Origin: Candidatus Anderseniibacteriota bacterium
GTDB lineage: Bacteria > Patescibacteriota > JAUYIX01
Length of the DNA stretch: 64,000 bases
NCBI GenBank assembly: GCA_046350855.1
Contig: JAXLZM010000001.1
Location: 217,420-281,419 of the forward strand
Direction: 5' to 3'
In this document: in pieces, positions 1 through 64,000 of the stretch
Numbering within the stretch: the first letter of the stretch is position 1
How the letters are laid out: every line of letters starts with the position of its first letter
The notes under the pieces: model-generated
The model's database searches: none
What the model was told of the DNA's origin: nothing
The model's input: the letters and a program-made list of their open reading frames with translations, nothing else
Translations under genes and position numbers: made by a program

Positions 1-410
1 GGCCGCAACCTACCTGCCTTCAGAGAGGTCAGAAGATACTTTGTAACGGGAGTAATCCTCTTTTTGAGTGCCTGGCTCGTTTTGACGAACTCAGCACGGA
101 GCACTTCCGTTTTGTCTGGCATCACTTTTCCCGAGCGGTACTCGGCCATGACAACAACCCAGACATTGCTGCTGCCATTTTTTGTAATACGCTGCCGTAC
201 ACAGACAACGCCTTTTGACGTAACTCTTGTATTTGTTTCTTCCTTGACCTCTCTTTCGAGGGTTTGTTGAAGGTTCTCGCCTTTCTGAACAAACCCACTC
301 GGGATAGTCCACACATGCGGCTTAGCCGCGTGCGTCACCAAAAGAACCTCTGAGTTGCCTTTAACTACAAGGCCGCCCACACCGATACTAACCTTCGGGT
401 AGTTCTTCAT
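1..410 (-). CDS. Nudix hydrolase, partial (C-terminus runs off the window start)
   Basis: Minus-strand translation from the ATG at 410 gives MKNYPKVSIGVGGLVVKGNSEVLLVTHAAKPHVWTIPSGFVQKGENLQQTLEREVKEETN. It has a Nudix box (Gx5Ex7REVKEE) and no stop before position 1. It is absent from the ORF track, presumably because it is open-ended. Confidence 0.6.
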   Translation of the reverse strand, partial: MKNYPKVSIGVGGLVVKGNSEVLLVTHAAKPHVWTIPSGFVQKGENLQQTLEREVKEETNTRVTSKGVVCVRQRITKNGSSNVWVVVMAEYRSGKVMPDKTEVLRAEFVKTSQALKKRITPVTKYLLTSLKAGRLR

Positions 411-678
411 GGGTATGATTATTCTCTTTTTGCTGCTTTTCTCAACTCTATTTTTCATTTGGCAGAACTATTGGATCGGGCGGCGGGTGAGTTGTAGTGG
501 CGGGTGCGACGAGACCCTCCGCAACCACATTTAGAATTGCCGTCATTGCATGTGGTGGGGACCAGGGTCTCGGAGGCCCCGCCGCGCGGAACCCGCCCGC
601 CGCCAGCCGGTCAGTTCACCCCTTTACAACCTAGGACATGTGGGTTAGTCTAGCGGCGGCCTAAACAGGTCATTTGTC

Positions 679-1270
679 ATTAGAGAGCACCGATTTCTAC
701 TAAATCAAGCGCGCGTAAACGAGCAGATACGCGTTCCAAAGATCCATTTAATTGACGCAGAAGGCACCGATCAGGCGTTGTCGAGACCCGGCAAGCCCTC
801 GAGATGGCCAAGCAAGCCAACCTGGATCTGGTCGAAGTGGGCGCCAACGCTCGCCCGCCGGTCGTCCGCATCATGGATTTTGGGGCGTACCGCTACCGCC
901 AGGAGAAGCAACTCCAGCAGCAGCGCAAGAACCAAAAAAGATCGAGATCAAGGGGATTCGGATCGGAATGCGCATCAGCGAGCACGATTTTGCCCATAAG
1001 GTTGAGCAGGCCAAAGCGTTTTTGGATGAGGGCCACAAGATCAAGCTCGAGCTGGTCATGCGCGGCCGAGAACAAGCCCCGCAGCTCCGTAGTCGCGCTC
1101 TCGACAAATTAGACGCCTTTATCGCCGCACTCGGTCCCGGGATCATGCGCGAGCAAAACATTACTAAGCAACGTAACCGGCTGAACCTTCTCCTTGGTCG
1201 CAGCAAACAAGCCGCTGCCGCAGCCAAGAGCCAGACTAAGCCTTCACCCAAACCAGACTCCAATGCCTAA
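679..1270 (+). pseudogene. infC: translation initiation factor IF-3 (infC), split across three frames by two single-base deletions; likely AUU start
   Basis: The N-terminal segment ...RVNEQIRVPKIHLIDAEGTDQ reads in the frame with p mod 3 = 1. The segment GVVETRQALEMAKQANLDLVEVGANARPPVVRIMDFGAYRYRQEKQ reads in frame 0. The C-terminal domain KKIEIKGIRIGMRISEHDFAHKVEQAKAFLDEGHKIKLELVMRGREQA reads in frame 2. The shifts fall at a GG run near 773-776 and an A6 run near 932-939. There is no ATG upstream. An in-frame ATT at 679 with AGGT 10 nt upstream matches the known AUU start of infC. Confidence 0.7.
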
Positions 1271-1466
1271 AATGAAGACCCATCGAGCCAGCGCTAAGCG
1301 CTTTAAAAAAACCGGCGGCAAGCACGGTAAGTTTATGAAGCGCAAAGCCACGCAAGGTCACTTTAACGCCCGCGAAGACGGTACGACCGTGCGACTTAAG
1401 CGCGTGGATCAAGAAGTGCATCCTTCGGACGCCAAACGATTAGCAGTTTTATTGCCTTACAAATAA
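1263..1466 (+). CDS. rpmI: 50S ribosomal protein L35
   Basis: MPKMKTHRASAKRFKKTGGKHGKFMKRKA... has a typical L35 N-terminus. It overlaps the end of infC by a few bases. Confidence 0.9.
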   Translation: MPKMKTHRASAKRFKKTGGKHGKFMKRKATQGHFNAREDGTTVRLKRVDQEVHPSDAKRLAVLLPYK

Positions 1467-1472
1467 TTTTGA

Positions 1473-1834
1473 ACTAAACGAGCCGTACCACGAGTTAAGC
1501 GCGGAACAGCGACCCGCAAACGTCACAAGCGATTGTTTAAGAGCACCAGCGGCTACACCGCCGGTCGAACACGCAGCGTCCGCCGCGCCCACGAGGCCCA
1601 GCTGCATGCTCGTAAGCACGCCCAAAACACCGCCGCATGAAGAAGCGCCAGTTCCGCAGCTTGTGGATCGTGCGTATCAACAACGGACTACGCGCCAACG
1701 GTACGACCTACTCGGCCTTTGTGCATCAAGCCAAGGTCAAAAAGGTTCAGCTGGATCGCAAATCCTTGGCCTACCTCGCGGCCGAACAACCCAAGGCCTT
1801 TGCTGCGGTGGTACAGTTTGTAGTTGGCAAATAA
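1473..1834 (+). pseudogene. rplT: 50S ribosomal protein L20 (rplT), one single-base deletion and no canonical start codon in frame
   Basis: Frame 0 gives ...PRVKRGTATRKRHKRLFKSTSGYTAGRTRSVRRAHEAQLHARKHAQN then a stop. The frame starting at 1637 gives MKKRQFRSLWIVRINNGLRANGTTYSAFVHQAKVKKVQLDRKSLAYL, the L20 C-terminus. The shift is at an A4 run near 1624-1627. No ATG/GTG/TTG lies between the upstream stop at 1470 and the PRVKRG codons. Confidence 0.7.
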
Positions 1835-2895
<1,061 letters not shown>

Positions 2896-2898
2896 GCG

Positions 2899-3285
2899 AT
2901 GGACATCTTTGAGATACCGATTTTCAAAAAAGCCTACGAGCTCTACAAGCTTTTGTACAGCTACCGCGGGGTTATTCCTAAGGCCGACCGTTATACCCTT
3001 TGGCAGCGCTGCGAGGATACGACCTTAGACGTGGTCGACCATATTTTAGAGGCCAGTCAACTTGGCAGAACCGCTAAGCTCACCGCCCTCGAGGAGGCCG
3101 CTCGTAAACTCAATCTGCTGCGCGTTTTGGTCCGCCTCGCTAAAGAGACTACTACTATTAGCGCCAAAAAGTACATCGCCGCTCAAACTCTGATCGACGA
3201 GATTGGACGTATGCTTGGTGGCTGGCTACGAGCTACGCGCGTAGCTGCACAAACTAAACAAGCGCCCGTTTTTGAGCGCTTGTAG
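2899..3285 (+). CDS. avd: DGR accessory variability determinant (Avd), four-helix-bundle protein
   Basis: 128 aa, the same length as BPP-1 Avd. The C-terminal ...KKYIAAQTLIDEIGRMLGGWLRATR resembles BPP-1 ...HQVETAQVLIAEVGRILGSWIARVNRK. It is divergent from the RT, with start codons 3 bp apart (cat gcg atg at 2893-2901). Confidence 0.8.
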   Translation: MDIFEIPIFKKAYELYKLLYSYRGVIPKADRYTLWQRCEDTTLDVVDHILEASQLGRTAKLTALEEAARKLNLLRVLVRLAKETTTISAKKYIAAQTLIDEIGRMLGGWLRATRVAAQTKQAPVFERL

Positions 3286-3295
3286 CTTGAGGGAG

Positions 3296-3430
3296 ACTTC
3301 GGGAGAAAACCGGACGCGGTACCGTAGTTCTCGTTGGCGTTGTTGACCCAGTTGGTGTCGAACTTGACGTTGTCGTCGTTGAAGTTGAAGTACGGTGCGT
3401 TGAACCAACGCTGAGCATCGTCCGGAATTT
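3296..3430 (-). repeat. DGR template repeat (TR), sense strand = minus
   Basis: A 135-bp repeat matching 3778-3912. 26 of 28 mismatches are plus-strand T in this copy versus A/G/C in the other copy, i.e. minus-strand A to N. Many plus-strand 'gtt' triplets correspond to AAC codons on the minus strand. It lies between the avd stop and the avd terminator. Confidence 0.85.
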
Positions 3431-3460
3431 GCCGCGATCCATCTACGTCACCGAGTATTG

Positions 3461-3499
3461 AGTGCGCTTGAGCGCACCCTTTGCTCTGTTTTTAATTTG
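3461..3499 (+). terminator. intrinsic terminator downstream of avd/TR (plus strand)
   Basis: Hairpin GTGCGC-TTGA-GCGCAC followed by cctttgctctgtttttaattt. Confidence 0.5.
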
Positions 3500-3680
3500 A
3501 CAGCAGTCTCATACGAGACACCTGTGCGAGATCGCAACAAGCAGTATCTCCTCAAAAACGATACGCTCATGCAAAACGGACTTCAGCATGATTCTGATCG
3601 TTAGGTTTTAAAGAGAGATTTCGGTAAGCACGATCCGTAAACCGTACTGTATGAACCTATTCTCGTCGTGATTGTAATAA

Positions 3681-3712
3681 AGAAAAAAGGGGCCATCCAT
3701 GTGGACAACCCC
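3681..3712 (-). terminator. GC hairpin plus U-run downstream of the DGR target gene (minus strand)
   Basis: On the minus strand the stem GGGGCCATCCA-TG-TGGACAACCCC (imperfect) is followed by TTTTTTCTTTATT. It is ~65 nt past the VR/stop, and could also serve as the hairpin that some DGRs need downstream of the VR. Confidence 0.4.
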
Positions 3713-3775
3713 TCTACCCGAACGCAAGAGTCAAGCTGACGAAGACTCGAGAGTTCGAGGAACAAGAGACAAGCG

Positions 3776-4633
3776 CTACTGCGGGAGAAAACCGGACGCG
3801 GAACCGTAGAGCTCGTGGGCGTGGTGAACCCAGTAGGCGCCGAACCAGACGCGGCCGCCGCCGATGCCGAAGTACGGTGCGCGGAACCAACGCCGAGCAC
3901 CGTCCGGAACGTTGTACTCGTCGCCCGAGCAGTCGATCCAGAGGTCCTCGTAGCGCGTGAGACGCTCGGGGTGGGTCAGCAGCATGCAGCCGATGGCGAA
4001 CGCACCGAGTCCGAACTCGTTGGCCGTGAAGACCTCACGAGCGCGACGCACCGAGCGACCCCTGTGCCGCATCCCGAACTGAGCCGGGATGACCAGGGTG
4101 TCACCGGTCCGCTGCTCGCCGATCTGGGCGAACATGCTGACGGTGCGCTGGTGCTGGCGGAGACGATCCGCTCCGAGCTGGTTCTCCCGGTAGTTGTAGA
4201 GCTGGCGGGTCGACTTGATCGCGGTCAGGACCTTCTCGACCGCCTCGTTGTACGAGGTGGCGATCTTGTCCCAACGCGGGATCGCGAAGAACCCCTCGGC
4301 GCCGGTGGGCAGGTCCCGGCCAGTGTCCTTCTTGTCCGGACCGAGTCCGGGGAAGTACCTGCGCAGGATGCTGACCTGGTCGGCGACCGGCTTGACCTTG
4401 TAGCCAGCCGGGTAGACGTACGAGGAGCTGACCTCCTCGCCCGCGAACTGGTTCGACACGGACAGCCGCTTGATGGCCGCTAAGATGCTCGACTGGAGCT
4501 CGCCGCCGTTGGCGATCAGACGCTGGAGGGCATCCTTGTCGATGCTGGACTCCTTGAGCGCCTTCTCGGCGGTCTCCTTGACGAAGTTCTTGAACTGCTT
4601 GTGCTGACCAGACGTGATCGACGTCGTCGTCAT
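3776..4633 (-). CDS. DGR target (variable) protein with C-terminal VR, no obvious signal peptide
   Basis: A 285-aa ORF whose C-terminal 45 codons are the VR. A strong SD (AAGGAG) sits 8 nt before the ATG. An upstream sigma70-like promoter reads TTGACA-17-TATTTT on the minus strand. Confidence 0.8.
   Translation of the reverse strand: MTTTSITSGQHKQFKNFVKETAEKALKESSIDKDALQRLIANGGELQSSILAAIKRLSVSNQFAGEEVSSSYVYPAGYKVKPVADQVSILRRYFPGLGPDKKDTGRDLPTGAEGFFAIPRWDKIATSYNEAVEKVLTAIKSTRQLYNYRENQLGADRLRQHQRTVSMFAQIGEQRTGDTLVIPAQFGMRHRGRSVRRAREVFTANEFGLGAFAIGCMLLTHPERLTRYEDLWIDCSGDEYNVPDGARRWFRAPYFGIGGGRVWFGAYWVHHAHELYGSASGFLPQ
3778..3912 (-). repeat. DGR variable repeat (VR) at the 3' end of the target gene
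   Basis: Homologous to the TR with adenine-specific differences. It covers the last ~45 codons of CDS 3776..4633 (...YNVPDGARRWFRAPYFGIGGGRVWFGAYWVHHAHELYGSASGFLPQ*). The conserved 3' block cgggagaaaaccggacgcgg is identical in TR and VR and is a likely IMH region. Confidence 0.85.
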
Positions 4634-4779
4634 CGTCGTTTCTCCTTAGCGCAAATATCTGACCCTTGCGGGTTCAGGCTTTGTCTCTTTGTCGGAGACG
4701 AGCACCCTGTGGGTTGCGTACCAAAAACAAACAATCCACAAAGCGCTCATCTCGACGCTTGGCAAAGAACAATCGAAGT

Positions 4780-4808
4780 AAAATAGCACTTTTTTAGCTT
4801 GTTGTCAA
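4780..4808 (-). promoter_or_regulatory. sigma70-like promoter of the DGR target gene (TTGACA-N17-TATTTT), giving a ~150-nt leader
   Basis: The minus strand reads ttgaca acaagctaaaaaagtgc tatttt. Confidence 0.4.
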
Positions 4809-4847
4809 CCGGTGCCGTTCTACCGATTTTGTAGCTATAGTAGGGCC

Positions 4848-5210
4848 ATGGAGTATGACTGGGGTATCCGAATAGTACGTAAACCGATCACCCTCGCGGC
4901 GGTCCAGCAGGCCGCAAGCAAAACCTATGGCGAGATGGTTAAGGCGGTTGTCGATCTCAAAAAAGGCATCCTGGCCATGGGTGGCGAGATGCACGCCGAT
5001 GCAGAAAAAACACTCCTCGAAGACGGTTCAGCGCAGGCGGACTTGTGGGGTATCAACTTAGTGCCTGGCCTACCAAGGGAGAGCTGGATCGAATATGTTT
5101 CTTTAATTAATATCAAGCCGCGTGCTGGTAACCGCACTATGGAAATTCAAGATCCTAAGATGCGTGAGCAAATCCAAATGGTTATCACCCGATTAATCCC
5201 GCGAGCATGA
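4848..5210 (+). CDS. hypothetical protein
   Basis: ORF MEYDWGIRIVRKPITLAAVQQAASKTYGEMV... The ATG at 4848 lies within the longer track ORF 4812..5210. Its stop overlaps the next start (ATGA). Confidence 0.5.
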   Translation: MEYDWGIRIVRKPITLAAVQQAASKTYGEMVKAVVDLKKGILAMGGEMHADAEKTLLEDGSAQADLWGINLVPGLPRESWIEYVSLINIKPRAGNRTMEIQDPKMREQIQMVITRLIPRA

Positions 5211-5473
5211 CCTTTGCAGAACAGATGGGCAACATAGGGAGCGAATTGACTCGTGCAGTGGGTCGTTCACCGGAATTACGTCAGCAATCCTTGCTACGAG
5301 CAGAGGGTTTAGTGGATCGAACATTGCGCGAAGTTGGGCTACGGGATGCGCAACGACGCGAGTTAGGGTTGCTTAAAGAGCAGATTAAGGTAGGTGCTAA
5401 CCTACAAGACCTGGTGAACTATTGCCTCCCCTTTGCGCTGCTCGCACGTCGCGAGCACGACTCTAGACCCTAG
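5207..5473 (+). CDS. hypothetical protein, translationally coupled to the upstream ORF
   Basis: MTFAEQMGNIGSELTRAVGRSPELRQQ... There is a 4-bp ATGA overlap with the preceding ORF. Confidence 0.45.
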   Translation: MTFAEQMGNIGSELTRAVGRSPELRQQSLLRAEGLVDRTLREVGLRDAQRRELGLLKEQIKVGANLQDLVNYCLPFALLARREHDSRP

Positions 5474-5599
5474 GGATACTACCGTTTTTTATACACAGGT
5501 TTAAAAGCAAAAAGCACGATTATCATCCGCAATTTGGCTGCACTCGGGTATTCTGCTGTGCAAAACGTTTTCCAGTTTGTATGGAAAGCGGTTCACAAA

Positions 5600-5627
5600 T
5601 TGACGCGGGGAAAAGTCCTACTAAAAT
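5600..5627 (+). promoter_or_regulatory. sigma70-like promoter (TTGACG-N16-TAAAAT) in an AT-rich intergenic region
   Basis: Read directly upstream of the 5688 ORF. Confidence 0.4.
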
Positions 5628-5687
5628 TTAATCTTCTCTTAAGGTCGGTGCGGTAGTGTCGCTCTGCTTAACCGTAATTAGCTACAA

Positions 5688-5948
5688 ATGACTAAGCCAA
5701 CAACTAACGGAAAAATCACTTTGGATGACCTCGCGGGTATGGTTCAGCGGGGATTTGATGAAGTAAACAAAAAAATGCAAAAGGGGTTTGAGGAATCTAA
5801 ACAGCGGGACGCCTACTTACAAAAACAAATAGACAACGTCTTGGGTGACGTCACCGATATCAAAAAAGTCGTCAAGCGGCTGCCGACGCAAAAAGACTTT
5901 GTCGCCCTCAAAAAACGGGTTTATGTGTTAGAGCAGCACGTTGTATAA
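5688..5948 (+). CDS. hypothetical small coiled-coil protein
   Basis: An 86-aa ORF, MTKPTTNGKITLDDLAGMVQRGFDEVNKKMQKGFEESKQRD... Confidence 0.5.
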   Translation: MTKPTTNGKITLDDLAGMVQRGFDEVNKKMQKGFEESKQRDAYLQKQIDNVLGDVTDIKKVVKRLPTQKDFVALKKRVYVLEQHVV

Positions 5949-5954
5949 AAAAAT

Positions 5955-6368
5955 TTATTTTGCTTCTGCGCTACGCGAGCGCAGCCACGTGTAGGCCAGC
6001 AAAATCGAGGCAAGTCCGAGTGTAACCCCAAGCGCGTCGATCGCCACATCGCGCACAGCCGGCTCGCGTCCAGGAACATAGCCCTGGTGAATCTCATCGA
6101 CCGCGGCGTAGGCTACCGCCAGTAAGGCGGCTAACCCGTAACGCTGCCAACGAGACCGGAGCGGCACAGGTAAGGCCCTAAAAATTAAAATCACAAGCAC
6201 CGCAAACTCGAGGCCGTGCGCGAGTTTACGTAAAATAAAATCCTGTTCAAAGCCGCTCCGTAAATCTGGAATCGACGAGAACATCCAAATCACGGCACCC
6301 CACACGACTACCAGGGCCCAATTAAGGGTGGTGCGCTGACTGGGACTGAGACGGCGGAATGGGTTCAT
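5955..6368 (-). CDS. VanZ-like family membrane protein
   Basis: ...AAVDEIHQGYVPGREPAVRDVAIDALGVTLG matches the VanZ signature, with multiple TM helices. Confidence 0.7.
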   Translation of the reverse strand: MNPFRRLSPSQRTTLNWALVVVWGAVIWMFSSIPDLRSGFEQDFILRKLAHGLEFAVLVILIFRALPVPLRSRWQRYGLAALLAVAYAAVDEIHQGYVPGREPAVRDVAIDALGVTLGLASILLAYTWLRSRSAEAK

Positions 6369-6427
6369 CCTGCAAAGTGTAGCGCATGTTGCCGTACGCG
6401 GGGGGGCGGATGCTCAACAAAACACAA

Positions 6428-6462
6428 AAGAGCTCCCTCCCCTTGGAGCTCTTCTGGTTTTA
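6428..6462. terminator. bidirectional intrinsic terminator (AAGAGCTCC-loop-GGAGCTCTT, U/A-rich on both sides)
   Basis: A 9-bp perfect stem flanked by ctggtttt on the plus strand and ttttgtgttttgtt on the minus strand. It lies downstream of the minus-strand gene 6611..7423. Confidence 0.55.
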
Positions 6463-6610
6463 ACGAGCCAGATGGGAAGCCCGTAAAAGCACCTCCGAGA
6501 AACACAAGAGTGTGGGACAAACGATAGGGGGAAGTGCGTTTACCTAACTGTAGCCCGTTGTGAGGCGGGTGCAAGCGCGCGTGTGGATAACGAGTTTGGC
6601 CAGTCCGGCG

Positions 6611-7423
6611 TTACTTGAACAGCTGACTGAACATATCGAACAACCGAGCCTGGTCCCCCGTTTGTGGGTCGTTTGGGGAAGCTCCGATGTAGCGCTGGGC
6701 GATGTCGAGGGGTGCATCAAAAGCGTAGCGTTGCTCGAGGAGCCTGACGTACGAGGCCGCGTACAAAATACTCCAGTTTGCGTTGGCAAGTCTGCGGATC
6801 CGCTCGGTACGCGCGGTGTCGCCCGTTTGGTACTGGGGTAAAAGACCAGCGGGATCCTCCTGCTCAAGTTCCTCGGCGGTCGAGACACGCACTTGCGCCA
6901 GACCAATACTGGAATCCTCGCCGCTTAAGGCCGTGAGCACATCCCGCTCCAGCTCGTTGTCCTCGAGCCAGCGCAGTTCTTGTTCAATAATGGTAGCGAC
7001 CAGGGCGGGCTCGGTGTGCACGGCCGCGGCCGCACCGGCGATGTGGGCCAACTGATCGGCACTCAAGTACAGATCGTTGTCCGCCACTACGGGTTTGTAG
7101 TGTTCGGTCTCTCCGAGTGGCTGGTAGGGCACCTCGGGGGCCGTGCGCGCAAACTCTACTGAGCGATCCACGATCTCTTTAGATTTACCGAGCGAGTCCT
7201 GCACGCGCTGCTTAGTCTGATCAAAATTAATGGTGCAGCCCGCTAGACCGAGACTTACAGCGACGACCATGAGCAAGAGGGCTACTTTACGCTGGTTCTG
7301 CCGGATAGCTAACCAATCTTTGAGCAGCACTACGGGTAACACAAAGACCGCGGTCAACACCATGATAATGGCGTAGAGGACCGTAAAGGTGGTTTGCGTC
7401 AGCCAGCGCAGCAACTCGAGCAT
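6611..7423 (-). CDS. hypothetical membrane-anchored protein (possible lipoprotein, LAGC)
   Basis: A 270-aa ORF with an N-terminal TM helix, then an LGLAGC lipobox-like motif. Confidence 0.5.
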   Translation of the reverse strand: MLELLRWLTQTTFTVLYAIIMVLTAVFVLPVVLLKDWLAIRQNQRKVALLLMVVAVSLGLAGCTINFDQTKQRVQDSLGKSKEIVDRSVEFARTAPEVPYQPLGETEHYKPVVADNDLYLSADQLAHIAGAAAAVHTEPALVATIIEQELRWLEDNELERDVLTALSGEDSSIGLAQVRVSTAEELEQEDPAGLLPQYQTGDTARTERIRRLANANWSILYAASYVRLLEQRYAFDAPLDIAQRYIGASPNDPQTGDQARLFDMFSQLFK

Positions 7424-7491
7424 GCGGGGCAGTCTACCCTACTCGACCGGACTTTGACAGTCACGCGGGGTCGTGGCTCAATTGGTGCGAG

Positions 7492-8367
7492 ATGAGTGGA
7501 TCGTTTGCGGCGTTTTGGCTTGATTTTTTAAGACGCGTACAAGGGGGAATTCAGACAGGAGCCCCGCGCGCCGTTTTGGTCTTGTTCATCTTTGGATTCT
7601 TTTACCTGGTCGCGCAACTGTTTAAGCTCTACGGCTATCGCAGCGTCGACGTCAACCTCTACCGCAAACCTACCCAAGAGGCTATCAATCAATACAACAA
7701 GGCTCGGCGTAAAGTTTTTATCGGACGCTTTTTTTGGTTGTTCTTTTTGACCCTGGCTTGGGTCGGAGCGATCTCGGCCAGCGGAGTCGCCATCCGCACC
7801 GTGCTAGAGGGCTTAGGGTTTTTGGGAGTCTCCCTTTCGTTTGCTTTGTCGGACTTGATTCAACAGTACATTGCCGGCTTTTTAATTCTGAACCAAAAGC
7901 ACGTTAACATCGGTGAGCAAATTGAGGTGCACGGCACGGCCGGAGTCGTTAAGTCGATCGAGGCGCGCTACACCATCGTGCGCGACTTTAAAGAGAACGA
8001 CGTGATGGTGCCCAACACGGACATCTTACGCAACGCGGTCTTGATCTCCTCGGTCGAGGGGTTGCAACGCGACGTGATTCGCGTGCGAGTCGATAATGAC
8101 ACCGATTTACGCGTGGCGATCAAGGTGGGCGAAGAGGCCATTAAAAATACGCGTGGCGTGGACTCCTCAGTACCGCCGCGCGGCTACTTACGCTACTTTG
8201 GCGATTCGATGCAGCTGGCTTTTTATTACACGGGGGCGGCCGCGCGGCGGGAACACTTTATTGTGCGCAGCGAAGCACTGCTCAACCTAACCGACGCCTT
8301 TAAGCGCAACAACATCAAGATCGCCTACCCGACCGGGCTGCAATACATCGAGACCGAGGCGGATTAA
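7492..8367 (+). CDS. mechanosensitive ion channel, MscS family
   Basis: TM helices, then ...LSDLIQQYIAGFLILNQKHVNIGEQIEVHGTAGVVKSIEARYTIVRDFKENDVMVPNTDIL, the MscS beta domain. A TTGACA-N17-CTCAAT promoter ends ~9 nt before the ATG, suggesting a possible leaderless transcript. Confidence 0.75.
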   Translation: MSGSFAAFWLDFLRRVQGGIQTGAPRAVLVLFIFGFFYLVAQLFKLYGYRSVDVNLYRKPTQEAINQYNKARRKVFIGRFFWLFFLTLAWVGAISASGVAIRTVLEGLGFLGVSLSFALSDLIQQYIAGFLILNQKHVNIGEQIEVHGTAGVVKSIEARYTIVRDFKENDVMVPNTDILRNAVLISSVEGLQRDVIRVRVDNDTDLRVAIKVGEEAIKNTRGVDSSVPPRGYLRYFGDSMQLAFYYTGAAARREHFIVRSEALLNLTDAFKRNNIKIAYPTGLQYIETEAD

Positions 8368-8370
8368 GCG

Positions 8371-10581
8371 CTAGGCAAAAAAGGCTCGCAACACAAACGG
8401 GGTCACGAGGACTGAGAGTAGCCCGAGCGTCGTGAGCAGCACGACCGTAGTTTTGAGTGAGAGTGTACGACGTAACCCGAGCGTCAAGACCACGAGCAAC
8501 CCGCCAACGATTGGGTAGAGGTAGCGCGCCTGTGGCTGAAAATAATCGCGATTGAGGTAGGCGAGGCCGGCAAGTTCTGCCAAAAAAGCAGCGGCCATCC
8601 AACGCGTCAAGCGACGACCAAGTCGTTGCGTCGTTTGCAAGTGCACCGCTCCCGCCACACCTAACGCGATCGGCACGAGGTAGGCCACGTAGAGTAAATC
8701 AGGCAACGGCACGGTCCAACTGCCATAGCGTCCGACAAACGTCTGCCAGAGCACCACCACAAACGAGAGAGCGTAGTTCCAGGTGACGTTCTCGCGGTAG
8801 GGTGCCAGCTCTGGGAGTTCTCCCAAGTGTACCTCTGGTAGTACGAGTCCAGTTTGGTGGTAGTTAAAAATCAGCCAGGCGATGAGTGGAATGCTCGCGA
8901 TCAAGAGCGTGCCCAACCAAATGCGGAAGTGGTGGGCTCGACGCGCCAAAAGCGTGATGGCCAATCCGAGGACGAGGACGGCGGGCGCGGCAAACAGTTT
9001 GGACAAAACGGCGGCCGAACCCGCCAGTGCGGCGACCAGGTACCAGGCGGTGCTCCGGGCGCGGGCGCTGTCACTGCGGCGCCAGAGGTGCACCAGGGCC
9101 AGGGTGAGCAGGCTGACAAAAATAAAGGCGAGTCCATCGTCGTTGATGGTGGCAAATTCGTGCGCGAGCATGGGCAGCGCCGCAAAGAGGAGCAGCGGCA
9201 CGACGCGCCAGCCGCTCGGCAAGACCAAGCGCGAGATCGTAAAGACGAGGTAGAGTTGTACCAGACCGAGCAGGATCGCAAAGAGCCGCAGCGAGTCGGT
9301 ACCGAGACCGAGTGGACGAACCATCTTGAGCCAGGTGGCTCCGGCTAGATAGTAGAGCGGGGGCTGGTGGGGTTCGCGATTGACACCAAAGTCGATGGGG
9401 AACGGCTGCGGCAAGCGCCCGTAATCGGTGACGTAGCGTACATAGGTAGTGTGGCTGTCTTCGTCGTTACCCGCCCCGCGGGGTAAGAGCACGGCGATGA
9501 TGGTAGAAAGCGACAAAAAGAGTGCCAAGGCTAGTGTCAGGATCGTTTTTTCTAGGGTGGTGAGTGGGGTGTTTTGGGCCCGACCAGAAAAAACGCGCGC
9601 CGTGGTGGCGTGTTCGGCCAGACGCGCGGCCCGCTCAGGTGGTGCAAAGCGCCGCCGCGCCAGCGTGCGCAAAAACAGGGCGCGCCAAGAGGCGTTGAGC
9701 GCCTCGAGTTGGCAGTAGATCCAAAAGCGCGCCGTTTTGAGCGGGCCGCGCCAGTAGCGACGGGTTACGTACCGCAAGGTCTTTTTAAATTCTTGCAGAC
9801 GAGCGCGGCTGGCCCGGGCTCCGCCATAGAGCTGTTCGCCTGATTTGTTATGAGCGTGCACAACCACGGCACTCCCCAGCACGTAGGTTTGCTGATTTTG
9901 GCGGGCTAGCCGCCAGCAGAGCTCGAGATCCTCTGAGTACAAAAAAATGTTCTTGTCGAGCACGGTCGGGCCAGCGCCCGCTCGTGGAGTGCGCTCAAAA
10001 AGGAGGGCCGCACCCCAGGCACAGTCAACGGGAACCAATCCTCCCGCCCGCACCCGGCGCTCAAGCAGTTTTTCGGCAAAAAAGAGTTTGGCAATCTGGG
10101 CCCAGATACTGGGGAACCGATAAAAATTGGGCTGAAAACTCCCGTCGGGATACTGCAGGCGCGGGGCTAGTGCCCCAAAGCGACGCGCACCACCTCGAGA
10201 GTCAGCCGGGTGCGGAGTGTTTAAGCGATCTGCCTCGGCCACCAGCGCATCCAGGGCACCGGCCGTGACCTCGGTATCGGGGTTGAGTAACAAAATGTAG
10301 CGGCCGCGGGCCTGCTGGATAGCGCGGTTGTTAGCTCGAGCAAAGCCTTCGTTTTGGGTGTTTTGCAGGAGGGTGATGTGCCCGTGCGTGCGGGCCCAAC
10401 CTGCAACGTGTTGGGCGGTGCCATCTCCGGAGGCATTATCTACCACAAAAACCTCGTGACTCGCACGCGGCGCGTGACGTGTAAGTGCTGCCAGGCAGCG
10501 CTCGATATACGCGCGTGATTTATAAGTGACGATGATAATGGAGAGATCGAAGGTCATACGGTCGGTCGCTCCGTACGCCAA
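8371..10581 (-). CDS. bifunctional glycosyltransferase: N-terminal GT2 domain fused to a large polytopic GT-C/PMT-like membrane domain
   Basis: N-terminus MTFDLSIIIVTYKSRAYIERCLAAL...VFVVDNASGDGT...LLLNPDTEV (GT2). The C-terminal ~400 aa has about 10 TM helices. Confidence 0.65.
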   Translation of the reverse strand: MAYGATDRMTFDLSIIIVTYKSRAYIERCLAALTRHAPRASHEVFVVDNASGDGTAQHVAGWARTHGHITLLQNTQNEGFARANNRAIQQARGRYILLLNPDTEVTAGALDALVAEADRLNTPHPADSRGGARRFGALAPRLQYPDGSFQPNFYRFPSIWAQIAKLFFAEKLLERRVRAGGLVPVDCAWGAALLFERTPRAGAGPTVLDKNIFLYSEDLELCWRLARQNQQTYVLGSAVVVHAHNKSGEQLYGGARASRARLQEFKKTLRYVTRRYWRGPLKTARFWIYCQLEALNASWRALFLRTLARRRFAPPERAARLAEHATTARVFSGRAQNTPLTTLEKTILTLALALFLSLSTIIAVLLPRGAGNDEDSHTTYVRYVTDYGRLPQPFPIDFGVNREPHQPPLYYLAGATWLKMVRPLGLGTDSLRLFAILLGLVQLYLVFTISRLVLPSGWRVVPLLLFAALPMLAHEFATINDDGLAFIFVSLLTLALVHLWRRSDSARARSTAWYLVAALAGSAAVLSKLFAAPAVLVLGLAITLLARRAHHFRIWLGTLLIASIPLIAWLIFNYHQTGLVLPEVHLGELPELAPYRENVTWNYALSFVVVLWQTFVGRYGSWTVPLPDLLYVAYLVPIALGVAGAVHLQTTQRLGRRLTRWMAAAFLAELAGLAYLNRDYFQPQARYLYPIVGGLLVVLTLGLRRTLSLKTTVVLLTTLGLLSVLVTPFVLRAFFA

Positions 10582-11676
10582 CGAGTGGCGGTCTCGCCCC
10601 GTAGATAATCGATCGCGCCTACCAGGCTAGCCACATTAGTCAGGACAAAAAAGGCCAGGGCCGCAAATGGACTAAAGAGCAACCCCAGTCCCGCGGCGAG
10701 GAGTGCCGCCACTTGGAGCACCAGCACCACCCCAAAGCCGGGTGCACCGACCAATACAAGTGCCAGCGTAGCGATCAAGGTCAAACCAAGCAGCTCGACC
10801 CCGATCCAGCGCAAAAACTTGTGCGAGAGGAGCAACATACACAATCCAGGTCGACGCAGCGGTGTGGCCGCACGCAGCAACAGTGGCAACGCGACAAAGC
10901 CTTGCGTCACGAGTCGGCGCTTACGCCGGAACTCCTGCCAGACCGAGGTAGTACTGGGCTCGAGCCCGACCGCCTCGGGCACATACTCCACACGTTTACC
11001 TCGGGCCACGAGCAAAACCGGTAGCACCAAATCACTGACCAAACGCGGCTGTAAACGGATATAGTCACTCCGTCGCACGGCATAAATCGGGCCGTTGACC
11101 CCGACCGTTGAGAGCAATCGACTCTCCCCTTGCTTAATCACGTGATCCAAGCGACGAGACATTATCATTAACCCGCTCGAGTTGGGTTGTGGCGTTTGAG
11201 TGGCTACGGATCAGGTGGAGCGCTCCCGTTGTTTACCGCGACAGGTGGTCCGCAAATGGCAAGGCAAGCGGCGGACCGCATGCGTTGCCGAAGAGATATT
11301 GCCATCCGAAAACGACGATCTCTGGTTTGCGGTTGTTGCACCCAGATATAGTGTACGATTTTGACATTCCGTTTTACCGATGCGACCTCATAGCGGATCA
11401 AACGATTTGAGGTTGGCCGGCGCGCGAGAGCCGCTGCAAGGTGCATTACCAACTGATCGGTCCCATCAGTTTGACCATCAAAAAACACGACGTCTCAGAA
11501 CCGCCTGACAGGTAATCTTGTATAAGCAGGGTTTTAAGAGTCGCCAAAATAGTGTCTCGCTCGTTATAGGCCGCGACCACGACATCGAGACACGGGGTAG
11601 TAGTTCTGAGCTGAGCCGCGGGGTTAGCAGCGGAGAGCGCCCCCTCCTGAGAAATAGTCAAAACGATCCAGAGCAA
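10554..11676 (-). pseudogene. GT2 glycosyltransferase gene fragmented over at least three frames
   Basis: The N-terminal piece is ...PCLDVVVAAYNERDTILATLKTLLIQDY (11676->11446). The middle piece is (V)FFDGQTDGTDQLV... (11488->11204), in another frame. The C-terminal piece is ...DHVIKQGESRLLSTVGVNGPIYAVRRSDYIRL...VWQEFRRKRR with TM helices (11168->10554). The junctions are consistent with single-base deletions. Confidence 0.6.
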
Positions 11677-11948
11677 AGGTAGCCCAAAAACGCATCGCCT
11701 TTAAGCCCAAGCTTAGATAAAAAATCACTTGCCAAATGAGCGTGGGCAGATGTACCGCGACACCGTTGCTTTGCCCCAGGCGCCGACGCAGTTCTCCCCC
11801 TAAGGGTCGCAAGCTCCGCATGTACGCGAGGTCATAAGGCTGACCGGTTGGCGTTCAGCCAACACCGCTTGGCGCGCGCAGCTTTCTCCATGATCCCACT
11901 CATCACGAGTGACCAGCGCGGAAACGTCCGCACCGGCTCGTAGGCCCG

Positions 11949-12695
11949 TCAAAAAGCTGCGTGGCCAACGGCACGCGGCCAGGGCAAGAGCCGCATGCCA
12001 AACCAGTAGTGGTTGCGCAGCTCCAAACGATCCCGATTGTAGTTGCGGCCAGCTGGTGTGACCTTATGGTAGACCTTGATGTCAGGCGTATACCAAATCT
12101 CGTAGCCGCGATCGAGCATGCGGTAGGAGAGGTCCTTCTCCTCGGTCGAATAAAAATAGCGCTCGGGGTATAAACCGGTCTCGTTGAGCGCGCTGGCCCG
12201 AATAGCATGGCCGGCCCCGGGATAGTAATAGGTCTCAAACGGTCGCGCCCGATCTCGCGCTGGCAATCGGCCCGGAAACCCCCAGTGCAAATTTTTGTCG
12301 GGCGTAAAATAGCTGCGCTCCTCAAAGGCCAGCACCCCCAGCATCGGTTTAACCCTAAAATATTGTACGATCCGCTCGGTCGCACGCACGTCACGGTAGC
12401 TGGCATCGTCGTCCACGCAGACGATAATCTCGCCCCGCGCCACGCGCATCCCAGCATTACGACCCCCCGCCACCCCCAAATTTTTGCTCGGCTGAACCAC
12501 GCGCACCCAACCAAATCGCTCGCGCAAGAGCTGCAAGGTAGGTTCATCCGGGCCATTGACGACCACAATGACCTCGAGCGGTTTGTAGGTTTGCTGCGCG
12601 AGAGCGACAAGATTTTCGGCGAGGTCGGCCGTGCGGTTACGCGTCAAAATCACGTAGCTAACCAGGGGGCTCAGGGCCGATTGGGCGACTTCCAT
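11949..12695 (-). CDS. GT2 glycosyltransferase (rhamnosyltransferase-like); C-terminus possibly truncated or shifted
   Basis: SYVILTRNRTADLAENLVALAQQTYKPLEVIVVVNGPDEPT...NLGVAGGRNAGM...IIVCVDDDAS. It ends abruptly at ...RNHYWFGMRLLPWPRAVGHAAF*. A plausible continuation (HLPTLIWQVIFYLSLGL...) lies in another frame at 11821->11624. Confidence 0.6.
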   Translation of the reverse strand: MEVAQSALSPLVSYVILTRNRTADLAENLVALAQQTYKPLEVIVVVNGPDEPTLQLLRERFGWVRVVQPSKNLGVAGGRNAGMRVARGEIIVCVDDDASYRDVRATERIVQYFRVKPMLGVLAFEERSYFTPDKNLHWGFPGRLPARDRARPFETYYYPGAGHAIRASALNETGLYPERYFYSTEEKDLSYRMLDRGYEIWYTPDIKVYHKVTPAGRNYNRDRLELRNHYWFGMRLLPWPRAVGHAAF

Positions 12696-12928
12696 AGTCG
12701 ACGGAGTATGTCAGGATTGGTCTGGTTTTTCAAGGGCCTAAGCCAAAACAAAAAGGCCGGCTGGAAGTTTCCAACACGGCCTCATGATGACGACACGACG
12801 GACGCAGAGCTAGTGCTCCTTGTGGAGCAACTCGAACGGCTTGCGCACCTTGCGCTTGACCCGCACGCCGCCGGTGACGATGACGTACCCGAGACCCGTC
12901 ACGATCAGGACGGTGATGACCAAGATCT

Positions 12929-13180
12929 TCAGTTCGAGGATGAGGTATGGTCCTTTCGGTCGGTGCGCAGCCGGACGAACTCCAGCAGTACGCCACACGC
13001 GACAATTGCGAGAACCGCGACTCCAATGCCAGCACCACAGAGGTAGACCGGGATGACGCCGATGTAGCCCTGCATGGTGAGCATGCCGCTGATGCCGGCG
13101 GCCACCACGCAGACCAAGAACACGACGATGAAGTTGACGATCCAGGTTTGTAGTTTTTTCTCGGTGGTCTCCAGGGACAT
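12929..13180 (-). CDS. small hydrophobic membrane protein
   Basis: An 83-aa ORF with 2-3 TM helices. An overlapping ORF 12998->12810 in another frame adds a further TM helix, so this may be one gene with a frameshift or two short genes. Confidence 0.4.
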   Translation of the reverse strand: MSLETTEKKLQTWIVNFIVVFLVCVVAAGISGMLTMQGYIGVIPVYLCGAGIGVAVLAIVACGVLLEFVRLRTDRKDHTSSSN

Positions 13181-13184
13181 TGTG

Positions 13185-13415
13185 CTACTCCTTGTCGATC
13201 TGGGCCTCGGCGGGAGCCGACTTGAGTAGGCTCGGGTAGAACATGATCACCAGGCCGACCAGCGTGGTCAGGCTGATGGTGAAGATCTCGAGCGCGATCC
13301 GCGAGTAGCGGATGTGCCCAATGTAGTTGAGGTCGTCCCCGATCAAGAACTGACCGGAGAGAAAGGCAACGAGACAGACAAAGCCGAGAATCTCGAGGGC
13401 GAGGCGACGGTTCAT
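13185..13415 (-). CDS. small membrane protein
   Basis: MNRRLALEILGFVCLVAFLSGQFLIGDDLNYIGHIRYSRIALEIFTISLTTLVGLVIMFYP... (76 aa from the ATG at 13415). Confidence 0.4.
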   Translation of the reverse strand: MNRRLALEILGFVCLVAFLSGQFLIGDDLNYIGHIRYSRIALEIFTISLTTLVGLVIMFYPSLLKSAPAEAQIDKE

Positions 13416-13590
13416 GGATCCTCCTTGGAGCTCTAGGGTGTGTCGATATTCCTGTGTCCGTGCTGGCCTTTTGGGGTGTCTAGTAGTCACAAAAAAAACC
13501 AACAGGGGCACAGGACTGTCAAAGAACTGACTCAAAAAACTAGCACAATTTAGGCCCAAAGTCAACCGGGCTTTTTTTGCCCCGGGAGGC

Positions 13591-15591
13591 CTAGCGCAGC
13601 TGCCGCAGGGCAAAAAGAACCTGTTGCTGCAAGGTCTTTTGGAGCGCTGCATCACCCAGCTGCAGATAGAGCAGCCCCGGGAGGTAGCCAAGATAGGCGG
13701 TGTTTTTAGTGGGATTGATGGCTAAGAGTGCCCCGTCTTGTGCCTCAAGATAGGTCGTCGTACCCGGGCCCGCCGTGACGGCCTGCAGGGTGCGTAGACC
13801 CTCGGATTTATTTTGCTCGAGCACGGCATCGCCAATCGTCACGGTTTGTCCGACCGTTTGCGGATCGATTGCGGTGCTCACGCGCGCGGTCGTGGCCTTA
13901 CCCGATTGCAGGCCGGTTAGACCGAACCATTCTTGAATTTGTTGCGCGTCTCGCTCACCGGTCAGGGAGAACTCCGCAAAGCGCATGTCCGCAATGAGGT
14001 TGCCGCCCCGCGCGTGCCAGGCCTTGATCGTAGCCAAGGTCGGCTCGGGCACCACAAACTGGTAGGGTGCAATCAAGGTGTCGTAGTCCGCCAACCGTCC
14101 CGCAGCGATAGCCTCGTCCGACAAGACCGCCACGGGTACTCCCGCCTCCTCGAGCAACTTAAACATCCCCTGCAGATTAGTCTGCCAAAAGTCATAGGGC
14201 TCCCCCGCCTTGGTAAATTCTCGGCTGGCATGCACGCCATAGGCCATCCAGCGTGAGGCCAAGAGCGCCACCGGTTTTTGCGTAAAGGCTGTACGCTCGG
14301 CCATGGTCTGCTTGAGCGTACGTTGCCAAGTGTACGTGCCATCTTTGTCCCACTGCTGCAAAAAGTTTGCGACGCCCAATCCGGCAGAACCGTTACGCAT
14401 AGCCCAGCGGATGCTCTCTTGGACGATGACATCCCGCCGCTGGCCAACCTCGGGTGGAGCAATTGGTTCAACCGAATCCTCATAGATCACCGTGGCCCCA
14501 TTACCCCGGGCGTGACTGACCATAACGCCGACGATAGAGGGATCGCTGATGCTGCCGTCACCGGTCAAGTGGTGGCAGTCCACCGCGACGATGTCGGCAT
14601 AGCGCGCCACCAACTCCAACGGACTGGTAAAGATCGCGTCAATTTTGGTGAGGACCTCGCCAAAGTGGAGGTAGACTTTGCCACCCGCGCGCTTAATAGT
14701 TTGACTAGCACCCTGCACCGCGGACTCCAGGGCCCGCTCGCGGAACTGCATCAAGTCGACAAAACGCGGATCGAGATCGGGATTGAGGCCAACCTGGTTG
14801 TAGTCAACCCGCAGCATGGGCGCTTCGGCAAAACTGGTGTAACTAGTGTGCCAGCGGGCGTTGAGCGCAGTGACAGTGCCGTACTCGTCCTGTAAATACT
14901 CCGCAAACTCCGCGCGCGCACTTGGCCCATAGTCCTGCCACTTAAACCCCTGCTGCGCAAAACGTGTCTCCATTTGGTTGTTGAGGTTGGGGTTAAAGGC
15001 CAGCATGCGGTCACCATAGCGGCTTGTATAATGCTGAACAGCCTCGCGCAGGTAGCTCTGATAGGCCTCGTTGCCGGCCTTGTGTGTAAACGAGAGTTGC
15101 GGATAGTGCGTGCCGTCAAAATCTTGTGAGGCGGCCTCGGGGTAGCGTTCAAAGAGCCAGGTAGGGGCGGCTTGGTACTCCGGCTTAGTTTGGTCCGTAC
15201 CAAAGAGCATGCCGGCGTCGAGCACGAGGATTACATTAAGTCCATGGTCGCGGACGTGGTCGAGGTAAGGATCGTAGCTCGCAAATTCAAACTGGCCCGG
15301 GGTGTGCTCGACGCCTTGCCAGGGCACGTCGGTGATAATAGTGTTGGCACCCCAAGATTTGATATCGTCCAAAAAGCGATCCCAGGAGGTCAGGTTGGCG
15401 TGTTCGGCCTGCCAACTCCAAATAGAAAAATACACGATCGGCTCGTTGTTGGCGGTTTTTAGGGTTGGGCGTTGTTCGACATACGGCGTATTGGTCGGAA
15501 CGGCCGTATGCGAGCGCCAGTACCAAACCCCAAAACCTCCCGCAATCAAGAGGAGTGCTAGGCTTAAAAAGATGAGGAGGTTACGGCGCAT
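13591..15591 (-). CDS. membrane-anchored glycoside hydrolase, GH42-like (beta-galactosidase family)
   Basis: N-terminal TM anchor. ...DVPWQGVEHTPGQFEFASYDPYLDHVRDHGLNVILVL matches the GH42 TIM-barrel, and ...YDTLIAPYQFVVPEPTLATIKAWHARGGNLIA matches the GH42 middle domain. Confidence 0.55.
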   Translation of the reverse strand: MRRNLLIFLSLALLLIAGGFGVWYWRSHTAVPTNTPYVEQRPTLKTANNEPIVYFSIWSWQAEHANLTSWDRFLDDIKSWGANTIITDVPWQGVEHTPGQFEFASYDPYLDHVRDHGLNVILVLDAGMLFGTDQTKPEYQAAPTWLFERYPEAASQDFDGTHYPQLSFTHKAGNEAYQSYLREAVQHYTSRYGDRMLAFNPNLNNQMETRFAQQGFKWQDYGPSARAEFAEYLQDEYGTVTALNARWHTSYTSFAEAPMLRVDYNQVGLNPDLDPRFVDLMQFRERALESAVQGASQTIKRAGGKVYLHFGEVLTKIDAIFTSPLELVARYADIVAVDCHHLTGDGSISDPSIVGVMVSHARGNGATVIYEDSVEPIAPPEVGQRRDVIVQESIRWAMRNGSAGLGVANFLQQWDKDGTYTWQRTLKQTMAERTAFTQKPVALLASRWMAYGVHASREFTKAGEPYDFWQTNLQGMFKLLEEAGVPVAVLSDEAIAAGRLADYDTLIAPYQFVVPEPTLATIKAWHARGGNLIADMRFAEFSLTGERDAQQIQEWFGLTGLQSGKATTARVSTAIDPQTVGQTVTIGDAVLEQNKSEGLRTLQAVTAGPGTTTYLEAQDGALLAINPTKNTAYLGYLPGLLYLQLGDAALQKTLQQQVLFALRQLR

Positions 15592-18037
15592 GGCGTTTTT
15601 TCTTGATCAAAAAAATACAGAGGGGAACGGTGATGAGCAGAATCAATCCTAACACGGACAAGCCCTTACCGTAGCGGATAGAACGCGGCTCGTAGCGCAA
15701 CTCGATGCGGTGCGGACCGGCGTGGACAAAGACGGCTCTAAAATTGAGGTCGGCTTGCTCGATCTCGGTTGGCACCTCGTCCACGTACGCCACCCAGCCG
15801 GGGTAATAGGTATCGGAGACCACGACGTACTGGTCGGCCGGGGCGGTCAAGAGTAGCGAGAGAGAGTTATTTTTGTAAGACTCGAGTGTGATCGGGACCG
15901 TGCGGTCGACCCGCTCGGGGTAGGCAAAAAAGGAGAGGTCGCTCGCCAAAAAAGCCCGCGGCCAGACGCGTAGGTTCTCATAGAGAATAAAATCCGGGGT
16001 TTGCAGCACGGGTCGGTACGAGGGTAGTTCTTCCGGACGAAGGCCCATGATCGTAACCAACTCGTACTCGTCGCGCGCCAAGATGTAGCGCACCCCAATG
16101 GCACTGAGATACTGCGCTTGCGCGGCGGTAATCCCCTGGCTGTTACCGAGCGAGGCGACGTAGGTACTAAAGGCACGCTGCTGATCAGCCACCCCGAGCG
16201 AGTCGTAGACCCGCGGATCCAAAAAGCCGTAGTACATGCCGAGGTTGGGCCAGACGTGTGCGGTACTGGAGATCGACATAAAACGGTCGACCCGCGCCTG
16301 CTGTTGGAGGTAGCGCAGGAGAGGCGTGACGGGATAGTGCTGGGCGGGTGTGGTGGCGGGCTGGTACCAGAGTCCGTGTAAGCCGGTCTCAGCCAGCATG
16401 ACGAGGGCAGCCACCCCAAACGCAACCCAACGCCAGCGGGTCAAGGCAAAGACGAGAGCGAGGAGCCCCGCGTCGAGCGCAATAAACGGTAGCACCCAGT
16501 GCAGATAGCGTAGGTAGGTCGTCGTGAGTTCCCCACTCGGCAGAACCTGCTCCATCCCCACCAAAAACGTGAGGACGGTTGCCGCACCGAGAAGGGTCAG
16601 TGCACCCGTCACACCGATCCAACGTGCGGTCCGGCTGGCCCGCCGCTCGATCAGGTTCGACCAAAAGAGAGCTGCTAAGACACAGAGAGCAAACGCGGCC
16701 GCAAACAGCAAGCGAATGTGATTGGTGCTATCGAGGAGCGGTACGCGCGTGAGCAAAGTAAACCAGTGGGGTGCGTGATAGACCAACCCAAGAGTGCCGG
16801 CTAGGAGTGCCACAAAAAACCAAACACGTTTGCTCCTGGCACAGGCAACGATCCCCGCCAGAGCACTCCCCACCACGAGCAAACCGACGTAACCGGAGGT
16901 GACATCGTTGTAGTTGGTGGCACTCGCCACAAACCCTGGCACCTGGGCGAGGCCGTGCCAGGCCTGGTTACCGAGCAGATCCGGAACCACATTGAGACCG
17001 ATGTAGCGCACCAAGAGCCAGTAGGGATTTTGTGCCAGGGAACTGCGGGCGACTAGTTCAAAACTGTGCTGGAGGTACTCGATAAAGGGCAGCAATTGCA
17101 CGCCGGTGAGTGCTAGACCGACTAGGCCTGCCAACAGTAAGCCGAGTGCGACACCCAGTTTGCGGCGCCAGTGTTTGAGCCCGCCTGTTGGGCCGTACGT
17201 TTTAAAAAGCAAGATCGCCAGCGCGTAGGCAACAATAATCAAAGCGCAGTGGGTAAAGGTCTGCACGTGCCCGGCCAAAAATCCAGCCGCGAGCGCTAGC
17301 GCAAAGCCGACGTAGTTGCGCAGCTGACTAGGGTGATTGGTGGCACGTTCTACTAGCCAAAGACCCAGCGGCAAAAAGAACATCACCGTCGGGATCGGCC
17401 AGTAGAGCCAGACCATGTTGCTGCCCGCAAACATAAAGGCGGCCGCGCCAAAGAGCGCGGGCAGATGTCGCACCCGGATCTCGCGTAGGTAGCAGTAGGT
17501 AAAAAAGCCGATCAAAAACAATTTGGCCGCCATAGCGAGCAAGAGTCCCCACTTGTACCCGAGGACGATCACAAGCCAGGTCAGCGGGTAAAACAATGCG
17601 GACTGAGAGTTGGCTACGTGGGGGACACCGTTACCTTGGTAGGGGTTCCACCAAGGAAACTCACCTTCTTTGAGTGAGCGCCGATCAAATTGGTACCAGG
17701 GTTCAAACTGTAAAATTGCATCGCCGGAGAGGGGATTTTGCGGTTGAACAGCGGGGGAGTCGCTCGTCTCTGGTGGAGCCGTTCCGCCGCTGGCCGCTGG
17801 CTCAGCGAGTCGCGTGGTCGACTCAATTTGTAAAATGTCGGCAGGGGAGTTGAGCCTGTCGGTAAAAAGGGTCCGCGCAAAAAATCCGACCAACAAGAGC
17901 AGTAGGATCGCCGCCGCCCAAAGATATCGAGAACGCAAAAAACGGAGCAGTAACCGTAGCGCCACTCGCCCACCGGCCAGCATTTTTTGTGAAATTTCTC
18001 TCGTCTTAGAAAGCTTGCTTGAGGGCACGTTCAACAT
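15581..18037 (-). CDS. YfhO-family membrane glycosyltransferase (GT-C fold)
   Basis: An 818-aa polytopic membrane protein with a C-terminal soluble domain, the size and architecture of YfhO. The true start may be the internal Met near 17983. Confidence 0.55.
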   Translation of the reverse strand: MLNVPSSKLSKTREISQKMLAGGRVALRLLLRFLRSRYLWAAAILLLLLVGFFARTLFTDRLNSPADILQIESTTRLAEPAASGGTAPPETSDSPAVQPQNPLSGDAILQFEPWYQFDRRSLKEGEFPWWNPYQGNGVPHVANSQSALFYPLTWLVIVLGYKWGLLLAMAAKLFLIGFFTYCYLREIRVRHLPALFGAAAFMFAGSNMVWLYWPIPTVMFFLPLGLWLVERATNHPSQLRNYVGFALALAAGFLAGHVQTFTHCALIIVAYALAILLFKTYGPTGGLKHWRRKLGVALGLLLAGLVGLALTGVQLLPFIEYLQHSFELVARSSLAQNPYWLLVRYIGLNVVPDLLGNQAWHGLAQVPGFVASATNYNDVTSGYVGLLVVGSALAGIVACARSKRVWFFVALLAGTLGLVYHAPHWFTLLTRVPLLDSTNHIRLLFAAAFALCVLAALFWSNLIERRASRTARWIGVTGALTLLGAATVLTFLVGMEQVLPSGELTTTYLRYLHWVLPFIALDAGLLALVFALTRWRWVAFGVAALVMLAETGLHGLWYQPATTPAQHYPVTPLLRYLQQQARVDRFMSISSTAHVWPNLGMYYGFLDPRVYDSLGVADQQRAFSTYVASLGNSQGITAAQAQYLSAIGVRYILARDEYELVTIMGLRPEELPSYRPVLQTPDFILYENLRVWPRAFLASDLSFFAYPERVDRTVPITLESYKNNSLSLLLTAPADQYVVVSDTYYPGWVAYVDEVPTEIEQADLNFRAVFVHAGPHRIELRYEPRSIRYGKGLSVLGLILLITVPLCIFLIKKKRHAP

Positions 18038-19277
18038 GGTCCGCCGCAGATTGCCAGCTGATCTGTTTTGTTTTTACTAGTCCCCCTTCGCGGATTTTTT
18101 GCGCGAGTGCCTTGTCGTCAAGTAATTTTGCCAGCGCGTCAGCAATCCCCTGCGGAGTTGGTTGGGCCAGCAGAACCGTTTTGCCATCCTCAAAGACACC
18201 TTCGGTCGTCTCGCTCTTGATGTCCACGACCGGACAGCCACAGGCCATCATCTCGTGCGGAAAAATCGAGTAGTTGGTCAGCGAGCACACCAACGAAACA
18301 CTAGCGCGTCTAAAGAGTGCCCCGAGTTGCTCCTCGTTGAGGACCCCGAGACTCTCGTACGCAAACGGCACGTGGATGCCACTCAAGTCGTAGCCGTACA
18401 AAACGATTTTGGTTTGCGGTCGAGTCGCCTTGAGTTGCTTGAGCGCTTGCAGAGCGAGCTCCCAGCCCCGCCGAGGCGTGGCCGGTCGCGCATAATAGAT
18501 GACAAGATTGGGGTCGCGCTGCACGCTGGCCGCTCCGCCGATTTGTTCATCCGTAAAATACTTGATGGGGTCAAAAGCTTGCTCAAAGTAGGCCGCCGAC
18601 ATACCGTACTTTTTTTGGAGCAACCCTGCCAACCAAGCGCCGTTAGTAACACCGGCCAGACCCATGCGATAGGTGTTCTCGGCAAAGACATAGCTCGAGC
18701 TCATCGGATAAAACCAAGGCTCAAAATCCTGCACCATATAAAACTTTCGTTTGGCGTTACGCGCTTGGTAGACCGGATACGCCGTGTGCCAGTTGGTTGC
18801 GATCAGGGCATCGCACGCACGCAGTTTGCTGACGGCCTGGCTCGAGTCGGCACCCAGCAGGCTGAACTCCGCCTTGACCGGCTGAAAATGCGTGCGTACC
18901 GTGTCGCGGAATTCTGCCGCGGTTTTAAACTTGCTCCGTCCAAAAACGTAAAAATGCTGATCGTGGCCCCGTTCGTCCAAATACCTGGCAATCCGGAAAA
19001 TATTACGGTGGCCCCCGCTGCCGATGTCCATATCGGGGATGACCCAATTAATTTTGAGGGTCGAACGCACACTCTTGAGGCGTGAGGCGTCCGTGAGCGG
19101 GCGCGTGTTCCAGGTATCGAGTTCAACCGTACGGGTAACCGCACCAAAATAGTCAAAATCGTCGCTAAACCGGCCCTTGGTTGGGTCGGTAACATAGGAG
19201 ATGGTGCGGCGCACGGCATAGACAAAACCGTGACGTGTACGCTCTCGGTTAAATTTTGCGATTAGTCCGTTAGGCAT
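18006..19277 (-). CDS. glycosyltransferase, GT4/WsaF-like (rhamnosyltransferase-like)
   Basis: A 423-aa ORF. C-terminal ...EQLGALFRRASVSLVCSLTNYSIFPHEMMACGCPVVD is a GT1/GT4 nucleotide-sugar binding region. Confidence 0.55.
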   Translation of the reverse strand: MPNGLIAKFNRERTRHGFVYAVRRTISYVTDPTKGRFSDDFDYFGAVTRTVELDTWNTRPLTDASRLKSVRSTLKINWVIPDMDIGSGGHRNIFRIARYLDERGHDQHFYVFGRSKFKTAAEFRDTVRTHFQPVKAEFSLLGADSSQAVSKLRACDALIATNWHTAYPVYQARNAKRKFYMVQDFEPWFYPMSSSYVFAENTYRMGLAGVTNGAWLAGLLQKKYGMSAAYFEQAFDPIKYFTDEQIGGAASVQRDPNLVIYYARPATPRRGWELALQALKQLKATRPQTKIVLYGYDLSGIHVPFAYESLGVLNEEQLGALFRRASVSLVCSLTNYSIFPHEMMACGCPVVDIKSETTEGVFEDGKTVLLAQPTPQGIADALAKLLDDKALAQKIREGGLVKTKQISWQSAADHVERALKQAF

Positions 19278-20301
19278 TGATCAAATGATACTCACGTGAA
19301 ACTCGTTTTTGCAGCCAGTGTGGCAGGCGCTCGAGGCGTGGGCCGACGTACCCGCCCAACTGCCGCATAGTAGCAAGAGCGGCTGCGCGCGGGTACCAGA
19401 GCGTTTTTTGAACCCAGGACAGACGCGGGTCGGAGGCCAGAGCATGACGCGTCGCGAGACTAGCGCGCAGCACCCGACCAGGCAAATGCCAAAAGCGCTT
19501 AACATCAATATACCCAAAGGCCCGATACATCCCCTGCCACTCGTCGGTGTAGCGTCTAAAAAATTCCAGCGTGCCAAAGTTATGCGAGTGGTAGACGGCG
19601 GCGCGTGGTTCATACACTTTAAACCAACCCGCCTCGAGTAAGTCGCGCGCGATCAATTGATCCTCGCAGTAGGTCACATCTCTAAAGTTGCACTCCTCCC
19701 AGGCCGAACGCCGGATGGCTGCATTGACGTCCGAGGAAAACCGCATGAGTTCGTCATTGGGTTGACCCGCACGGTCAACGCCCGGTCCAGGCTTAGTGGC
19801 ATAGGTCGTAGCACGCCCACGTCCGTTTGTATTTTTTTCGGCAAAACCCGCAAAAAAAGCCAGGAGTTCTGCCCGGATCACCGGATTACCATCCGGCCGC
19901 GGCGCTTGTGGCCCAAAAACGATCCCGACATTGGGATTAGCAAATGGTGCGGTGATGTGCGCGAGCCACTGGGGTGTCATAGGCGAGGCATCGTGTGTGA
20001 TCAAAACGAGCAACTCACCACGGGCCTGCTGGGCCATATAATTACGGGTCTTGCCGTGACCAAACTCGCTAGCCTTGATGTGCATCAAGCGCACGTCAAA
20101 CGGCTGCACTGATTTTTGTACCCGCTCGGCAAAAGCGTTAATGCGCTCGACCGTGCCATCGCTCGAGCCACTATCAACGATCAGCACTTCAAAATTGACA
20201 CCCCGTTGCTGCTCGAGGGCACGTAGGACGTGCTCAAAGAGTGGACCTGCATTTTTGGTCGGCAAGAGCACGCTGACTTTGGGAGCAAGCTTTTTGCTCA
20301 T
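19270..20301 (-). CDS. GT2 glycosyltransferase
   Basis: MSKKLAPKVSVLLPTKNAGPLFEHVLRALEQQ...EVLIVDSGSSDGT. The start is chosen at the ATGA overlap with the upstream gene's stop (20298-20301). The track ORF extends to 20421. Confidence 0.65.
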   Translation of the reverse strand: MSKKLAPKVSVLLPTKNAGPLFEHVLRALEQQRGVNFEVLIVDSGSSDGTVERINAFAERVQKSVQPFDVRLMHIKASEFGHGKTRNYMAQQARGELLVLITHDASPMTPQWLAHITAPFANPNVGIVFGPQAPRPDGNPVIRAELLAFFAGFAEKNTNGRGRATTYATKPGPGVDRAGQPNDELMRFSSDVNAAIRRSAWEECNFRDVTYCEDQLIARDLLEAGWFKVYEPRAAVYHSHNFGTLEFFRRYTDEWQGMYRAFGYIDVKRFWHLPGRVLRASLATRHALASDPRLSWVQKTLWYPRAAALATMRQLGGYVGPRLERLPHWLQKRVSREYHLINA

Positions 20302-21305
20302 AGGGTGTTGTCCAAGAGTACCGATTTGGTTGGCAGCAACTCGAGGCCGCTGCGGTTCCAATAGGTTTTGTAGGCGCGATAGCCTTTGTAGAGTTGCCAA
20401 CGTAGAGCGCGGGTGAACCAATAGTACTGAAATTTACTCAGCGGTTTTTTAGAGTCACGGTTGATCCAGGGCTCAAGCCAGGCGGTCAGATAACGCGGCA
20501 GGCCGAGACTAAGTAAGGGGTGCCGTCCAAAGGTGAACTGCGCCTCAAGGTGCGGAAATTTAGCCAAAAAATACGCCAACGAGCGACCATTGTTGTAGCG
20601 CTTACGCAAAAACTCTGTATAGGTAGGATGGTAGTCGTGTACCGCAGCGGCCTCTTGGCGATAGATCATGCGCTCGCCGTACATCTCGAGCCGGTAGCCC
20701 AAGTCGATGTCCTCAACGCCGTAGACCGTAAAGCCCTCGTCGTAGCCGCCTACTTTTTGTAAGGCCTCGGTGCGGCAGCTCACGTTGCCGGTATAAAAGT
20801 AAGCAAAACTGGTCTGTTTAGGATCCAAAAATTTAAAGGTATTTTGGTCCTCGCTCTCTTTGAGGTAGCGCAAAAAGCGGCTGGGGCTCTCCTCCCAATT
20901 GACCGAAATATGCCCCAGCACCGAGCACGGTCCCTGCGCATGTCCACGCAAGTGCTCCTCGATCAAGGTTGGCGTGGCGAGGATGTCGTCGTCAATAAAC
21001 AATACCAGCGGCGTACTCGCACGCCGAATTCCCTCGTTGCGCGTGGGTGCTGCGCCCGGCTTTTTTTGGTAGGCGTAGGCCAGGTTGTCATAGCGTTGAC
21101 AGAGCGCGTCCATCATGGCACGGGTTTGGTCACTGGAGCGGTTGTCGACCACAATCACGTCGTACTCAGAGCGCGGCACACTTTGCTCCATGATTAAACG
21201 CACCGTCTCAGGCAACTGCTTGCCCCGATTGTAGGTTGGGATTACCACCGTAATTTTTTTGCCGGTCGAACTCCGAGAGGTCGCTGGCGTAGCGGTCTGA
21301 GACAT
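20298..21305 (-). CDS. GT2 glycosyltransferase
   Basis: KKITVVIPTYNRGKQLPETVRLIMEQ...DVIVVDNRSSDQT...LVLFIDDDIL. Confidence 0.7.
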   Translation of the reverse strand: MSQTATPATSRSSTGKKITVVIPTYNRGKQLPETVRLIMEQSVPRSEYDVIVVDNRSSDQTRAMMDALCQRYDNLAYAYQKKPGAAPTRNEGIRRASTPLVLFIDDDILATPTLIEEHLRGHAQGPCSVLGHISVNWEESPSRFLRYLKESEDQNTFKFLDPKQTSFAYFYTGNVSCRTEALQKVGGYDEGFTVYGVEDIDLGYRLEMYGERMIYRQEAAAVHDYHPTYTEFLRKRYNNGRSLAYFLAKFPHLEAQFTFGRHPLLSLGLPRYLTAWLEPWINRDSKKPLSKFQYYWFTRALRWQLYKGYRAYKTYWNRSGLELLPTKSVLLDNTL

Positions 21306-21307
21306 AG

Positions 21308-22330
21308 TTACCAGCGTCTAATGTGATAGTCCCAGCCCACAAATCTAATCCAGCGATGCCCCGGTACGGCGGCCTGCTCGCGCCGGCGTCGGATCAAGTG
21401 TGGCAGGTTACGCAAGTGTGCTACCAGAGCGCGCAGCAACAAACGCTTGCCGGTCAGGGAGTGATCTGACTGCAAAAAAACGAGACGGAGCATCTTGCCG
21501 CCATAGCGCAGGTACTCGCGCAGGCCGCCGTACACAAAGCGCAGCATCAGACCGTTTCTAAAGGCTAGGTAGTACTCGCGCTCACCGCCCTTGGCGCTCT
21601 TGACCCCCTGCTCGTGCCAGACTTTGGCACGGGGTTCGTACACACAGCGATACCCTTTGGCCCACATGCGCCAGGAGAGATCGACGTCCTCACAATACAT
21701 AAAGAGCCGCTCATCAAATACACCGGTACGCAGGAGCGCCCGGCGCCGAAGTAACGAGACTGCCCCACTACACCAGGGGGTCTCCTGGGTTTGCTGGTCA
21801 AACCACTTGGGATGTTCGACTGGTTGCTGCGCGGCCTCGACGATGCCAATCCCGCGCTCTTGCTCGGCCCGCATCACTAAGGTCTTGAGGGCCTCCGGAG
21901 CAATGCGCGTATCGGGGTTGAGCAGTAAAATGTAATCGGCCTGGCAGGCGCGCAGGGCAACATTGCAGCCCCCCGTAAAACCCTTGTTGGTACCTACTGC
22001 TACGAGCGTGACGGTTAGCCCGGCCGTTTGAGCCCGTAGCAAGGCCAGGGTGGTATCGGTCGAGCCGTTATCGAGCAAAAACAAGTGCAACCGATCAGGG
22101 GGATAGTCCAGTGCGCGGATTGCCTCGAGGTAGCGGGTCACGTGTCGCGCACCGTTGTAAAAAACGGTCACGATGTCGACGGTGGGCCAGTTGGTCAAGG
22201 GCTTGAGCGTTGGGAGAGTCACGCGCTCATGGTGTCCAGCCCGAACCACGGCCGGCATACTCTCCGGTAGACGCAAGGACAAGCGTCGTAAAACAGCGCC
22301 ACCAATGCGATTGATCGTTAGCATAAGCAC
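21308..22330 (-). CDS. GT2 glycosyltransferase (rhamnosyltransferase-like)
   Basis: VDIVTVFYNGARHVTRYLEAIRAL...LFLLDNGSTDTT...ILLLNPDTRI...FMYCEDVDLSWR. Confidence 0.7.
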   Translation of the reverse strand: MLMLTINRIGGAVLRRLSLRLPESMPAVVRAGHHERVTLPTLKPLTNWPTVDIVTVFYNGARHVTRYLEAIRALDYPPDRLHLFLLDNGSTDTTLALLRAQTAGLTVTLVAVGTNKGFTGGCNVALRACQADYILLLNPDTRIAPEALKTLVMRAEQERGIGIVEAAQQPVEHPKWFDQQTQETPWCSGAVSLLRRRALLRTGVFDERLFMYCEDVDLSWRMWAKGYRCVYEPRAKVWHEQGVKSAKGGEREYYLAFRNGLMLRFVYGGLREYLRYGGKMLRLVFLQSDHSLTGKRLLLRALVAHLRNLPHLIRRRREQAAVPGHRWIRFVGWDYHIRRW

Positions 22331-22389
22331 ACTATTCAGCCACAGCTGCCGGGCTTTTGCAAGGGCTAACGCACACGGCGGCCGACACT

Positions 22390-23640
22390 CTATGCGTGTA
22401 GCTGCAAGAGACTTTTGAGGGCGCTGCGGTACTGGTGATCTTGTTCAACCGACCAGCGCCGCAGCAGGTCTAGTTCACGCTTTTTTTGCTCGAGGAGTGT
22501 GCGCTGTTGACTGGTCCGCAGCTCGCTTGCGTTGAGCTGTCGCCGACGGGCATGGAGTTCTGCCAGAAGATTAAAAATCAGGACCAACTCTTTTTTAGAA
22601 AAATCACGTAGTGCCATGCGGGTCGCCTCGAGGTAGGCCTGTCCAAACTGTTTGTCGGGTTCGAGGTGGTTGCCCTCACCCCACTCGTTCCAGGCGTTGA
22701 TAAAGACGAGTTGTTCGGAGGGTTTATTTTTTTGGGCCTGGAGCAACGTCAGGGAGAGCCAGAGCTGATAGAGGGCGGGAGTCGAGTCGGTAAAGAGGTG
22801 CGCGCCCTTTTTACGGCGAGGCGAATTATCAAAACCGGGCGTGACACAGCCAAAGCGTTTGTAGGCCGGCTTGGGTTGGGCGAGTGCACCGTGCACGAGC
22901 TCCTCGTAGGCAAAAACGACGTCGCGTTCACGGTCGATGCGCGGCCTTGTCGGGATCACCAGCTCCCAGTTAGGTTGAAATTCTACGGCTGCATCAAAGC
23001 CCAAGGCGGTGGGTTCGTCCCGCTCATTAGGAAAGCTCTCCACTCGACAAAGGTACAGCTCGCCGATGCCAAGACGACGCGCCTCTTCACGCCAGACCGT
23101 GGTCAGCGCGCGCGGATCGGGCATGTGGTGGGCCCGGTAGATCAGCCAGAGGGGTTTACCGTCGATGCGAATGTAACGCGGGTCCTTAAAAAACGGGGCG
23201 AGGTACTGGAGATGTTTGCGCTCTCCAGCGGGGCTGTAGCGCTGTGGCATCAAGATCTCTTTTTGTGAACCATCCCAGGCTCGGGTCCAGGGTTCGTTAG
23301 CCCAGCACAGACAAAAGGGGTAGTCGGGTGTCCCTAGTGCTTGCAAGTCCTCGAGCGGTTTTTGTAAGAGAAGTTTGCCATCAAACCAGTAGTGGTAGTA
23401 GCAAAAACCAAAAATACCAGCGGCAGCAGCGAGCTTGGCCTGCTGCTCGCGCACCGTCTCAGCGCGCAAATCGTAGTAGCCTAAGTCGGCCGGCACGTGG
23501 GGCTGGTAGTGGCCGGGGAAACGTGGCTTTTGTTTGGCGACGTTGGTCCACTCGGTAAAACCTTTGCCCCACCAGGCGTCGTTCTCGGGGATCGGGTGGT
23601 ACTGCGGGAGATGAAACGCGATCAGTCGCGGCGGGCTCAT
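22390..23640 (-). CDS. WbsX-like glycosyltransferase (LPS/glycan biosynthesis) with C-terminal coiled coil
   Basis: MSPPRLIAFHLPQYHPIPENDAWWGKGFTEWTNV is the Glyco_tran_WbsX signature. The C-terminal ~60 aa are heptad-rich. Confidence 0.6.
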   Translation of the reverse strand: MSPPRLIAFHLPQYHPIPENDAWWGKGFTEWTNVAKQKPRFPGHYQPHVPADLGYYDLRAETVREQQAKLAAAAGIFGFCYYHYWFDGKLLLQKPLEDLQALGTPDYPFCLCWANEPWTRAWDGSQKEILMPQRYSPAGERKHLQYLAPFFKDPRYIRIDGKPLWLIYRAHHMPDPRALTTVWREEARRLGIGELYLCRVESFPNERDEPTALGFDAAVEFQPNWELVIPTRPRIDRERDVVFAYEELVHGALAQPKPAYKRFGCVTPGFDNSPRRKKGAHLFTDSTPALYQLWLSLTLLQAQKNKPSEQLVFINAWNEWGEGNHLEPDKQFGQAYLEATRMALRDFSKKELVLIFNLLAELHARRRQLNASELRTSQQRTLLEQKKRELDLLRRWSVEQDHQYRSALKSLLQLHA

Positions 23641-24704
23641 GACTGTCGCGGTCCGACCAGCGCCTTTTTGAACCGCGCGAGCCGCTGTGCCAGACGATAG
23701 GTTCGGGAGTGCTCGATGTGCTCAAGACGCATCCGCGTCGCCTCTAGCTCCGAGCGCAAAGGGCGCAGCTGCCCGACCTCTCTCCAGAGGGCTTCGTGCT
23801 TGGCATGGAGGGTCTCATAGTTTTTGCGCCAGGCGGCTGCATCAGCTTGGGGTCCCACTTGGAGTGCCTGTAGGCGCCGTAGTTCCGCCTCGATTTGGTT
23901 ACGGTGTGCAATGACCTCCAACTTAGTCTTGACCTCGCTCGTGTAGCGTAAGTCCTCCACATCGGTCAGTTGCGAGGGGGCGGTGAGCGCCGTGAGGGGT
24001 CCGTCCGAGCAGACCGCAATAAAAAACTTAGGGGTACGCTGCCAAGCTTGTGCACCAACAAATTCGGTCCCGGTGCGGATGAGGTAAAACTCGTGCAACG
24101 GCTCGGTCTTAGTCGAGCGGATCGGCCAGAGCTGCGAGCTACTCAAGACCCGCTGACCAAACAGTTGCACGTTGGCAAAGTGACTTTTGGTGAGCTGTTC
24201 AAACTCGTCCAAAAAAAGCTCTTTGATATGGTAGGGATTGTCGTGCTTTTGGTCGTGCTCGTAGATGGCCTTGTTGGGCGTCGAGACCATAAAGACGCCG
24301 CCAGGTTTGAGCAGGCGGCGGACTTCGCGCAGGAGCTCCTCGTGCTCGGTGACATGCTCGAGCGCTTCAAAACAGGTGATCACATCAAAGTGCTGTACCC
24401 CCTCGATGGGAATCTGCGTGATAGAGCCGTGCACAAAAGACAAATTGTGCGCGCTGTAGCGCGAGGCGGCGTGGTGGAGTGCCTCTGCGTTGAGTTCAAC
24501 CGCGGTAACCTGTAAGGCCTGGCGGGCCAACAAAGCTGCTCCATACCCCTCACCCGAGGCCAAATCTAAAACGCGCTTGCCACGCACAAACTGTGCAGCG
24601 TACGTATAGCGATGTAGATGTTCGTACCCTCCCTCGATTGCCTCACTCCATGGCAAGTACCGTTCCCCTGTCTCTGGCAACATAGCGTCCTCTTTGTATA
24701 ACAA
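23637..24704 (-). CDS. class I SAM-dependent methyltransferase with C-terminal coiled-coil extension (WbdD-like chain-terminator candidate)
   Basis: VLDLASGEGYGAALLA (SAM motif I) ...VSTPN..., followed by a ~100-aa coiled-coil tail. It lies directly upstream of the Wzt/Wzm genes. Confidence 0.6.
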   Translation of the reverse strand: MLYKEDAMLPETGERYLPWSEAIEGGYEHLHRYTYAAQFVRGKRVLDLASGEGYGAALLARQALQVTAVELNAEALHHAASRYSAHNLSFVHGSITQIPIEGVQHFDVITCFEALEHVTEHEELLREVRRLLKPGGVFMVSTPNKAIYEHDQKHDNPYHIKELFLDEFEQLTKSHFANVQLFGQRVLSSSQLWPIRSTKTEPLHEFYLIRTGTEFVGAQAWQRTPKFFIAVCSDGPLTALTAPSQLTDVEDLRYTSEVKTKLEVIAHRNQIEAELRRLQALQVGPQADAAAWRKNYETLHAKHEALWREVGQLRPLRSELEATRMRLEHIEHSRTYRLAQRLARFKKALVGPRQS

Positions 24705-24751
24705 AGCCGACAGAACCCAGCAAGCGCCGGCCGGGCGGGTTGCCCACTCGG

Positions 24752-25480
24752 CTAGCCGATGCGCGAGCGGTAGGCACTCACCACAACCTGGGGTGGACCT
24801 TCCATCACTTTGCGGCCACGGTCCATGAGGATGACGCGATCGCTGAACCGTTCGATACTACGCAGGTCGTGTGAGACAAACACGATCGTTTTTTCTTGCT
24901 GCTTCATTTTTTCAAAGAGGGCAAAGCATTTTTGCTGAAAACGCTCGTCGCCGACCGCCAATACCTCATCAAAAAGCAAGATCGGCGCGTCGCTCTGGAT
25001 CGCGGTTGCAAAGGCCAAGCGCACGTACATCCCCGAGCTAAAATTGCGTAGGCGCGTATCGATAAAGCGCTCAAGCTCGGAGAATCGTACGATGTCATCA
25101 AACTTTTCGTTGATCTCGCGGCGGCTGAGTCCCAAGATCGCGCCGTAGAGAAAAATGTTCTCTCGGGCGGTCAGGTCGTAGTTAAAGCCAACTCCCAACT
25201 CCAAAAACGGTGAGATTCGATCACGCACGGTTAACTCTCCTCCAGTCGGTTGATAAATACCGGCAATGATTTTAAGCAGGGTTGATTTGCCGCAGCCGTT
25301 GGGGCCGATCAGCGAGATGAACTCCCCGGGCGAAACGCTAAACGAGACGTTATCGACCGCTTTAAATTGCTCGTAGGTACGCGGCCGCAAGATAGAGGCC
25401 AGGTTTTCTTTAACCGAGCGGCGCTGCTCGTGCGGCACCTTAAAGACTTTAGTGATGTTGTTGAGTTCGATCAGGGGCAT
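24752..25480 (-). CDS. polysaccharide/teichoic-acid export ABC transporter ATP-binding protein (Wzt/TagH-like)
   Basis: GPNGCGKSTLLKIIAG (Walker A), LSGGM, ILLFDEVLAVGD. The start is chosen at MPLIELNNITK. The track ORF runs to 25519. Confidence 0.75.
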   Translation of the reverse strand: MPLIELNNITKVFKVPHEQRRSVKENLASILRPRTYEQFKAVDNVSFSVSPGEFISLIGPNGCGKSTLLKIIAGIYQPTGGELTVRDRISPFLELGVGFNYDLTARENIFLYGAILGLSRREINEKFDDIVRFSELERFIDTRLRNFSSGMYVRLAFATAIQSDAPILLFDEVLAVGDERFQQKCFALFEKMKQQEKTIVFVSHDLRSIERFSDRVILMDRGRKVMEGPPQVVVSAYRSRIG

Positions 25481-25499
25481 AGTGGTAGCGGGCGCGCGG

Positions 25500-26249
25500 T
25501 TAGACTTCTTCTGCAACACGTTTTTCGCGGCTTCTAAAAATCAGATAGCCCAGCGAAAAAATCAAAAGCGAGGCGGCTAGTGTAATGAGTAAGTCACTAC
25601 CGTTGGGCCAGTGCAGTTCTACCAGTAACTCGCGTGTCTCGTGGATAATGCGGTGCATCGGGTTGAGGCCCATAAATTTTACAAAGCGCTGGGGGACGAT
25701 CGCGAGCGGATAAATAATGGGCGTGACCCAAAATCCGATTTGGAGCAAAATCTCCCAGATGCTAGCGAGGTCACGCAGACGGACATACCAGACCGAGAGG
25801 GCCAAGGAGACGCCGAGGGCAATCAAAAAAAGTTCGGCGATGACAAGGGGGAGGGCGGCAAACGTCCAGGCGATCTCATGTTGAAAAATCGCGGCCAGAA
25901 CAAAAAAGATCACAAGGTTGAGCAGGAGTGTGAGGAGGGTGGTGACGTTGCTGGCCAGCACCACCGTAAATTTATTGACGTTAATTTTAGTGAGTAAGCT
26001 CGATTTGTTGACCAAGGAGTGCATGCCATTGAGGGTCGCCTCGGTAAAGTAGTTCCAGAGCAGGATCCCGAGCAAGAGAAAGAGCGGATAGTTAGGGACA
26101 TCAAAACGGACAAAAATTGAGAACACTAAGTAGAGGCTGCCAAAGATGGCGAGTGGCTTAAGCAACGACCACAAATACCCGAGGACCGAGTTTTTGTAGC
26201 GTAATTTAAAGTCGGTGATGGCGAGCTCTTTGAGTAGGCTGAACCGCAT
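25500..26249 (-). CDS. ABC-2 type polysaccharide export permease (Wzm/TagG-like)
   Basis: A 249-aa protein with 6 TM helices, MRFSLLKELAITDFKLRYKNSVLGYLW. Confidence 0.75.
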   Translation of the reverse strand: MRFSLLKELAITDFKLRYKNSVLGYLWSLLKPLAIFGSLYLVFSIFVRFDVPNYPLFLLLGILLWNYFTEATLNGMHSLVNKSSLLTKINVNKFTVVLASNVTTLLTLLLNLVIFFVLAAIFQHEIAWTFAALPLVIAELFLIALGVSLALSVWYVRLRDLASIWEILLQIGFWVTPIIYPLAIVPQRFVKFMGLNPMHRIIHETRELLVELHWPNGSDLLITLAASLLIFSLGYLIFRSREKRVAEEV

Positions 26250-26332
26250 TGGACGAGCAATTCAAGCATGCTAGGAGCACTCTGGCAAGTGTTCTGCTTT
26301 GCATTGCGGACCTCGTTTGCTAGCCTGCGAGG

Positions 26333-27124
26333 ATGGTTTTACGAAGCCCTGGCGACGGTCACTCCTCTAACTGGGTTGTGGTGCCAACATATAACGAGGT
26401 CGAAAATATTGCTTTGCTGATTCCTGCCATCCTCAAACAGGGTCAAGATTTTGGCGTACTCGTTGTCGATGATGGTTCACCCGATGGAACGGCTGACTTA
26501 GCAGAAAAAACCGGCCGTGCCTGGCCGGGACGAGTGGAGGTGGTGCGACGTCAGGCTAAAGAAGGCTACGGTCGCGCCATTATGGCGGGCTGGCGCGAGG
26601 CACTGCGACTCGGAGCCCAGGCGGTGTTTACGATGGACTGTGATTTTTCGCACGATCCGGCGGCCTTGCCTCGGCTGGCCTTGCAGCTTGAGCACACCGA
26701 TGTTGCGGTGGGGAGTCGCTATGTACTCGGTGGTCGGACGGTCAACTGGCCTACCCGTCGCAAGGTGCTCTCGGCCGTGGCCAACCGACTGGCACGATCG
26801 GTGGCGGGATTACCGGTGCATGATTGCACGGGTGGATTCCGCGGGTATCGCATCGAGGTTATTGAGCAGTTGGTGAAAGAGCGCGTGCAATCGGCCAACT
26901 ACACTTTTTTAGTTGAGACACTTTTTTTGGCGCAGCGTATGGATTTTTCGATCGGCGAGATTGCGATCATCTTTAAAGAGCGCGAGCGTGGCCAATCAAA
27001 AGTTAACGGCAAGCTCATTGCGGGCGCGGTACTCAATCTCGCTAAGATTGGACTACGACGACTTTCTTTTGGGCGACCGGCCGCGGCCGCAGCGCCAGAG
27101 CCAGCGCAAACCCGAGCACGATAA
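26333..27124 (+). CDS. polyprenyl-phosphate glycosyltransferase, GT2 (Dpm1/GtrB-like)
   Basis: WVVVPTYNEVENIALLI...VLVVDDGSPDGT...SRYV...TGGFRGYR. Confidence 0.7.
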   Translation: MVLRSPGDGHSSNWVVVPTYNEVENIALLIPAILKQGQDFGVLVVDDGSPDGTADLAEKTGRAWPGRVEVVRRQAKEGYGRAIMAGWREALRLGAQAVFTMDCDFSHDPAALPRLALQLEHTDVAVGSRYVLGGRTVNWPTRRKVLSAVANRLARSVAGLPVHDCTGGFRGYRIEVIEQLVKERVQSANYTFLVETLFLAQRMDFSIGEIAIIFKERERGQSKVNGKLIAGAVLNLAKIGLRRLSFGRPAAAAAPEPAQTRAR

Positions 27125-28313
27125 AGGGCGCACGGACACCTTCAAAGGTGCTGGGCACGGCTTGGATACTAAGGAGGGCCGCGAGACTGGCCAAGATGCC
27201 GGTGGTCGGCCAACGTTGGCCGGGACCGGCGAGGCGTCGCGCCACGCGCACGACGATCCAGACCAACCAGATGGCTGTGACGAACGCCGCAATCAGCCCA
27301 AACGTCACCACAAACTCGAGCGACAAGTTATGCAGGGCGTGCAGGGTCGGTTGACCCGGGAGTTCTGCCGTTACTAACTGGCTGGAGGCACCCGGCCCCA
27401 GCCCACGCCAGGGCTGCAGCTTGATCACGCGGATCCCCTCTTGCACCAGGGTCCAACGCGCATCAAAGGACTGGCGCACCCCGATCGTGGCCAAGCTCAC
27501 CCGCTCGCGCACCGAGTCGGGCAAAACAAACCAATTGAGTCCAATGAGCAACGCCACGGCCAACGCGACAAGCCACAGTTTGCTGCGATATTTAGGCAGA
27601 CGCACCAAGGCAACGATAAAAAAGATGAGAGCGGCAAGCGCGAGGGCAAGGAGTGTCAAGGACGAACCCGTAAAAAAAACGGCAACCAAGCCGGCTGCGA
27701 CCGTACCGAGTGAGAGCCAGCGCCGCAGGCCGTTCCAGGCCAATCCAAAACCGGCAAGCAGCGGCAACAACAAGCCGAGACTGGCCGCCAGGTGGTTCTG
27801 CCCGATAAAGACGGAGGTGATCGCCCACTGCTGACGATAGGGGTTGTGTAAATTTGAGAGAGGCAGGTGTGTGTCGGCGAGTTTTTCGATGAGGCCGATG
27901 AGCACGATGCCGATCACGGCAACGAGCAACGCGGTCGCCACGTACTTGCTACCAATACTAGGACGAACAGCAACTCCAATCAGTGCGACCAACACAAAGC
28001 CGTTCAGCCACTCGTAGGCAAGTGGGATAGTCTGCGGAAAATGCGACCAGGTCAGCGAGAGCAGTGTCCAGCCGATGAGGAGTGCGGGCACAAGGAGCAG
28101 CTGCCACAGACCCGCCTTTTGACGCGACTCTTTTTTAAAGAGCACAACGAGCGCCCACACTAACAGTGTTAGCCCACCGAGAATCAAAAAGTTACGCGGA
28201 GCAAAGACGAGAGCGCCAAGGCGCGTCGCGGTGAGGTAGCGGGAATACTCCGCCAGCAGCACAAAGAGGCACGCCAGCGGAATCAGCCAGTAACGCTCAA
28301 ACTTTTGTTCCAT
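27042..28313 (-). CDS. O-antigen ligase/polymerase family membrane protein
   Basis: A 423-aa protein with about 11 TM helices and a large outer loop, the Wzy_C/WaaL-like architecture. Its 3' end overlaps the preceding gene by 83 bp. Confidence 0.55.
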   Translation of the reverse strand: MEQKFERYWLIPLACLFVLLAEYSRYLTATRLGALVFAPRNFLILGGLTLLVWALVVLFKKESRQKAGLWQLLLVPALLIGWTLLSLTWSHFPQTIPLAYEWLNGFVLVALIGVAVRPSIGSKYVATALLVAVIGIVLIGLIEKLADTHLPLSNLHNPYRQQWAITSVFIGQNHLAASLGLLLPLLAGFGLAWNGLRRWLSLGTVAAGLVAVFFTGSSLTLLALALAALIFFIVALVRLPKYRSKLWLVALAVALLIGLNWFVLPDSVRERVSLATIGVRQSFDARWTLVQEGIRVIKLQPWRGLGPGASSQLVTAELPGQPTLHALHNLSLEFVVTFGLIAAFVTAIWLVWIVVRVARRLAGPGQRWPTTGILASLAALLSIQAVPSTFEGVRAPFIVLGFALALALRPRPVAQKKVVVVQS

Positions 28314-28322
28314 CTCTCTAGC

Positions 28323-29033
28323 CTAGCGTGTAAAACGAGGCAGTGCACGTACGGCCTCTAGTTCTTCCGGCGTGCCTACGGAATACCACTCGTGGGCCCG
28401 CACGGCGGTGATTTTTTGCGGGCCGCCTTGGTTGGCCGGCAGATGTGCGAGCTGTGCCATAGTTTGCGGCAGTCCGGCCTCGCCTTTAGGAGTCAGCCGA
28501 GGTGGCAGCGCAAAGTAGCGCTCGTCTAGAGTATAGACCGCGCAGTTAACGAGATAGGGCGGCTTGGGAGTGCCATCACCGGCTTCTCGGATGGCGGCAA
28601 CGTAGCCGTCTGTATTGAGCTCGATACTGCCAAAGCGCTTGGGATCACTCACCTCTTTAACCAAAATCGCGTAGGGATGCTTGACCATCTCCTGCAAGTC
28701 ACGCGCATCGTACAGATCATCCCCCATTAAGACCAAAAACGTGCCTGGTCGCAGTCCAACTTTGGCGGCGACAAGAGCCGCGCCTGTTCCACCTAGTTTT
28801 TCCTGGTGAACATACGTGACCGGCCTGCCGTTGTAGTTAGTGCCGATGGCCGCAACGATTTGCTCGGATAAGTAGCCGACCACGATCACAATGCGATCGA
28901 TCTCAGGCGGAAGTGCGTCGAGCGTGTGTGTAAGGATCGACTTACCCCCGACCGCAAGCAGCGGCTTAGGGGTTTTGAGCGTCAAAGGCCGCAGCCGCGT
29001 GCCCAGTCCCGCTGCTAAAATGACCGCGTCCAC
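28323..29033 (-). CDS. sugar-phosphate nucleotidyltransferase
   Basis: (V)DAVILAAGLGTRLRPLTLKTPKPLLAVGGKSIL... A GTG start is chosen so the gene does not overlap efp. The track ORF continues upstream only because there is no stop. Confidence 0.6.
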   Translation of the reverse strand: MDAVILAAGLGTRLRPLTLKTPKPLLAVGGKSILTHTLDALPPEIDRIVIVVGYLSEQIVAAIGTNYNGRPVTYVHQEKLGGTGAALVAAKVGLRPGTFLVLMGDDLYDARDLQEMVKHPYAILVKEVSDPKRFGSIELNTDGYVAAIREAGDGTPKPPYLVNCAVYTLDERYFALPPRLTPKGEAGLPQTMAQLAHLPANQGGPQKITAVRAHEWYSVGTPEELEAVRALPRFTR

Positions 29034-29049
29034 AAAAGTCGAGCTGTAA

Positions 29050-29613
29050 TTAGGCCTGTCCGGCGCGCTCGCTGTACTTGCCGGTCTCGGTGTTAACTCG
29101 GATCGTGTCGCCCACTTTAATAAACAGCGGCACGTTAACCGTAAGCCCGTTCTCGAGGGTGACTTCTTTAGTGCCGCCGGTGGCGGTATCACCCTTGGTA
29201 CCAGGCGGCGCCTCAGTGACTCTAAAGTCGACTTTGTTGGGGAGTTCAACCGTGATGGGCTTACCATCAAAGTTGAGAATCGTATTGATGTCACTCTCTT
29301 TGAGATACTTGGCGGCGCTGCCCACGACCTCCGCCGGAATCCCGAACTGCTCGTACGTTGCCTGGTCCATAAAATAATACTGCGACTCATCCTTGTAGAG
29401 ATACTGGGCCTGGCTGCGGTTGACGTCGGCGGCCTCGACCTTGTCGCCCTGCTTAAAGGTTTTTTCCAGCACACTGCCGTCTTTGAGGTTGCGCAATTTG
29501 GTACGCATGACCGGGCGGCGCTGGGCCGTCTTCATAAAATCCGATTTGAGCACCACGTAGGGCGCGTCATTGAGCTCGAGTACGGCTCCAACGCGGAGTT
29601 CATCGATTCGCAT
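29050..29613 (-). CDS. efp: elongation factor P
   Basis: MRIDELRVGAVLELNDAPYVVLKSDFMKTAQRRPVMRTKLRNLKDGSVLEKTFKQGDKVE... (187 aa). Confidence 0.9.
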   Translation of the reverse strand: MRIDELRVGAVLELNDAPYVVLKSDFMKTAQRRPVMRTKLRNLKDGSVLEKTFKQGDKVEAADVNRSQAQYLYKDESQYYFMDQATYEQFGIPAEVVGSAAKYLKESDINTILNFDGKPITVELPNKVDFRVTEAPPGTKGDTATGGTKEVTLENGLTVNVPLFIKVGDTIRVNTETGKYSERAGQA

Positions 29614-29736
29614 AGGACTCCGTTTTACCGCAGCTGGATGCACACGTCAACGACGGACCTGAGAGCGCGTTGACATACACCACCCTACGTGCGAGTCTGG
29701 CGCCAGCGAAATCGCACCTTTTACAAGGGAGGGCCT

Positions 29737-30117
29737 ATGCACGAGAGCATCCTTTTGGAGTTCCAAAGGATACGCGCGATCATCAAACCTAACGCCTTTA
29801 CCCTGGTCAGAGTGGAAGAAGAGCTGATCAATGACAAGGACTGGAGGGAGTTCTATCTGCACAATCCGCAACTCGAGTGCATCTACTGCGTCTGTCTTGA
29901 GTATGAACCTGTGGCAGAGACGATCGGCGTACAGGACACAATCAAGGACATCAGCTTTTGTTTTGGGATCGAAGACAACTGTATCGCACTCGAAGTGAAC
30001 GATGAGACGTGCATCGTCAATGCTACGCTCACAGCAGAATTGCGACTAATCCGCGACTTAGTCAAGATCGAAGTCAGTCGGCTTTTTCTTACCTACCCGT
30101 TTATCTATCACCGTTAG
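29737..30117 (+). CDS. hypothetical protein (126 aa) in a lower-GC pocket
   Basis: A strong RBS (AGGGAGG) sits 5 nt before the ATG. MHESILLEFQRIRAIIKPNAFTLVRVEEELINDKDWREFYLHNPQLECIYCVCLEYEP... I recognise no family. It is convergent with the ARH gene. Confidence 0.5.
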   Translation: MHESILLEFQRIRAIIKPNAFTLVRVEEELINDKDWREFYLHNPQLECIYCVCLEYEPVAETIGVQDTIKDISFCFGIEDNCIALEVNDETCIVNATLTAELRLIRDLVKIEVSRLFLTYPFIYHR

Positions 30118-30150
30118 ATTCGTCTGACGGTGTTTTTTTATAAAGAAAAA

Positions 30151-30177
30151 CCGCCAGCAGGATGAACCTACCGGCGG
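30151..30177. terminator. bidirectional intrinsic terminator between the convergent genes
   Basis: CCGCCAGCAGG-ATGAA-CCTACCGGCGG (9/11 bp pair). It is flanked by tgttttttta on the left and ttcttcttattctttt on the right. Confidence 0.5.
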
Positions 30178-30205
30178 TTCTAACCGTTGGCGGGGATACT
30201 TCTTC

Positions 30206-31126
30206 TTATTCTTTTCCGATTCGCATGAGTTGTGTGCTCAAGGACTTGAGGCGCTCTGGGCCAGTTACGGGGTTACCGTCCTCAAGACCCTGTTCCATAA
30301 ACACAGGCAGCTGTTCGAACGGATGACGACAGGAGAGGATGCCCCAGGTAATCGCCGCAACCGAATCCGTATCACCGCCCATCCGCAAGATCCTGCGCAT
30401 GGCCTCCAGTAGGCTGTCGGTCTCTCGTAACAGGGTGAACACTACTCGCACTGTAGTTAGCGCAAACGGTTCGTGCACGTCGGGCACAATTGGCGTATCG
30501 AACCACCGCGCATACATGAATTCCAGTTCACCTAGATTCTGTAGCGGACAGCGCCGGTAGAAGTCGCGAAACTCCTCAAACGGTTCTTCCCGATAGAGCG
30601 CAAAGTAGGTGAGCAGAGCCACTGCCTTTGCGGAGAGAATTCCTGACGGCGTATTGTGCGTGACCTGTGCCTGGACCATCGCCGCACGCACGACATCCTG
30701 CACGCTAGCAAGCACACCACAGGGGACCGCTCGCATCGCGGCACCGTTCTTGGTCGAATGCGCCCGAACTCGCGCGAGCAACTCAGTGCCATCTTTGCAC
30801 TCCGTGAGCAACCCCTGAAAGCCACGCGCGTAGCCGTGCCGGCGGCCGCCATACTGGAACTCCTCGACATACGCATTGGCAAAGTCCAAGGTCGTCCAGG
30901 GTCCCGTCGGCAATCGGAGCAGGACCTTAGTATTGGCAATCGACATCTCTGTATCGTCGGTATACTGGCCAGCACGGTGTTGTAATCTTGGATGACGGAG
31001 ATACCGGTTAAAGCTGAGCGCCTCTCCTACTTGGTAGGTTTCGTCCGCATTGAGGTACTCGCAGGCGGCCGCGTACGCATCCGCCATGGCGATGTACAGC
31101 AAGAGCTTAGGATTTTTCCAGCTCAT
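30206..31126 (-). CDS. ADP-ribosylglycohydrolase family protein
   Basis: LLLYIAMADAYAAACEY...YTDDTEMSIA...GGDTDSVAAITWGIL (ARH/DraG-like motifs). Confidence 0.7.
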   Translation of the reverse strand: MSWKNPKLLLYIAMADAYAAACEYLNADETYQVGEALSFNRYLRHPRLQHRAGQYTDDTEMSIANTKVLLRLPTGPWTTLDFANAYVEEFQYGGRRHGYARGFQGLLTECKDGTELLARVRAHSTKNGAAMRAVPCGVLASVQDVVRAAMVQAQVTHNTPSGILSAKAVALLTYFALYREEPFEEFRDFYRRCPLQNLGELEFMYARWFDTPIVPDVHEPFALTTVRVVFTLLRETDSLLEAMRRILRMGGDTDSVAAITWGILSCRHPFEQLPVFMEQGLEDGNPVTGPERLKSLSTQLMRIGKE

Positions 31127-31238
31127 TTTTTTCCTTTCTAGCGTGGTAAAGAGCCTCCAAAAACTGAGTCGTTCATCCTATGCGCTTGTGAACGTTTTGT
31201 CACTTGCCCGAGCGAGGGGCAGCGCTACACTAATCCGC

Positions 31239-32243
31239 ATGTCACAACCTATCCTCGTCACCGGTTGCGCCGGTTTTATCGGTGCCAACTTCGTTAAGCA
31301 ATTCAAGACGCAATTTCCTGATCGCCGGGTCATCGGCATAGACGATTTTTCGAGTGGCCGCCGTGATGCACTCGACCCAACGATCACTTTTTACGAGGGT
31401 TCCATCTTGGATAAACAACTTCTCACCAAGATCTTCTCAACCCACACGCCGGAGTACGTGTTTCATTTTGCGGCCATGCCACGTGTCTCGCTCTCGGTCG
31501 ACTACCCCGCCGAGACAACCGCAGCCAACATTCTCGGGACCGTCCAGGTTTTTGACCAAGCCCGTAAAAACGGAACCAAGCGCGTGATTTTTTCGAGTTC
31601 GTCCAGCGTGTATGGTGGCGCCGACAAAATGCCAACGCGCGAGGACGAGAACCCGCCCAATCCACAATCACCCTATGCACTGCAAAAGTGGGCCTGCGAA
31701 CCCTTTGCCCAAATGTTTAGCAAACTGTACGGGCTCGACACGGTTTGCCTGCGCTACTTTAATGTTTTTGGTCCCGGGCAATACGGCGATGCGCCCTACT
31801 CGACCGTCATGTCGGCCTGGCTCGAGGCCCTGTATTTTCCTAAGACCGGCAAGGACGGCAAGCTTAAGAGAGCTTTTTTGGAGGGCGATGGCACCCAGTC
31901 GCGCGATTTTTGCTATGTAGAAAACGTGGTTAGCGCAAACATTTTAGCCATGCAGCATACTGAACCACTCCGCGGCGCAGTCTTTAACGTCGGCCATGGT
32001 GAACGTACCAGTCTGATTGAGGTCAAAGATCTAATCGAAAAATACACGGGTCAAAAACTCGATTTAGAACTGCGTGCTCCCCGGGTCGGCGACGTCAAAC
32101 ACACCCAGGCTGATATCTCCAAGGCCACCAAAATCCTCGGCTACAAACCACTCGTCAACTTTGAAGAGGGACTCAAGCGAACGGTTGCGTGGTTCAACCA
32201 ACGCAAAGCACGCAGCAAGTCCAAAGCGGAACTAGCCGTTTAG
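31239..32243 (+). CDS. NAD-dependent epimerase/dehydratase (UDP-glucose 4-epimerase / UDP-sugar epimerase family)
   Basis: MSQPILVTGCAGFIGANFVKQF (Rossmann motif) ...YALQK... (YxxxK). The ATG at 31239 lies inside the longer track ORF. Confidence 0.75.
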   Translation: MSQPILVTGCAGFIGANFVKQFKTQFPDRRVIGIDDFSSGRRDALDPTITFYEGSILDKQLLTKIFSTHTPEYVFHFAAMPRVSLSVDYPAETTAANILGTVQVFDQARKNGTKRVIFSSSSSVYGGADKMPTREDENPPNPQSPYALQKWACEPFAQMFSKLYGLDTVCLRYFNVFGPGQYGDAPYSTVMSAWLEALYFPKTGKDGKLKRAFLEGDGTQSRDFCYVENVVSANILAMQHTEPLRGAVFNVGHGERTSLIEVKDLIEKYTGQKLDLELRAPRVGDVKHTQADISKATKILGYKPLVNFEEGLKRTVAWFNQRKARSKSKAELAV

Positions 32244-32272
32244 GACTTTGCAGCTGAACGGGCATAAAGTTG

Positions 32273-32632
32273 TTATTTGACAGCCGCCTCGGCTTCGAGT
32301 TGCAAGTCTGATCTTAAAACCTCAGTGATCACCTGATCTTTAGTAAAGTCAAAAAATCTGACTGGTTTATTGAGGCTCGTCGCTAGATTGATCTCGACCA
32401 GGACTCCATCGCTGATTTGCCCAAAAACCCAGAGTTCATCGCAGCGACGGACAAGGGTATTGTTGCCATCCCGCACAGCATCTCGTTCAACACTGTCTAA
32501 TAAAAAGTAATCAAAAATCATAAATGGATTGAGCGGCACTGCGCCATGTTGGATCACAAATCGACTCACGAACATACGCATATAGAAACGCTTTTTTGAA
32601 AGCGCTGTATAGACAAGACGTCGTTCAGCCAT
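32273..32632 (-). CDS. hypothetical protein (possibly DUF4406/nucleoside 2-deoxyribosyltransferase-like)
   Basis: A 119-aa ORF, MAERRLVYTALSKKRF... Confidence 0.35.
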   Translation of the reverse strand: MAERRLVYTALSKKRFYMRMFVSRFVIQHGAVPLNPFMIFDYFLLDSVERDAVRDGNNTLVRRCDELWVFGQISDGVLVEINLATSLNKPVRFFDFTKDQVITEVLRSDLQLEAEAAVK

Positions 32633-32635
32633 TGA

Positions 32636-33157
32636 CTAGTTGTTGCCAACAAACTCTTGGCCGGGCTTCCACTCAACCGGACAGAGCTTGCCCGATTGCA
32701 AAGCCTGTACCACGCGTAGGGTCTCCCCGACCGAGCGACCCGCATCGTTAAACGAGACGAGTTGGTACTTAAGCACGCCCTCCGGATCGATCACAAAGGT
32801 ACCGCGCAGCGCCGTGCCCTCCTCCTCAATCAAAACATCATACGCACGTGCGACCTCTTTTTTGATGTCCGATAACAACGGGAAGTTGAGCGTGATGCCC
32901 ATATCTTTCTCCCAAGCTTTGTGTGAGTGCACCGAGTCGATGCTAATCCCAAAGAGCTGCGTTTTGATTTTGGCAAACTCGGGTGCGGCATTGTTAAAGC
33001 CTTTGATCTCGGTCGGGCAAATAAAGGTAAAGTCGAGCGGATAAAAAACCAGCACGACCCACTTACCGCGATACTCCTCAAGCTTAAACTGGCTGAACTC
33101 CCCTTTGTGGTAGCCCTCGAGTTCAAAATCGGGGACCGGATGACCAACCTTGATCAT
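32636..33157 (-). CDS. peroxiredoxin (2-Cys Prx/AhpC family)
   Basis: MIKVGHPVPDFELEGY...VVLVFYPLDFTFICPTEI...LCPVEWKPG. The ATG at 33157 was verified as plus-strand 'cat' at 33155-33157. The track ORF is longer only because no stop intervenes before sodA. Confidence 0.8.
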   Translation of the reverse strand: MIKVGHPVPDFELEGYHKGEFSQFKLEEYRGKWVVLVFYPLDFTFICPTEIKGFNNAAPEFAKIKTQLFGISIDSVHSHKAWEKDMGITLNFPLLSDIKKEVARAYDVLIEEEGTALRGTFVIDPEGVLKYQLVSFNDAGRSVGETLRVVQALQSGKLCPVEWKPGQEFVGNN

Positions 33158-33174
33158 TGTAAGTACGTTACGTA

Positions 33175-33771
33175 TTAAAGCTTCCAGCCTTTGACCTTGT
33201 CGTGACGCTCGCCCACCACGGTCCAATCGACATTTTTGAAGAACGCCTCTAGGTAGTCTTTGCGCTTGACCCCGTAATCGATCATGTAGGCGTGCTCGTA
33301 GACGTCCATAATTAGGAGCGGCACGCTGGCCCAGATCGCACCTTTGTCGTGGGCGTCCTGCGAGTAGAGATGCAATTGGCCGTCGTACATCGAGTAAGCC
33401 AAAACAACCCAACCACGTGCCGCGAGCCCCGCCGCTTTAAAGGTCTTAACAAATCCGTCCCACGATCCCCACGCACTCTCGACGGCTTTTTTGAGCGGGG
33501 CCTCCGGCGCTTTGCCACCCTTTACTAAGTTGGCAAAGTACCACTCGTGCAAGGTGATGCCGTTAGTGGCAAAAGCTTGCTGGCGGAGCAGTTCCCCCAG
33601 CTCAGAGTACGTCGCGTTAGTGCCCTCGAGACTAGCCTTGGGCAGGGTCTCCTCGATCTCACCAAGTTTTTTGACGTAGCCGGTGTAGAGCACGTCGTGG
33701 TGCTGCGCGAGTTGGTCGGCGCTGATACCGTCGAGCTCTGTGTATGGGAGTGGTTGTGGTGTACGTTGCAT
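33175..33771 (-). CDS. sodA: superoxide dismutase (Fe/Mn family)
   Basis: ...LPYTELDGISADQLAQHHDVLYTGYVKKL...DVYEHAYMIDY. Confidence 0.85.
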   Translation of the reverse strand: MQRTPQPLPYTELDGISADQLAQHHDVLYTGYVKKLGEIEETLPKASLEGTNATYSELGELLRQQAFATNGITLHEWYFANLVKGGKAPEAPLKKAVESAWGSWDGFVKTFKAAGLAARGWVVLAYSMYDGQLHLYSQDAHDKGAIWASVPLLIMDVYEHAYMIDYGVKRKDYLEAFFKNVDWTVVGERHDKVKGWKL

Positions 33772-33777
33772 AGTCGT

Positions 33778-35391
33778 CTATCGTACCACGGCGCCGTCGA
33801 CGCTCGCGTAGCGACCCAAGCCGCGACTTCCAGCACCCGCCGCCCGTGGGCCCTTGGGGTTACGCTTGAGATAGTCGATCAAGAGACGCACCCCAAAACC
33901 GGTTCCGCCGGCTGGTTGATAGCCCGAGCTACGGGTGCGCATGGAGGTCCCGGCAATGTCTAAAAAGGCCATAGGAACCTCGCCACAAAAAGATTCCAAA
34001 AAGGCCCCGGCCTGAATCGTATCGCCATACATCCGTTTGCCGGGCGCGACGTTAACCAAATCGGCCTTGCTGGATTTATTTTGCTGGCGATAAAAATCAA
34101 CCAGCGGGAGCGGCCAGGTCCATTCAGCGGTCCGAACACTGGCGGCGTAGAGTTGTTCGGCCAGCTGATCGTGGTTACTGACCAGGCCAGCATAGTGCTC
34201 GCCAAAGGTGACGAGCGTGACCCCACTCAAAGTCGCCACATCAATAATGGCACTCGGGTGAACATTCTTTACTGCGTAGGCGTTGGCATCGGCCAAAATC
34301 AGGCGGCCCTCCGCGTCGGTGTTGCCAATCTCGACGGTCTGACCGTTGTAGGCTTTGAGAACGGAACCGGGCTTGTAGGCGTTGCCTCCAATGGCGTTCT
34401 CGGCCACCGGCACGACCGCGACCAGATTAGTCTTAAGTTTGAGTTGGGCCGCCAGCTTGAGCACGGTCAAAACGGTTGCAGCCCCGGACATGTCGAGATG
34501 CATCTCGGTCAGCATCCCATGGGTCGGCTTGAGATTGACACCACCCGTGTCAAAGGTAATGCCCTTGCCGATAAGCGCTAGACGCTCGTTACTGGCACGA
34601 TTACCCTGATACTCTAAGACGATCAATTTGGGTGGCCAGTTGCTAGCACGTCCGACGGCATGCAATAAATTGAGGCCAAGTTTTTTGAGCTGCGGTGCTT
34701 CTAAAACAGTACAGCGTAATTTGTACTCCCGTGCGAGAGCTTGGGCATGTTTGGCCAAAGTCGCCGGGGTAACCTCATCGGAGTTGTCGTTTTGCAAATC
34801 GCGCGCCTCGTTGACGGCAGCTGCGATGAGTTGTTTTTCTTGAAAAGCCGCGCTGATCGATTTGGAGATGGTCAGGGGTACCAGATGCAGACGCTTGGTC
34901 GAGAACTTACTTTGCACGTGCTTGTAGCGATCAAATTCATAGCCACCCAGGAGCACCCCCTCGACTAGGCCGCCGACCAGATCAGCCGGCGTTGCAACAG
35001 CTGGGAGTTTTTCTGGCCACGTTAAAGCGGCCTCATCGATCCGGAGTTTTTCGAGCAGGTGCAAGCTAGTCGCCGCCGCAACTCGAGCACGCTCCAAGGA
35101 AAAATCTTTGCGCACTCCTAGACCAATCAAAATCAAAATGCGGTTTTGCTGGGCCGGACAGTAGAGTGCGTCACTTGTAGCAGCGCTAAACCCCCGCTTT
35201 TTTAAAAAGCCGGGGAGGTCCGCGATGCTCGGTTGCGCCACAGCAAATGCGGCCTTGGGTAGCCCCAGCTGGGGACGCGCAAGATCATCGGTAAAAACGA
35301 GGGCCACCAGGCCATCCACCGAGGTCGTTTTTTTGAGCGGTGTCAGTGTGAGTTGCGGGATCTGCATGTCCGCTGACCATACCGCGGCCAC
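33778..35391 (-). CDS. pepA: leucyl aminopeptidase (M17 family)
   Basis: ...LIGKGITFDTGGVNLKP...NTDAEGRL...VATLSGV. The start may be the internal Met (MQIPQL...). Confidence 0.8.
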   Translation of the reverse strand: MAAVWSADMQIPQLTLTPLKKTTSVDGLVALVFTDDLARPQLGLPKAAFAVAQPSIADLPGFLKKRGFSAATSDALYCPAQQNRILILIGLGVRKDFSLERARVAAATSLHLLEKLRIDEAALTWPEKLPAVATPADLVGGLVEGVLLGGYEFDRYKHVQSKFSTKRLHLVPLTISKSISAAFQEKQLIAAAVNEARDLQNDNSDEVTPATLAKHAQALAREYKLRCTVLEAPQLKKLGLNLLHAVGRASNWPPKLIVLEYQGNRASNERLALIGKGITFDTGGVNLKPTHGMLTEMHLDMSGAATVLTVLKLAAQLKLKTNLVAVVPVAENAIGGNAYKPGSVLKAYNGQTVEIGNTDAEGRLILADANAYAVKNVHPSAIIDVATLSGVTLVTFGEHYAGLVSNHDQLAEQLYAASVRTAEWTWPLPLVDFYRQQNKSSKADLVNVAPGKRMYGDTIQAGAFLESFCGEVPMAFLDIAGTSMRTRSSGYQPAGGTGFGVRLLIDYLKRNPKGPRAAGAGSRGLGRYASVDGAVVR

Positions 35392-35430
35392 CCTACCAAC
35401 GCAAGGCCAAAAGGTGCTAAAGCGACCGGC

Positions 35431-35994
35431 CTAAAACTGCAGAGCCTCGCTACCCTGCAAAAGCAAAATCAAAATCGTAGCAATCGATAAAAAGACGGAG
35501 ATGACGATGGCGACCGACTTACGGACTCCTGTAATCGCGTGCAAACCGAGAGCAAAGTACAGACCCGGAGTACCAAGGAGGAGCGCCACGACTAACAGGA
35601 GTCGCGTCGCCCAAAAAACAGCGTTCTCCGGAGCAAACGACATCAGAGCAAGCAGCTGCACCAAAATAGCGATAATTCCTGCAAAAGCCAGTGGGATTGC
35701 GGCCAAGCCCGACATAACTAAGATCGCATTAAAATTTGCTTTGGCTCCAGAGGATTGGGTCAGTAAATAGGCTAGCCCCGAGACGGTCAGCCAGATCGCG
35801 ATAATCCAAAAGGTAATCTCGGCAATGCTGCGCACGATCAGGACGGTGGTCAGGGCATCATGGTTGGCCAGACGTGAGAGCTGTAAACCGAGCAAGACGA
35901 TCCAAATACTTCCCACCACAAAAAGAGAATCCGTGACCAGCGCATTCTTTTTAAGCTCTCTAAATGACTGAACCGGGGTCTTGAGGAAGTTCAT
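35431..35994 (-). CDS. Yip1-family membrane protein
   Basis: A 187-aa protein with 5 TM helices and a Yip1-like topology. Confidence 0.45.
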   Translation of the reverse strand: MNFLKTPVQSFRELKKNALVTDSLFVVGSIWIVLLGLQLSRLANHDALTTVLIVRSIAEITFWIIAIWLTVSGLAYLLTQSSGAKANFNAILVMSGLAAIPLAFAGIIAILVQLLALMSFAPENAVFWATRLLLVVALLLGTPGLYFALGLHAITGVRKSVAIVISVFLSIATILILLLQGSEALQF

Positions 35995-36034
35995 CTCCTT
36001 TAGGATTTAGTGTAGCACAGGCCTTTTTAAGCCA

Positions 36035-37000
36035 CTAACCCCCGTACGAACTGGTCGGAGCGGTTCCACCGGCTAGTCCTCTGTCAGAGAGCCAGCGCTC
36101 GGCATCCATACCTGCCATACAGCCCAGGCCCGCTGCCGTGATGGCTTGGCGGTAGCGGTAATCTTGTACATCACCGGCCACAAAGACCCCCTCGACCGAG
36201 GTGAGCGTATTGTTTTTGACCACGACGTAGCCTTTTTTATCGACCGTAATTTGGCCTTTTAAAAAGGGTGTGTTGGGAGCGTGGCCGATCGCGACAAACA
36301 GCCCATCCGTTGTAAACTCAGTCTCTTTTTTAGTGTTGACTTCGCGCAGACGTACGCCCGTAACGTGCTCTTTACCGAGGACCTCGGCGACCTCACTGTT
36401 CCAGATAAAACTAATCTTGGGATTTTTTTTGGCCCGTTCTTGCATGATTTTTGAGGCACGTAAACTGTCGCGACGATGCACAACCGTCACTTTGGTCGCA
36501 AACTTGGTCAAAAAGAGGGCTTCTTCCATGGCGGCATCACCCCCACCTACGACCACAACCTCTTTGCCCTTAAAAAAGAAACCATCGCAGGTAGCGCAGC
36601 TTGAGACCCCGTGGCCGATCAACGCTTGCTCACTCGGTAAGCCCAGCCACTTGGAGGAAGCCCCCGTTGCAATCACGATACTGTGGGTTTGAATTTGCTT
36701 GCCACCCGCCGTCACCACAAAGGGTTTTTTTGAGAGATCGACCGCATCGACGTTAACGTCGATGATCTCGGCGCCAAAGCGCTGGGCTTGCTCACGCATG
36801 CTCTTCATGAGATCAGGACCCAGAATCCCCTTAGGAAACCCTGGAAAGTTCTCGACCTCGCTGGTAATCATGAGTTGTCCGCCGGGGGTTGCACCCGCAC
36901 AGACCAACGGCTTGAGTTCTGCCCGCGCCGTGTAAATGGCGGCAGTCAAACCCGCCGGCCCGGAGCCGATAATAACGACCGATCTAATCCCTGGTTGCAT
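36035..37000 (-). CDS. trxB: thioredoxin-disulfide reductase
   Basis: VVIIGSGPAGLTAAIY...CATCDGFFFKGKEVVVVGGGDAAMEEA (CxxC redox centre and NADPH-binding site). Confidence 0.85.
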   Translation of the reverse strand: MQPGIRSVVIIGSGPAGLTAAIYTARAELKPLVCAGATPGGQLMITSEVENFPGFPKGILGPDLMKSMREQAQRFGAEIIDVNVDAVDLSKKPFVVTAGGKQIQTHSIVIATGASSKWLGLPSEQALIGHGVSSCATCDGFFFKGKEVVVVGGGDAAMEEALFLTKFATKVTVVHRRDSLRASKIMQERAKKNPKISFIWNSEVAEVLGKEHVTGVRLREVNTKKETEFTTDGLFVAIGHAPNTPFLKGQITVDKKGYVVVKNNTLTSVEGVFVAGDVQDYRYRQAITAAGLGCMAGMDAERWLSDRGLAGGTAPTSSYGG

Positions 37001-37086
37001 TGTGCCCAGAGTATACCAAAATCCCACGCAGCAAAACAAAAACCACCCGACTAACGAGTGGCTTTTGTTTATACACGGGCTTTGGA

Positions 37087-37266
37087 CTAAACGTCCTGGG
37101 CCTTAACGGTCGTGCGCTTGTTACCTTTGGCGCGCTCTACTGCGCGATCCAACATCATGGAGACGTGCTTGTTCAACTCCTCCAAAAGCTCACCACTGGT
37201 CTTGCCGTCCTTGCTCTTGATGTAGGCTTTAACTTTGCTGCCGACGAGCATCATATCTGCTGCCAT
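37087..37266 (-). CDS. bacterial histone-fold protein (DUF1931 / HBb-like singlet histone)
   Basis: MAADMMLVGSKVKAYIKSKDGKTSGELLEELNKHVSMMLDRAVERAKGNKRTTVKAQDV, about 60 aa. Its C-terminal half aligns with archaeal HMfB ...LAKILEEMGRDIASEAIKLARHAGRKTIKAEDI. Confidence 0.65.
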   Translation of the reverse strand: MAADMMLVGSKVKAYIKSKDGKTSGELLEELNKHVSMMLDRAVERAKGNKRTTVKAQDV

Positions 37267-37397
37267 GTAAATCACCCCCTCTCGGGTAGGTTAGTAAATT
37301 TCTGCCCGAGTATAGCACAAGGCCTTGCGACGCCAAGTGGAGGGGTTTTATGCAGTTTCCCAAAATCTATGCTATGGAGGCGGGTCCTCCGGCAGAA

Positions 37398-38273
37398 CTA
37401 TTTTTGGCTCAACGAACCAGACTCTAGCTCGGTTGCGCGCAGTTTTTCGAGGAGGGCTTGGCCGCGTTCGCCCAGACGTTCCAGTTGTGGCTCAAGTTCT
37501 TTGGTTTTGAGTTTGCCCTCAGTAACCCCTCGCTCAAGCTCCGGAACCAGGTCGTGCACCTCGGTGACAAAACGATTTTGTCGATACTCTAGAGAGAGGT
37601 AGGGTAAGGAAAACTGGGAGCGATAGCGCTCCAGTACAGCGCGGACCGCGGGGTCTTCGGCTTTGTACATCTCAAGAACAAACTCAGGATCGAGCCGTTG
37701 CACTCCCAACTCTTTTTGGAGTTCAGGGCCATGGCGCAAGACTAACTCACTCGGCAAAAGAACTTTGAGGCGCGCTAAGAATTCTTGCTGCTTGACCGGG
37801 TCGCGTTGTTGCTCAGCTTCGATAGTCTGCACGGCTTGCTCGAGGGCAAACTTGAGCTGCTCGCGTGAGAACCGCCCGAGGGTTTCTTGCTGCACGGCTT
37901 GCTCGCGGGTCTCGGCCGGTTCTTGTTCTAAGAGTGGCTCGCTCTTTTGCGTCTCGCTACCCGGCAGTTCCCCGGCCGATTCGTAGGCCGCCTCGACCAT
38001 AGCTCGTTGCTCCGCAATTTCTTGGGGCGTGGCAGCGCCCCCGGGCAGTTTTTCTAACTCTTTTTTACGGATCTCAGCGGTAACCGCTCGGGCCTTTTGT
38101 ACCGCTTTTTCGAGTTCTTCTGGTCGGGTGGTTTCGCCACCAATTTCTCGATCAAAGTCGGCCAACTCTTGGCTCTTTGTTTTTTTAGGACGTTCAGGCA
38201 CACGCAGTTTGCGCGTGATTTGATCGTCGCTCTCGACTGGATGGGGTTCGCGTGGTTCACCCGGCATGTTCAA
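37398..38273 (-). CDS. hypothetical acidic Glu/Gln-rich protein
   Basis: A 291-aa low-complexity coiled-coil-like ORF. Confidence 0.4.
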   Translation of the reverse strand: MNMPGEPREPHPVESDDQITRKLRVPERPKKTKSQELADFDREIGGETTRPEELEKAVQKARAVTAEIRKKELEKLPGGAATPQEIAEQRAMVEAAYESAGELPGSETQKSEPLLEQEPAETREQAVQQETLGRFSREQLKFALEQAVQTIEAEQQRDPVKQQEFLARLKVLLPSELVLRHGPELQKELGVQRLDPEFVLEMYKAEDPAVRAVLERYRSQFSLPYLSLEYRQNRFVTEVHDLVPELERGVTEGKLKTKELEPQLERLGERGQALLEKLRATELESGSLSQK

Positions 38274-38283
38274 AAGTTGACAA

Positions 38284-40203
38284 GTGAGGAAATACCTGGC
38301 ATCCTCTCAATTTATGTCTCAAATTGGGAGTGCCAGTACCAATAACGATCGCATGAGCCCGTCCGCTGTGCAATCGGCAGTATCCACTTTGCGTAATGTA
38401 GCGATTATTGCACACGTTGACCATGGCAAGACCACCTTGGTAGACGCCATGCTCAAACAGACCCAAACGGTTAAACAGTCGGATGAACAAACCGGACTGA
38501 TCATGGATTCGATGGACCTCGAGCGTGAGCGCGGCATTACGATCAAGGCCAAAAACGCCAGTCTGACATATCAAGGCGTCAAAATTAATATCGTCGATAC
38601 TCCGGGGCATGCCGATTTTGGTGGCGAAGTCGAGCGCATCCTCCGTATGGTGGATGGCGTGCTGTTACTCGTCGACGCTAAAGAAGGCCCTAAGCCCCAA
38701 ACTCGTTTTGTGCTCAAAAAAGCCCTCGAGTTGGGTTTGCGTGCCATCGTGGTCGTTAATAAGATCGATCGACCGGACGCCAACCCCGAGGAGGCCGTCA
38801 ACAAGACGTTTGATTTGTTCTCCGAACTCAATGCCACCAATGAGCAGCTCGAGTTCCCAATCGTCTATGCTAGCGCACTCAATGGTCAAGCGACACTGGA
38901 TGCCGCGGAGCCGGGTCCTGATCTCAAGCCGTTGTTCGACACGATTCTTAAAGAAATCCCCGCGCCAAAAGTGTTGCAATCCGTACAACCCGCCCTCCTC
39001 GTGCTGGCCCTCAAAGAAGACTCGTATGTGGGTCGTCTCGGTATCGGTAAATTACTCGCCGGTACCTTGCGCAAAGGGCAGCGCGTGGCGTGCATTTCAA
39101 TGACGCCCGACGGCAAAAAAGACAAGGCGACCGAATCCTCCATCACGGACTTGCGTGTTTTTGAGGGACTCGGCATGCAGTCCGTGCCCCAGGTCTCAGC
39201 CGGCGAAATCGTGGCGGTCGCGGGCCTCGAGCACATCAAGATTGGTGATACCGTGACCGACCCGGCCAAGCCCACCGTTTTGGGTCCCGTCCATATCGAT
39301 CCACCCACGGTGCAGATGACCTTTGGCGTCAACACCAGCCCCTTTGCTGGTCGCGAGGGTGATAAGCTCACCAGCCGTCAGATTAAAGAGCGGCTTGAGC
39401 GCGAGCTTGAGACCAACGTCAGCTTGCGGGTAGAACCGACCGACAGCCCTGATCGTTTTTTGGTCTCGGGCCGAGGCGATTTACACTTGGCAATTTTGAT
39501 CGAGACTATGCGACGCGAAGGCTTTGAACTCCAAGTCTCCCCGCCCCGTGTTATTACTAAAAAAGAAAACGGCCAAGAGCTCGAACCATTTGAGTTTGTC
39601 AGCATCGACGTCCCGAGTGAGCACCAAGGCGCCGTCATCCAAGAGTTGGGTGCCCGGGGTGGCGAACTCAGCTTGACCGCACCCGATCAGCAAAACCAAG
39701 TCCACTTAGAGTACAGTGCCCCAACCCGCGGACTGCTTGGTCTTAAAGCCGCGCTCGCTACCAAAACGCGTGGCACCGCTCTCCTCTCGCACGTCTTTGA
39801 ATCCTACCGCCCCAAGACCTTTACCCTCCCGGCCCGCTCGCGCGGTTCGCTCATCGCCCATGAGAATGGTAAGTCACTGAGCTACGGTCTAAATAATGCC
39901 CAAGAGCGCGGCGAACTCTATATCGGCCCGGGCGTCGAAGTCTACGCCGGCATGGTGGTCGGTCGCCACAGTCGCGCCAACGATCTGGTGGTTAACATTT
40001 GCAAAGGTAAAAAGCTCACTAACATGCGGGCTAGTGGTACCGATGAAGGCATTATTTTAACCCCGCCCCGAGAGTTCACCCTGGAGGAGTCACTTGAGGA
40101 GCTCGGACCCGACGAGCTCGTCGAGGTCACACCCAAAAGTATCCGGATGCGCAAAGCAGTCCTGGATCACAACAAGCGCAAACGTACGACCGGTAACGTG
40201 TAG
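38284..40203 (+). CDS. typA: translational GTPase TypA/BipA
   Basis: NVAIIAHVDHGKTTLVDAMLKQ...DSMDLERERGITI...VDTPGHADFGGEV. The true start may be an internal ATG at 38314 or 38353. Confidence 0.85.
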   Translation: MRKYLASSQFMSQIGSASTNNDRMSPSAVQSAVSTLRNVAIIAHVDHGKTTLVDAMLKQTQTVKQSDEQTGLIMDSMDLERERGITIKAKNASLTYQGVKINIVDTPGHADFGGEVERILRMVDGVLLLVDAKEGPKPQTRFVLKKALELGLRAIVVVNKIDRPDANPEEAVNKTFDLFSELNATNEQLEFPIVYASALNGQATLDAAEPGPDLKPLFDTILKEIPAPKVLQSVQPALLVLALKEDSYVGRLGIGKLLAGTLRKGQRVACISMTPDGKKDKATESSITDLRVFEGLGMQSVPQVSAGEIVAVAGLEHIKIGDTVTDPAKPTVLGPVHIDPPTVQMTFGVNTSPFAGREGDKLTSRQIKERLERELETNVSLRVEPTDSPDRFLVSGRGDLHLAILIETMRREGFELQVSPPRVITKKENGQELEPFEFVSIDVPSEHQGAVIQELGARGGELSLTAPDQQNQVHLEYSAPTRGLLGLKAALATKTRGTALLSHVFESYRPKTFTLPARSRGSLIAHENGKSLSYGLNNAQERGELYIGPGVEVYAGMVVGRHSRANDLVVNICKGKKLTNMRASGTDEGIILTPPREFTLEESLEELGPDELVEVTPKSIRMRKAVLDHNKRKRTTGNV

Positions 40204-40222
40204 TGCAAAAGGCTAAGCCACA

Positions 40223-41146
40223 CTAGTCCGACAGGACGCAGGTTGTGACCTTGCTAAAGAAGCGCTCGAGCAACTCATCACTAAAATTATTGGTGCCCGG
40301 CATAGTGTTGGTCTCGACCAAGTAGGGCCGATGCTTTTTAACGTCGTACAAAAAATCAAAACTCATAACCCGTTTTGGAAAAACCCGTAGCGGTTCCATG
40401 AGCTGATCACAGAGCTTGAGGAGATCCGGAATATCTTTAAGACGCATCCACTCCATCGCCGCACCCATGTGCACGTTGGTGTAAAGACTGCCCGGTCGCG
40501 CCACACGGTTGTAGACGTAGATCGGTTCATCTCCAATAAAACAAACCCGATAATCTTTGAGCTCACCCTTGTTACTGGCCTGGATGAACTCCTGCTGCAC
40601 CGAAAGATGCTCTACTTTGACACGCTTTTTTTGCGTGATGGTTACATAGGTCCCGCCGGAGCCGCCAAGGGCCTTGAGCACCACGTGTTTTTTGCGCGGG
40701 TTATGGATCACACCACCAGGCAACCAGAGACGGGTCATCGGCATGGCCTTGCTAAAAATAATGGCCTGATTGAGCTTGTTATCGACCAGCTCGGAGAACT
40801 GCGGCAGGTTGATCATCCGCAAATGGGCAGCTACTTCGCGTTTTTTGGCGAGCAAGCTGACTAGTTGTTCGCCCGTCTCGGGATCATGCGTGCGGCCTTT
40901 GTCATAAATCCCGTTTGGCGTAATTGGCTTGCGAACCTTCTCCCAACGTTTACCCGCCAGGTCGTAAATCCAGTATTTGGTAAAGCGGCCTTTGTGGTAC
41001 CAATGGATCGAGGCCCGCACCAACTGTACTTTTCGGCGACGCATGACACGACCCCAAGCCGCATACGAGCGATCTAACCCATTGGTCTCGAGTGGCTGGG
41101 TACGATACCAATCGTCACCTGTATAGAGGTTTAAGAGAGACTTCAT
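40223..41146 (-). CDS. ATP-grasp fold protein (YheC/YheD-like)
   Basis: ...HVVLKALGGSGGTYV... DYRVCFIGDEPIYVYNRVARPG... matches the ATP-grasp core. Confidence 0.45.
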   Translation of the reverse strand: MKSLLNLYTGDDWYRTQPLETNGLDRSYAAWGRVMRRRKVQLVRASIHWYHKGRFTKYWIYDLAGKRWEKVRKPITPNGIYDKGRTHDPETGEQLVSLLAKKREVAAHLRMINLPQFSELVDNKLNQAIIFSKAMPMTRLWLPGGVIHNPRKKHVVLKALGGSGGTYVTITQKKRVKVEHLSVQQEFIQASNKGELKDYRVCFIGDEPIYVYNRVARPGSLYTNVHMGAAMEWMRLKDIPDLLKLCDQLMEPLRVFPKRVMSFDFLYDVKKHRPYLVETNTMPGTNNFSDELLERFFSKVTTCVLSD

Positions 41147-41170
41147 CTGGTGTCTGAACTACGTCGCGGC

Positions 41171-42352
41171 CTATTTGCTCGTGCCAGCTTTACGTTCTGC
41201 ACGCAAAACCTGGAGCTTGGCTCCAAGTGCAGCCGGCACAATCAGCAAGAGCAGGAGCATGCCGACAAACGGGATCCAAGCGATCAGTTTGAGCGCGACC
41301 AAGAGCCCAAGCGCCACAAAAAAGGTGGCCCACTTGCCAAACTGTTTGGTGCGGCGCAGATCGATCCATTTAGTCAGGACGAGAGCCGCAATGATCGGAG
41401 CGGCGTACATAATAAAGCCGTACATCGCCAGGACAAATAACCCGATCGGGAGCCCGATCAAGGTCACGCAGAGCAAGAGGCCGAGGACCGGGGTGACGAT
41501 GTAGAAGATCAGACCGGTCAAGAGGCTCTTCCAGTACTGCGCGCTCAAAAGACGGGCGGCTTTCTCGGACTTATTGTCTTTATCAAAGTGTACAAAGAGC
41601 GCCAAGACCAAGGCGGCCGAGAGGAGCGAGAACAGCATGAACATCAACAAGGGGCCGGCAAAGGCGCCGTCTTGCTGCTTGATGGCGAGGCTATCGTCAA
41701 AGGTAAAGCTGCCGCCTTTAAGTGCGTTATCGGCGCTGATCGCGCCTTTCTCCTGCCAGTAACGGACATCTCCAGCAATTTGAGCCTTGTCACCAACTAC
41801 TACTTGGCGTGCAGCGAGCTGGGAGTCAGCGTTGAGTTTGCCGTTAATCGTAATGCGATCGGCTTGCACAAAAACTGGACCGTCAAAGGTTCCGTTGAGC
41901 TGGACATCTCCGGCTCCAATGCGCGTGGTGCCTGAGACGGTTCCATCTAAGATAAGCGCGCCACCCGCGATACTGAGATCTCCGGAGACTTTGGAGGCGT
42001 CACTAAAATGGATCGTGCCACCTGCGACCATAGCGTCGTCGCCCACTTGGCCGTTGATCGTGATCGTACCGCCACCAACGCGGAGGTCATCTTGTACGTT
42101 GCCTACCGTAATCGTGCCACCCGTCAAGTTGGCATCTTGCTTGACCGTACCATCCAAGGTGATGATCCCGGCCATACCAAACACATCGCCATCGACTTCG
42201 CCTTTGACGGTTAGGTTCTGCCCCGCGGCATAGAGATCCTCGGAGAGCTTGTCTTGCTGGGTGATCGACTCACCCGACTTAAATTGAGCGGCAGATGCCG
42301 AAAACGGCACTACCAGCACGGCTACGATGATGAGATAAAAAATGCGTTTCAT
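41171..42352 (-). CDS. secreted beta-helical repeat protein (bactofilin/DUF4097-like repeats) with a C-terminal polytopic membrane domain
   Basis: Signal peptide MKRIFYLIIVAVLVVPFSASA. Repeated GD/GT-containing units follow (GDVQLNGTFDGPVFVQADRITINGKL...). The C-terminus has 4 TM helices. Confidence 0.45.
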   Translation of the reverse strand: MKRIFYLIIVAVLVVPFSASAAQFKSGESITQQDKLSEDLYAAGQNLTVKGEVDGDVFGMAGIITLDGTVKQDANLTGGTITVGNVQDDLRVGGGTITINGQVGDDAMVAGGTIHFSDASKVSGDLSIAGGALILDGTVSGTTRIGAGDVQLNGTFDGPVFVQADRITINGKLNADSQLAARQVVVGDKAQIAGDVRYWQEKGAISADNALKGGSFTFDDSLAIKQQDGAFAGPLLMFMLFSLLSAALVLALFVHFDKDNKSEKAARLLSAQYWKSLLTGLIFYIVTPVLGLLLCVTLIGLPIGLFVLAMYGFIMYAAPIIAALVLTKWIDLRRTKQFGKWATFFVALGLLVALKLIAWIPFVGMLLLLLIVPAALGAKLQVLRAERKAGTSK

Positions 42353-42395
42353 ATGGCCAGTATGCCGCACCTGCCCGACGGGTGCAATGGAGGAG

Positions 42396-43214
42396 TTACG
42401 GGCGCTTTGTACCCCGCCGGAGCAGCAGGCAGAACAGAAAGATCCCAAGTGCAATCAGGACGATCGTGCCGCCCGTGGCAGTGTTGAGATAAAAGGAGGT
42501 CACGATCCCGAGCACAACCGAGAGCACCGAGAATAGTTCGGCATACAAGATGGTCTGCCCAAAGCTTTTTTTGAGCTGCAGAGCGGCCAGAACTGGAATC
42601 ACGATCAGGGCCGCGATCAGGAGCACGCCAACCACTGGGATCGAGACCGAGACGACCAGAGCGGCCAGGATGATCAACATCGAGTTGATAAAGCGCGTTG
42701 GGATACCACTGACTTGCGCGGCCTCCTCATCAAAACTGATAAAAAGCAGCTCTTTGTAAAAAAGTACCAGCGCGATCAGGACCAGGCAGGCCAAAAGCGC
42801 GATGGTGTAGACGTCTCGCGTCGTGACCGTCAAAATGCTCCCAAATAAATAGTTGAACAAGTTAGCATTAAAGCCGTTACCGAGACTGAGCAACACCGTG
42901 GCCAAGGCCAGACTCCCCGACAAAAAGAGAGCCAAAGCCGACTCCCCGTAGACTTTTTTGCTGACCCGCAGGCGGTCGATACCAATCGAGGAGATAACGG
43001 TTACTCCGAGCGCCGTAAAAATCGGATTAATCCCAAGCAACAGACCCAGAGCAATACCGCCCAAGGAGACATGGGCCAGTGTATCCGCGATCAAGGAGTA
43101 GCGCCGCAACACTAAAAAAATACCAATGAGCGGCGCGATCAGGGCCACGACCACCCCTGCCGCTAAGCCGCGTTGGACAAAATCGTAGCTAAAGAGCGCT
43201 AGTAATTCCGTCAT
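42396..43214 (-). CDS. znuB: zinc/manganese ABC transporter permease
   Basis: A 272-aa protein with 8 TM helices, of the ABC-3 family. Confidence 0.75.
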   Translation of the reverse strand: MTELLALFSYDFVQRGLAAGVVVALIAPLIGIFLVLRRYSLIADTLAHVSLGGIALGLLLGINPIFTALGVTVISSIGIDRLRVSKKVYGESALALFLSGSLALATVLLSLGNGFNANLFNYLFGSILTVTTRDVYTIALLACLVLIALVLFYKELLFISFDEEAAQVSGIPTRFINSMLIILAALVVSVSIPVVGVLLIAALIVIPVLAALQLKKSFGQTILYAELFSVLSVVLGIVTSFYLNTATGGTIVLIALGIFLFCLLLRRGTKRP

Positions 43215-43954
43215 ACCGAGCGGGCCTTAGGTTCTGCCGCAAAAAACTCGTGCACCGTGTCATAAAAACGCAGCCGCTCGTCCAAGTACGCGATGTGCAT
43301 GGCCTCGTGCGCGATGGTCTGGATATCGTGGGTAATCAAAATGATCGTGAGGTGCAGTTCCTCGTTGAGTTTTTTGAGGAGCTGGTAAAACTCCTGCTTA
43401 ATGCGTTCATCCACACTGACGGTCGGTTCGTCCAAAAAAAGGACCTCGGGATCACTGGCCAGGGCTCGGGCAATAAAGACACGCTGCTGCTGTCCACCCG
43501 AGAGGTCCCCAATGAGACGCTGACGGTAGGGCCAGAGTTCGACCTGCTTGAGGGCTTGGCGGGTTTTGGCGCGGTCCTCGGGACTCGGGTGGCGGAGTAA
43601 CCCGACCCGGGCGTAGCGGCCCATCAAGACGACTTGTTCGACCGTGACCGGAAAACTGGTATCAAACTGGGTGGCGCGTTGCGAGACGTAGCCGATCCGT
43701 GGCCACTCGTTAAACTGCGTTTGTGCCTCGCCAAAGAGCGTAATCGTGCCGCGGGTGGGTTTGAGCAACCCCAAAATCAATTTGACCAGGGTGGTTTTAC
43801 CCGAGCCGTTAGAACCCACCAAGGCCAAGTAGTCCCCCCGATGGATGGTGAGGTTGACGTCCGTCAGAACGGCGCGCTGATCATAGGCAAACGAGACGTG
43901 CGAGACTTGAAGCACGTTCTCGACGTTGGCAGGGTGACGCTTTAGCTTTGGCAT
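43211..43954 (-). CDS. znuC: zinc ABC transporter ATP-binding protein
   Basis: LVGSNGSGKTTLVKLILG, LSGGQQQRVFIARAL, VLFLDEPT. Confidence 0.8.
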   Translation of the reverse strand: MPKLKRHPANVENVLQVSHVSFAYDQRAVLTDVNLTIHRGDYLALVGSNGSGKTTLVKLILGLLKPTRGTITLFGEAQTQFNEWPRIGYVSQRATQFDTSFPVTVEQVVLMGRYARVGLLRHPSPEDRAKTRQALKQVELWPYRQRLIGDLSGGQQQRVFIARALASDPEVLFLDEPTVSVDERIKQEFYQLLKKLNEELHLTIILITHDIQTIAHEAMHIAYLDERLRFYDTVHEFFAAEPKARSV

Positions 43955-44868
43955 CCCAGTGCAGTTTGTAGGTTGTGCAAGTTATCCTCCATTTGCGTAA
44001 AGTAATTTTTGCCGGCCGCTAGATCATCCTGATGCAAGCCCTCCAGCGGATCAAGCACGAGCGTTTGAGCACCGACTTCTTGGGCCAGAGTCTCGGCCAA
44101 TTTGGGACTAACGAGACTTTCAAAAAAGATGTAACGGATCTTATTGACTCGAGCGAACTCTGCCAAATCCGCCAGCTGCTGGGGCGAGGGTTCAGCCTCG
44201 GGCGAGATGCCCGTGAGAGCCACTTGGTTGAGCTTGTAGGTGCTAGCCAAGTAGCCAAAAGCGACGTGCGTGGTGATGAGGTCGTGCTGCTGGCAGCTCG
44301 CAAGCCCTGTGCGGTAGGCGGTGTCGAGCTTGACCAAACGACTTTTTAGTTGGGCCGCGTTGCGGTCGTACAGATCCGCGTTGGCGGGGTCGATCTCTTG
44401 CAGGGCTTGTGCGATCCGGTCGGTAATTTTTTGGGCTAAGACGGGTGAGAGCCAAACATGGGGGTCAGTGACGGTCTGGCCCTCCTCAACTACGGTTTGC
44501 GTGGCAAGGTCCTGGCCGGTCACGAGCACACGGGTCTGCGTTTGATCGAGGTTACTGGTGACATCCGCGGCCCAGGGTTCTAGACCAGCACCGTTAAGGA
44601 GTAAGAGGCGACTCGAGACTACCGTTGCGACCTGTTGGGGAGTTAATTCGTATTCGTGTGGTTCAGCCCCGGCAGGGGTGAGATTAGTGACCATGATTTT
44701 GCCGCCACCGATTTGTTCAGCAAAAAAGGCCAGAGGGTAAAAACTAGCGCTTACCGACAGACGCGTGTCCCTTGGAGCCCGATTGCTGCGGGCGTACCAG
44801 ACGATACCAGTGCCAAGCACAACGACTATGAGACCGAACCAAAACAGTTTGAGGCCGGGGGACTTCAT
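43942..44868 (-). CDS. znuA: zinc ABC transporter substrate-binding protein (ZnuA/TroA family)
   Basis: ...AEPHEYELTP...DPHVWLSP...HVAFGYL... Confidence 0.75.
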   Translation of the reverse strand: MKSPGLKLFWFGLIVVVLGTGIVWYARSNRAPRDTRLSVSASFYPLAFFAEQIGGGKIMVTNLTPAGAEPHEYELTPQQVATVVSSRLLLLNGAGLEPWAADVTSNLDQTQTRVLVTGQDLATQTVVEEGQTVTDPHVWLSPVLAQKITDRIAQALQEIDPANADLYDRNAAQLKSRLVKLDTAYRTGLASCQQHDLITTHVAFGYLASTYKLNQVALTGISPEAEPSPQQLADLAEFARVNKIRYIFFESLVSPKLAETLAQEVGAQTLVLDPLEGLHQDDLAAGKNYFTQMEDNLHNLQTALGCQS

Positions 44869-45317
44869 GCCAAGTTGGCACAGCTAGTACACGTGGCAAA
44901 AAACTCCAGCGCGTGCGTACTGATCGAACTAAAGTTTTTGGAGTGTTTGAGGATTTGTTTTTCCAGCGGGCGCGCGTTGCAGGCCTCGACATCCTCAACC
45001 AAGCCGCAGCTTTTACAGATGACATGGTGATGGTGCGGTTTTTGCGCGATCAACTCGTAGTGCGCGTGCTGGTGCTCAAAGTTAACCGGCCGTACCAGGC
45101 CAGCGCGCATGAGATCTTCCAGAGCTCGGTAGATCGTGGTTTGGTTGACGCTCTGGCGCAGGCTTTTGAGCTTTTGTTGGAGCTCCGCGATACTGAGCGC
45201 AGTTTGGTCGGCGGCTAAAATGCGCAGCAAGCCGATCCGGCGGGGAGTTGCTTTACACCCGGCCGAACGCAGGAGTCCAGCGAGGGCTTGGTCGGATTGG
45301 GTGGTCGTGTGCGGCAC
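44865..45317 (-). CDS. zur: Fur-family transcriptional regulator, probable zinc uptake regulator
   Basis: ...HHHHVICKSCGLVEDVEACN... with a C-terminal CxxC. GTG start. It is co-oriented with znuACB and overlaps it. Confidence 0.7.
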   Translation of the reverse strand: MPHTTTQSDQALAGLLRSAGCKATPRRIGLLRILAADQTALSIAELQQKLKSLRQSVNQTTIYRALEDLMRAGLVRPVNFEHQHAHYELIAQKPHHHHVICKSCGLVEDVEACNARPLEKQILKHSKNFSSISTHALEFFATCTSCANLA

Positions 45318-45390
45318 AAACCGACTCTACCGCAAACGCAAAAAACTTGCAACTATGCACACCGGCGGGGGAGCAGGGTCACGCCGATTC
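45318..45390 (-). promoter_or_regulatory. putative promoter of the zur-znuACB operon, apparently leaderless
   Basis: The minus strand reads TTGCAA-N17-TAGAGT, then cggttt, then the GTG start. It overlaps a TGCA-tagt-TGCA inverted repeat. Confidence 0.35.
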
Positions 45391-45415
45391 CGGGAGTTTT
45401 GGGTTCAACCTGCTG

Positions 45416-47053
45416 TTAATCGATAATCCGCTCAGAGCGCTCGCGGGCAAAACTAAACCATTCTTCAATCGCGTAGGTAAAAGCTTTGAGCGGGGCCTCG
45501 AGTACGAGGTCAAAGAAAAACAAAAATAGGTTGTAGCGCCGGAAGTTGGTCGAGAACCAGCGGCCGAGTTCAATCATGGGGTTAGCCAAAAAGAGTAAAA
45601 GCGTGCCAAAGAACGTATCGGCCTTGCGCGCCATAAAGTACTCCCCTGCTCGGATCCGCAACCGAATCCCGACAAACGTCACGAGCGATAAGAAAAAGAT
45701 AAAGAGCACACCGGCCATGAGCGTAAATTGGAGCGCGTGCAAAGCCCAGATGATCAACCCAAGCGTAATCGCAAAGGTCAAAACGGAGAGGATCCCCAGG
45801 ACCACACGCGTGGTCGGTCCACGCCGACTCAAAAAGCGTAGGTAATAATGTTGCGGGCGCTTAGCAGCACTCAAGGTCGCCCATAAATCAGCCACGATGC
45901 GCTTACTGTTTTCTTTGCCCGGGAATCGCACAAAAGTCCCGAGCGCAAAAAGCAAAAGCGGGTGGAACAGCACATTGATCCCCAGCGGCAGGTAATTGAT
46001 TTTGTCCGCAATCCAAAGGTCATACGGAATCTCCAAGGCCAACGCCACCAGCATCTTAGTAATAAAGATGAACAAAATACTGCGGAAGGTCCGGCGTCGC
46101 ACGGCTCGCTTATTTTGTTTGTAGTAGCCCTCGATCACTTTAAGGGCATCTTTGATAAAGGTCGGTTCATCCGTAAAACGCTCGGCCGCCTCGTGAGGAT
46201 GTTGGCGCACCATGTCGAGCAAAACCTGGTACGGAATGGTCATGCGTCGTACTTTACTGGCGAGCTGCCCCGCGTAGGGGTGGTCGAGCTGCTGACGGAC
46301 CCGGTCCCGGTACTCCAGCAAGTGCTGCGCGAGCTGGGCCGCCTCGCCGGCCGTTTTGTCGTTCCAGCCGGGGAGATATGAGGTCAGGAGGTGGAACTCC
46401 ACCAAACGTGTATCCGACTTAAAGACCGCACGGTGCAGAGCGATGTACAGCTGCAGCTCCCGCTCGGACGCGGCAAAGGCATCGTCGTCCCACTTGATGC
46501 GAGTTTTGAGTTCTGCAAAAGCAAATTGGATGAGGGCCTCCTCGCGCGTCGGGTCGTAAATGATCTGCTCGATCTCGGCCGAGGCCAGACCTAAGCCCCA
46601 GGTCCAAGTTGTGCGGGGGTTTTCGGCTGGCAACCGATTTTGAAGCTCCTCACAAATGCGGCGATACTTTTGGATGGCGCGCTCCACACGCGGAACTTGG
46701 TTCTCCGGAAACGTGTTGTTAGGAATATACCCGGCGCGGATAAGCTCACGGATGAGCAGTTCTCCCAAATCGTGCGAACCGTTGCGATAAATCAAAATGT
46801 GGCGGCGCAAAAAACGGTGGATGGCGTTGCGACGCAAGAGGTGCTGGTCGGTACTGTCGACGGTGTTGCGCAGCTGCTCGTAGAGACGCGCGATCGAGCT
46901 GGAGAGTTTGTCGGTTTGGACCTTGGGCAACTCTTCAAAATCGGCCGGGAGCAGCGAGTGCTTGGCAGCAAACGAGATAAATTGTTGCGCCTGGGGGGTA
47001 AAACCGGCCATGATCAAAGAGTCAGTTCTACGACAGTATAGCGGCATTGTCAA
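45416..47053 (-). CDS. hypothetical two-domain protein (N-terminal ~330-aa soluble domain plus C-terminal polytopic membrane domain)
   Basis: A 545-aa ORF. I recognise no family. Confidence 0.45.
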   Translation of the reverse strand: MTMPLYCRRTDSLIMAGFTPQAQQFISFAAKHSLLPADFEELPKVQTDKLSSSIARLYEQLRNTVDSTDQHLLRRNAIHRFLRRHILIYRNGSHDLGELLIRELIRAGYIPNNTFPENQVPRVERAIQKYRRICEELQNRLPAENPRTTWTWGLGLASAEIEQIIYDPTREEALIQFAFAELKTRIKWDDDAFAASERELQLYIALHRAVFKSDTRLVEFHLLTSYLPGWNDKTAGEAAQLAQHLLEYRDRVRQQLDHPYAGQLASKVRRMTIPYQVLLDMVRQHPHEAAERFTDEPTFIKDALKVIEGYYKQNKRAVRRRTFRSILFIFITKMLVALALEIPYDLWIADKINYLPLGINVLFHPLLLFALGTFVRFPGKENSKRIVADLWATLSAAKRPQHYYLRFLSRRGPTTRVVLGILSVLTFAITLGLIIWALHALQFTLMAGVLFIFFLSLVTFVGIRLRIRAGEYFMARKADTFFGTLLLFLANPMIELGRWFSTNFRRYNLFLFFFDLVLEAPLKAFTYAIEEWFSFARERSERIID

Positions 47054-47173
47054 CGCGTCGCCACAGACTTTTAGGCAGGCAGAACCACCGACTTTTTGAG
47101 GGAAAGTGTACTAAGAAAAAGGCCAGATGCACGCGTGCATCTGGCCGTCTGCGAGTTCCCCATGCCCTTGATC

Positions 47174-48118
47174 TCACTGTTTCTCCGTGAGACGTCGCCG
47201 GTTAAAGTCGCGCTGCAGGTCACTCACGCCTCGCAAAGCCTTAGAAGCGAGCGCTTGGCGATAGATCAGATTGGCCTCATCGTACGAGAGTCCCTCACTC
47301 ATTGAGCTCAGGATCATGTTGGCTCGCTCGTAGGACTCTAGTGAGTCACCCATGTCCAGCCAAGGTCCGTCCACCATCTTGAGGTCGAGCGTACCAAGCT
47401 CCACGTAGCGTTGGTTGACCTCGGAGATCTCGTACTCACCACGAGGCGAGGGCTTGATTTCCCGAATCACATCAAACACCGTGGCAGCTTCGTACACGTA
47501 CACACCAGTGACGATCGTGTTTGAGCCGATGTACTCGGTGGGTTTTTCTTGGATCTTGATCACCCGACCGTTCGCGTCCATGACAGCTACCCCAAACTTT
47601 TGCCAATCGTCGACACGATAGCCGTAGATGCGTGCTCCGTGACCGTCGCGCTCCTTGATAAAGTCTTGAACGATGGTGTTCATCCCCTCGCCCAAAAACA
47701 TGTTGTCACCCAGTATGACCACGATGATGGCGTCCTTGGGAATGACCCCTTCCAACTGACGGAGTGCGTCGGCAATCCCCTTGGCATCATCCTGGTTACG
47801 AGTAAAGAAGTCTGGGATTGGGCAGCCGTCTGGCACAAAGGGATAGTGAGTGCCGCTGCCCAGATAGCGACCGACGGCGGACATGTGCTCACCACCCGTG
47901 ACCACGTGAATCAGTTGGATCTTGTTGCGTAAGAGCGTCTGAATCGGCCAGTCCAACATGACGGCACCGATACGTTTGCCGAGCGTAGCGTACTCATGCG
48001 GTACGCGATTGAGCATCGCGCCCATAGAGAGTAGGTGCTTGTTGGTGGTCTTGGTCAACGGCCAAAGGCGCGTACCCATGCCACCCACGAGCAAAACTCC
48101 GATCACCGGTCTATTCAT
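47174..48118 (-). CDS. sugar-1-phosphate nucleotidyltransferase (RmlA-like) with a ~20-aa insertion
   Basis: MNRPVIGVLLVGGMGTRLWPLTKTTNKHLL(SMGAMLNRVPHEYATLGKRIG)... Confidence 0.6.
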   Translation of the reverse strand: MNRPVIGVLLVGGMGTRLWPLTKTTNKHLLSMGAMLNRVPHEYATLGKRIGAVMLDWPIQTLLRNKIQLIHVVTGGEHMSAVGRYLGSGTHYPFVPDGCPIPDFFTRNQDDAKGIADALRQLEGVIPKDAIIVVILGDNMFLGEGMNTIVQDFIKERDGHGARIYGYRVDDWQKFGVAVMDANGRVIKIQEKPTEYIGSNTIVTGVYVYEAATVFDVIREIKPSPRGEYEISEVNQRYVELGTLDLKMVDGPWLDMGDSLESYERANMILSSMSEGLSYDEANLIYRQALASKALRGVSDLQRDFNRRRLTEKQ

Positions 48119-48192
48119 TTGTTGTAAGAGCACCTCCTGCCGGCCGGATGCTAGCACTGTCCTTTGGGCTTAGCTAGAGGTAGGATTCTAGT

Positions 48193-48657
48193 ATGAACAC
48201 ACCCAGCACACCACGCATCCCGAGCAAAGCCGAGCTCAAAAAAAAGCTCTCTCCAGAGGCCTACGCGGTTACCCAACACAAAGCCACTGAGGCACCCTTC
48301 TCGGGTAAGTACGTGCACACTAACGAGGCCGGCATGTATGTCTGCGCGGTGTGTGGGACACCGCTGTTTAGTTCCAAAACAAAGTTTAGCTCTGGGACGG
48401 GTTGGCCCAGCTTTTATAAACCGACCTCTGAGGACAATGTTGTGTTGCGCGAGGATACCTCTGGTGGGATGCGTCGCACAGAAGTCATCTGCAAAACCTG
48501 TGGCGCGCACTTGGGCCACGTCTTTGACGACGCACCGGATCAACCGTCCGGCAAACGCTTTTGCATCAACTCCTGCGCGCTTGAGCTTAAGCCTGAGAGT
48601 CAGTCCAATCAGAGTGGCCAGAGCGACGGCGCAACACCTCGCCCAGCAAAAGGCTAA
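48193..48657 (+). CDS. msrB: peptide-methionine (R)-S-oxide reductase
   Basis: ...YVCAVCGTPLFSSKTKFSSGTGWPSF...RTEVICKTCGAHLGHVFDDAP... (MsrB with Zn CxxC pairs). Confidence 0.85.
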   Translation: MNTPSTPRIPSKAELKKKLSPEAYAVTQHKATEAPFSGKYVHTNEAGMYVCAVCGTPLFSSKTKFSSGTGWPSFYKPTSEDNVVLREDTSGGMRRTEVICKTCGAHLGHVFDDAPDQPSGKRFCINSCALELKPESQSNQSGQSDGATPRPAKG

Positions 48658-49306
48658 GCAGTCCGAGGACCGCCCCTCCCCCACCAATATAGACGTGGGC
48701 GCTATGGGGCAGGGTCGCGAGTCCAGGAATCTGCTCTAAAATCGAGTGCGAACCCAAGACATAGAAGACGCCCACCCCGAGCAAAATGAGTCCAATGATC
48801 ACGAGGCTCAAAGCCCCGGCCGGAAATTTTTTTTGTGGCGGGAGAGCGGGGGCGGCTGCTACCTCGGCCGGCTGTGTAGTAGCCGTGGTCGCTTTTTTCT
48901 TGCGGCCAAACCAGGCCAGCACTCCCACGAGGATCGCGGTAACCAGTACCGTCGCTCCGATGGCCAGGGCGAGAGGTAGTGCTTGGCTCGGAGGTGGTTG
49001 CACGTAGTATTCAAAATCAAAGGAGTCGTCGTGGGTCGCAACCGTCAAGGTAAGTGGCCCCTCACTAAGTCCCTCCACGAACGTGGTCGAGTTAGCTTGG
49101 GTCAGCGCAAAGCGCGCAACTACCTGGCCAGCTTGTTGAGCCGTCAGCGTGCAACCACACTCCTCACCCGTCACCTCCACAAAGACCGTAGTGGGCTGGC
49201 TGGCGATCGGTTCGTCATTAGGATCAACGTGCACCGTTACATTGACGGTGGCGTTTTTTTCAAACTCGTGCGCCAGGAGGAGAGGCGCGGGCAAGAGGTA
49301 GCTCAT
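48587..49306 (-). CDS. secreted/membrane protein (YtkA/CopC-like fold?)
   Basis: A 239-aa ORF. It overlaps the msrB 3' end convergently by ~70 bp. Confidence 0.35.
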   Translation of the reverse strand: MSYLLPAPLLLAHEFEKNATVNVTVHVDPNDEPIASQPTTVFVEVTGEECGCTLTAQQAGQVVARFALTQANSTTFVEGLSEGPLTLTVATHDDSFDFEYYVQPPPSQALPLALAIGATVLVTAILVGVLAWFGRKKKATTATTQPAEVAAAPALPPQKKFPAGALSLVIIGLILLGVGVFYVLGSHSILEQIPGLATLPHSAHVYIGGGGAVLGLLSLLLGEVLRRRSGHSDWTDSQA

Positions 49307-50052
49307 AGGCCGTGCTTATGGCCAATCGTACCACTAATCAAACTGGCGTAGCCAAGATAGAGTGCGGCCGCGACGAGGAGCACCAGGAGAGCTTTTTCGG
49401 CCGCAGCCTGCACAGCGCTTGGTTGAACCGTCCGACGCCGCAGCTGCACTATTGAGGCCCACACTTTAAGGAGGGTCAACATAATTGCGCTCACAATAAT
49501 CGAGAGGGCCAAGGGTCGGCGTGTATCGATAAAATCTGAACCGATGTAGATCACGTGCAGGAGCGCAGCGGGCGTAAAGAGATAGGTCAGGCGGTGCAGC
49601 TGCTTCCAACGTTTGCCGAGTTTACGCACCGCCCAGTCATTGGCCGTTAGCCCCAAGGCAATCAACCCAACTAATGCGACCGTCCCAAGTGCAATCGAGA
49701 GGGAGTAGGGATAACTCAAACGCCCAATCGTTACAAACGACCCATGGAACGCAAAAAAGAAGGCAATCGCAACATGCACCAGCACAAAGAGCAAGCTTGT
49801 GAGGCCGATCGCCCGACGTGCTCTGACCAAAAGTGCGGTCAATTGTCCACGTGGTGCCGCTACGCTCAACAACCCCGGTATATAGGTGGCCAAGAGCCAA
49901 ATCAGCGCCGAGAGTCCAAAGTTACGACCGAGTTCGGCCACGGCGGGACTAAAGGCCGGGAGCTTAGCGAGGGTCCAACCAACGAGCAGGATCGACCAAA
50001 GTACGGCCAACCCATAGACCAAGGCACGAATCCAGCGGTAGAGCCACGTCAC
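49303..50052 (-). CDS. ferric-reductase-like transmembrane domain protein (MsrQ-like)
   Basis: 6 TM helices, ...WKQLHRLTYLFTPAALLHVIYIG... Confidence 0.5.
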   Translation of the reverse strand: MTWLYRWIRALVYGLAVLWSILLVGWTLAKLPAFSPAVAELGRNFGLSALIWLLATYIPGLLSVAAPRGQLTALLVRARRAIGLTSLLFVLVHVAIAFFFAFHGSFVTIGRLSYPYSLSIALGTVALVGLIALGLTANDWAVRKLGKRWKQLHRLTYLFTPAALLHVIYIGSDFIDTRRPLALSIIVSAIMLTLLKVWASIVQLRRRTVQPSAVQAAAEKALLVLLVAAALYLGYASLISGTIGHKHGL

Positions 50053-50054
50053 AA

Positions 50055-50582
50055 TTATCCGCGCGAGTGATCGAGGTCGCAGGTCTTAGAAAGATCGACT
50101 TCGACCCACGTCTCCCGTCCAAAGAGCTTTTCATCAAAAATTTTGAGACGGTGCGGCCGTATGATGAATGGTACAACCTTGACGTGTTCAACCGCATGTG
50201 AGCCTGGATCAATCTTTTTGCGATCAAATTTTGGGAACCGCGTTAAATAGAGGCTGACAGCGCTATGCAATTCCTGCAGGTTGGCTTGGTGAGCCGTACC
50301 GGTAAATTGAATGCCACGTCGTGGAAAGCGCCAGGTTTGGTTGGTATTAGCGATTGGTTCTGAGAAAAAGATAAGACAAAAGTTTTTATCGTAGCTAAAG
50401 ACCACGACGCAGGCGTGCGGCTCGCCGTACTGCGTCGTACTAATAAACATGAGCGGGGTTTGCGAGACGATCTCGTTGATGCTCTGCAGCAGTAACGTGG
50501 GTTTGTATTTTTTGTGACTAACCGCAAAAGTAAGTGGCGGGAGATCCGCAAAAGGACGGGGGCTGGGCGTGGTAGTTTGCAT
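50055..50582 (-). CDS. pyridoxamine 5'-phosphate oxidase family / FMN-binding split-barrel protein
   Basis: A 175-aa ORF with the general-stress-protein-26-like fold pattern. Confidence 0.4.
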   Translation of the reverse strand: MQTTTPSPRPFADLPPLTFAVSHKKYKPTLLLQSINEIVSQTPLMFISTTQYGEPHACVVVFSYDKNFCLIFFSEPIANTNQTWRFPRRGIQFTGTAHQANLQELHSAVSLYLTRFPKFDRKKIDPGSHAVEHVKVVPFIIRPHRLKIFDEKLFGRETWVEVDLSKTCDLDHSRG

Positions 50583-50601
50583 AATTAAAGTTTAGCAGAT
50601 G

Positions 50602-51753
50602 TTAGCTCGGACCGTACTGGGCTGATTCGGCCAACGTGAGAGCAGCCAGGAGTGTAGCGACCGGGACCGCAATTACGAGGGTCATGCTCCCGATCAGCGT
50701 GCGCGCGATCTCCTCGGAGACGACGTCACTATTGAGAATGGTCCAGAGGGGTTGGCTTTGATAGTAGGAGAACAAGAGCAGGAGTGGCAGCGAGGCACCC
50801 GTGTAGGCCAAGACGAGCGTGTTAACCAGTGAGGCGATGTGCTCACGGCCGACCCGCAGGCCCCGCGTAAAAAGCTCGCGCCAGGCCAGGGCGGGATTGG
50901 CAGATTTGAGTTCGGCCACGGTAGCAACTTGGCTGGCCACAATGTCGTCGATCACACCGAGCGTACCGATGATGATGCCGCCCAGCAAAATTCCGCGCGT
51001 ATCGACCGTGAGGTCTCCTAAAAATTGCAGATAGACGCCCTCCTCCGAGCCGGTTCCAAATAGACGCAGTCCTTTGACCGCCAGAATTGCCATGAGGCCG
51101 GCTAGCAACAAAGCGGCCAAAGAACTAATGAGCGAAATCGCGGTCCGCAGGTTAAACCCGTGCGCTAGCGGTAAGGCCAACGATAAAATAATCGTGGCTG
51201 AGAGTAGGGTAACGCCGAGTGGGCTGGAGCCACTCAGTAAGCTGGGTACCGAGTAAAGGGTTAGGACCGCGATAGTGACGCCCAACCCAACGATCGAAAA
51301 AAGTCCTTTGCGGCCGGCAAAAATGAGCACAACCAAGGCAAAGAGACCAGCCAGCACGTAGAGACCACTGAGTCGTAATTTGTTGGCCACAAAAAAGCTT
51401 TGGGCGTTTTGGGCACGCATCAAAACGAGTTTTTCGCCCACGCGGGTTTTGAGATACGGACGCGTGTCAGAGAAGCCGGAGACCTCGAGTTCGACGGTTT
51501 TGTCTTTGTAGTCGCCTTTGCTCAAAATGAGCGCCCGAATTTTTTGGTAGGCCTCATCCGAGGCACCGGTGGGACGAGTTCCCTCCTCCAAAATCTCAAC
51601 GACGCGCGCTTTATAAAAATTAGTTGGAGTCGTTTGAACGGGCGTGCGGGGTGAGCGATCGGTGCGCCAAACTAACAGGATCGTTGCAAGCACCGACAAA
51701 AGAGCCATTACTACGACAACGGTTCGGCCGGTTTTTGCAAGACGCGTCAACAT
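50602..51753 (-). CDS. YibE/F family membrane protein
   Basis: ...GVIDDIVASQVATVAELKS...LVNTLVLAYTGASLPLLLLF. Confidence 0.6.
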   Translation of the reverse strand: MLTRLAKTGRTVVVVMALLSVLATILLVWRTDRSPRTPVQTTPTNFYKARVVEILEEGTRPTGASDEAYQKIRALILSKGDYKDKTVELEVSGFSDTRPYLKTRVGEKLVLMRAQNAQSFFVANKLRLSGLYVLAGLFALVVLIFAGRKGLFSIVGLGVTIAVLTLYSVPSLLSGSSPLGVTLLSATIILSLALPLAHGFNLRTAISLISSLAALLLAGLMAILAVKGLRLFGTGSEEGVYLQFLGDLTVDTRGILLGGIIIGTLGVIDDIVASQVATVAELKSANPALAWRELFTRGLRVGREHIASLVNTLVLAYTGASLPLLLLFSYYQSQPLWTILNSDVVSEEIARTLIGSMTLVIAVPVATLLAALTLAESAQYGPS

Positions 51754-51854
51754 TTTGCGATTGTACCTGGTTTGATTTGGACGCGCTACGTGCTAGCCTA
51801 CGTCTCCGTTCTTTGTAACTACCAACACGGGCGAACCCGCCCAGAGGGAGAACC

Positions 51855-52148
51855 ATGGCTTACACTCACTCCTGTCAAAGACTCCGTAGCTTGATCTTGG
51901 AAAAAGCTCCAGAAAGCTACGCCTCCGACAAAAACGTTGACGATCACAACTGGTCTCCCACCCTCGACTATTGCCTCTGGATGCTTGATCAGATTCTACC
52001 CATGCCCAGGAGCACCACCGTAGCGGGTGCGGCCAGGATGGGTCGCTGGATCGGGTACGTCTTTGCTCGGCTAGAGTCAGTCGGTCTAATCACCAACAAA
52101 GACTCACGGGACATGGCACGTGTCGATACCCAGACCAATGACGTCTAA
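51855..52148 (+). CDS. hypothetical protein
   Basis: A 97-aa ORF with an RBS (GGGAGAA) before the ATG. Confidence 0.4.
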   Translation: MAYTHSCQRLRSLILEKAPESYASDKNVDDHNWSPTLDYCLWMLDQILPMPRSTTVAGAARMGRWIGYVFARLESVGLITNKDSRDMARVDTQTNDV

Positions 52149-52229
52149 GTGTCATGCGCAGCCTTAATTTTCAAAAGGACCAGCTTTGGTGAGCTGGCCC
52201 TTTTTTCTTTAACGCACTCGAGGGCAGAA

Positions 52230-52673
52230 CTACTTTTTACCTTGGAACTCCTGCTGGAGTTTGTGCTTGTGACGCAGGTGCGCTTTGAGGTGGGCCTTGG
52301 GGCCGTGTGGACCGTGCTTACGATGCAAGAGCGGCAAAGGAATTTTATTGTCCTTAGCCCAGATCTTGAGCTCTTGGTGCTTTTGCTTGAGGGCCTGGTG
52401 ACGCTCTTTAGGGGTCTTATCCTTGAGACTTTCTCTAAAAGCCTGCAGTTCCTTAAGTTTGGCCAAGATCAGATCACGCTGCTCGGCGGTCAATTTGCCG
52501 GCTTCAACCGCTTGCTGCAGTCGATCAGCGATCTTTTTTTGATGCACCGCTTTGAGTGCACCGACCTGCCCGTCGACGGGTTTGGGGCCAGCGGCCGAGG
52601 CCAGGCCAACGAGTGATCCCGCTCCGAGTACGGCCAAAAGACCGCCCGCGAGCAACGACTTTTTGAACTGCAT
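52230..52673 (-). CDS. LTXXQ-motif periplasmic protein (Spy/CpxP/ZraP family) with a His-rich C-terminal tail
   Basis: Signal peptide, then ...LTAEQRDLILAKLKE..., then the tail HRKHGPHGPKAHLKAHLRHKHK. Confidence 0.55.
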   Translation of the reverse strand: MQFKKSLLAGGLLAVLGAGSLVGLASAAGPKPVDGQVGALKAVHQKKIADRLQQAVEAGKLTAEQRDLILAKLKELQAFRESLKDKTPKERHQALKQKHQELKIWAKDNKIPLPLLHRKHGPHGPKAHLKAHLRHKHKLQQEFQGKK

Positions 52674-52793
52674 AGGTATGTGGTTACTGATTAACCTGGC
52701 GAGAATACACGCCCGCCCTGTGAAAGCAATGCGAAGAAAAACTGCCGAGTAACAAATAGTTCACACGATGTATACCTACTCGTCTAGAGGTAC

Positions 52794-53648
52794 TTAAGAG
52801 GCCTTTTTAGCGCTTTTATGTTTGTGGGTTATCCCGTAGAGCAGACGGGCGACCAGTGCTGCAAGCAGTAGTCCCAGTCCCACAAGAACCGCCCAACGGT
52901 ACGGGCTGCCCAAAGCACGCATGATAGCCGGGCCGACGTACCCACCTACATAGCCAATCACGGCCGAAGTCTCAGCCTGACCGGGTGGTGCGGCCTGTTG
53001 CACAAATGAGCGCTCGACAATAAGAGTTGCGGCTGCAAAGGGCAGTCCCATGACGAGTAGGACAACACCTGGGCTGACTAAGCGCCCAAAGCGTCGTGAG
53101 AACCACACCAGCACCCCCAAAAAAACTAGTGCCACAGCGGCGGCAATCCAGGACCAGTGCACGAGTCGCAGATGCATAGGGTGCGTAAAGAAAGCCAGCA
53201 CACCCAGCTGCTCAGCGGGACTACTACCCTTGAGCATACCCTGCCGTTGGTCAACGTTGTAGATTTGTTGGGCCAATTTTTTAAAAATAGTGAGTCGGAT
53301 CTCACGGGGAGTTTTACCGGTTAGATCCGCGGCTCGTACGGTGATGTCTTGACCGGGCAGGGGCTGGAGCGTGCCAGTGGGTGACTCGGCTAGTTGCTGA
53401 CGCAGCTGATCGATATCGGTCGGATCGTCCAAGCCATTTTGGCTAAAGAGCAGGGCGGTCGAGGTGGTCATGACGTCGATCGCAGTAGTTGGCGCGGTTA
53501 CCCGGGCCAAACCAAAAAGCAGGAGTGCTGCTCCCACAAACAAGGCCGCGAGCAAACCCGCGATCCATTTGAGGTCGAGCTTCCAGGAGGAACGTGTATC
53601 AACGTGAGCGACGGCGGTCGCCCGTGGGGAAGTCTGTGCCATGGCCAT
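52794..53648 (-). CDS. hypothetical membrane protein
   Basis: A 284-aa ORF with several TM helices. Confidence 0.4.
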   Translation of the reverse strand: MAMAQTSPRATAVAHVDTRSSWKLDLKWIAGLLAALFVGAALLLFGLARVTAPTTAIDVMTTSTALLFSQNGLDDPTDIDQLRQQLAESPTGTLQPLPGQDITVRAADLTGKTPREIRLTIFKKLAQQIYNVDQRQGMLKGSSPAEQLGVLAFFTHPMHLRLVHWSWIAAAVALVFLGVLVWFSRRFGRLVSPGVVLLVMGLPFAAATLIVERSFVQQAAPPGQAETSAVIGYVGGYVGPAIMRALGSPYRWAVLVGLGLLLAALVARLLYGITHKHKSAKKAS

Positions 53649-53683
53649 AGTATACGCACAAAAAATGTACTACACTACCTGCT

Positions 53684-53926
53684 ATGGCGACTAACAAAGT
53701 TCGGCATGATACGGCCATTTTGGCTCTCATCCTCAACATCCTTGTGTTACCGGGGATAGGCACACTTGTTGCTGGCCGAACCACCGAAGGCGTACTTCAA
53801 CTAACCTTGTTTTTGGTCTCGATCCCCTTGTGCCTAATCTTGATTGGGTTCCCCCTCATGCTGGCCATGTGGATTTGGTCGCTCGTCACGGGTATCGACA
53901 TTCTCAACAAAGCGCAGCCCAATTAA
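53684..53926 (+). CDS. small TM2/PspC-like membrane protein
   Basis: An 80-aa ORF with two TM helices. Confidence 0.4.
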   Translation: MATNKVRHDTAILALILNILVLPGIGTLVAGRTTEGVLQLTLFLVSIPLCLILIGFPLMLAMWIWSLVTGIDILNKAQPN

Positions 53927-54513
53927 GCCGCGGTCGTCGCAGAGTTTTTTGGTTTTTGTAGCTTACCGACCAGTAGGCTAGCCACGAGCGTTGTAATCAG
54001 GGTCACCCCTAGACCGAGAGCGAGCATGGTCATGAGATCCGCCTCGCGCGCCTCGATCTCTTTGAGCGAACGGCCCACGACGATGTAGCCCTCGGCTTTA
54101 CCGTCCTGAGTTTTGTAGTGCTCGATCACCAGCGCCTCACGTACACCGTCCTGGGGCTGCCAGGTGATGCGATTTTGCTGGCCGTTGTCGGTCTCGTGTA
54201 AAGCGCCACTCGGGACGATCGCGGGGTTGTTGTTAAGGGTGACGGTACTGGCCATGACCTTGCCGTCTTTGTCATACAAAATCACAAAGGGAGCGCTGGT
54301 CTCGGTCAAATCAAGTTTTTTACCGGCATCCAGGGCGGTTGGATCTTGTCCAGCGGCAAGATCTCTCGCCAGCTCTTGCACGATCTGGACCTGTGGATCA
54401 TCGGCGCTACGTCGGTACACTTGCTGAACGGTTGCGTAGAGCAAGCCCGTTACAAGGATGATCGCTAGGCCTAGCGGAATCCAGGCTAAAAAACGTGAGA
54501 CAAAATAGTGCAT
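53923..54513 (-). CDS. hypothetical membrane-anchored protein
   Basis: A 196-aa ORF with N- and C-terminal TM segments. Confidence 0.4.
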   Translation of the reverse strand: MHYFVSRFLAWIPLGLAIILVTGLLYATVQQVYRRSADDPQVQIVQELARDLAAGQDPTALDAGKKLDLTETSAPFVILYDKDGKVMASTVTLNNNPAIVPSGALHETDNGQQNRITWQPQDGVREALVIEHYKTQDGKAEGYIVVGRSLKEIEAREADLMTMLALGLGVTLITTLVASLLVGKLQKPKNSATTAA

Positions 54514-54554
54514 ACGGAACTAGCCTAGCACGTATCACTCAGTACTGACGGGCT

Positions 54555-55670
54555 TTATTTGCTCTTAGTGCTTTTAGCAGCCTTAGCTTTGCCCTTGCGA
54601 TTGGGGTGCTTGCGGTAGTGACGGACGATCAAGAAGAGTGCCACCAGGAGGATGATTGCGATCAGACTGGCGCTGTAAATCGAGAGCGCCACGGCATCTG
54701 GCATGACAAACATACTGACAACCGGTCCGCGGAGTGCGAGTTCGTCCTTGTCATCCCAGGGCTTCATGGTGACGAGGGGCTCGCCAAAGTCGGCACCCTC
54801 AAGACGATCGATTTGCGAGCTATCCGTGACTTTGTCCCCCTTAGCGGTGTAGCCCGAGCCATCGATCTCAACCAGCGAACTGATTTTAACCCAGCCACCC
54901 CAGCGCGGACGCGCGATCGGGAAGTTCATAGTGAGAGCTTCGCCGGAGAGCGACAAAAATTGTCCGCCATCTTTGTGCAACCCGTTGCCAAAGAGCGCAC
55001 GGCGAGTTACGACATTGGCAACCAGATCCTCTGAGACGTTGCCACCATTGGTGACGGTCAGCGAGACGAGCGGCTCGGCTCCGGTGCGATCAATATGCAT
55101 GTCGGTAATCTCGAGACTGCGCTTGACGTCACCGGGAACGGTAATACTTACGCGGATTCCAGAGCGTGTCGTAATGTGGATCCCAGCACTGGTGCTTTGG
55201 GCTTTGCTCTCTTCTACTACAACGCAAGCCTCATGTTCACCCACGGTCGCATTATCGGGCACTTTAATCGTAAATGGCACCAAGACGGTACTGTGCGAGG
55301 CAACCGTGACCTCGCGCTTGTCACCAAAATCGAGCCAAGCTCCGACGGAATCGGGTTTTTCGCTACGCTGTGCGCAGGTAAAGGCTCCATCACTCGAGAC
55401 GGCCGAGTCGGTCGCGTAGACCAGGACTTTACGATCGGTATCACTACTATTGATGACGTTGACGCCCTCACCAACCGAGGCACCCGGGCTCAACGTGTGA
55501 ATAAAAATCGATTCCGTGTGCGGATCATTTTTGAGCGGATAGGCCGGCCGCGCACCGAGTCCTGCTACGGCTTGGCTGGCTTGCGGTACCAAAATTCCTA
55601 CCAACCCAAGTATAGCCACCAACCCAATGATAGCGTGGCGAGTGCGGCGGACTGATGCGGTTAAAACCAT
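54555..55670 (-). CDS. cell-surface protein, DUF916 + DUF3324 (CscA-like) with a C-terminal TM anchor and basic tail
   Basis: Signal peptide. It ends ...IAIILLVALFLIVRHYRKHPNRKGKAKAAKSTKSK. Confidence 0.5.
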   Translation of the reverse strand: MVLTASVRRTRHAIIGLVAILGLVGILVPQASQAVAGLGARPAYPLKNDPHTESIFIHTLSPGASVGEGVNVINSSDTDRKVLVYATDSAVSSDGAFTCAQRSEKPDSVGAWLDFGDKREVTVASHSTVLVPFTIKVPDNATVGEHEACVVVEESKAQSTSAGIHITTRSGIRVSITVPGDVKRSLEITDMHIDRTGAEPLVSLTVTNGGNVSEDLVANVVTRRALFGNGLHKDGGQFLSLSGEALTMNFPIARPRWGGWVKISSLVEIDGSGYTAKGDKVTDSSQIDRLEGADFGEPLVTMKPWDDKDELALRGPVVSMFVMPDAVALSIYSASLIAIILLVALFLIVRHYRKHPNRKGKAKAAKSTKSK

Positions 55671-55690
55671 GTTCCTCCCTTAGCTAAAAC

Positions 55691-56392
55691 TTACAGAGCA
55701 ACTACCGATAAAACCATGTTCAGGGCGTAGCCGCTGGCGGCTGGTTGTTCACCCGGAACTTTTTGACTAATCGAAACGCCGCGGAAACGCCAGTCACCAA
55801 TATCGTTGGAACCCGCCGCAGCCGAGAGGAGCGTCACGCTGTCGGTCGTATCTTGTACAAAGGGGGTCGAACTACCCTTAGAAATACCAGTGGTGGCACA
55901 GCTGGCGCATTGACCGGTCAAGAGAGTACCGCCGCTTGGATCAACCGTCATTTGACCACCCTTGCTATCGGCATCCGCACCATCGGTACAACCGGAACCA
56001 CTCGAGTCATTGAAGTCATAGGTATTGCTACCCGAAGTCCAGAGGTCGGTCGTGGCAGAGGCGGCGAGTGACAAGGTCCAACCGTTATCGGCGCCGTCTG
56101 GGTTTTGTACGTAGATGTTTTCGGTCGAAGTTCCAAAGCTACCGGTTGAGGTCTGACAACTAAAGGAGAAGGTCAACGTACTCATTGGGACCGAGGGGCT
56201 CGCTACCGAAGCATAGCTGCCGTCCACAATGTCCGTGGTGAGCGTCCCGGCGTTAATGTTTTGCGTAAACGATGAGGTGTTGCTAGCTAACACATAGACC
56301 AAACCGCCGACCGTCGCAGCCACCGCAATGATAGCAACGACAATAGCGACGAGCGCTCCGGCCGATGAGGCAACCTTTTGTGGGAATGTCAT
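55691..56392 (-). CDS. WxL-domain surface protein
   Basis: Signal-anchor N-terminus. ...GWTLSL... and C-terminal ...DWRF... WxL-type motifs. The C-terminus is paralogous to 62485..63834, and both end ...VVAL. Confidence 0.5.
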   Translation of the reverse strand: MTFPQKVASSAGALVAIVVAIIAVAATVGGLVYVLASNTSSFTQNINAGTLTTDIVDGSYASVASPSVPMSTLTFSFSCQTSTGSFGTSTENIYVQNPDGADNGWTLSLAASATTDLWTSGSNTYDFNDSSGSGCTDGADADSKGGQMTVDPSGGTLLTGQCASCATTGISKGSSTPFVQDTTDSVTLLSAAAGSNDIGDWRFRGVSISQKVPGEQPAASGYALNMVLSVVAL

Positions 56393-56507
56393 ACGCGGCT
56401 AAGTATCTAATTTTTTAGTCGGGCCGTCAATGACTTTTGCACATGTACCTCGCACAGGTGGCTTTGCCTTGGTACTCGCAGAGCGTACACTGGGAGGACT
56501 AAAGGAT

Positions 56508-57635
56508 ATGGGACGTTGGTTCGTCAACACAATTAGTATCGTCGCCTCACTGGGTGTCATCACCGCGGTTGTCGTTACGGTCGCTTCCAGTCGAGAGAAC
56601 CGTTCGAACGCCCAAATCTCCGTAAACAACACCCCCAACAATACGGGCAATACGCTCAACAACGTTAGCAATAACGCGACCAATTCTGTCGTGCCACCCT
56701 CGCCGTCACCCAGTCCGTCACCAAGCCCAAGTCCATCCCCGTCTCCATCTCCGTCACCCTCACCTACCCCTACCCCAACAAATAACACGACCGGCACACC
56801 GAGCTCTGGCACTGGTACGGGTTCAACCGGAGGAACCACGCAGCCGAGCAGTGGTACAACGGGCACAACTACCCAGCCGACAACACAACCAAGCTCAAGC
56901 ACACAAACTAAGCCGACCGTAACCACTAATGAGGCGGTGCGTACTACCAAGGCCACTACCACGGCCGGGGTACCGGTCACGACCTCGGTCTCGGGCGATC
57001 CGACCTTACTTGCGGCGCTCCTCGATAACAAAGAGCCGGTTGAAATTCGCCTTGAGATCGTCAATGGCCGGCCGTTCTACCATATCCTGCGCAAAATCGG
57101 ACCGGATGAGGACCAAGCCGCTGCACGCGAAGAAGTGATCGCAGGCGATCCTGATAAACCGGTCTCGATCGTGATCGAGCGCGGCAGTGGAGACCAAGAG
57201 CGCAGCATTACCATTAGCTTTACCGTGACGAGTGACGCCGCCGGTCTCTACCAGATCAACATACGTGTTCCAAACTTTAGCGGCTCGCTACCGCCCATCA
57301 CGACGAGTCTGCCGCTCAAAGTAAACGAGGCAGCTGCAACCGTCTCCGCCATTGCCAACGATGTTGAAAACGACATCACAGACATAGATATGGCCTGGGT
57401 TGAACAAGGTCTACAAAACGCCAAACTTAATCTCAAAACCCTCGAGCTGCGGCAAGATCCTGCAAAGGGCGAGGTGGTGATCTTGTATGGTACCGGCTTC
57501 AGCCAAAAAAAGCTTTTTGGTCTGATTCCGGTCCGACATCGAACACAGGTGACGATCGAGACCCAAGGAGCTCAGCGCTTACTTGAATTTGAAGGCTTTT
57601 TCTTCCGCCGTATCCTCAAGTATTTCCTCTGGTAG
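56508..57635 (+). CDS. membrane-anchored protein with N/T-rich and (SP)12 linker and a C-terminal globular domain
   Basis: A GGGAGG RBS lies 12 nt upstream of the ATG at 56508, MGRWFVNTISIVASLGVITAVVVTVASS... A (SP)12 tract sits at about 56700-56770. Confidence 0.5.
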   Translation: MGRWFVNTISIVASLGVITAVVVTVASSRENRSNAQISVNNTPNNTGNTLNNVSNNATNSVVPPSPSPSPSPSPSPSPSPSPSPSPTPTPTNNTTGTPSSGTGTGSTGGTTQPSSGTTGTTTQPTTQPSSSTQTKPTVTTNEAVRTTKATTTAGVPVTTSVSGDPTLLAALLDNKEPVEIRLEIVNGRPFYHILRKIGPDEDQAAAREEVIAGDPDKPVSIVIERGSGDQERSITISFTVTSDAAGLYQINIRVPNFSGSLPPITTSLPLKVNEAAATVSAIANDVENDITDIDMAWVEQGLQNAKLNLKTLELRQDPAKGEVVILYGTGFSQKKLFGLIPVRHRTQVTIETQGAQRLLEFEGFFFRRILKYFLW

Positions 57636-57689
57636 CATCGGTCGTTATCCAGTTGGCGCCGCTATTGGGCGCGTGGCATACTGTCCGGT

Positions 57690-60293
57690 ATGAAACACTA
57701 CTTCTCAAAAGGCGGGGCGGTTCTTTGTGCCGTCCTCAGTATTAGTTTTTATTTTGTCGCTTTGACGCCACGGGCGCAGGCGGCCCAATCAACCAGTTCA
57801 GCCGCGGGATATGTGGTACCCGGCATGAGTCGCGAGGCAAGCACGCAGCTCCTAGAGCGCCACGCTGCAGCTGAGGCTGCGAGTAGCGCGGGGGTCACTA
57901 GTAGCTCCGTCAGTGGTACAGGCTCGGTAGGAGCCTCGGCGGTACCGACACCGGATGTGACCGAGAAAAAGATTGCGGCCGCCTCGACCTACACACAAAT
58001 GAGTCAGCAAGCCACGGACAGTTCTGGTCGCGTCTTTGTAGTTTGGCAGGATACGCGCAACGGCGGCTCGTCGATTTTGTTCAGCCGGACCCTCGATCAC
58101 GGCCAAACCTGGAGCGCTATCAAACGCCTCGATCGTAGCTCGGGTGCAGGCACGACCCAATTTGTTGAGATCGCGGCGGATGATTTTTGTAACGTCTACG
58201 TTGGCTGGAACGACTTTAGGAACGTCGCCGACGGACAACCGTTTGTAGCGGTCTCACATGATTGTGGTGACACCTGGAGTGCTGCAAAGAGACTCTCAGC
58301 GGCTTCGGTTGCTCAGGACAGCTCCTTTGATATGGCGGCCCGTAACGGCGGACAGATCTTTGTGGTTTGGGGCGACTCACGCAATGACGACGTCGGTGGG
58401 TTACTGCGTACCGAGATCTACAGCATCGTCTCTAACGACTTTGGTGCGACTTGGCAGACCGAGAAAAAAATCAGTGACCAAGCGCCAACCACGACGGATG
58501 ATTATGGCCCGATCACAACTTGGGCCCAAGATGGCGGATTAGTTGTGGCGTGGCTGTCTAACCGCAATGGCCCAGGCTACGACCTCTATGAGGCGCGTTC
58601 GGCCAATGGTGGTTCGACCTGGTCGGCCGATGCTCGGCTCAATACCGAGGCAGCCGGCACGGTTGCCGTACCTGCCTATGGACTCTGCGCGGATCGGGAG
58701 CATGTGTTTTTGAGCTACACAATCGGCACGGGTTCACCTTTTGATGTCAAAGCACGCACCTCGCATGACTTTGGCAAAACTTTTGCAGCACCTGTGACGA
58801 TTAACGGTACTCTCGACACACTCGGCAACGGCCAAGCGCTTGACTGTGCGGGTGACCGTGCCGTGATCGCCTTTGATGGTGGAACTGCCGGCAGCATGCT
58901 GGACGATGTTCGTGTCAGTACCACCGAGGATGGCGGCGCGACCTGGAGTTCTGCCAAAAAAGTGGATGTGGATGACGCAAGTAACAGCGGTAATAATCCG
59001 GTCGACATCACAACCAGCATCACGGCCCAGGGTGACGTAGTGGTCGGGTTTACGGATGGTCGCGGTGGAACAACACACGGCTACTTTAACTACTCACCGG
59101 ATGGTGGCACCTTGTGGCTCTCGCACGAAAAACGCTTTAACAGCTTTACGGGCTCACACACGGTCTTGTTAAGCCGCGAGTTGGGCGTCTTGCTCTCAAC
59201 GCCAGAAGATGGCGCTGGGGCCGGTAGTGACCTGGGTGCACACGCCTGGATTACCTACGATGATAACCGTGCGGATGCGCCAGGTATGTACTCGGCTCGC
59301 ATCGACTTTGACCACGCCAGCACACCGCTTGTGCGTCTCTCCGGGGATAATCGCGTCGAGACCGCTTTGGAGATTAGTCAGGATAGTTTTCCCACCGATG
59401 GCAGTGCCACTGCGGTAGTGGTTGCCACGAGCAAGAACTTTCCGGATGGTCTCGCAGGTGGCCCTTTGAGTGTTATGGCTGGTGGTCCACTCCTGCTGAC
59501 CCCAGGCGACAGTCTCGATGCTGCTGTAGCGGCGGAGATTACACGCCTCTTTGATGGACAAGACGATACCGGTACGGACGTCTACATCTTGGGTGGCGAT
59601 GCCGCGATTGATCCCTCGGTAGAGGCCGCTATCGCTGCACTCGATTCTAAGCTCGATATCAAACGCCTCGAGGGGACCGATCGTATCGCGACGGCCCTCG
59701 CGGTTGCGGATGAACTCACGGACTTGCGTGGTACTGGCCCGGTACAGCTGGTTTTGGCTAACAGCCAAAACTTCCCGGATGCCTTGAGCGCCAGCGCGGC
59801 TGCCTCGAGTAGCATCGTGGAGCCCGGACTTATGCCGATCTTACTCAACCCAACCGCCGCACTCGACTCGCGTGTCTCAACCTACTTGAGCGATAACGTC
59901 GGCACGGTCCTGATGGTCAATGTCGTCGGCGGAACTTCGGTCATCTCAGACGCAACCTTTACCACTACGGACGCGATTATCCCGGCCACCCGTTACGGCG
60001 GAGTGAACCGCTACGACACGGCCAACATCTTTAACACGGCTATGTTTACGGGTAGCAAAGCACCCACCTCGATCGGGGTCGCCAGTGGCGAAAAATTCCC
60101 AGATGCGTTAACCGGTGGTGCCCACTCGGGTCGTCTCAATCGCCCACTCGTCTTGGTCAAACAAAACGACGTGCCGGATGAGTCAACCGTCTACGTCGAA
60201 GACAACGCTGCTACCATCGAAGGCGGCCATGTCTACGGCGGAACCTCCGCGGTCTCCGATGCGGTTAAGACTTTTTTGGAGGCGCTCTACTAG
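57690..60293 (+). CDS. secreted BNR/Asp-box beta-propeller protein with three C-terminal CW_binding_2 cell-wall-binding repeats
   Basis: Signal peptide. Seven SxDxGxTW-type repeats (SRTLDHGQTWS, SHDCGDTWS, SNDFGATWQ, SANGGSTWS, SHDFGKTF, TTEDGGATWS, SPDGGTLW). Three repeats of the form ...KNFPDGLAGGPL..., ...QNFPDALSASAAA..., ...GEKFPDALTGGAH... Confidence 0.65.
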   Translation: MKHYFSKGGAVLCAVLSISFYFVALTPRAQAAQSTSSAAGYVVPGMSREASTQLLERHAAAEAASSAGVTSSSVSGTGSVGASAVPTPDVTEKKIAAASTYTQMSQQATDSSGRVFVVWQDTRNGGSSILFSRTLDHGQTWSAIKRLDRSSGAGTTQFVEIAADDFCNVYVGWNDFRNVADGQPFVAVSHDCGDTWSAAKRLSAASVAQDSSFDMAARNGGQIFVVWGDSRNDDVGGLLRTEIYSIVSNDFGATWQTEKKISDQAPTTTDDYGPITTWAQDGGLVVAWLSNRNGPGYDLYEARSANGGSTWSADARLNTEAAGTVAVPAYGLCADREHVFLSYTIGTGSPFDVKARTSHDFGKTFAAPVTINGTLDTLGNGQALDCAGDRAVIAFDGGTAGSMLDDVRVSTTEDGGATWSSAKKVDVDDASNSGNNPVDITTSITAQGDVVVGFTDGRGGTTHGYFNYSPDGGTLWLSHEKRFNSFTGSHTVLLSRELGVLLSTPEDGAGAGSDLGAHAWITYDDNRADAPGMYSARIDFDHASTPLVRLSGDNRVETALEISQDSFPTDGSATAVVVATSKNFPDGLAGGPLSVMAGGPLLLTPGDSLDAAVAAEITRLFDGQDDTGTDVYILGGDAAIDPSVEAAIAALDSKLDIKRLEGTDRIATALAVADELTDLRGTGPVQLVLANSQNFPDALSASAAASSSIVEPGLMPILLNPTAALDSRVSTYLSDNVGTVLMVNVVGGTSVISDATFTTTDAIIPATRYGGVNRYDTANIFNTAMFTGSKAPTSIGVASGEKFPDALTGGAHSGRLNRPLVLVKQNDVPDESTVYVEDNAATIEGGHVYGGTSAVSDAVKTFLEALY

Positions 60294-60311
60294 AGAGCCG
60301 ACGATCTGCTC

Positions 60312-60339
60312 ACGCACGCTGTACGCGTACAGCGTGCGT
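60312..60339. repeat. 28-bp perfect palindrome (acgcacgctgtacgc|gtacagcgtgcgt)
   Basis: Read directly. It lies immediately 3' of the BNR gene and upstream of the canonical terminator. Confidence 0.8.
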
Positions 60340-60354
60340 CAAGCAAACGACTAC

Positions 60355-60382
60355 GGCGGCCTCTCGGCCGCCGTTTTTTTGG
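60355..60382 (+). terminator. intrinsic terminator GGCGGCC-TCTC-GGCCGCC-GTTTTTTTGG
   Basis: A perfect 7-bp GC stem plus T7 run. Confidence 0.7.
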
Positions 60383-60491
60383 CGTTCATTCTTGTAGCAC
60401 TAACCATGGGTTCACAACTGCAAAAAAGGGTTGTGCTCTTATGACAGGGGCCTATACTAAAAATACGTTAACACGATAAAGTGGAGGACTT

Positions 60492-60743
60492 ATGATCTGG
60501 CAAGCAATTATCTTTTTAGTGATCGGTGCTCTAGCTGGTTGGCTAGCAGGCGTAGTCGTGCGAGGGGCTGGCTTTGGACTGCTTGGTAACATCATCGTCG
60601 GTATCATCGGCGCACTGGTCGGTGGCTTTGTCTTTCGCCTGTTTGGGTTCGACCCGACGTATGGATTTATTGGGTCGGTCATTACCGCTACGATCGGCGC
60701 GATTATCGTGCTCGGGATCGTAGTGCTCGTTAAACGCGCATAA
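60492..60743 (+). CDS. GlsB/YeaQ/YmgE family stress-response membrane protein
   Basis: MIWQAIIFLVIGALAGWLAGVVVRGAGFGLLGNIIVGIIGALVGGFVF... A GGAGG RBS and an upstream TTGTGC-N16-TATACT promoter are present. Confidence 0.7.
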   Translation: MIWQAIIFLVIGALAGWLAGVVVRGAGFGLLGNIIVGIIGALVGGFVFRLFGFDPTYGFIGSVITATIGAIIVLGIVVLVKRA

Positions 60744-60811
60744 TGAAGGGCGCAAAAAAGAAACGCTAACGAGCGTTAGCTCATAGGTATTTGCTTAACG
60801 TAGGAGACTTC

Positions 60812-62026
60812 TCAGTCGCCTACGTTAAAGTATTTTTTATTTTTGATCTTGTCGGGGAGGTAGCTTGTGTCGGTGTACATCTGGTAGCCCTTGTGGTAGC
60901 CGAGGTCTTGCATGAGCTTGGTGGGTGCGTTACGCACGGCCAGTGGGATCGGCAGGTTGCCATATTTTTTTACGTCCGCAGCCGCTGCGCCGTAGGCCTC
61001 GTAGGCGCTGCGGTTCTTTTTAGCCCGCGCAAGATAGGCTGTACCGTGAGCTAAATTGATGGCTGCCTCGGGTAAGCCGATGGTCTCAACCGCTCTAAAA
61101 ACTTCGTTTGCCACCACCAAGGCGGTGGGTTGTGCCAAGCCAACGTCCTCGGAGGCAAAGATCACCATTCGACGGGCGATACATTTGGGGTCTTCTCCAG
61201 CATCGATCATACGAGCCAAATAATACAGCGCTGCGTCTGGTTGGCTCGCACGCATACTTTTAATAAAAGCGCTGATGGTGTTGTAGTGTTCGTCCCCTTT
61301 TTTATCAAAACGCAAAAACTTGTTTTGCACAGTATTTTTGAGCGCCGCTACATCGACTTTTTTGTACAGGTTAGCGGCGTTTTCTAGGACGGTGATGGCT
61401 TGGCGGGCATCCCCGTTGGCAAGCTGGATCAGCCACTCTCGGGCGCTTTGCTCGAGCGTGATGCCGGTGCGGGTAATAATCTCTGCCATCTCAGGGCTAG
61501 AGAGCTCGTTGAGAACAAAAACCCGACAGCGTGAGAGCAGTGCGGGGATTACCTCAAAGCTTGGGTTCTCGGTGGTGGCACCAATCAAGACTAGGTCGCC
61601 GCGTTCGACATAGGGGAGCAAAAAATCTTGCTGGGCTTTGTTAAAACGGTGAATTTCATCCAAAAATAGCACTTTGGGACCGTTACGCAGGGTCTGATCC
61701 TCGACGATTTGCTTGATGTCAGCTTTACCGGCTGAGACCGCGGAGAGTTCAAACAGTTTGGCTTTGAGTGAGGCTGCGTAGAGTTTAGCAAGGGTCGTTT
61801 TGCCAACGCCGGGTGGGCCCCACAAAATAAACGAAAAAACATGCCCCTGCTCGATGGCAATGCGTAAGGGTTTATCCGGACCAACTAAGTGCCGTTGGCC
61901 TACAAACTCTGAGAGCTGTGTCGGTCGTATTTTAGAAGCGAGAGGTTCCATAGGACTATTAGCAAAATGCGAGGGATGGTTCCCCCGCACTACCGCTACT
62001 CTATGGGTTTGAACGATAGGTGTCAA
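60812..62026 (-). CDS. rarA: replication-associated recombination protein A (AAA+ ATPase RarA/MgsA)
   Basis: ...LWGPPGVGKTTLAKLYA...LFLDEIHRFNKAQQDFLLPYVERGDLVLIGATTENPSFEV. Confidence 0.8.
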   Translation of the reverse strand: MTPIVQTHRVAVVRGNHPSHFANSPMEPLASKIRPTQLSEFVGQRHLVGPDKPLRIAIEQGHVFSFILWGPPGVGKTTLAKLYAASLKAKLFELSAVSAGKADIKQIVEDQTLRNGPKVLFLDEIHRFNKAQQDFLLPYVERGDLVLIGATTENPSFEVIPALLSRCRVFVLNELSSPEMAEIITRTGITLEQSAREWLIQLANGDARQAITVLENAANLYKKVDVAALKNTVQNKFLRFDKKGDEHYNTISAFIKSMRASQPDAALYYLARMIDAGEDPKCIARRMVIFASEDVGLAQPTALVVANEVFRAVETIGLPEAAINLAHGTAYLARAKKNRSAYEAYGAAAADVKKYGNLPIPLAVRNAPTKLMQDLGYHKGYQMYTDTSYLPDKIKNKKYFNVGD

Positions 62027-62041
62027 AGCACAGACCTCGGC

Positions 62042-62239
62042 TTAGCGACGCGACCGTCGTCTGCGGCGCGGAACTTTTTGTCCCTTACGACGCGCCTCGG
62101 AGAGCGCAATCGCGATAGCTTGCTTGCGAGATTTGACTCGCCCAGCTTTACCTCCACGACCGCTCTTGAGCGTGCCGCGCTTGTACCGATGTAGAGCGCG
62201 TTTGACGTTGCGCTGAGAGACTTTGCCGTAGCGTGCCAT
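62042..62239 (-). CDS. small basic protein (Lys/Arg-rich, function unknown)
   Basis: MARYGKVSQRNVKRALHRYKRGTLKSGRGGKAGRVKSRKQAIAIALSEARRKGQKVPRRRRRSRR. Confidence 0.4.
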   Translation of the reverse strand: MARYGKVSQRNVKRALHRYKRGTLKSGRGGKAGRVKSRKQAIAIALSEARRKGQKVPRRRRRSRR

Positions 62240-62301
62240 ACGTTTAAAAATTAACTGATTAGCCCCCTTAGTCTAACAGCCAGCTGTGATACAGTTGTGC
62301 T

Positions 62302-62447
62302 ATGTACTGGACTATTGGCGGAGTCGCCGTTGCACTCCTTATCCTGTTTGTGATCCTCAAACTGAGCGCACGGCTAGCCAAGATCTTTCTCTTTTTGCTC
62401 GTCTTAGCACTCTTGGCGGGTGCCGGTTGGTATTACTTTTTGCGCTA
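62302..62447 (+). CDS. small (48 aa) two-helix membrane peptide
   Basis: MYWTIGGVAVALLILFVILKLSARLAKIFLFLLVLALLAGAGWYYFLR. It is below the size cutoff of the ORF track. Confidence 0.3.
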
Positions 62448-62484
62448 ACGAGGGCCTTACGCACTAGAATTGCGCGCTAGCGCG

Positions 62485-64000
62485 CTAAAGCGCTACAACC
62501 GTCGCAACCATGTCGATGCTGTAGGAGTCGGCCGGCTGGTCCTCGGGGATTTGCTGTGACACATCGATGCCCTGGATATCCCAATGACACTGGATCTCGG
62601 CCGTTCCGCCTGCATTAGTGAGAGCGATCGAGTCGGTCACGCCCTCATTAAAGGCATCGGCAGAACCTCCGGTCAAACCGGTGGTGGTGCAACCAGAACC
62701 CGCAGTAATACTTTGGCCACTTGGATCCAGACTCATTTGTCCACCGTACGTATCCGCATCGCCATTGTCGGAGCAACCGCTGGCCGTGGGGTCATTAAAG
62801 TCAAAGGCGTTACCAGCATCAGTCCACGCGTCGGTCGGGCCGCCGCTGGGTTCAACCGAGAGCGACCAGGACGGGTTGGCCGTGGTGTTTGTCACCCGAA
62901 TTTTTTGAGTTGAGACCCCAAACGTTCCGGTGGTGTTTTGGCAATTAAACTGAACTGTCCCAGCCGAAAGTGCCACGGAGGGGCTTGGCACCGATACACC
63001 GGAGCCATCCACTATGTCGACCGTCAGGATTCCATCGTTAGTGGCAATCTCAGGAATAACGCCGTAGCTGCTCAACAACCCTCCAGTTTTATCGACCACC
63101 CTAAAACAATACGAGACGGACGGCGCGGCCGAATAATCCACCAGCGCAAAGTCCCAAAGTCCGTCCTGCGAGGAGTCGACCTGACTTTGCGAGGTAGTAA
63201 AGCTGTTTTCTTCTTCGTAGGTTTGGTAGACGATCTCATCGGCGCCATGCGTTGGATCAGCCGCGTTGAGCGTCGCAGCATCGCCATCCGTAGGTGTCGG
63301 GTTATCGGCAAAACGGATATCACCAGTAACCGTATTGACAGCGCCATAGCTTTCGCCACTAAAACCAGTATCACAGGTGCCCGACCGCTCGGCGACTTGC
63401 AGATCAAAGTCCACAGCATTTGCGCCGAGTGTGTCATTATCGACGTGTAAGAGCAGACGCAGTCTAAAGGGTGTCCCTTGTGTGGGTGCTGTCGCGGGCG
63501 TGTCTTGCGCCGCGAGGGCCGACCCTACATCGGTCGAGTCATCGTTAGCAAACCAGCGGTAGGCTGATTGCGTTTCGGTTGGACCAAACCAGTTAGTCGT
63601 GCCACTACCCTTGATCGAGTTAGCTGGGTTGAGCGGCACGGTCACGCCCGAGGAGTTGTCCGTCACAGTGCTATCTGAGACATCCAGATAATCGCCTGTA
63701 AACGTGGATGAACCGCTAAACTCCAAACCACTTGCCGTCCCAGGTGAACTCGAGACGATATTGATGCGATCAGTGCTATCTAATCCATCGAGGGTAAGGC
63801 TGTTAGCGATCGTAATCGTAGTGCTGACCGGCATGGTGAGGATACTGTCGGTCGCGTTATTAGTGCTCTCGGTTTTGGAGAGCGTATAAAAGGTCGTCGC
63901 AGGCGTTGAGATAGTTTGGTTGACCCCGTCTAAAATGATCGAGCCGTTGTTGTGGGTAAAAGTCGTGCCTGAGTCACGGCTGATGTTCTCCCCAATGGTC
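62485..64000 (-). CDS. large WxL-domain surface protein, N-terminus beyond the window end
   Basis: The ORF stays open upstream of the M at 63834, with no stop through 64000. The C-terminal ~230 aa are paralogous to 55691..56392 (SWSLSV..., ...HWDIQGIDVSQQIPEDQPADSYSIDMVATVVAL). Confidence 0.55.
   Translation of the reverse strand, partial: TIGENISRDSGTTFTHNNGSIILDGVNQTISTPATTFYTLSKTESTNNATDSILTMPVSTTITIANSLTLDGLDSTDRINIVSSSPGTASGLEFSGSSTFTGDYLDVSDSTVTDNSSGVTVPLNPANSIKGSGTTNWFGPTETQSAYRWFANDDSTDVGSALAAQDTPATAPTQGTPFRLRLLLHVDNDTLGANAVDFDLQVAERSGTCDTGFSGESYGAVNTVTGDIRFADNPTPTDGDAATLNAADPTHGADEIVYQTYEEENSFTTSQSQVDSSQDGLWDFALVDYSAAPSVSYCFRVVDKTGGLLSSYGVIPEIATNDGILTVDIVDGSGVSVPSPSVALSAGTVQFNCQNTTGTFGVSTQKIRVTNTTANPSWSLSVEPSGGPTDAWTDAGNAFDFNDPTASGCSDNGDADTYGGQMSLDPSGQSITAGSGCTTTGLTGGSADAFNEGVTDSIALTNAGGTAEIQCHWDIQGIDVSQQIPEDQPADSYSIDMVATVVAL

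Follow-up and report, generated by a model that had tools for sequence, protein, structure and literature searches.

An HLp-like, alpha3-truncated histone in Candidatus Andersenbacteria with a probable face-to-face assembly

Bacterial histones were characterised between 2023 and 2025, with experimental work on only two of them, HBb and HLp. Schwab et al. (2024) sorted histones with a truncated alpha3 helix into several groups, including the face-to-face (FtF) histones and the "bacterial dimer" histones (PMC11390915); in this class alpha3 comprises 3-4 residues and alpha2 is 4-5 residues shorter than in nucleosomal histones. HLp of Leptospira perolatii (9QT0/9QT1/9QT2), whose ortholog in L. interrogans is LA_2458, is a tetrameric FtF histone with a truncated alpha3 that wraps ~60 bp of DNA (Hu et al., 2025; PMC12701072). 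HBb (Bd0055) of Bdellovibrio bacteriovorus (8CMP, 8FVX, 9EZZ), the type of the bacterial dimer group, is a strict dimer that bends DNA, and its group lacks the R48 and N52 (numbering of Schwab et al.) through which FtF dimers contact one another (PMC11390915). In Archaea, HTkC of Thermococcus kodakarensis (9F2C) is a tetrameric FtF alpha3 histone. The name DUF1931 properly belongs to the pseudodimeric Aq_328 proteins, in which the usual DNA-binding residues are missing (PMC11390915, PMC12701072).

Published summaries place FtF histones mainly in Spirochaetota, Planctomycetota, Bdellovibrionota and Myxococcota. For the Patescibacteria (CPR), Supplementary Table 1 of Hocher et al. (2023) includes two singlet histones of Candidatus Andersenbacteria (OGY33174.1 and PIT98311.1) and one of a Patescibacteria bacterium (PMC10627809). 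This table was the only source on CPR/Patescibacteria histones that our literature search returned, and we found no paper discussing them; CPR bacteria are not mentioned in the main texts of the three key histone papers, nor are CPR/Patescibacteria histones mentioned in the supplements of Schwab et al. (2024) in their text form. Histones in Andersenbacteria are thus already catalogued and undiscussed, and an explicit FtF assignment appears to be new. Here we describe a small gene in a 64-kb stretch of DNA from a Candidatus Andersenbacteria genome (the window), which an earlier reading of the letters alone (the sequence-only reading) had picked out as a possible histone gene. Our analysis confirmed that the gene is real and that it encodes a single-domain bacterial histone.

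The histone gene and its expression signals

The sequence-only reading had placed the gene at 37087-37275, the extent of a minus-strand ORF that the ORF list opens at a GTG and whose translation ends in ...ELLEELNKHVSMMLDRAVERAKGNKRTTVKAQDV. The C-terminal half quoted in that reading agrees exactly with the ORF translation, and the ORF itself exists, but the coding sequence is shorter than proposed: its true start is the ATG at 37266 (Table 1). We place the start there because a strong Shine-Dalgarno sequence, GAGAGGGGGTGA, ends just upstream of this ATG, because 20 of 20 homologs begin at or just after the corresponding Met, and because public collections hold the 59-aa form and not the 62-aa form. 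The GTG at 37275 is merely the first possible start after the upstream stop, a mechanical extension of the frame. The protein, MAADMMLVGSKVKAYIKSKDGKTSGELLEELNKHVSMMLDRAVERAKGNKRTTVKAQDV, has a computed mass of 6.5 kDa and a pI of 9.6 (12 K+R vs 8 D+E), and it is identical to NCBI MFO0704614.1, which is encoded on a 292-kb contig and annotated there as "hypothetical."

Orthologs in five other assemblies (numbered below by locus, as L003 and so on) share 73-88% nucleotide identity with the gene. Synonymous codon differences outnumber non-synonymous ones in each comparison, by 16 vs 3 in L003, 15 vs 4 in L006, 18 vs 10 in L008, 19 vs 8 in L007 and 19 vs 12 in L009; this marks a gene under strong purifying selection and not an ORF that arose by chance. 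The gene also recurs with the same surroundings on independent contigs, which are 8 kb, 140 kb, 0.78 Mb and 1.17 Mb long. An ORF of only 59 codons that NCBI labels merely as a hypothetical protein might be suspected of being spurious, or a fragment of an archaeal contaminant. We give that suspicion next to no credence: it is effectively refuted by the conserved context, which extends to several independent assemblies including the two longest of these contigs, and by the synonymous excess, and the closest relatives of the protein are bacterial. Recent horizontal transfer was also considered and rejected on composition, as the G+C content around the gene (0.50, in a local range of 0.48-0.61) agrees with that of its flanks, and we saw no sign of a recent genomic island or of contamination.

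The signals upstream of the gene are conserved to different degrees. The Shine-Dalgarno sequence is kept in four of the five relatives, being identical in L003, L006 and L008 and reading GGAAGGGGGTGA in L009. Further upstream lies a -35 and extended -10 pair (Table 1), the single site returned by a sigma-70-like consensus scan for which shuffled sequences gave an expectation of 0.3. All five relatives have the element TG(C/G)TATACT at an unchanged distance, and L008 and L009 have TTGGCG as well; elsewhere the intergenic sequence has diverged among the five. We infer that this pair serves as the promoter of the gene. On the other side, a G+C-rich hairpin with a 7-bp stem begins 17 nt past the histone stop codon. 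The RNA from 37030 to 37095 (minus strand) folds with -25.2 kcal/mol (z=-5.5; 0/200 shuffles as stable), and a simple terminator scan did not flag the hairpin. From these signals, the histone gene is most likely monocistronic, forming a transcription unit of its own, and the signals are compatible with strong expression.

Table 1. Features at and beside the histone gene, in window coordinates
Feature	Position	Strand	Details
Histone coding sequence	37087..37266	-	59 aa plus TAG stop; based on the ORF list, NCBI match, PDB matches, structural model and selection
Shine-Dalgarno sequence, GAGAGGGGGTGA	37283..37272	-	Read from the sequence; ends 5 nt before ATG 37266
Promoter-like site (putative)	37309..37336	-	-35 TTGGCG at 37336..37331, 16-nt spacer, extended -10 TGcTATACT at 37317..37309
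Intrinsic terminator	37033..37070	-	A-tract AAACAAAA, stem CCACUCG / CGGGUGG, loop UUAGU, then UUUUUGUUUU
Acidic orphan	37398..38267	-	289 aa, Glu-rich (16.8%), pI 5.1, all-helical; directly upstream of the histone gene
Extended -10 before trxB, TGGTATACT	37018..37010	-	

Histone fold and placement in the face-to-face group

All significant matches to the protein in a phmmer search of the PDB were prokaryotic histones: HLp (9QT0; E=1.1e-11), with 50% identity and no gaps over residues 3-58 (56 residues), HBb/Bd0055 (8CMP/8FVX; 2e-5) and HTkC (9F2C; 1.7e-4). A family profile built from the window protein and 20 homologs (21 aligned sequences) matched HLp at 1.8e-23 (85.6 bits), HBb at 2e-11 (47 bits) and HTkC at 1.7e-9 (40.8 bits). 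AlphaFold2 modelled the monomer (pLDDT 80) with helices at residues 2-18, 24-48 and 56-58, which corresponds to a predicted layout of alpha1 (2-18), L1 (19-23), alpha2 (24-48), L2 (49-55) and a one-turn alpha3 (56-58). Among the 50 PDB matches listed by Foldseek for this model, the best were histones; HLp, HBb and HTkC led the list, each with probability 1.00. The model superposes only loosely on HLp and the other crystal structures (TM ~0.6, rmsd ~7 Å), as is expected when an obligate-dimer fold is modelled as a monomer, and for the fold call we therefore rely chiefly on the 50% identity to the crystallised HLp.

These results bear out the stand-alone, singlet histone fold that had been proposed from the letters; the model has the alpha1-L1-alpha2-L2-alpha3 arrangement of a histone and not the non-histone helical hairpin that had been named as the contrary outcome. 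The likeness to archaeal histones that had been spotted by eye is likewise visible in a sub-threshold match to the NCBIfam archaeal histone model NF043032 (18.5 bits vs a cut-off of 50, over residues 26-59 only). HTkC shares R45 and the S-K motif with the window protein and differs from it in being archaeal, in an L1 two residues longer, in a Glu at the N49 position and in its lower overall similarity. The helices of the model, the Foldseek matches and the homology to three solved alpha3 histones together identify an alpha3-truncated prokaryotic histone fold: the chain ends four residues after L2 (A56-Q57-D58-V59), with a 3-residue helix at 56-58, alpha2 has 25 residues in the model, and the alignment with HLp continues without gaps to the C-terminus. 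The archaeal nucleosomal (HMf) type was rejected, given the NF043032 score below cut-off, the lack of a PF00808 match and the truncated alpha3.

The label "DUF1931-type," which the sequence-only reading had attached to the gene, did not hold. A Pfam scan of the window protein returned no family even at E<=10, including DUF1931 (PF09123) and PF00808, and DUF1931 is ruled out as its family; in the 21-sequence alignment, three of the 21 members gave sub-threshold DUF1931 matches, the best at E=0.0067. The Pfam DUF1931 proteins, such as Aq_328 of Aquifex aeolicus, also have a histone fold, but they are doublets without conventional DNA-binding residues, whereas the window protein is a single 59-aa fold that has such residues. 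The label comes solely from the databases, in which HLp goes by the name "DUF1931 domain-containing protein."

We compared the protein with HLp residue by residue, using the HLp contacts given in PMC12701072 and the gapless phmmer alignment, in which a position in the window protein is the HLp position minus 4. The three residues of the HLp tetramer interface, R49, N53 and R55, are all present, as R45, N49 and R51. The RD clamp of HLp (R55-D62) corresponds to R51-D58, which is predicted to form the same salt bridge, and the L2 motif R-[KT]-T-x-x-x-D is found as R51-T52-T53-V54-K55-A56-Q57-D58. As for the DNA contacts, S14, K15, K17 and K21 of HLp are identical in the window protein (S10, K11, K13 and K17), as are T27, G29, T56 and T57 (T23, G25, T52 and T53), and A13 is replaced by G9. 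A check on the DNA-contacting positions had been suggested along with the original histone proposal, and its outcome favors DNA binding, as most HLp backbone-contact residues are kept, including K11, K13 and K17. Three of the six residues in the HLp tetramer hydrogen-bond network are changed: S52 to G48, T61 to Q57 and F63 to V59.

The interface residues are also conserved among relatives. R45 and N49 are invariant in the 21 aligned sequences and in 81/81 relatives from GTDB species genomes; D58 and T53 are invariant in the same 81, and R51 is present in 80 of them. Positions 45, 49, 51 and 58 lie outside the patterns used to retrieve the 81 relatives, while the invariance there of S10, K11, K13 and K17 is partly by construction, the SKVKAYIK pattern having been used for retrieval. 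In neighbor-joining clustering, the window protein groups with CPR sequences in a clade of the HLp-like cluster, and HBb falls outside that cluster.

HLp is thus the closest characterised relative of the protein. Beyond the residues listed above, the two proteins have in common a length of ~60 aa, a short alpha2, a one-turn alpha3, an identical SKVKAYIKSK motif in alpha1 and an identical NKRTTV motif in L2. They differ in host, HLp being from Spirochaetota and the window protein from Patescibacteria, and the Leptospira proteins carry an acidic N-terminal extension of ~10 residues that the window protein does not have. HBb belongs to the same alpha3-truncated family (~40% identity) and shares the S-K motif, the alpha1 lysines and the RD clamp R51-D58, and its L1 is one residue longer. 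The placement in the "HBb family" made from the letters was therefore sound as to relatedness, given the HBb profile score, and wrong as to assignment, given the much higher score of HLp and the absence of R45 and N49 from HBb, which has S and D there. Taken together, the comparison with HLp and its relatives supports the assignment of the window protein to the bacterial FtF (HLp-type) alpha3 histones, rather than to DUF1931 or strictly to the HBb group.

We think it rather likely that the protein is an HLp-like FtF nucleoid-associated histone, a tetramer (dimer of dimers) that binds and wraps DNA irrespective of sequence, with a probable role as a general chromatin protein in the Candidatus Andersenbacteria genome. 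By homology, two chains would form an obligate head-to-tail histone dimer through their antiparallel alpha2 helices, and two such dimers would associate face to face through the C-terminal end of alpha2, L2 and alpha3, using R45, N49 and R51. The basic perimeter of the tetramer could then bind the DNA backbone without sequence specificity, through the N-terminal turn of alpha1 (G9-S10-K11), K13, K17 and the L1/L2 beta-bridge (T23, G25, T52 and T53), with the R51-D58 clamp keeping L2 in place. As in HLp, the DNA would be compacted or wrapped in units of ~60 bp.

It is also conceivable, if unlikely in our estimation, that the protein is a strict dimer of the HBb kind, which would bind along DNA and bend it by ~84 degrees per dimer in the manner of HU, with no tetramer and no wrapping. 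HBb is the second-best structural relative, with a profile E-value of 2e-11; its contacts S9, K10, K12, K16, S24 and T53 (PMC11317129) are kept in the window protein as S10, K11, K13, K17, S24 and T53, and the replacement of half of the HLp hydrogen-bond network (G48, Q57 and V59) would fit a protein that does not form the tetramer. However, the profile score for HLp is almost double that for HBb, and the bacterial dimer group is defined by the absence of precisely those two residues (PMC11390915) that are invariant in the 81 relatives of the window protein and that are S and D in HBb. Moreover, the HBb contacts K52 and R57 correspond to T52 and Q57 in the window protein, as in HLp (T56 and T61). 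These points argue for the tetrameric FtF reading over the strict dimer.

Gene order and the neighbors of the histone gene

The local gene order runs from a RimK-like ATP-grasp gene (-) through TypA/BipA (+) and the acidic orphan (-) to the histone gene (-), and on to TrxB (-), a Yip1-domain membrane protein (-) and a leucyl aminopeptidase (-). The sequence-only reading had located the histone gene between trxB and an acidic Glu-rich protein, and correctly so: the downstream gene matches Pyr_redox_2 (E=7e-55), and the composition of the upstream product is as described (Table 1). The core order of acidic protein, histone and TrxB recurs in relatives with histones of 80% identity or more. In L005, L006, L007 and L008, TypA lies upstream of it; L003 and L004 have no TypA there and carry a SUF cluster and an M17 peptidase instead. 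The more distant loci of CPR bacteria, Planctomycetota and Leptospira do not have the core order, the published Leptospira neighborhood being SMC/MAP/DUF350, and tblastn of the window neighbors against 85 loci found the arrangement only within the Andersenbacteria-like clade.

The persistence of the histone-then-trxB order across this clade could be taken to mean that the histone fold serves something other than chromatin, as a low-abundance specific regulator or a protein-protein adaptor tied to its redox or housekeeping neighbors. Peroxiredoxin, SOD and SUF genes do occur among the neighbors in relatives, the surroundings in L003 are redox-rich, and Schwab et al. caution that not every prokaryotic histone-fold protein organises genomes (PMC11390915). 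We nevertheless consider such a role improbable. With a promoter motif and a terminator of its own, the histone gene would not be co-transcribed with trxB, and the adjacency is gone in the distant CPR relatives L010 and L011, which argues for an inherited gene order rather than a functional operon. The DNA-backbone contact residues and the net positive charge are kept in the window protein, both homologs studied experimentally bind DNA non-specifically, and in L. interrogans the ortholog is essential and among the most abundant proteins. A general chromatin protein thus remains the preferred reading. We also considered trxB and the acidic neighbor as functional partners of the histone and set them aside, since an arrangement limited to one clade is no evidence of a functional link.

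A gene of the acidic-orphan type is always found at this position in the Andersenbacteria-like clade. The protein matched no Pfam or NCBIfam family, a search of 5.8 billion proteins found nothing beyond the protein itself, and a single-sequence AlphaFold2 model (pLDDT 52.6) was uninterpretable. Its counterparts show only 25-34% identity, against 83-93% for the histones encoded next to them, so the acidic protein evolves far faster than the histone. More speculatively, it might be a lineage-specific partner of the histone, such as a chaperone or a DNA mimic.

The trxB gene most likely starts at ATG 37000 and not at the listed TTG 37039, which would overlap the histone terminator. Its extended -10 element (Table 1) lies only 9 nt before this ATG, and we saw no Shine-Dalgarno sequence upstream of it; together, these features suggest that the trxB mRNA is leaderless or nearly so. 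The TGnTATACT motif is common to the upstream regions of trxB and the histone gene. In L003 (JGI Ga0606642_0000002, the 1.17-Mb contig), the histone gene lies in a redox- and Fe-S-rich block (positions 1..12180) that holds SufBD, cysteine desulfurase, NifU, an FeS-assembly protein, TrxB, two peroxiredoxin-like genes and SOD, together with two M17 aminopeptidase paralogs. The 64-kb window holds no HU/IHF gene and no second histone gene, which says nothing about the genome as a whole, and a tRNA/tmRNA scan and Rfam at its gathering threshold returned nothing within the window.

Relatives in CPR bacteria and possible significance

The profile search returned 1574 cluster representatives (50% identity) at E<=1e-3, with 256 at E<=1e-10. 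In a set with one genome per GTDB species we found 345 relatives. The closest of these come from CPR metagenome-assembled genomes (MAGs) of the Parcubacteria group, Andersenbacteria, Falkowbacteria, Kerfeldbacteria, Buchananbacteria and the "Patescibacteria group," followed by many Planctomycetota (Pirellulales, Phycisphaerae and Sedimentisphaerales) and by Leptospira. The two Andersenbacteria histones tabulated by Hocher et al. belong to the same candidate phylum as the window protein and share its 59-aa architecture, the S-K motif in alpha1 and the C-terminus NKRxTVKxQDV; their sequences are divergent (MEGEVLVVASKVRAYLKG...), and they were tabulated only, not classified as FtF.

The window protein belongs to a family described only recently and represents neither a new protein family nor a new mechanism; its novelty is modest because Andersenbacteria histones already stand in the 2023 supplementary table. 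What the present analysis adds is that a histone of apparent HLp type is stably encoded in the Andersenbacteria clade, most likely in a transcription unit of its own, with conserved synteny and under purifying selection, and that its close relatives extend to several other CPR lineages. CPR bacteria become candidates for histone-based chromatin. At a practical level, a "hypothetical protein" can be re-annotated, a small but real consequence.

We suggest tentatively, and with less than even confidence, a broader reading in which the FtF histone is vertically retained, abundant and possibly the principal chromatin protein in Andersenbacteria and other Patescibacteria, as in Leptospira; the other lineages concerned would be Kerfeldbacteria, Falkowbacteria, Buchananbacteria and MAGs of the Parcubacteria group. 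If this were true, a deep radiation of ultra-small bacteria with reduced genomes would join the short list of histone-organised bacteria, and the finding would inform the question of whether FtF histones go far back in Bacteria or came to them from Archaea.

A few observations concern the databases searched. Four contigs labelled as MAGs of "uncultured Gammaproteobacteria" (L019, L028, L045 and L073) carry histones that cluster among CPR sequences, that of L073 with the Parcubacteria/Patescibacteria proteins of L068, L069 and L082. Either these are CPR contigs that were mis-binned or mis-labelled, or the genes moved by horizontal transfer. One entry, P0023, a 458-aa polytopic membrane protein, was discarded as an artefact of clustering or look-up; it sits in the 90%-identity cluster of the 55-aa histone P0017, and the two sequences are unrelated. 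Lastly, many of the best profile matches (P0024-P0032 and others) carry two complete alpha3-truncated folds in tandem on one chain of 118-150 aa, and each half keeps the R...N.R.T motif. From their sequences, these doublets look like covalent FtF-type pseudodimers, distinct from the DUF1931 doublets.

What the first reader, a model, noticed from the sequence alone, without database searches (positions are those of the whole stretch)
54555..64000. Csc-like cell-surface cluster (DUF916/DUF3324 anchor plus WxL proteins) beside a BNR-propeller/CW_binding_2 protein, in a high-GC genome
Gene 54555..55670 has the signal peptide, C-terminal TM and basic tail typical of CscA-type proteins. Genes 55691..56392 and 62485..64000 carry paired W-x-L motifs and nearly identical C-termini ending VVAL, so they are paralogs. 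Between them sit a TM-anchored Ser/Pro/Thr-rich stalk protein and an 867-aa seven-blade Asp-box propeller with three CW_binding_2 repeats. WxL/Csc complexes are best known from low-GC Lactobacillales, where they serve as surface glycan-utilisation machines. Seeing the full module in a ~59% GC organism, next to a sialidase-like propeller, suggests horizontal acquisition or a broader distribution.
Basis: partly seen in the sequence, partly recalled or inferred. Interest (0 to 1): 0.55.

Follow-up and report, generated by a model that had tools for sequence, protein, structure and literature searches.

The report
WxL-like surface-display module in Patescibacteria
An ultra-small "candidate phyla radiation" bacterium carries a three-part cell-surface gene set: a membrane anchor clearly related to the WxL-interacting proteins of lactobacilli and enterococci, plus a small and a large secreted partner; this set is conserved across the whole radiation, so it is a candidate for how these bacteria display adhesins.

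Summary
The 371-aa protein is a real WxLIP/CscA homolog. Its Pfam DUF916 score is just under threshold, but all 25 relatives hit that model, and a profile comparison with canonical WxLIPs gives 99.4% probability (E 1.8e-21). The DUF3324 part is not detectable on its own.

The 233-aa protein and the truncated large protein share a 188-aa C-terminal domain at 44% identity. None of the 32 family members scanned matches Pfam WxL. Profile comparison with WxL is collinear but weak (P about 0.004). WxL identity is therefore likely but unproven.

The domain family is large (700 clusters at 50% identity), has no Pfam match or functional name, and every named member is patescibacterial. The domain is always C-terminal and comes in small and large forms. 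In 51 species genomes, small-then-WxLIP adjacency holds in 42. A large form follows in 31 of 34 loci with enough sequence.

This is an old, lineage-wide module and not a recent transfer. The BNR/CW_binding_2 protein and the stalk protein are unrelated neighbours, and the propeller shows no sialidase signature. Best reading: a membrane-anchored display complex for variable adhesins.

The parts
54555..55670 (-). WxLIP/CscA-like anchor, 371 aa: signal peptide, DUF916-type Ig-like domain (res ~40-182), second beta-rich domain (~183-282), 25-aa insertion (~283-310), C-terminal TM helix, short basic tail. It lacks the LysM tail that most patescibacterial homologs carry.
   Evidence: Pfam PF06030 E 6.7e-5, 23.4 bits, below GA. 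All 25 aligned homologs hit PF06030, best 5e-11. hhalign against four canonical WxLIPs gives 99.4%, E 1.8e-21, over 332 columns. Domain 1 alone gives 98.6%; domain 2 alone gives P 0.048.
55691..56392 (-). 'Small' partner, 233 aa: signal peptide (likely cleaved after VLA|S) plus one ~190-aa all-beta domain. Features: GWTLSL motif, Asp-rich YDFND...DADSKGGQMTVDP loop, four Cys. Sits 20 bp upstream of the anchor gene.
   Evidence: 723 homologs at 57-73% identity with no Pfam domain. 700 representative clusters. AF2 pLDDT 90.6. 0 of 32 hit Pfam WxL. Weak collinear hhalign to WxL.
62485..64000 (-). 'Large' partner, at least 504 aa, with its 5' end beyond the window. The N-terminal part has no known domain. 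The same ~188-aa domain sits at the extreme C-terminus.
   Evidence: Translation open to the window edge. BLASTP to the small protein gives 44% identity, E 3e-42. Domain HMM E 7e-75. No Pfam hit.
56402..56430 (-). Promoter-like site TTGACG-17-GATACT, just upstream of the small gene.
   Evidence: Consensus scan. Site counts do not exceed shuffles, so this is weak evidence only.
53923..54513 (-). 196-aa two-TM protein, 41 bp downstream of the anchor gene and followed by a terminator-like hairpin (53932-53913). Possibly co-transcribed, but not a conserved member of the module.
   Evidence: Absent from all 51 related loci.
56430..57635 (+). Neighbour, not part of the conserved module. N-terminally TM-anchored protein with an (SP)n/Thr-rich stalk and a ~200-aa C-terminal globular part. 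The true start is probably ATG 56508, which has a GGAGGA ribosome-binding site 9 nt upstream.
   Evidence: No Pfam domain. Absent from 51 related loci.
57690..60293 (+). Neighbour, not part of the conserved module. 867-aa secreted Asp-box beta-propeller followed by three CW_binding_2 repeats.
   Evidence: Pfam. PDB sequence matches cover only the CWB2 part: Cwp8 6e-20, plus SlpA and Cwp6. Six strict Asp-boxes and no RIP motif. Absent from 51 related loci.

Best explanation
This is the Patescibacteria version of the WxL/Csc cell-surface display system.

Proposed mechanism:
- The 371-aa WxLIP-like protein is exported and stays tethered in the cell's own membrane by its C-terminal helix.
- Its DUF916-type Ig-like domain holds the secreted 'small' protein and the C-terminal domain of the 'large' protein non-covalently at the surface. 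As proposed for WxLIP-WxL, it probably does this by donating a beta-strand that completes the partner's beta-sandwich.
- The variable N-terminal part of the large protein is thereby displayed outward, as an adhesin or enzyme.

Shown:
- Homology of the anchor to WxLIP.
- Paralogy of the two partner proteins.
- The strictly C-terminal position of the partner domain.
- Its small and large architectures.
- The conserved small-anchor-large gene order across Patescibacteria.

Inferred:
- That the partner domain is a divergent WxL domain.
- That it binds the anchor.
- That the complex serves attachment.
For: - Anchor homology: hhalign 99.4%, E 1.8e-21, from signal peptide to TM. 25 of 25 relatives hit PF06030.
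- Partner family: the domain is always C-terminal in the 150 listed representatives. It occurs in proteins of about 220-240 aa and in proteins of 330-1961 aa.
- Some large forms carry SdiA-regulated, DUF2341, Laminin_G_3 or Ig domains at the N-terminus.
- Synteny: small-then-anchor adjacency in 42 of 51 species genomes. A large form lies downstream in 31 of 34 loci with enough sequence. The same holds in Kerfeld- and Nomurabacteria loci.
- The published definition and model of WxL clusters match this layout: small WxL, large WxL, and WxLIP with a strand inserted into WxL.
- Canonical plasmid clusters also show the small-WxL-then-WxLIP order.
- The end-to-end collinear hhalign of the partner domain with 97 canonical WxL proteins gives P 0.003-0.004.
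- Reciprocal HMM cross-searches give 13 and 18 hits at E<0.1, against 0-3 for reversed or shuffled controls.
- The confident AF2 model is an all-beta sandwich. Its best, weak PDB matches are strand-complemented pilins.
Against: - Pfam WxL matches none of the 32 family members scanned.
- hhalign probability is only 4-9%, and block-15 shuffles reach the real score in 20 of 100 trials.
- The solved 'WxL domain surface protein' 9i25 is not among the top 50 Foldseek PDB matches. Whether it is in that library is unknown.
- The second W-x-L motif is not conserved in register.
- The DUF3324-equivalent domain is not detectable alone (P 0.048).
- In this window the large gene lies 6 kb upstream, separated by four unrelated genes, and not directly downstream of the anchor.
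- No binding or localisation data exist.
Confidence: 0.6

Rival explanations
1. Donor-strand fibre. The highly conserved small protein polymerises by strand exchange into a surface filament. The large proteins are tip or decorating adhesins that join through the same C-terminal domain. The two-Ig-domain anchor acts as a membrane-bound chaperone or base, analogous to chaperone-usher pili but in a monoderm.
For: - The best PDB fold matches are strand-complemented pilins: FimA 9iug (prob 0.99, E 0.022), CfaB, CsuA/B and CanA.
- The small protein is unusually conserved: 57-73% identity across lineages, against 30-46% for the anchor.
- Its mature N-terminal segment SxFxQxIxxGxLxxDIV is nearly invariant.
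- The layout of an adhesin with a C-terminal subunit-like domain parallels FimH/FimA (established knowledge).
- WxLIP is described as two perpendicular Ig-like domains that donate a strand.
Against: - The fold matches are weak: no hit at E<1e-3, and TM 0.3-0.5.
- There is no evidence of polymerisation.
- AF2 places the N-terminal strand confidently within the monomer.
- No usher-like or sortase gene lies in the module.
Confidence: 0.13
2. DUF916 anchor with an unrelated, lineage-specific partner. The shared domain is not a WxL homolog but an independent beta-sandwich, for example a Ca2+-dependent cell-wall or glycan-binding module, that has taken the partner position next to a DUF916 protein. 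The resemblance to WxL clusters would then be convergent.
For: - No Pfam WxL hit, and profile probability under 10%.
- The domain has features absent from canonical WxL: four conserved Cys, an Asp-rich DFND...DxDxxGGQ loop, and about 30 residues after the second Trp.
- DUF916 proteins outside Firmicutes sit next to non-WxL genes, for example RTX-repeat proteins in Streptomyces.
Against: - The alignment with WxL motifs is collinear (GxLxID; GWxL; GxW...P...Y...last strand).
- Cross-search signal is above the controls.
- The Clavibacter DUF916-adjacent small protein bridges weakly to WxL (E 3.7e-4).
- The small/large and C-terminal architecture is identical to WxL clusters.
Confidence: 0.2
3. 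One glycan-processing surface machine spanning the whole 9.4-kb region. The BNR propeller/CW_binding_2 protein, the stalk protein and the WxL-like proteins would act together on sialic-acid-like glycans.
For: - The genes are physically adjacent, and all encode secreted or anchored proteins.
- Envelope-glycan genes lie elsewhere in the window.
Against: - The BNR/CWB2 and stalk genes are absent from all 51 related loci.
- They are transcribed divergently from the small gene.
- mgsA and a GlsB/YeaQ-type gene interrupt the region.
- There is no RIP motif and no sequence match to solved sialidases.
Confidence: 0.04

Closest known systems
WxL / Csc gene clusters of Lactobacillales and Bacillales (CscA = WxLIP with DUF916+DUF3324+TM; CscB/CscC = small and large WxL proteins; Siezen 2006 PMC1534035; Hassan & Williamson PMC9772566, PMC10599100)
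   Same: - The anchor is homologous over its full length.
- A small partner (signal peptide plus domain only) and a large partner (variable N-terminus plus the domain at the extreme C-terminus).
- The small gene sits directly upstream of the anchor gene.
- The partner domain is all-beta, about 190 aa, with a GWxL first motif.
   Different: - The host is Patescibacteria, not Firmicutes.
- The partner domain is not recognised by PF13731.
- The second WxL motif is replaced.
- The small and large forms carry the same domain type, whereas canonical small and large WxL domains differ in motif spacing.
- Extra Cys residues and an Asp-rich loop are present.
- There is no LPXTG (CscD) gene.
- Most patescibacterial anchors add a LysM domain after the TM helix.
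- The usual order is small-anchor-large.
DUF916-containing loci of Actinomycetota and Deinococcota (e.g. Clavibacter phaseoli pCCh, Streptomyces goshikiensis plasmid)
   Same: - A DUF916 protein with a C-terminal TM in a non-Firmicute, high-GC organism.
- The adjacent Clavibacter small secreted protein also escapes Pfam WxL, yet looks WxL-like (E 3.7e-4 to a WxL HMM).
   Different: - No detectable match between these partners and the patescibacterial domain.
- The Streptomyces neighbours are RTX-repeat proteins.
- No small-plus-large pair was seen.
Chaperone-usher and other donor-strand pilins (FimA/FimH, CfaB, CsuA/B, CanA)
   Same: - Weak fold resemblance of the small protein.
- The same logic of a subunit-only protein plus an adhesin with a C-terminal subunit domain.
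- A partner with two Ig-like domains that is proposed to donate a strand.
   Different: - No sequence similarity.
- TM-scores are only 0.3-0.5.
- No usher.
- The cell is a monoderm.
- Polymerisation is untested.
Clostridial CW_binding_2 surface proteins (C. difficile Cwp8, Cwp6, SlpA HMW subunit). This comparison applies to the neighbouring 867-aa gene only.
   Same: Three tandem CWB2 repeats (Pfam E 3.9e-44; Cwp8 6e-20).
   Different: - The functional domain is an N-terminal seven-repeat Asp-box propeller.
- The organism is a patescibacterium.
- The gene is not linked to the WxL-like module in other genomes.

Membership tests
WxL gene cluster (Hassan & Williamson definition) | At least one WxLIP: DUF916/PGBD domain | tested here: met
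   The window protein scores 23.4 bits, below GA 27.3. However, 25 of 25 family members hit PF06030 (best 5e-11). hhalign of domain 1 against canonical WxLIP gives 98.6%, E 5e-16.
WxL gene cluster (Hassan & Williamson definition) | WxLIP second domain DUF3324/HBD | tested here: inconclusive
   0 of 25 hit PF11797. Domain 2 alone gives P 0.048. In the full-length alignment a beta-rich domain of matching size sits collinear between PGBD and the TM.
WxL gene cluster (Hassan & Williamson definition) | WxLIP C-terminal transmembrane helix | tested here: met
   Direct reading of residues ~325-346 followed by a basic tail. Aligned with the canonical TM.
WxL gene cluster (Hassan & Williamson definition) | Two WxL-domain proteins (PF13731) within four genes of the WxLIP | tested here: inconclusive
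   Two paralogous partner proteins are present, one adjacent and one exactly four ORFs away. Neither they nor the other 31 members scanned hit PF13731. hhalign to WxL gives P 0.003-0.006 at 4-9% probability. The cross-search signal is above the controls.
WxL gene cluster (Hassan & Williamson definition) | One small protein (signal peptide plus domain only) and one large protein (extra N-terminal domains, domain at the C-terminal end) | tested here: met
   The same holds family-wide in the 150 listed representatives.
WxL domain (PF13731) | Two conserved Trp-x-Leu motifs on adjacent strands | tested here: not met
   The first motif is present (WTL, WSL). The second Trp is followed by x-F or x-I in this window. 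In the hhalign register, the canonical second WxL aligns to L/V-x-V/I in the last strand. Strand adjacency could not be inspected.
WxL domain (PF13731) | Same three-dimensional fold as canonical WxL | not testable with these tools
WxL gene cluster | Accessory LPXTG protein (CscD); frequent, not obligatory | tested here: not met
   No LPXTG-type C-terminal sorting signal in any window ORF.
CW_binding_2 (Cwp-type) cell-wall proteins: 867-aa neighbour | Three tandem CWB2 repeats | tested here: met
   PF04122 E 3.9e-44 with three stretches. Cwp8, SlpA and Cwp6 match.
GH33 sialidase: 867-aa neighbour | Asp-box propeller with an RIP motif / catalytic Arg triad | tested here: not met
   Asp-boxes are present, six strict, and BNR_2 scores above GA. 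There is no R[ILV]P motif. No solved sialidase matches the propeller by sequence. Each blade repeats a W-x-D-x-R-N motif instead. The Arg triad was not checked structurally.

The most novel reading that the evidence does not exclude
The small protein, one of the most conserved secreted proteins of Patescibacteria, is the subunit of a previously unrecognised strand-exchange surface fibre or lattice. The two-Ig-domain WxLIP-like protein acts as its membrane-bound chaperone or base, and the large proteins are interchangeable tip adhesins. If so, Firmicute WxL clusters and this system would together form a monoderm counterpart of chaperone-usher pili, and in episymbiotic bacteria a prime candidate for host attachment.
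Probability: 0.12. Interest if true: 0.85.

Novelty: new variant of a known kind. Interest (0 to 1): 0.6.

Why it matters
Patescibacteria make up a large share of bacterial diversity. The cultivated ones live attached to host cells, yet few of their surface structures other than type IV pili have been tied to attachment. This work links a large, functionally unannotated protein family to a system studied experimentally in Firmicutes. The family has 700 clusters at 50% identity, and its members carry no Pfam match and no functional name. The partner is a WxLIP-type anchor found in a conserved three-gene operon.

The link gives a concrete, testable hypothesis for how variable adhesins are displayed on these cells. 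It also shows that WxL/WxLIP-type systems are not confined to gut Firmicutes, and that current WxL and DUF3324 models miss their distant relatives. No paper in the searchable library connects WxL or DUF916 with this radiation.

Tried and rejected
- The first AF2 run used 32 close homologs and gave pLDDT 58, which was unusable. A 45-sequence diverse alignment fixed this.
- The Foldseek search against viral structures was uninformative.
- The look-up of encoding contigs could not find the window's own contig. The 5' end of the large gene could not be recovered.
- The PDB sequence search with the domain profile found nothing, even at E 10.
- hhalign against a single Paenibacillus WxL was non-significant.
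- The block-15 shuffle control did not separate real from null. I do not claim sequence-level proof of WxL homology.
The closer alignment A1 was used instead, which biases the 51 loci toward the 'small' subfamily.
- A sialidase reading of the propeller was considered and rejected.
- Recent horizontal transfer was considered and rejected.
- A functional link to the stalk, BNR/CWB2 and 196-aa genes was considered and rejected.
Full report
**Source and composition.** The 233-aa and 371-aa proteins are 100% identical to the adjacent NCBI entries U0517_01495 and U0517_01490 of a Candidatus Andersenbacteria MAG. This organism belongs to the Parcubacteria group of Patescibacteria. GC is 0.549 for the finding and 0.554 for the whole window. 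The individual cluster genes range from 0.548 to 0.556. The '~59% GC' figure is therefore wrong, and there is no compositional sign of recent acquisition.

**Observation.**
- The ORFs are at the stated coordinates.
- The 371-aa protein has a signal peptide, a C-terminal TM helix and a basic tail.
- The 233-aa protein and the gene at 62485..>64000 share a 188-aa C-terminal domain: 44% identity, E 3e-42, ending SVVAL and TVVAL. The second gene stays open to the window edge.
- No other copy of this domain exists in the window.
- Between the two partner genes lie four others. These are a TM-anchored (SP)n/Thr-rich protein, an 867-aa protein with BNR_2 and three CW_binding_2 repeats, an 83-aa Transgly_assoc protein, and an MgsA-type AAA+ ATPase.

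- Pfam gives only a sub-threshold DUF916/WxLIP_PGBD hit for the 371-aa protein (E 6.7e-5; 23.4 bits against a 27.3-bit cut-off).
- Pfam gives no DUF3324 hit and no WxL hit for either partner. NCBIfam adds nothing.
I therefore tested each assignment at the family level.

**The anchor is a WxLIP homolog.**
- Its 41 database relatives are all patescibacterial where a source names the organism. NCBI names some of them 'DUF916 domain-containing'.
- All 25 aligned members hit PF06030 at E<=1 (best 5e-11). None hits PF11797.
- I retrieved canonical clusters from Paenibacillus, Enterococcus, Lactiplantibacillus and Bacillus plasmids. These are annotated 'DUF916 and DUF3324' next to 'WxL domain-containing' genes and were checked against Pfam.
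- hhalign of the patescibacterial family against four canonical WxLIPs gives 99.4% probability, E 1.8e-21, over 332 columns from signal peptide to TM.
- Domain 1 alone gives 98.6% (E 5e-16). Domain 2 alone is not significant (P 0.048).
- Conclusion: DUF916 and the overall WxLIP architecture are established. DUF3324 identity is not.

**The partner domain.**
- The 233-aa protein has 723 relatives at 57-73% identity. None has a Pfam domain, and every name a source gives is 'hypothetical protein'. The named records come from Kerfeld-, Peregrini-, Nomura-, Falkow- and Andersenbacteria.
- A full HMMER scan of 1.84 billion cluster representatives finds 700 clusters at E<=0.001.
- In the 150 listed, the domain always ends at or within about 15 residues of the C-terminus.
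- The proteins fall into two forms. The small form is about 220-240 aa, a signal peptide plus the domain. The large form is 330-1961 aa.
- Some large forms carry SdiA-regulated, DUF2341, Laminin_G_3 or Ig-like domains at the N-terminus. Most have nothing recognisable.
- With a diverse alignment, AF2 gives a confident all-beta model (pLDDT 90.6).
- Conserved features are GW[TS][LV]xxA, YDFND, a DxDxxGGQMTxDP loop, four Cys, and W-x-L-T-G...SQxIPxxQ...Y...last strand.

**Is the partner domain a WxL domain?**

Evidence against:
- 0 of 32 members match PF13731.
- The profile matches no PDB sequence. A canonical WxL profile, by contrast, finds 9i25 'WxL domain surface protein'.
- 9i25 is not among the top 50 Foldseek PDB matches of the model. 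Those matches are weak hits to strand-complemented pilins: FimA, CfaB, CsuA/B and CanA.

Evidence for:
- hhalign of a 145-sequence domain profile against 97 canonical WxL proteins (all PF13731-positive) gives a collinear end-to-end alignment. It pairs GxLxVDIV with GPLTIDxV and IxVxN..GWTLxIA with VQVTDxRG..GWTLxV. It also pairs GGQMT with KGAxL and the C-terminal GxW...IP...Y...last strand with GTW...VP...Y..TLTWTL (P 0.003-0.004; 4-8% probability).
- Single-column and 8-column shuffles never reach the real score (0 of 100 each). 15-column block shuffles reach it in 20 of 100 trials.
- Reciprocal HMM cross-searches give 13 and 18 hits at E<0.1, against 0-3 in reversed or shuffled controls.
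- The Clavibacter small protein next to a DUF916 gene also fails Pfam WxL, yet it scores E 3.7e-4 against my WxL HMM. This shows that non-Firmicute partners are systematically missed.

I rate WxL homology at roughly 70%, unproven.

**Synteny.**
- In Kerfeldbacteria and Nomurabacteria loci the order is small, then a LysM/DUF916-like TM protein, then a large protein of 877 or 828 aa with the same C-terminal domain.
- I examined 51 loci from GTDB species-representative genomes.
- The small gene is directly followed by the anchor gene on the same strand in 42.
- The other nine are loci whose ORFs fragment under code 11, or loci cut by a contig end. The fragmented ones are labelled Gracilibacteria or Peribacteria, which is consistent with an alternative genetic code (my inference).
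- A large form lies downstream in 31 of the 34 loci with at least 2.5 kb of sequence beyond the anchor.
- The stalk protein, the BNR/CWB2 protein, the 196-aa protein and the 284-aa protein occur in none of the 51 loci.
- The window therefore holds a rearranged version. The small-anchor pair is intact (20-bp gap), but the large paralog lies 6 kb upstream, behind four unrelated genes.

**Comparison with the literature.**
- Hassan & Williamson define a WxL cluster as at least one WxLIP plus two WxL proteins within four genes, typically one small and one large.
- They describe WxLIP as two perpendicular Ig-like domains plus a TM helix. AlphaFold predicts that a hairpin of its DUF916 domain inserts as a strand to complete the WxL sandwich.
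- They report the distribution as almost entirely Lactobacillales and Bacillales.
- The patescibacterial module reproduces this logic. The weak pilin-like fold matches fit a sandwich that is completed by a donated strand.
- No paper in the library mentions WxL or DUF916 together with Patescibacteria.
- DUF916 itself is already annotated in Actinomycetota and Deinococcota plasmids. A high-GC host is therefore not in itself new.

**Mechanism (inference).** The anchor sits in the cell's own membrane. It holds the small protein and the C-terminal domain of the large protein at the surface by strand complementation, and so presents the variable N-terminus of the large protein. Confidence is 0.6. 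The rivals are a strand-exchange fibre (0.13), a non-homologous lineage-specific partner (0.2), and a single glycan machine that includes the propeller (0.04).

**The neighbours.**
- The propeller has six strict Asp-boxes plus SPDGGTLW at a spacing of about 55 residues. It has a repeated W-x-D-x-R-N motif and no RIP motif.
- PDB sequence matches cover only its CWB2 part.
- It is best read as a wall-anchored binding propeller, not a demonstrated sialidase.
- The stalk gene probably starts at ATG 56508, behind a GGAGGA site.
- A promoter-like site precedes the small gene, and a terminator-like hairpin follows the 196-aa gene. Neither class of site exceeds the number found in shuffles.

**Verdict.** The finding is real. 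The HGT and sialidase-neighbour ideas are wrong. The added value is that this is a conserved, functionally unannotated, lineage-wide variant of the WxL/WxLIP system.

Noticed in passing
Homologs of window 54555-55670 (alignment A5; e.g. L001:10784-12124, L003:7982-9136): In 21 of 25 patescibacterial WxLIP-like proteins a LysM domain follows the C-terminal TM helix and its RKRK stop-transfer residues. By the positive-inside rule it would then face the cytoplasm, which is odd for a peptidoglycan-binding module. The window's copy and P0150 lack it and end in a short basic tail.
   Followed up: partly
window 54555-55670, residues ~283-310: The window's anchor has a 25-residue insertion (SSQIDRLEGADFGEPLVTMKPWDDKDE) between the second domain and the TM helix. 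The insertion is absent from all 24 aligned homologs.
   Followed up: no
window ~8300-30000: A run of envelope-glycan genes on the minus strand: GT2+DUF2142, a GH42/GH14-like protein, YfhO, a WsaF-like GT1, WbsX and Wzy_C. This may be the source of the wall polymer that the CW_binding_2 protein would bind.
   Followed up: partly
L015, L022, L034 (Kerfeldbacteria, Microgenomates): Some genomes carry two consecutive small-then-anchor pairs before the large gene. Others (L026, L044, L051) have two tandem small genes.
   Followed up: no
L018, L020, L029, L031, L042, L046, L052, L053, L055: The module's ORFs are broken into pieces under genetic code 11 in loci labelled Gracilibacteria or Peribacteria. 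This is consistent with UGA recoding (code 25). They were not retranslated.
   Followed up: no
L013, L017, L026, L036, L039, L054, L056, L062: Eight of the 51 related loci come from MAGs whose record titles say Gammaproteobacteria, Pseudomonadales or Ectothiorhodospiraceae. Yet they carry the same operon at 53-64% identity, the same as between patescibacterial lineages. These are probably mislabelled bins, but this was not verified.
   Followed up: no
window 55691-56392 and family alignments A1/A3: The partner domain has four conserved cysteines (C79, C135, C162, C165) and an Asp-rich loop (YDFND...GCTDGxDxDxxGGQMTxDP) that resembles a Ca2+-binding site. Neither feature is seen in canonical WxL sequences.
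   Followed up: no
window 56430-56508: The annotated-length start of the stalk gene (ATG 56430) overlaps the promoter-like site of the divergent small gene. ATG 56508, with GGAGGA 9 nt upstream, is the more plausible start and gives a 375-aa product.
   Followed up: partly
L010:4173-4799 (Clavibacter phaseoli pCCh): A 208-aa 'hypothetical protein' directly upstream of a DUF916 gene. It has a GAGWYVLGSASDF motif and a WxL-like last strand (AGDYSSTITLSLFE) but no Pfam WxL hit. Actinobacterial WxL-like partners seem to be under-annotated too.
   Followed up: partly
window 52230-52673 (-): A 147-aa secreted protein with a Lys/His-rich helical C-terminus (…HRKHGPHGPKAHLKAHLRHKHK…). No function was assigned.
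   Followed up: no
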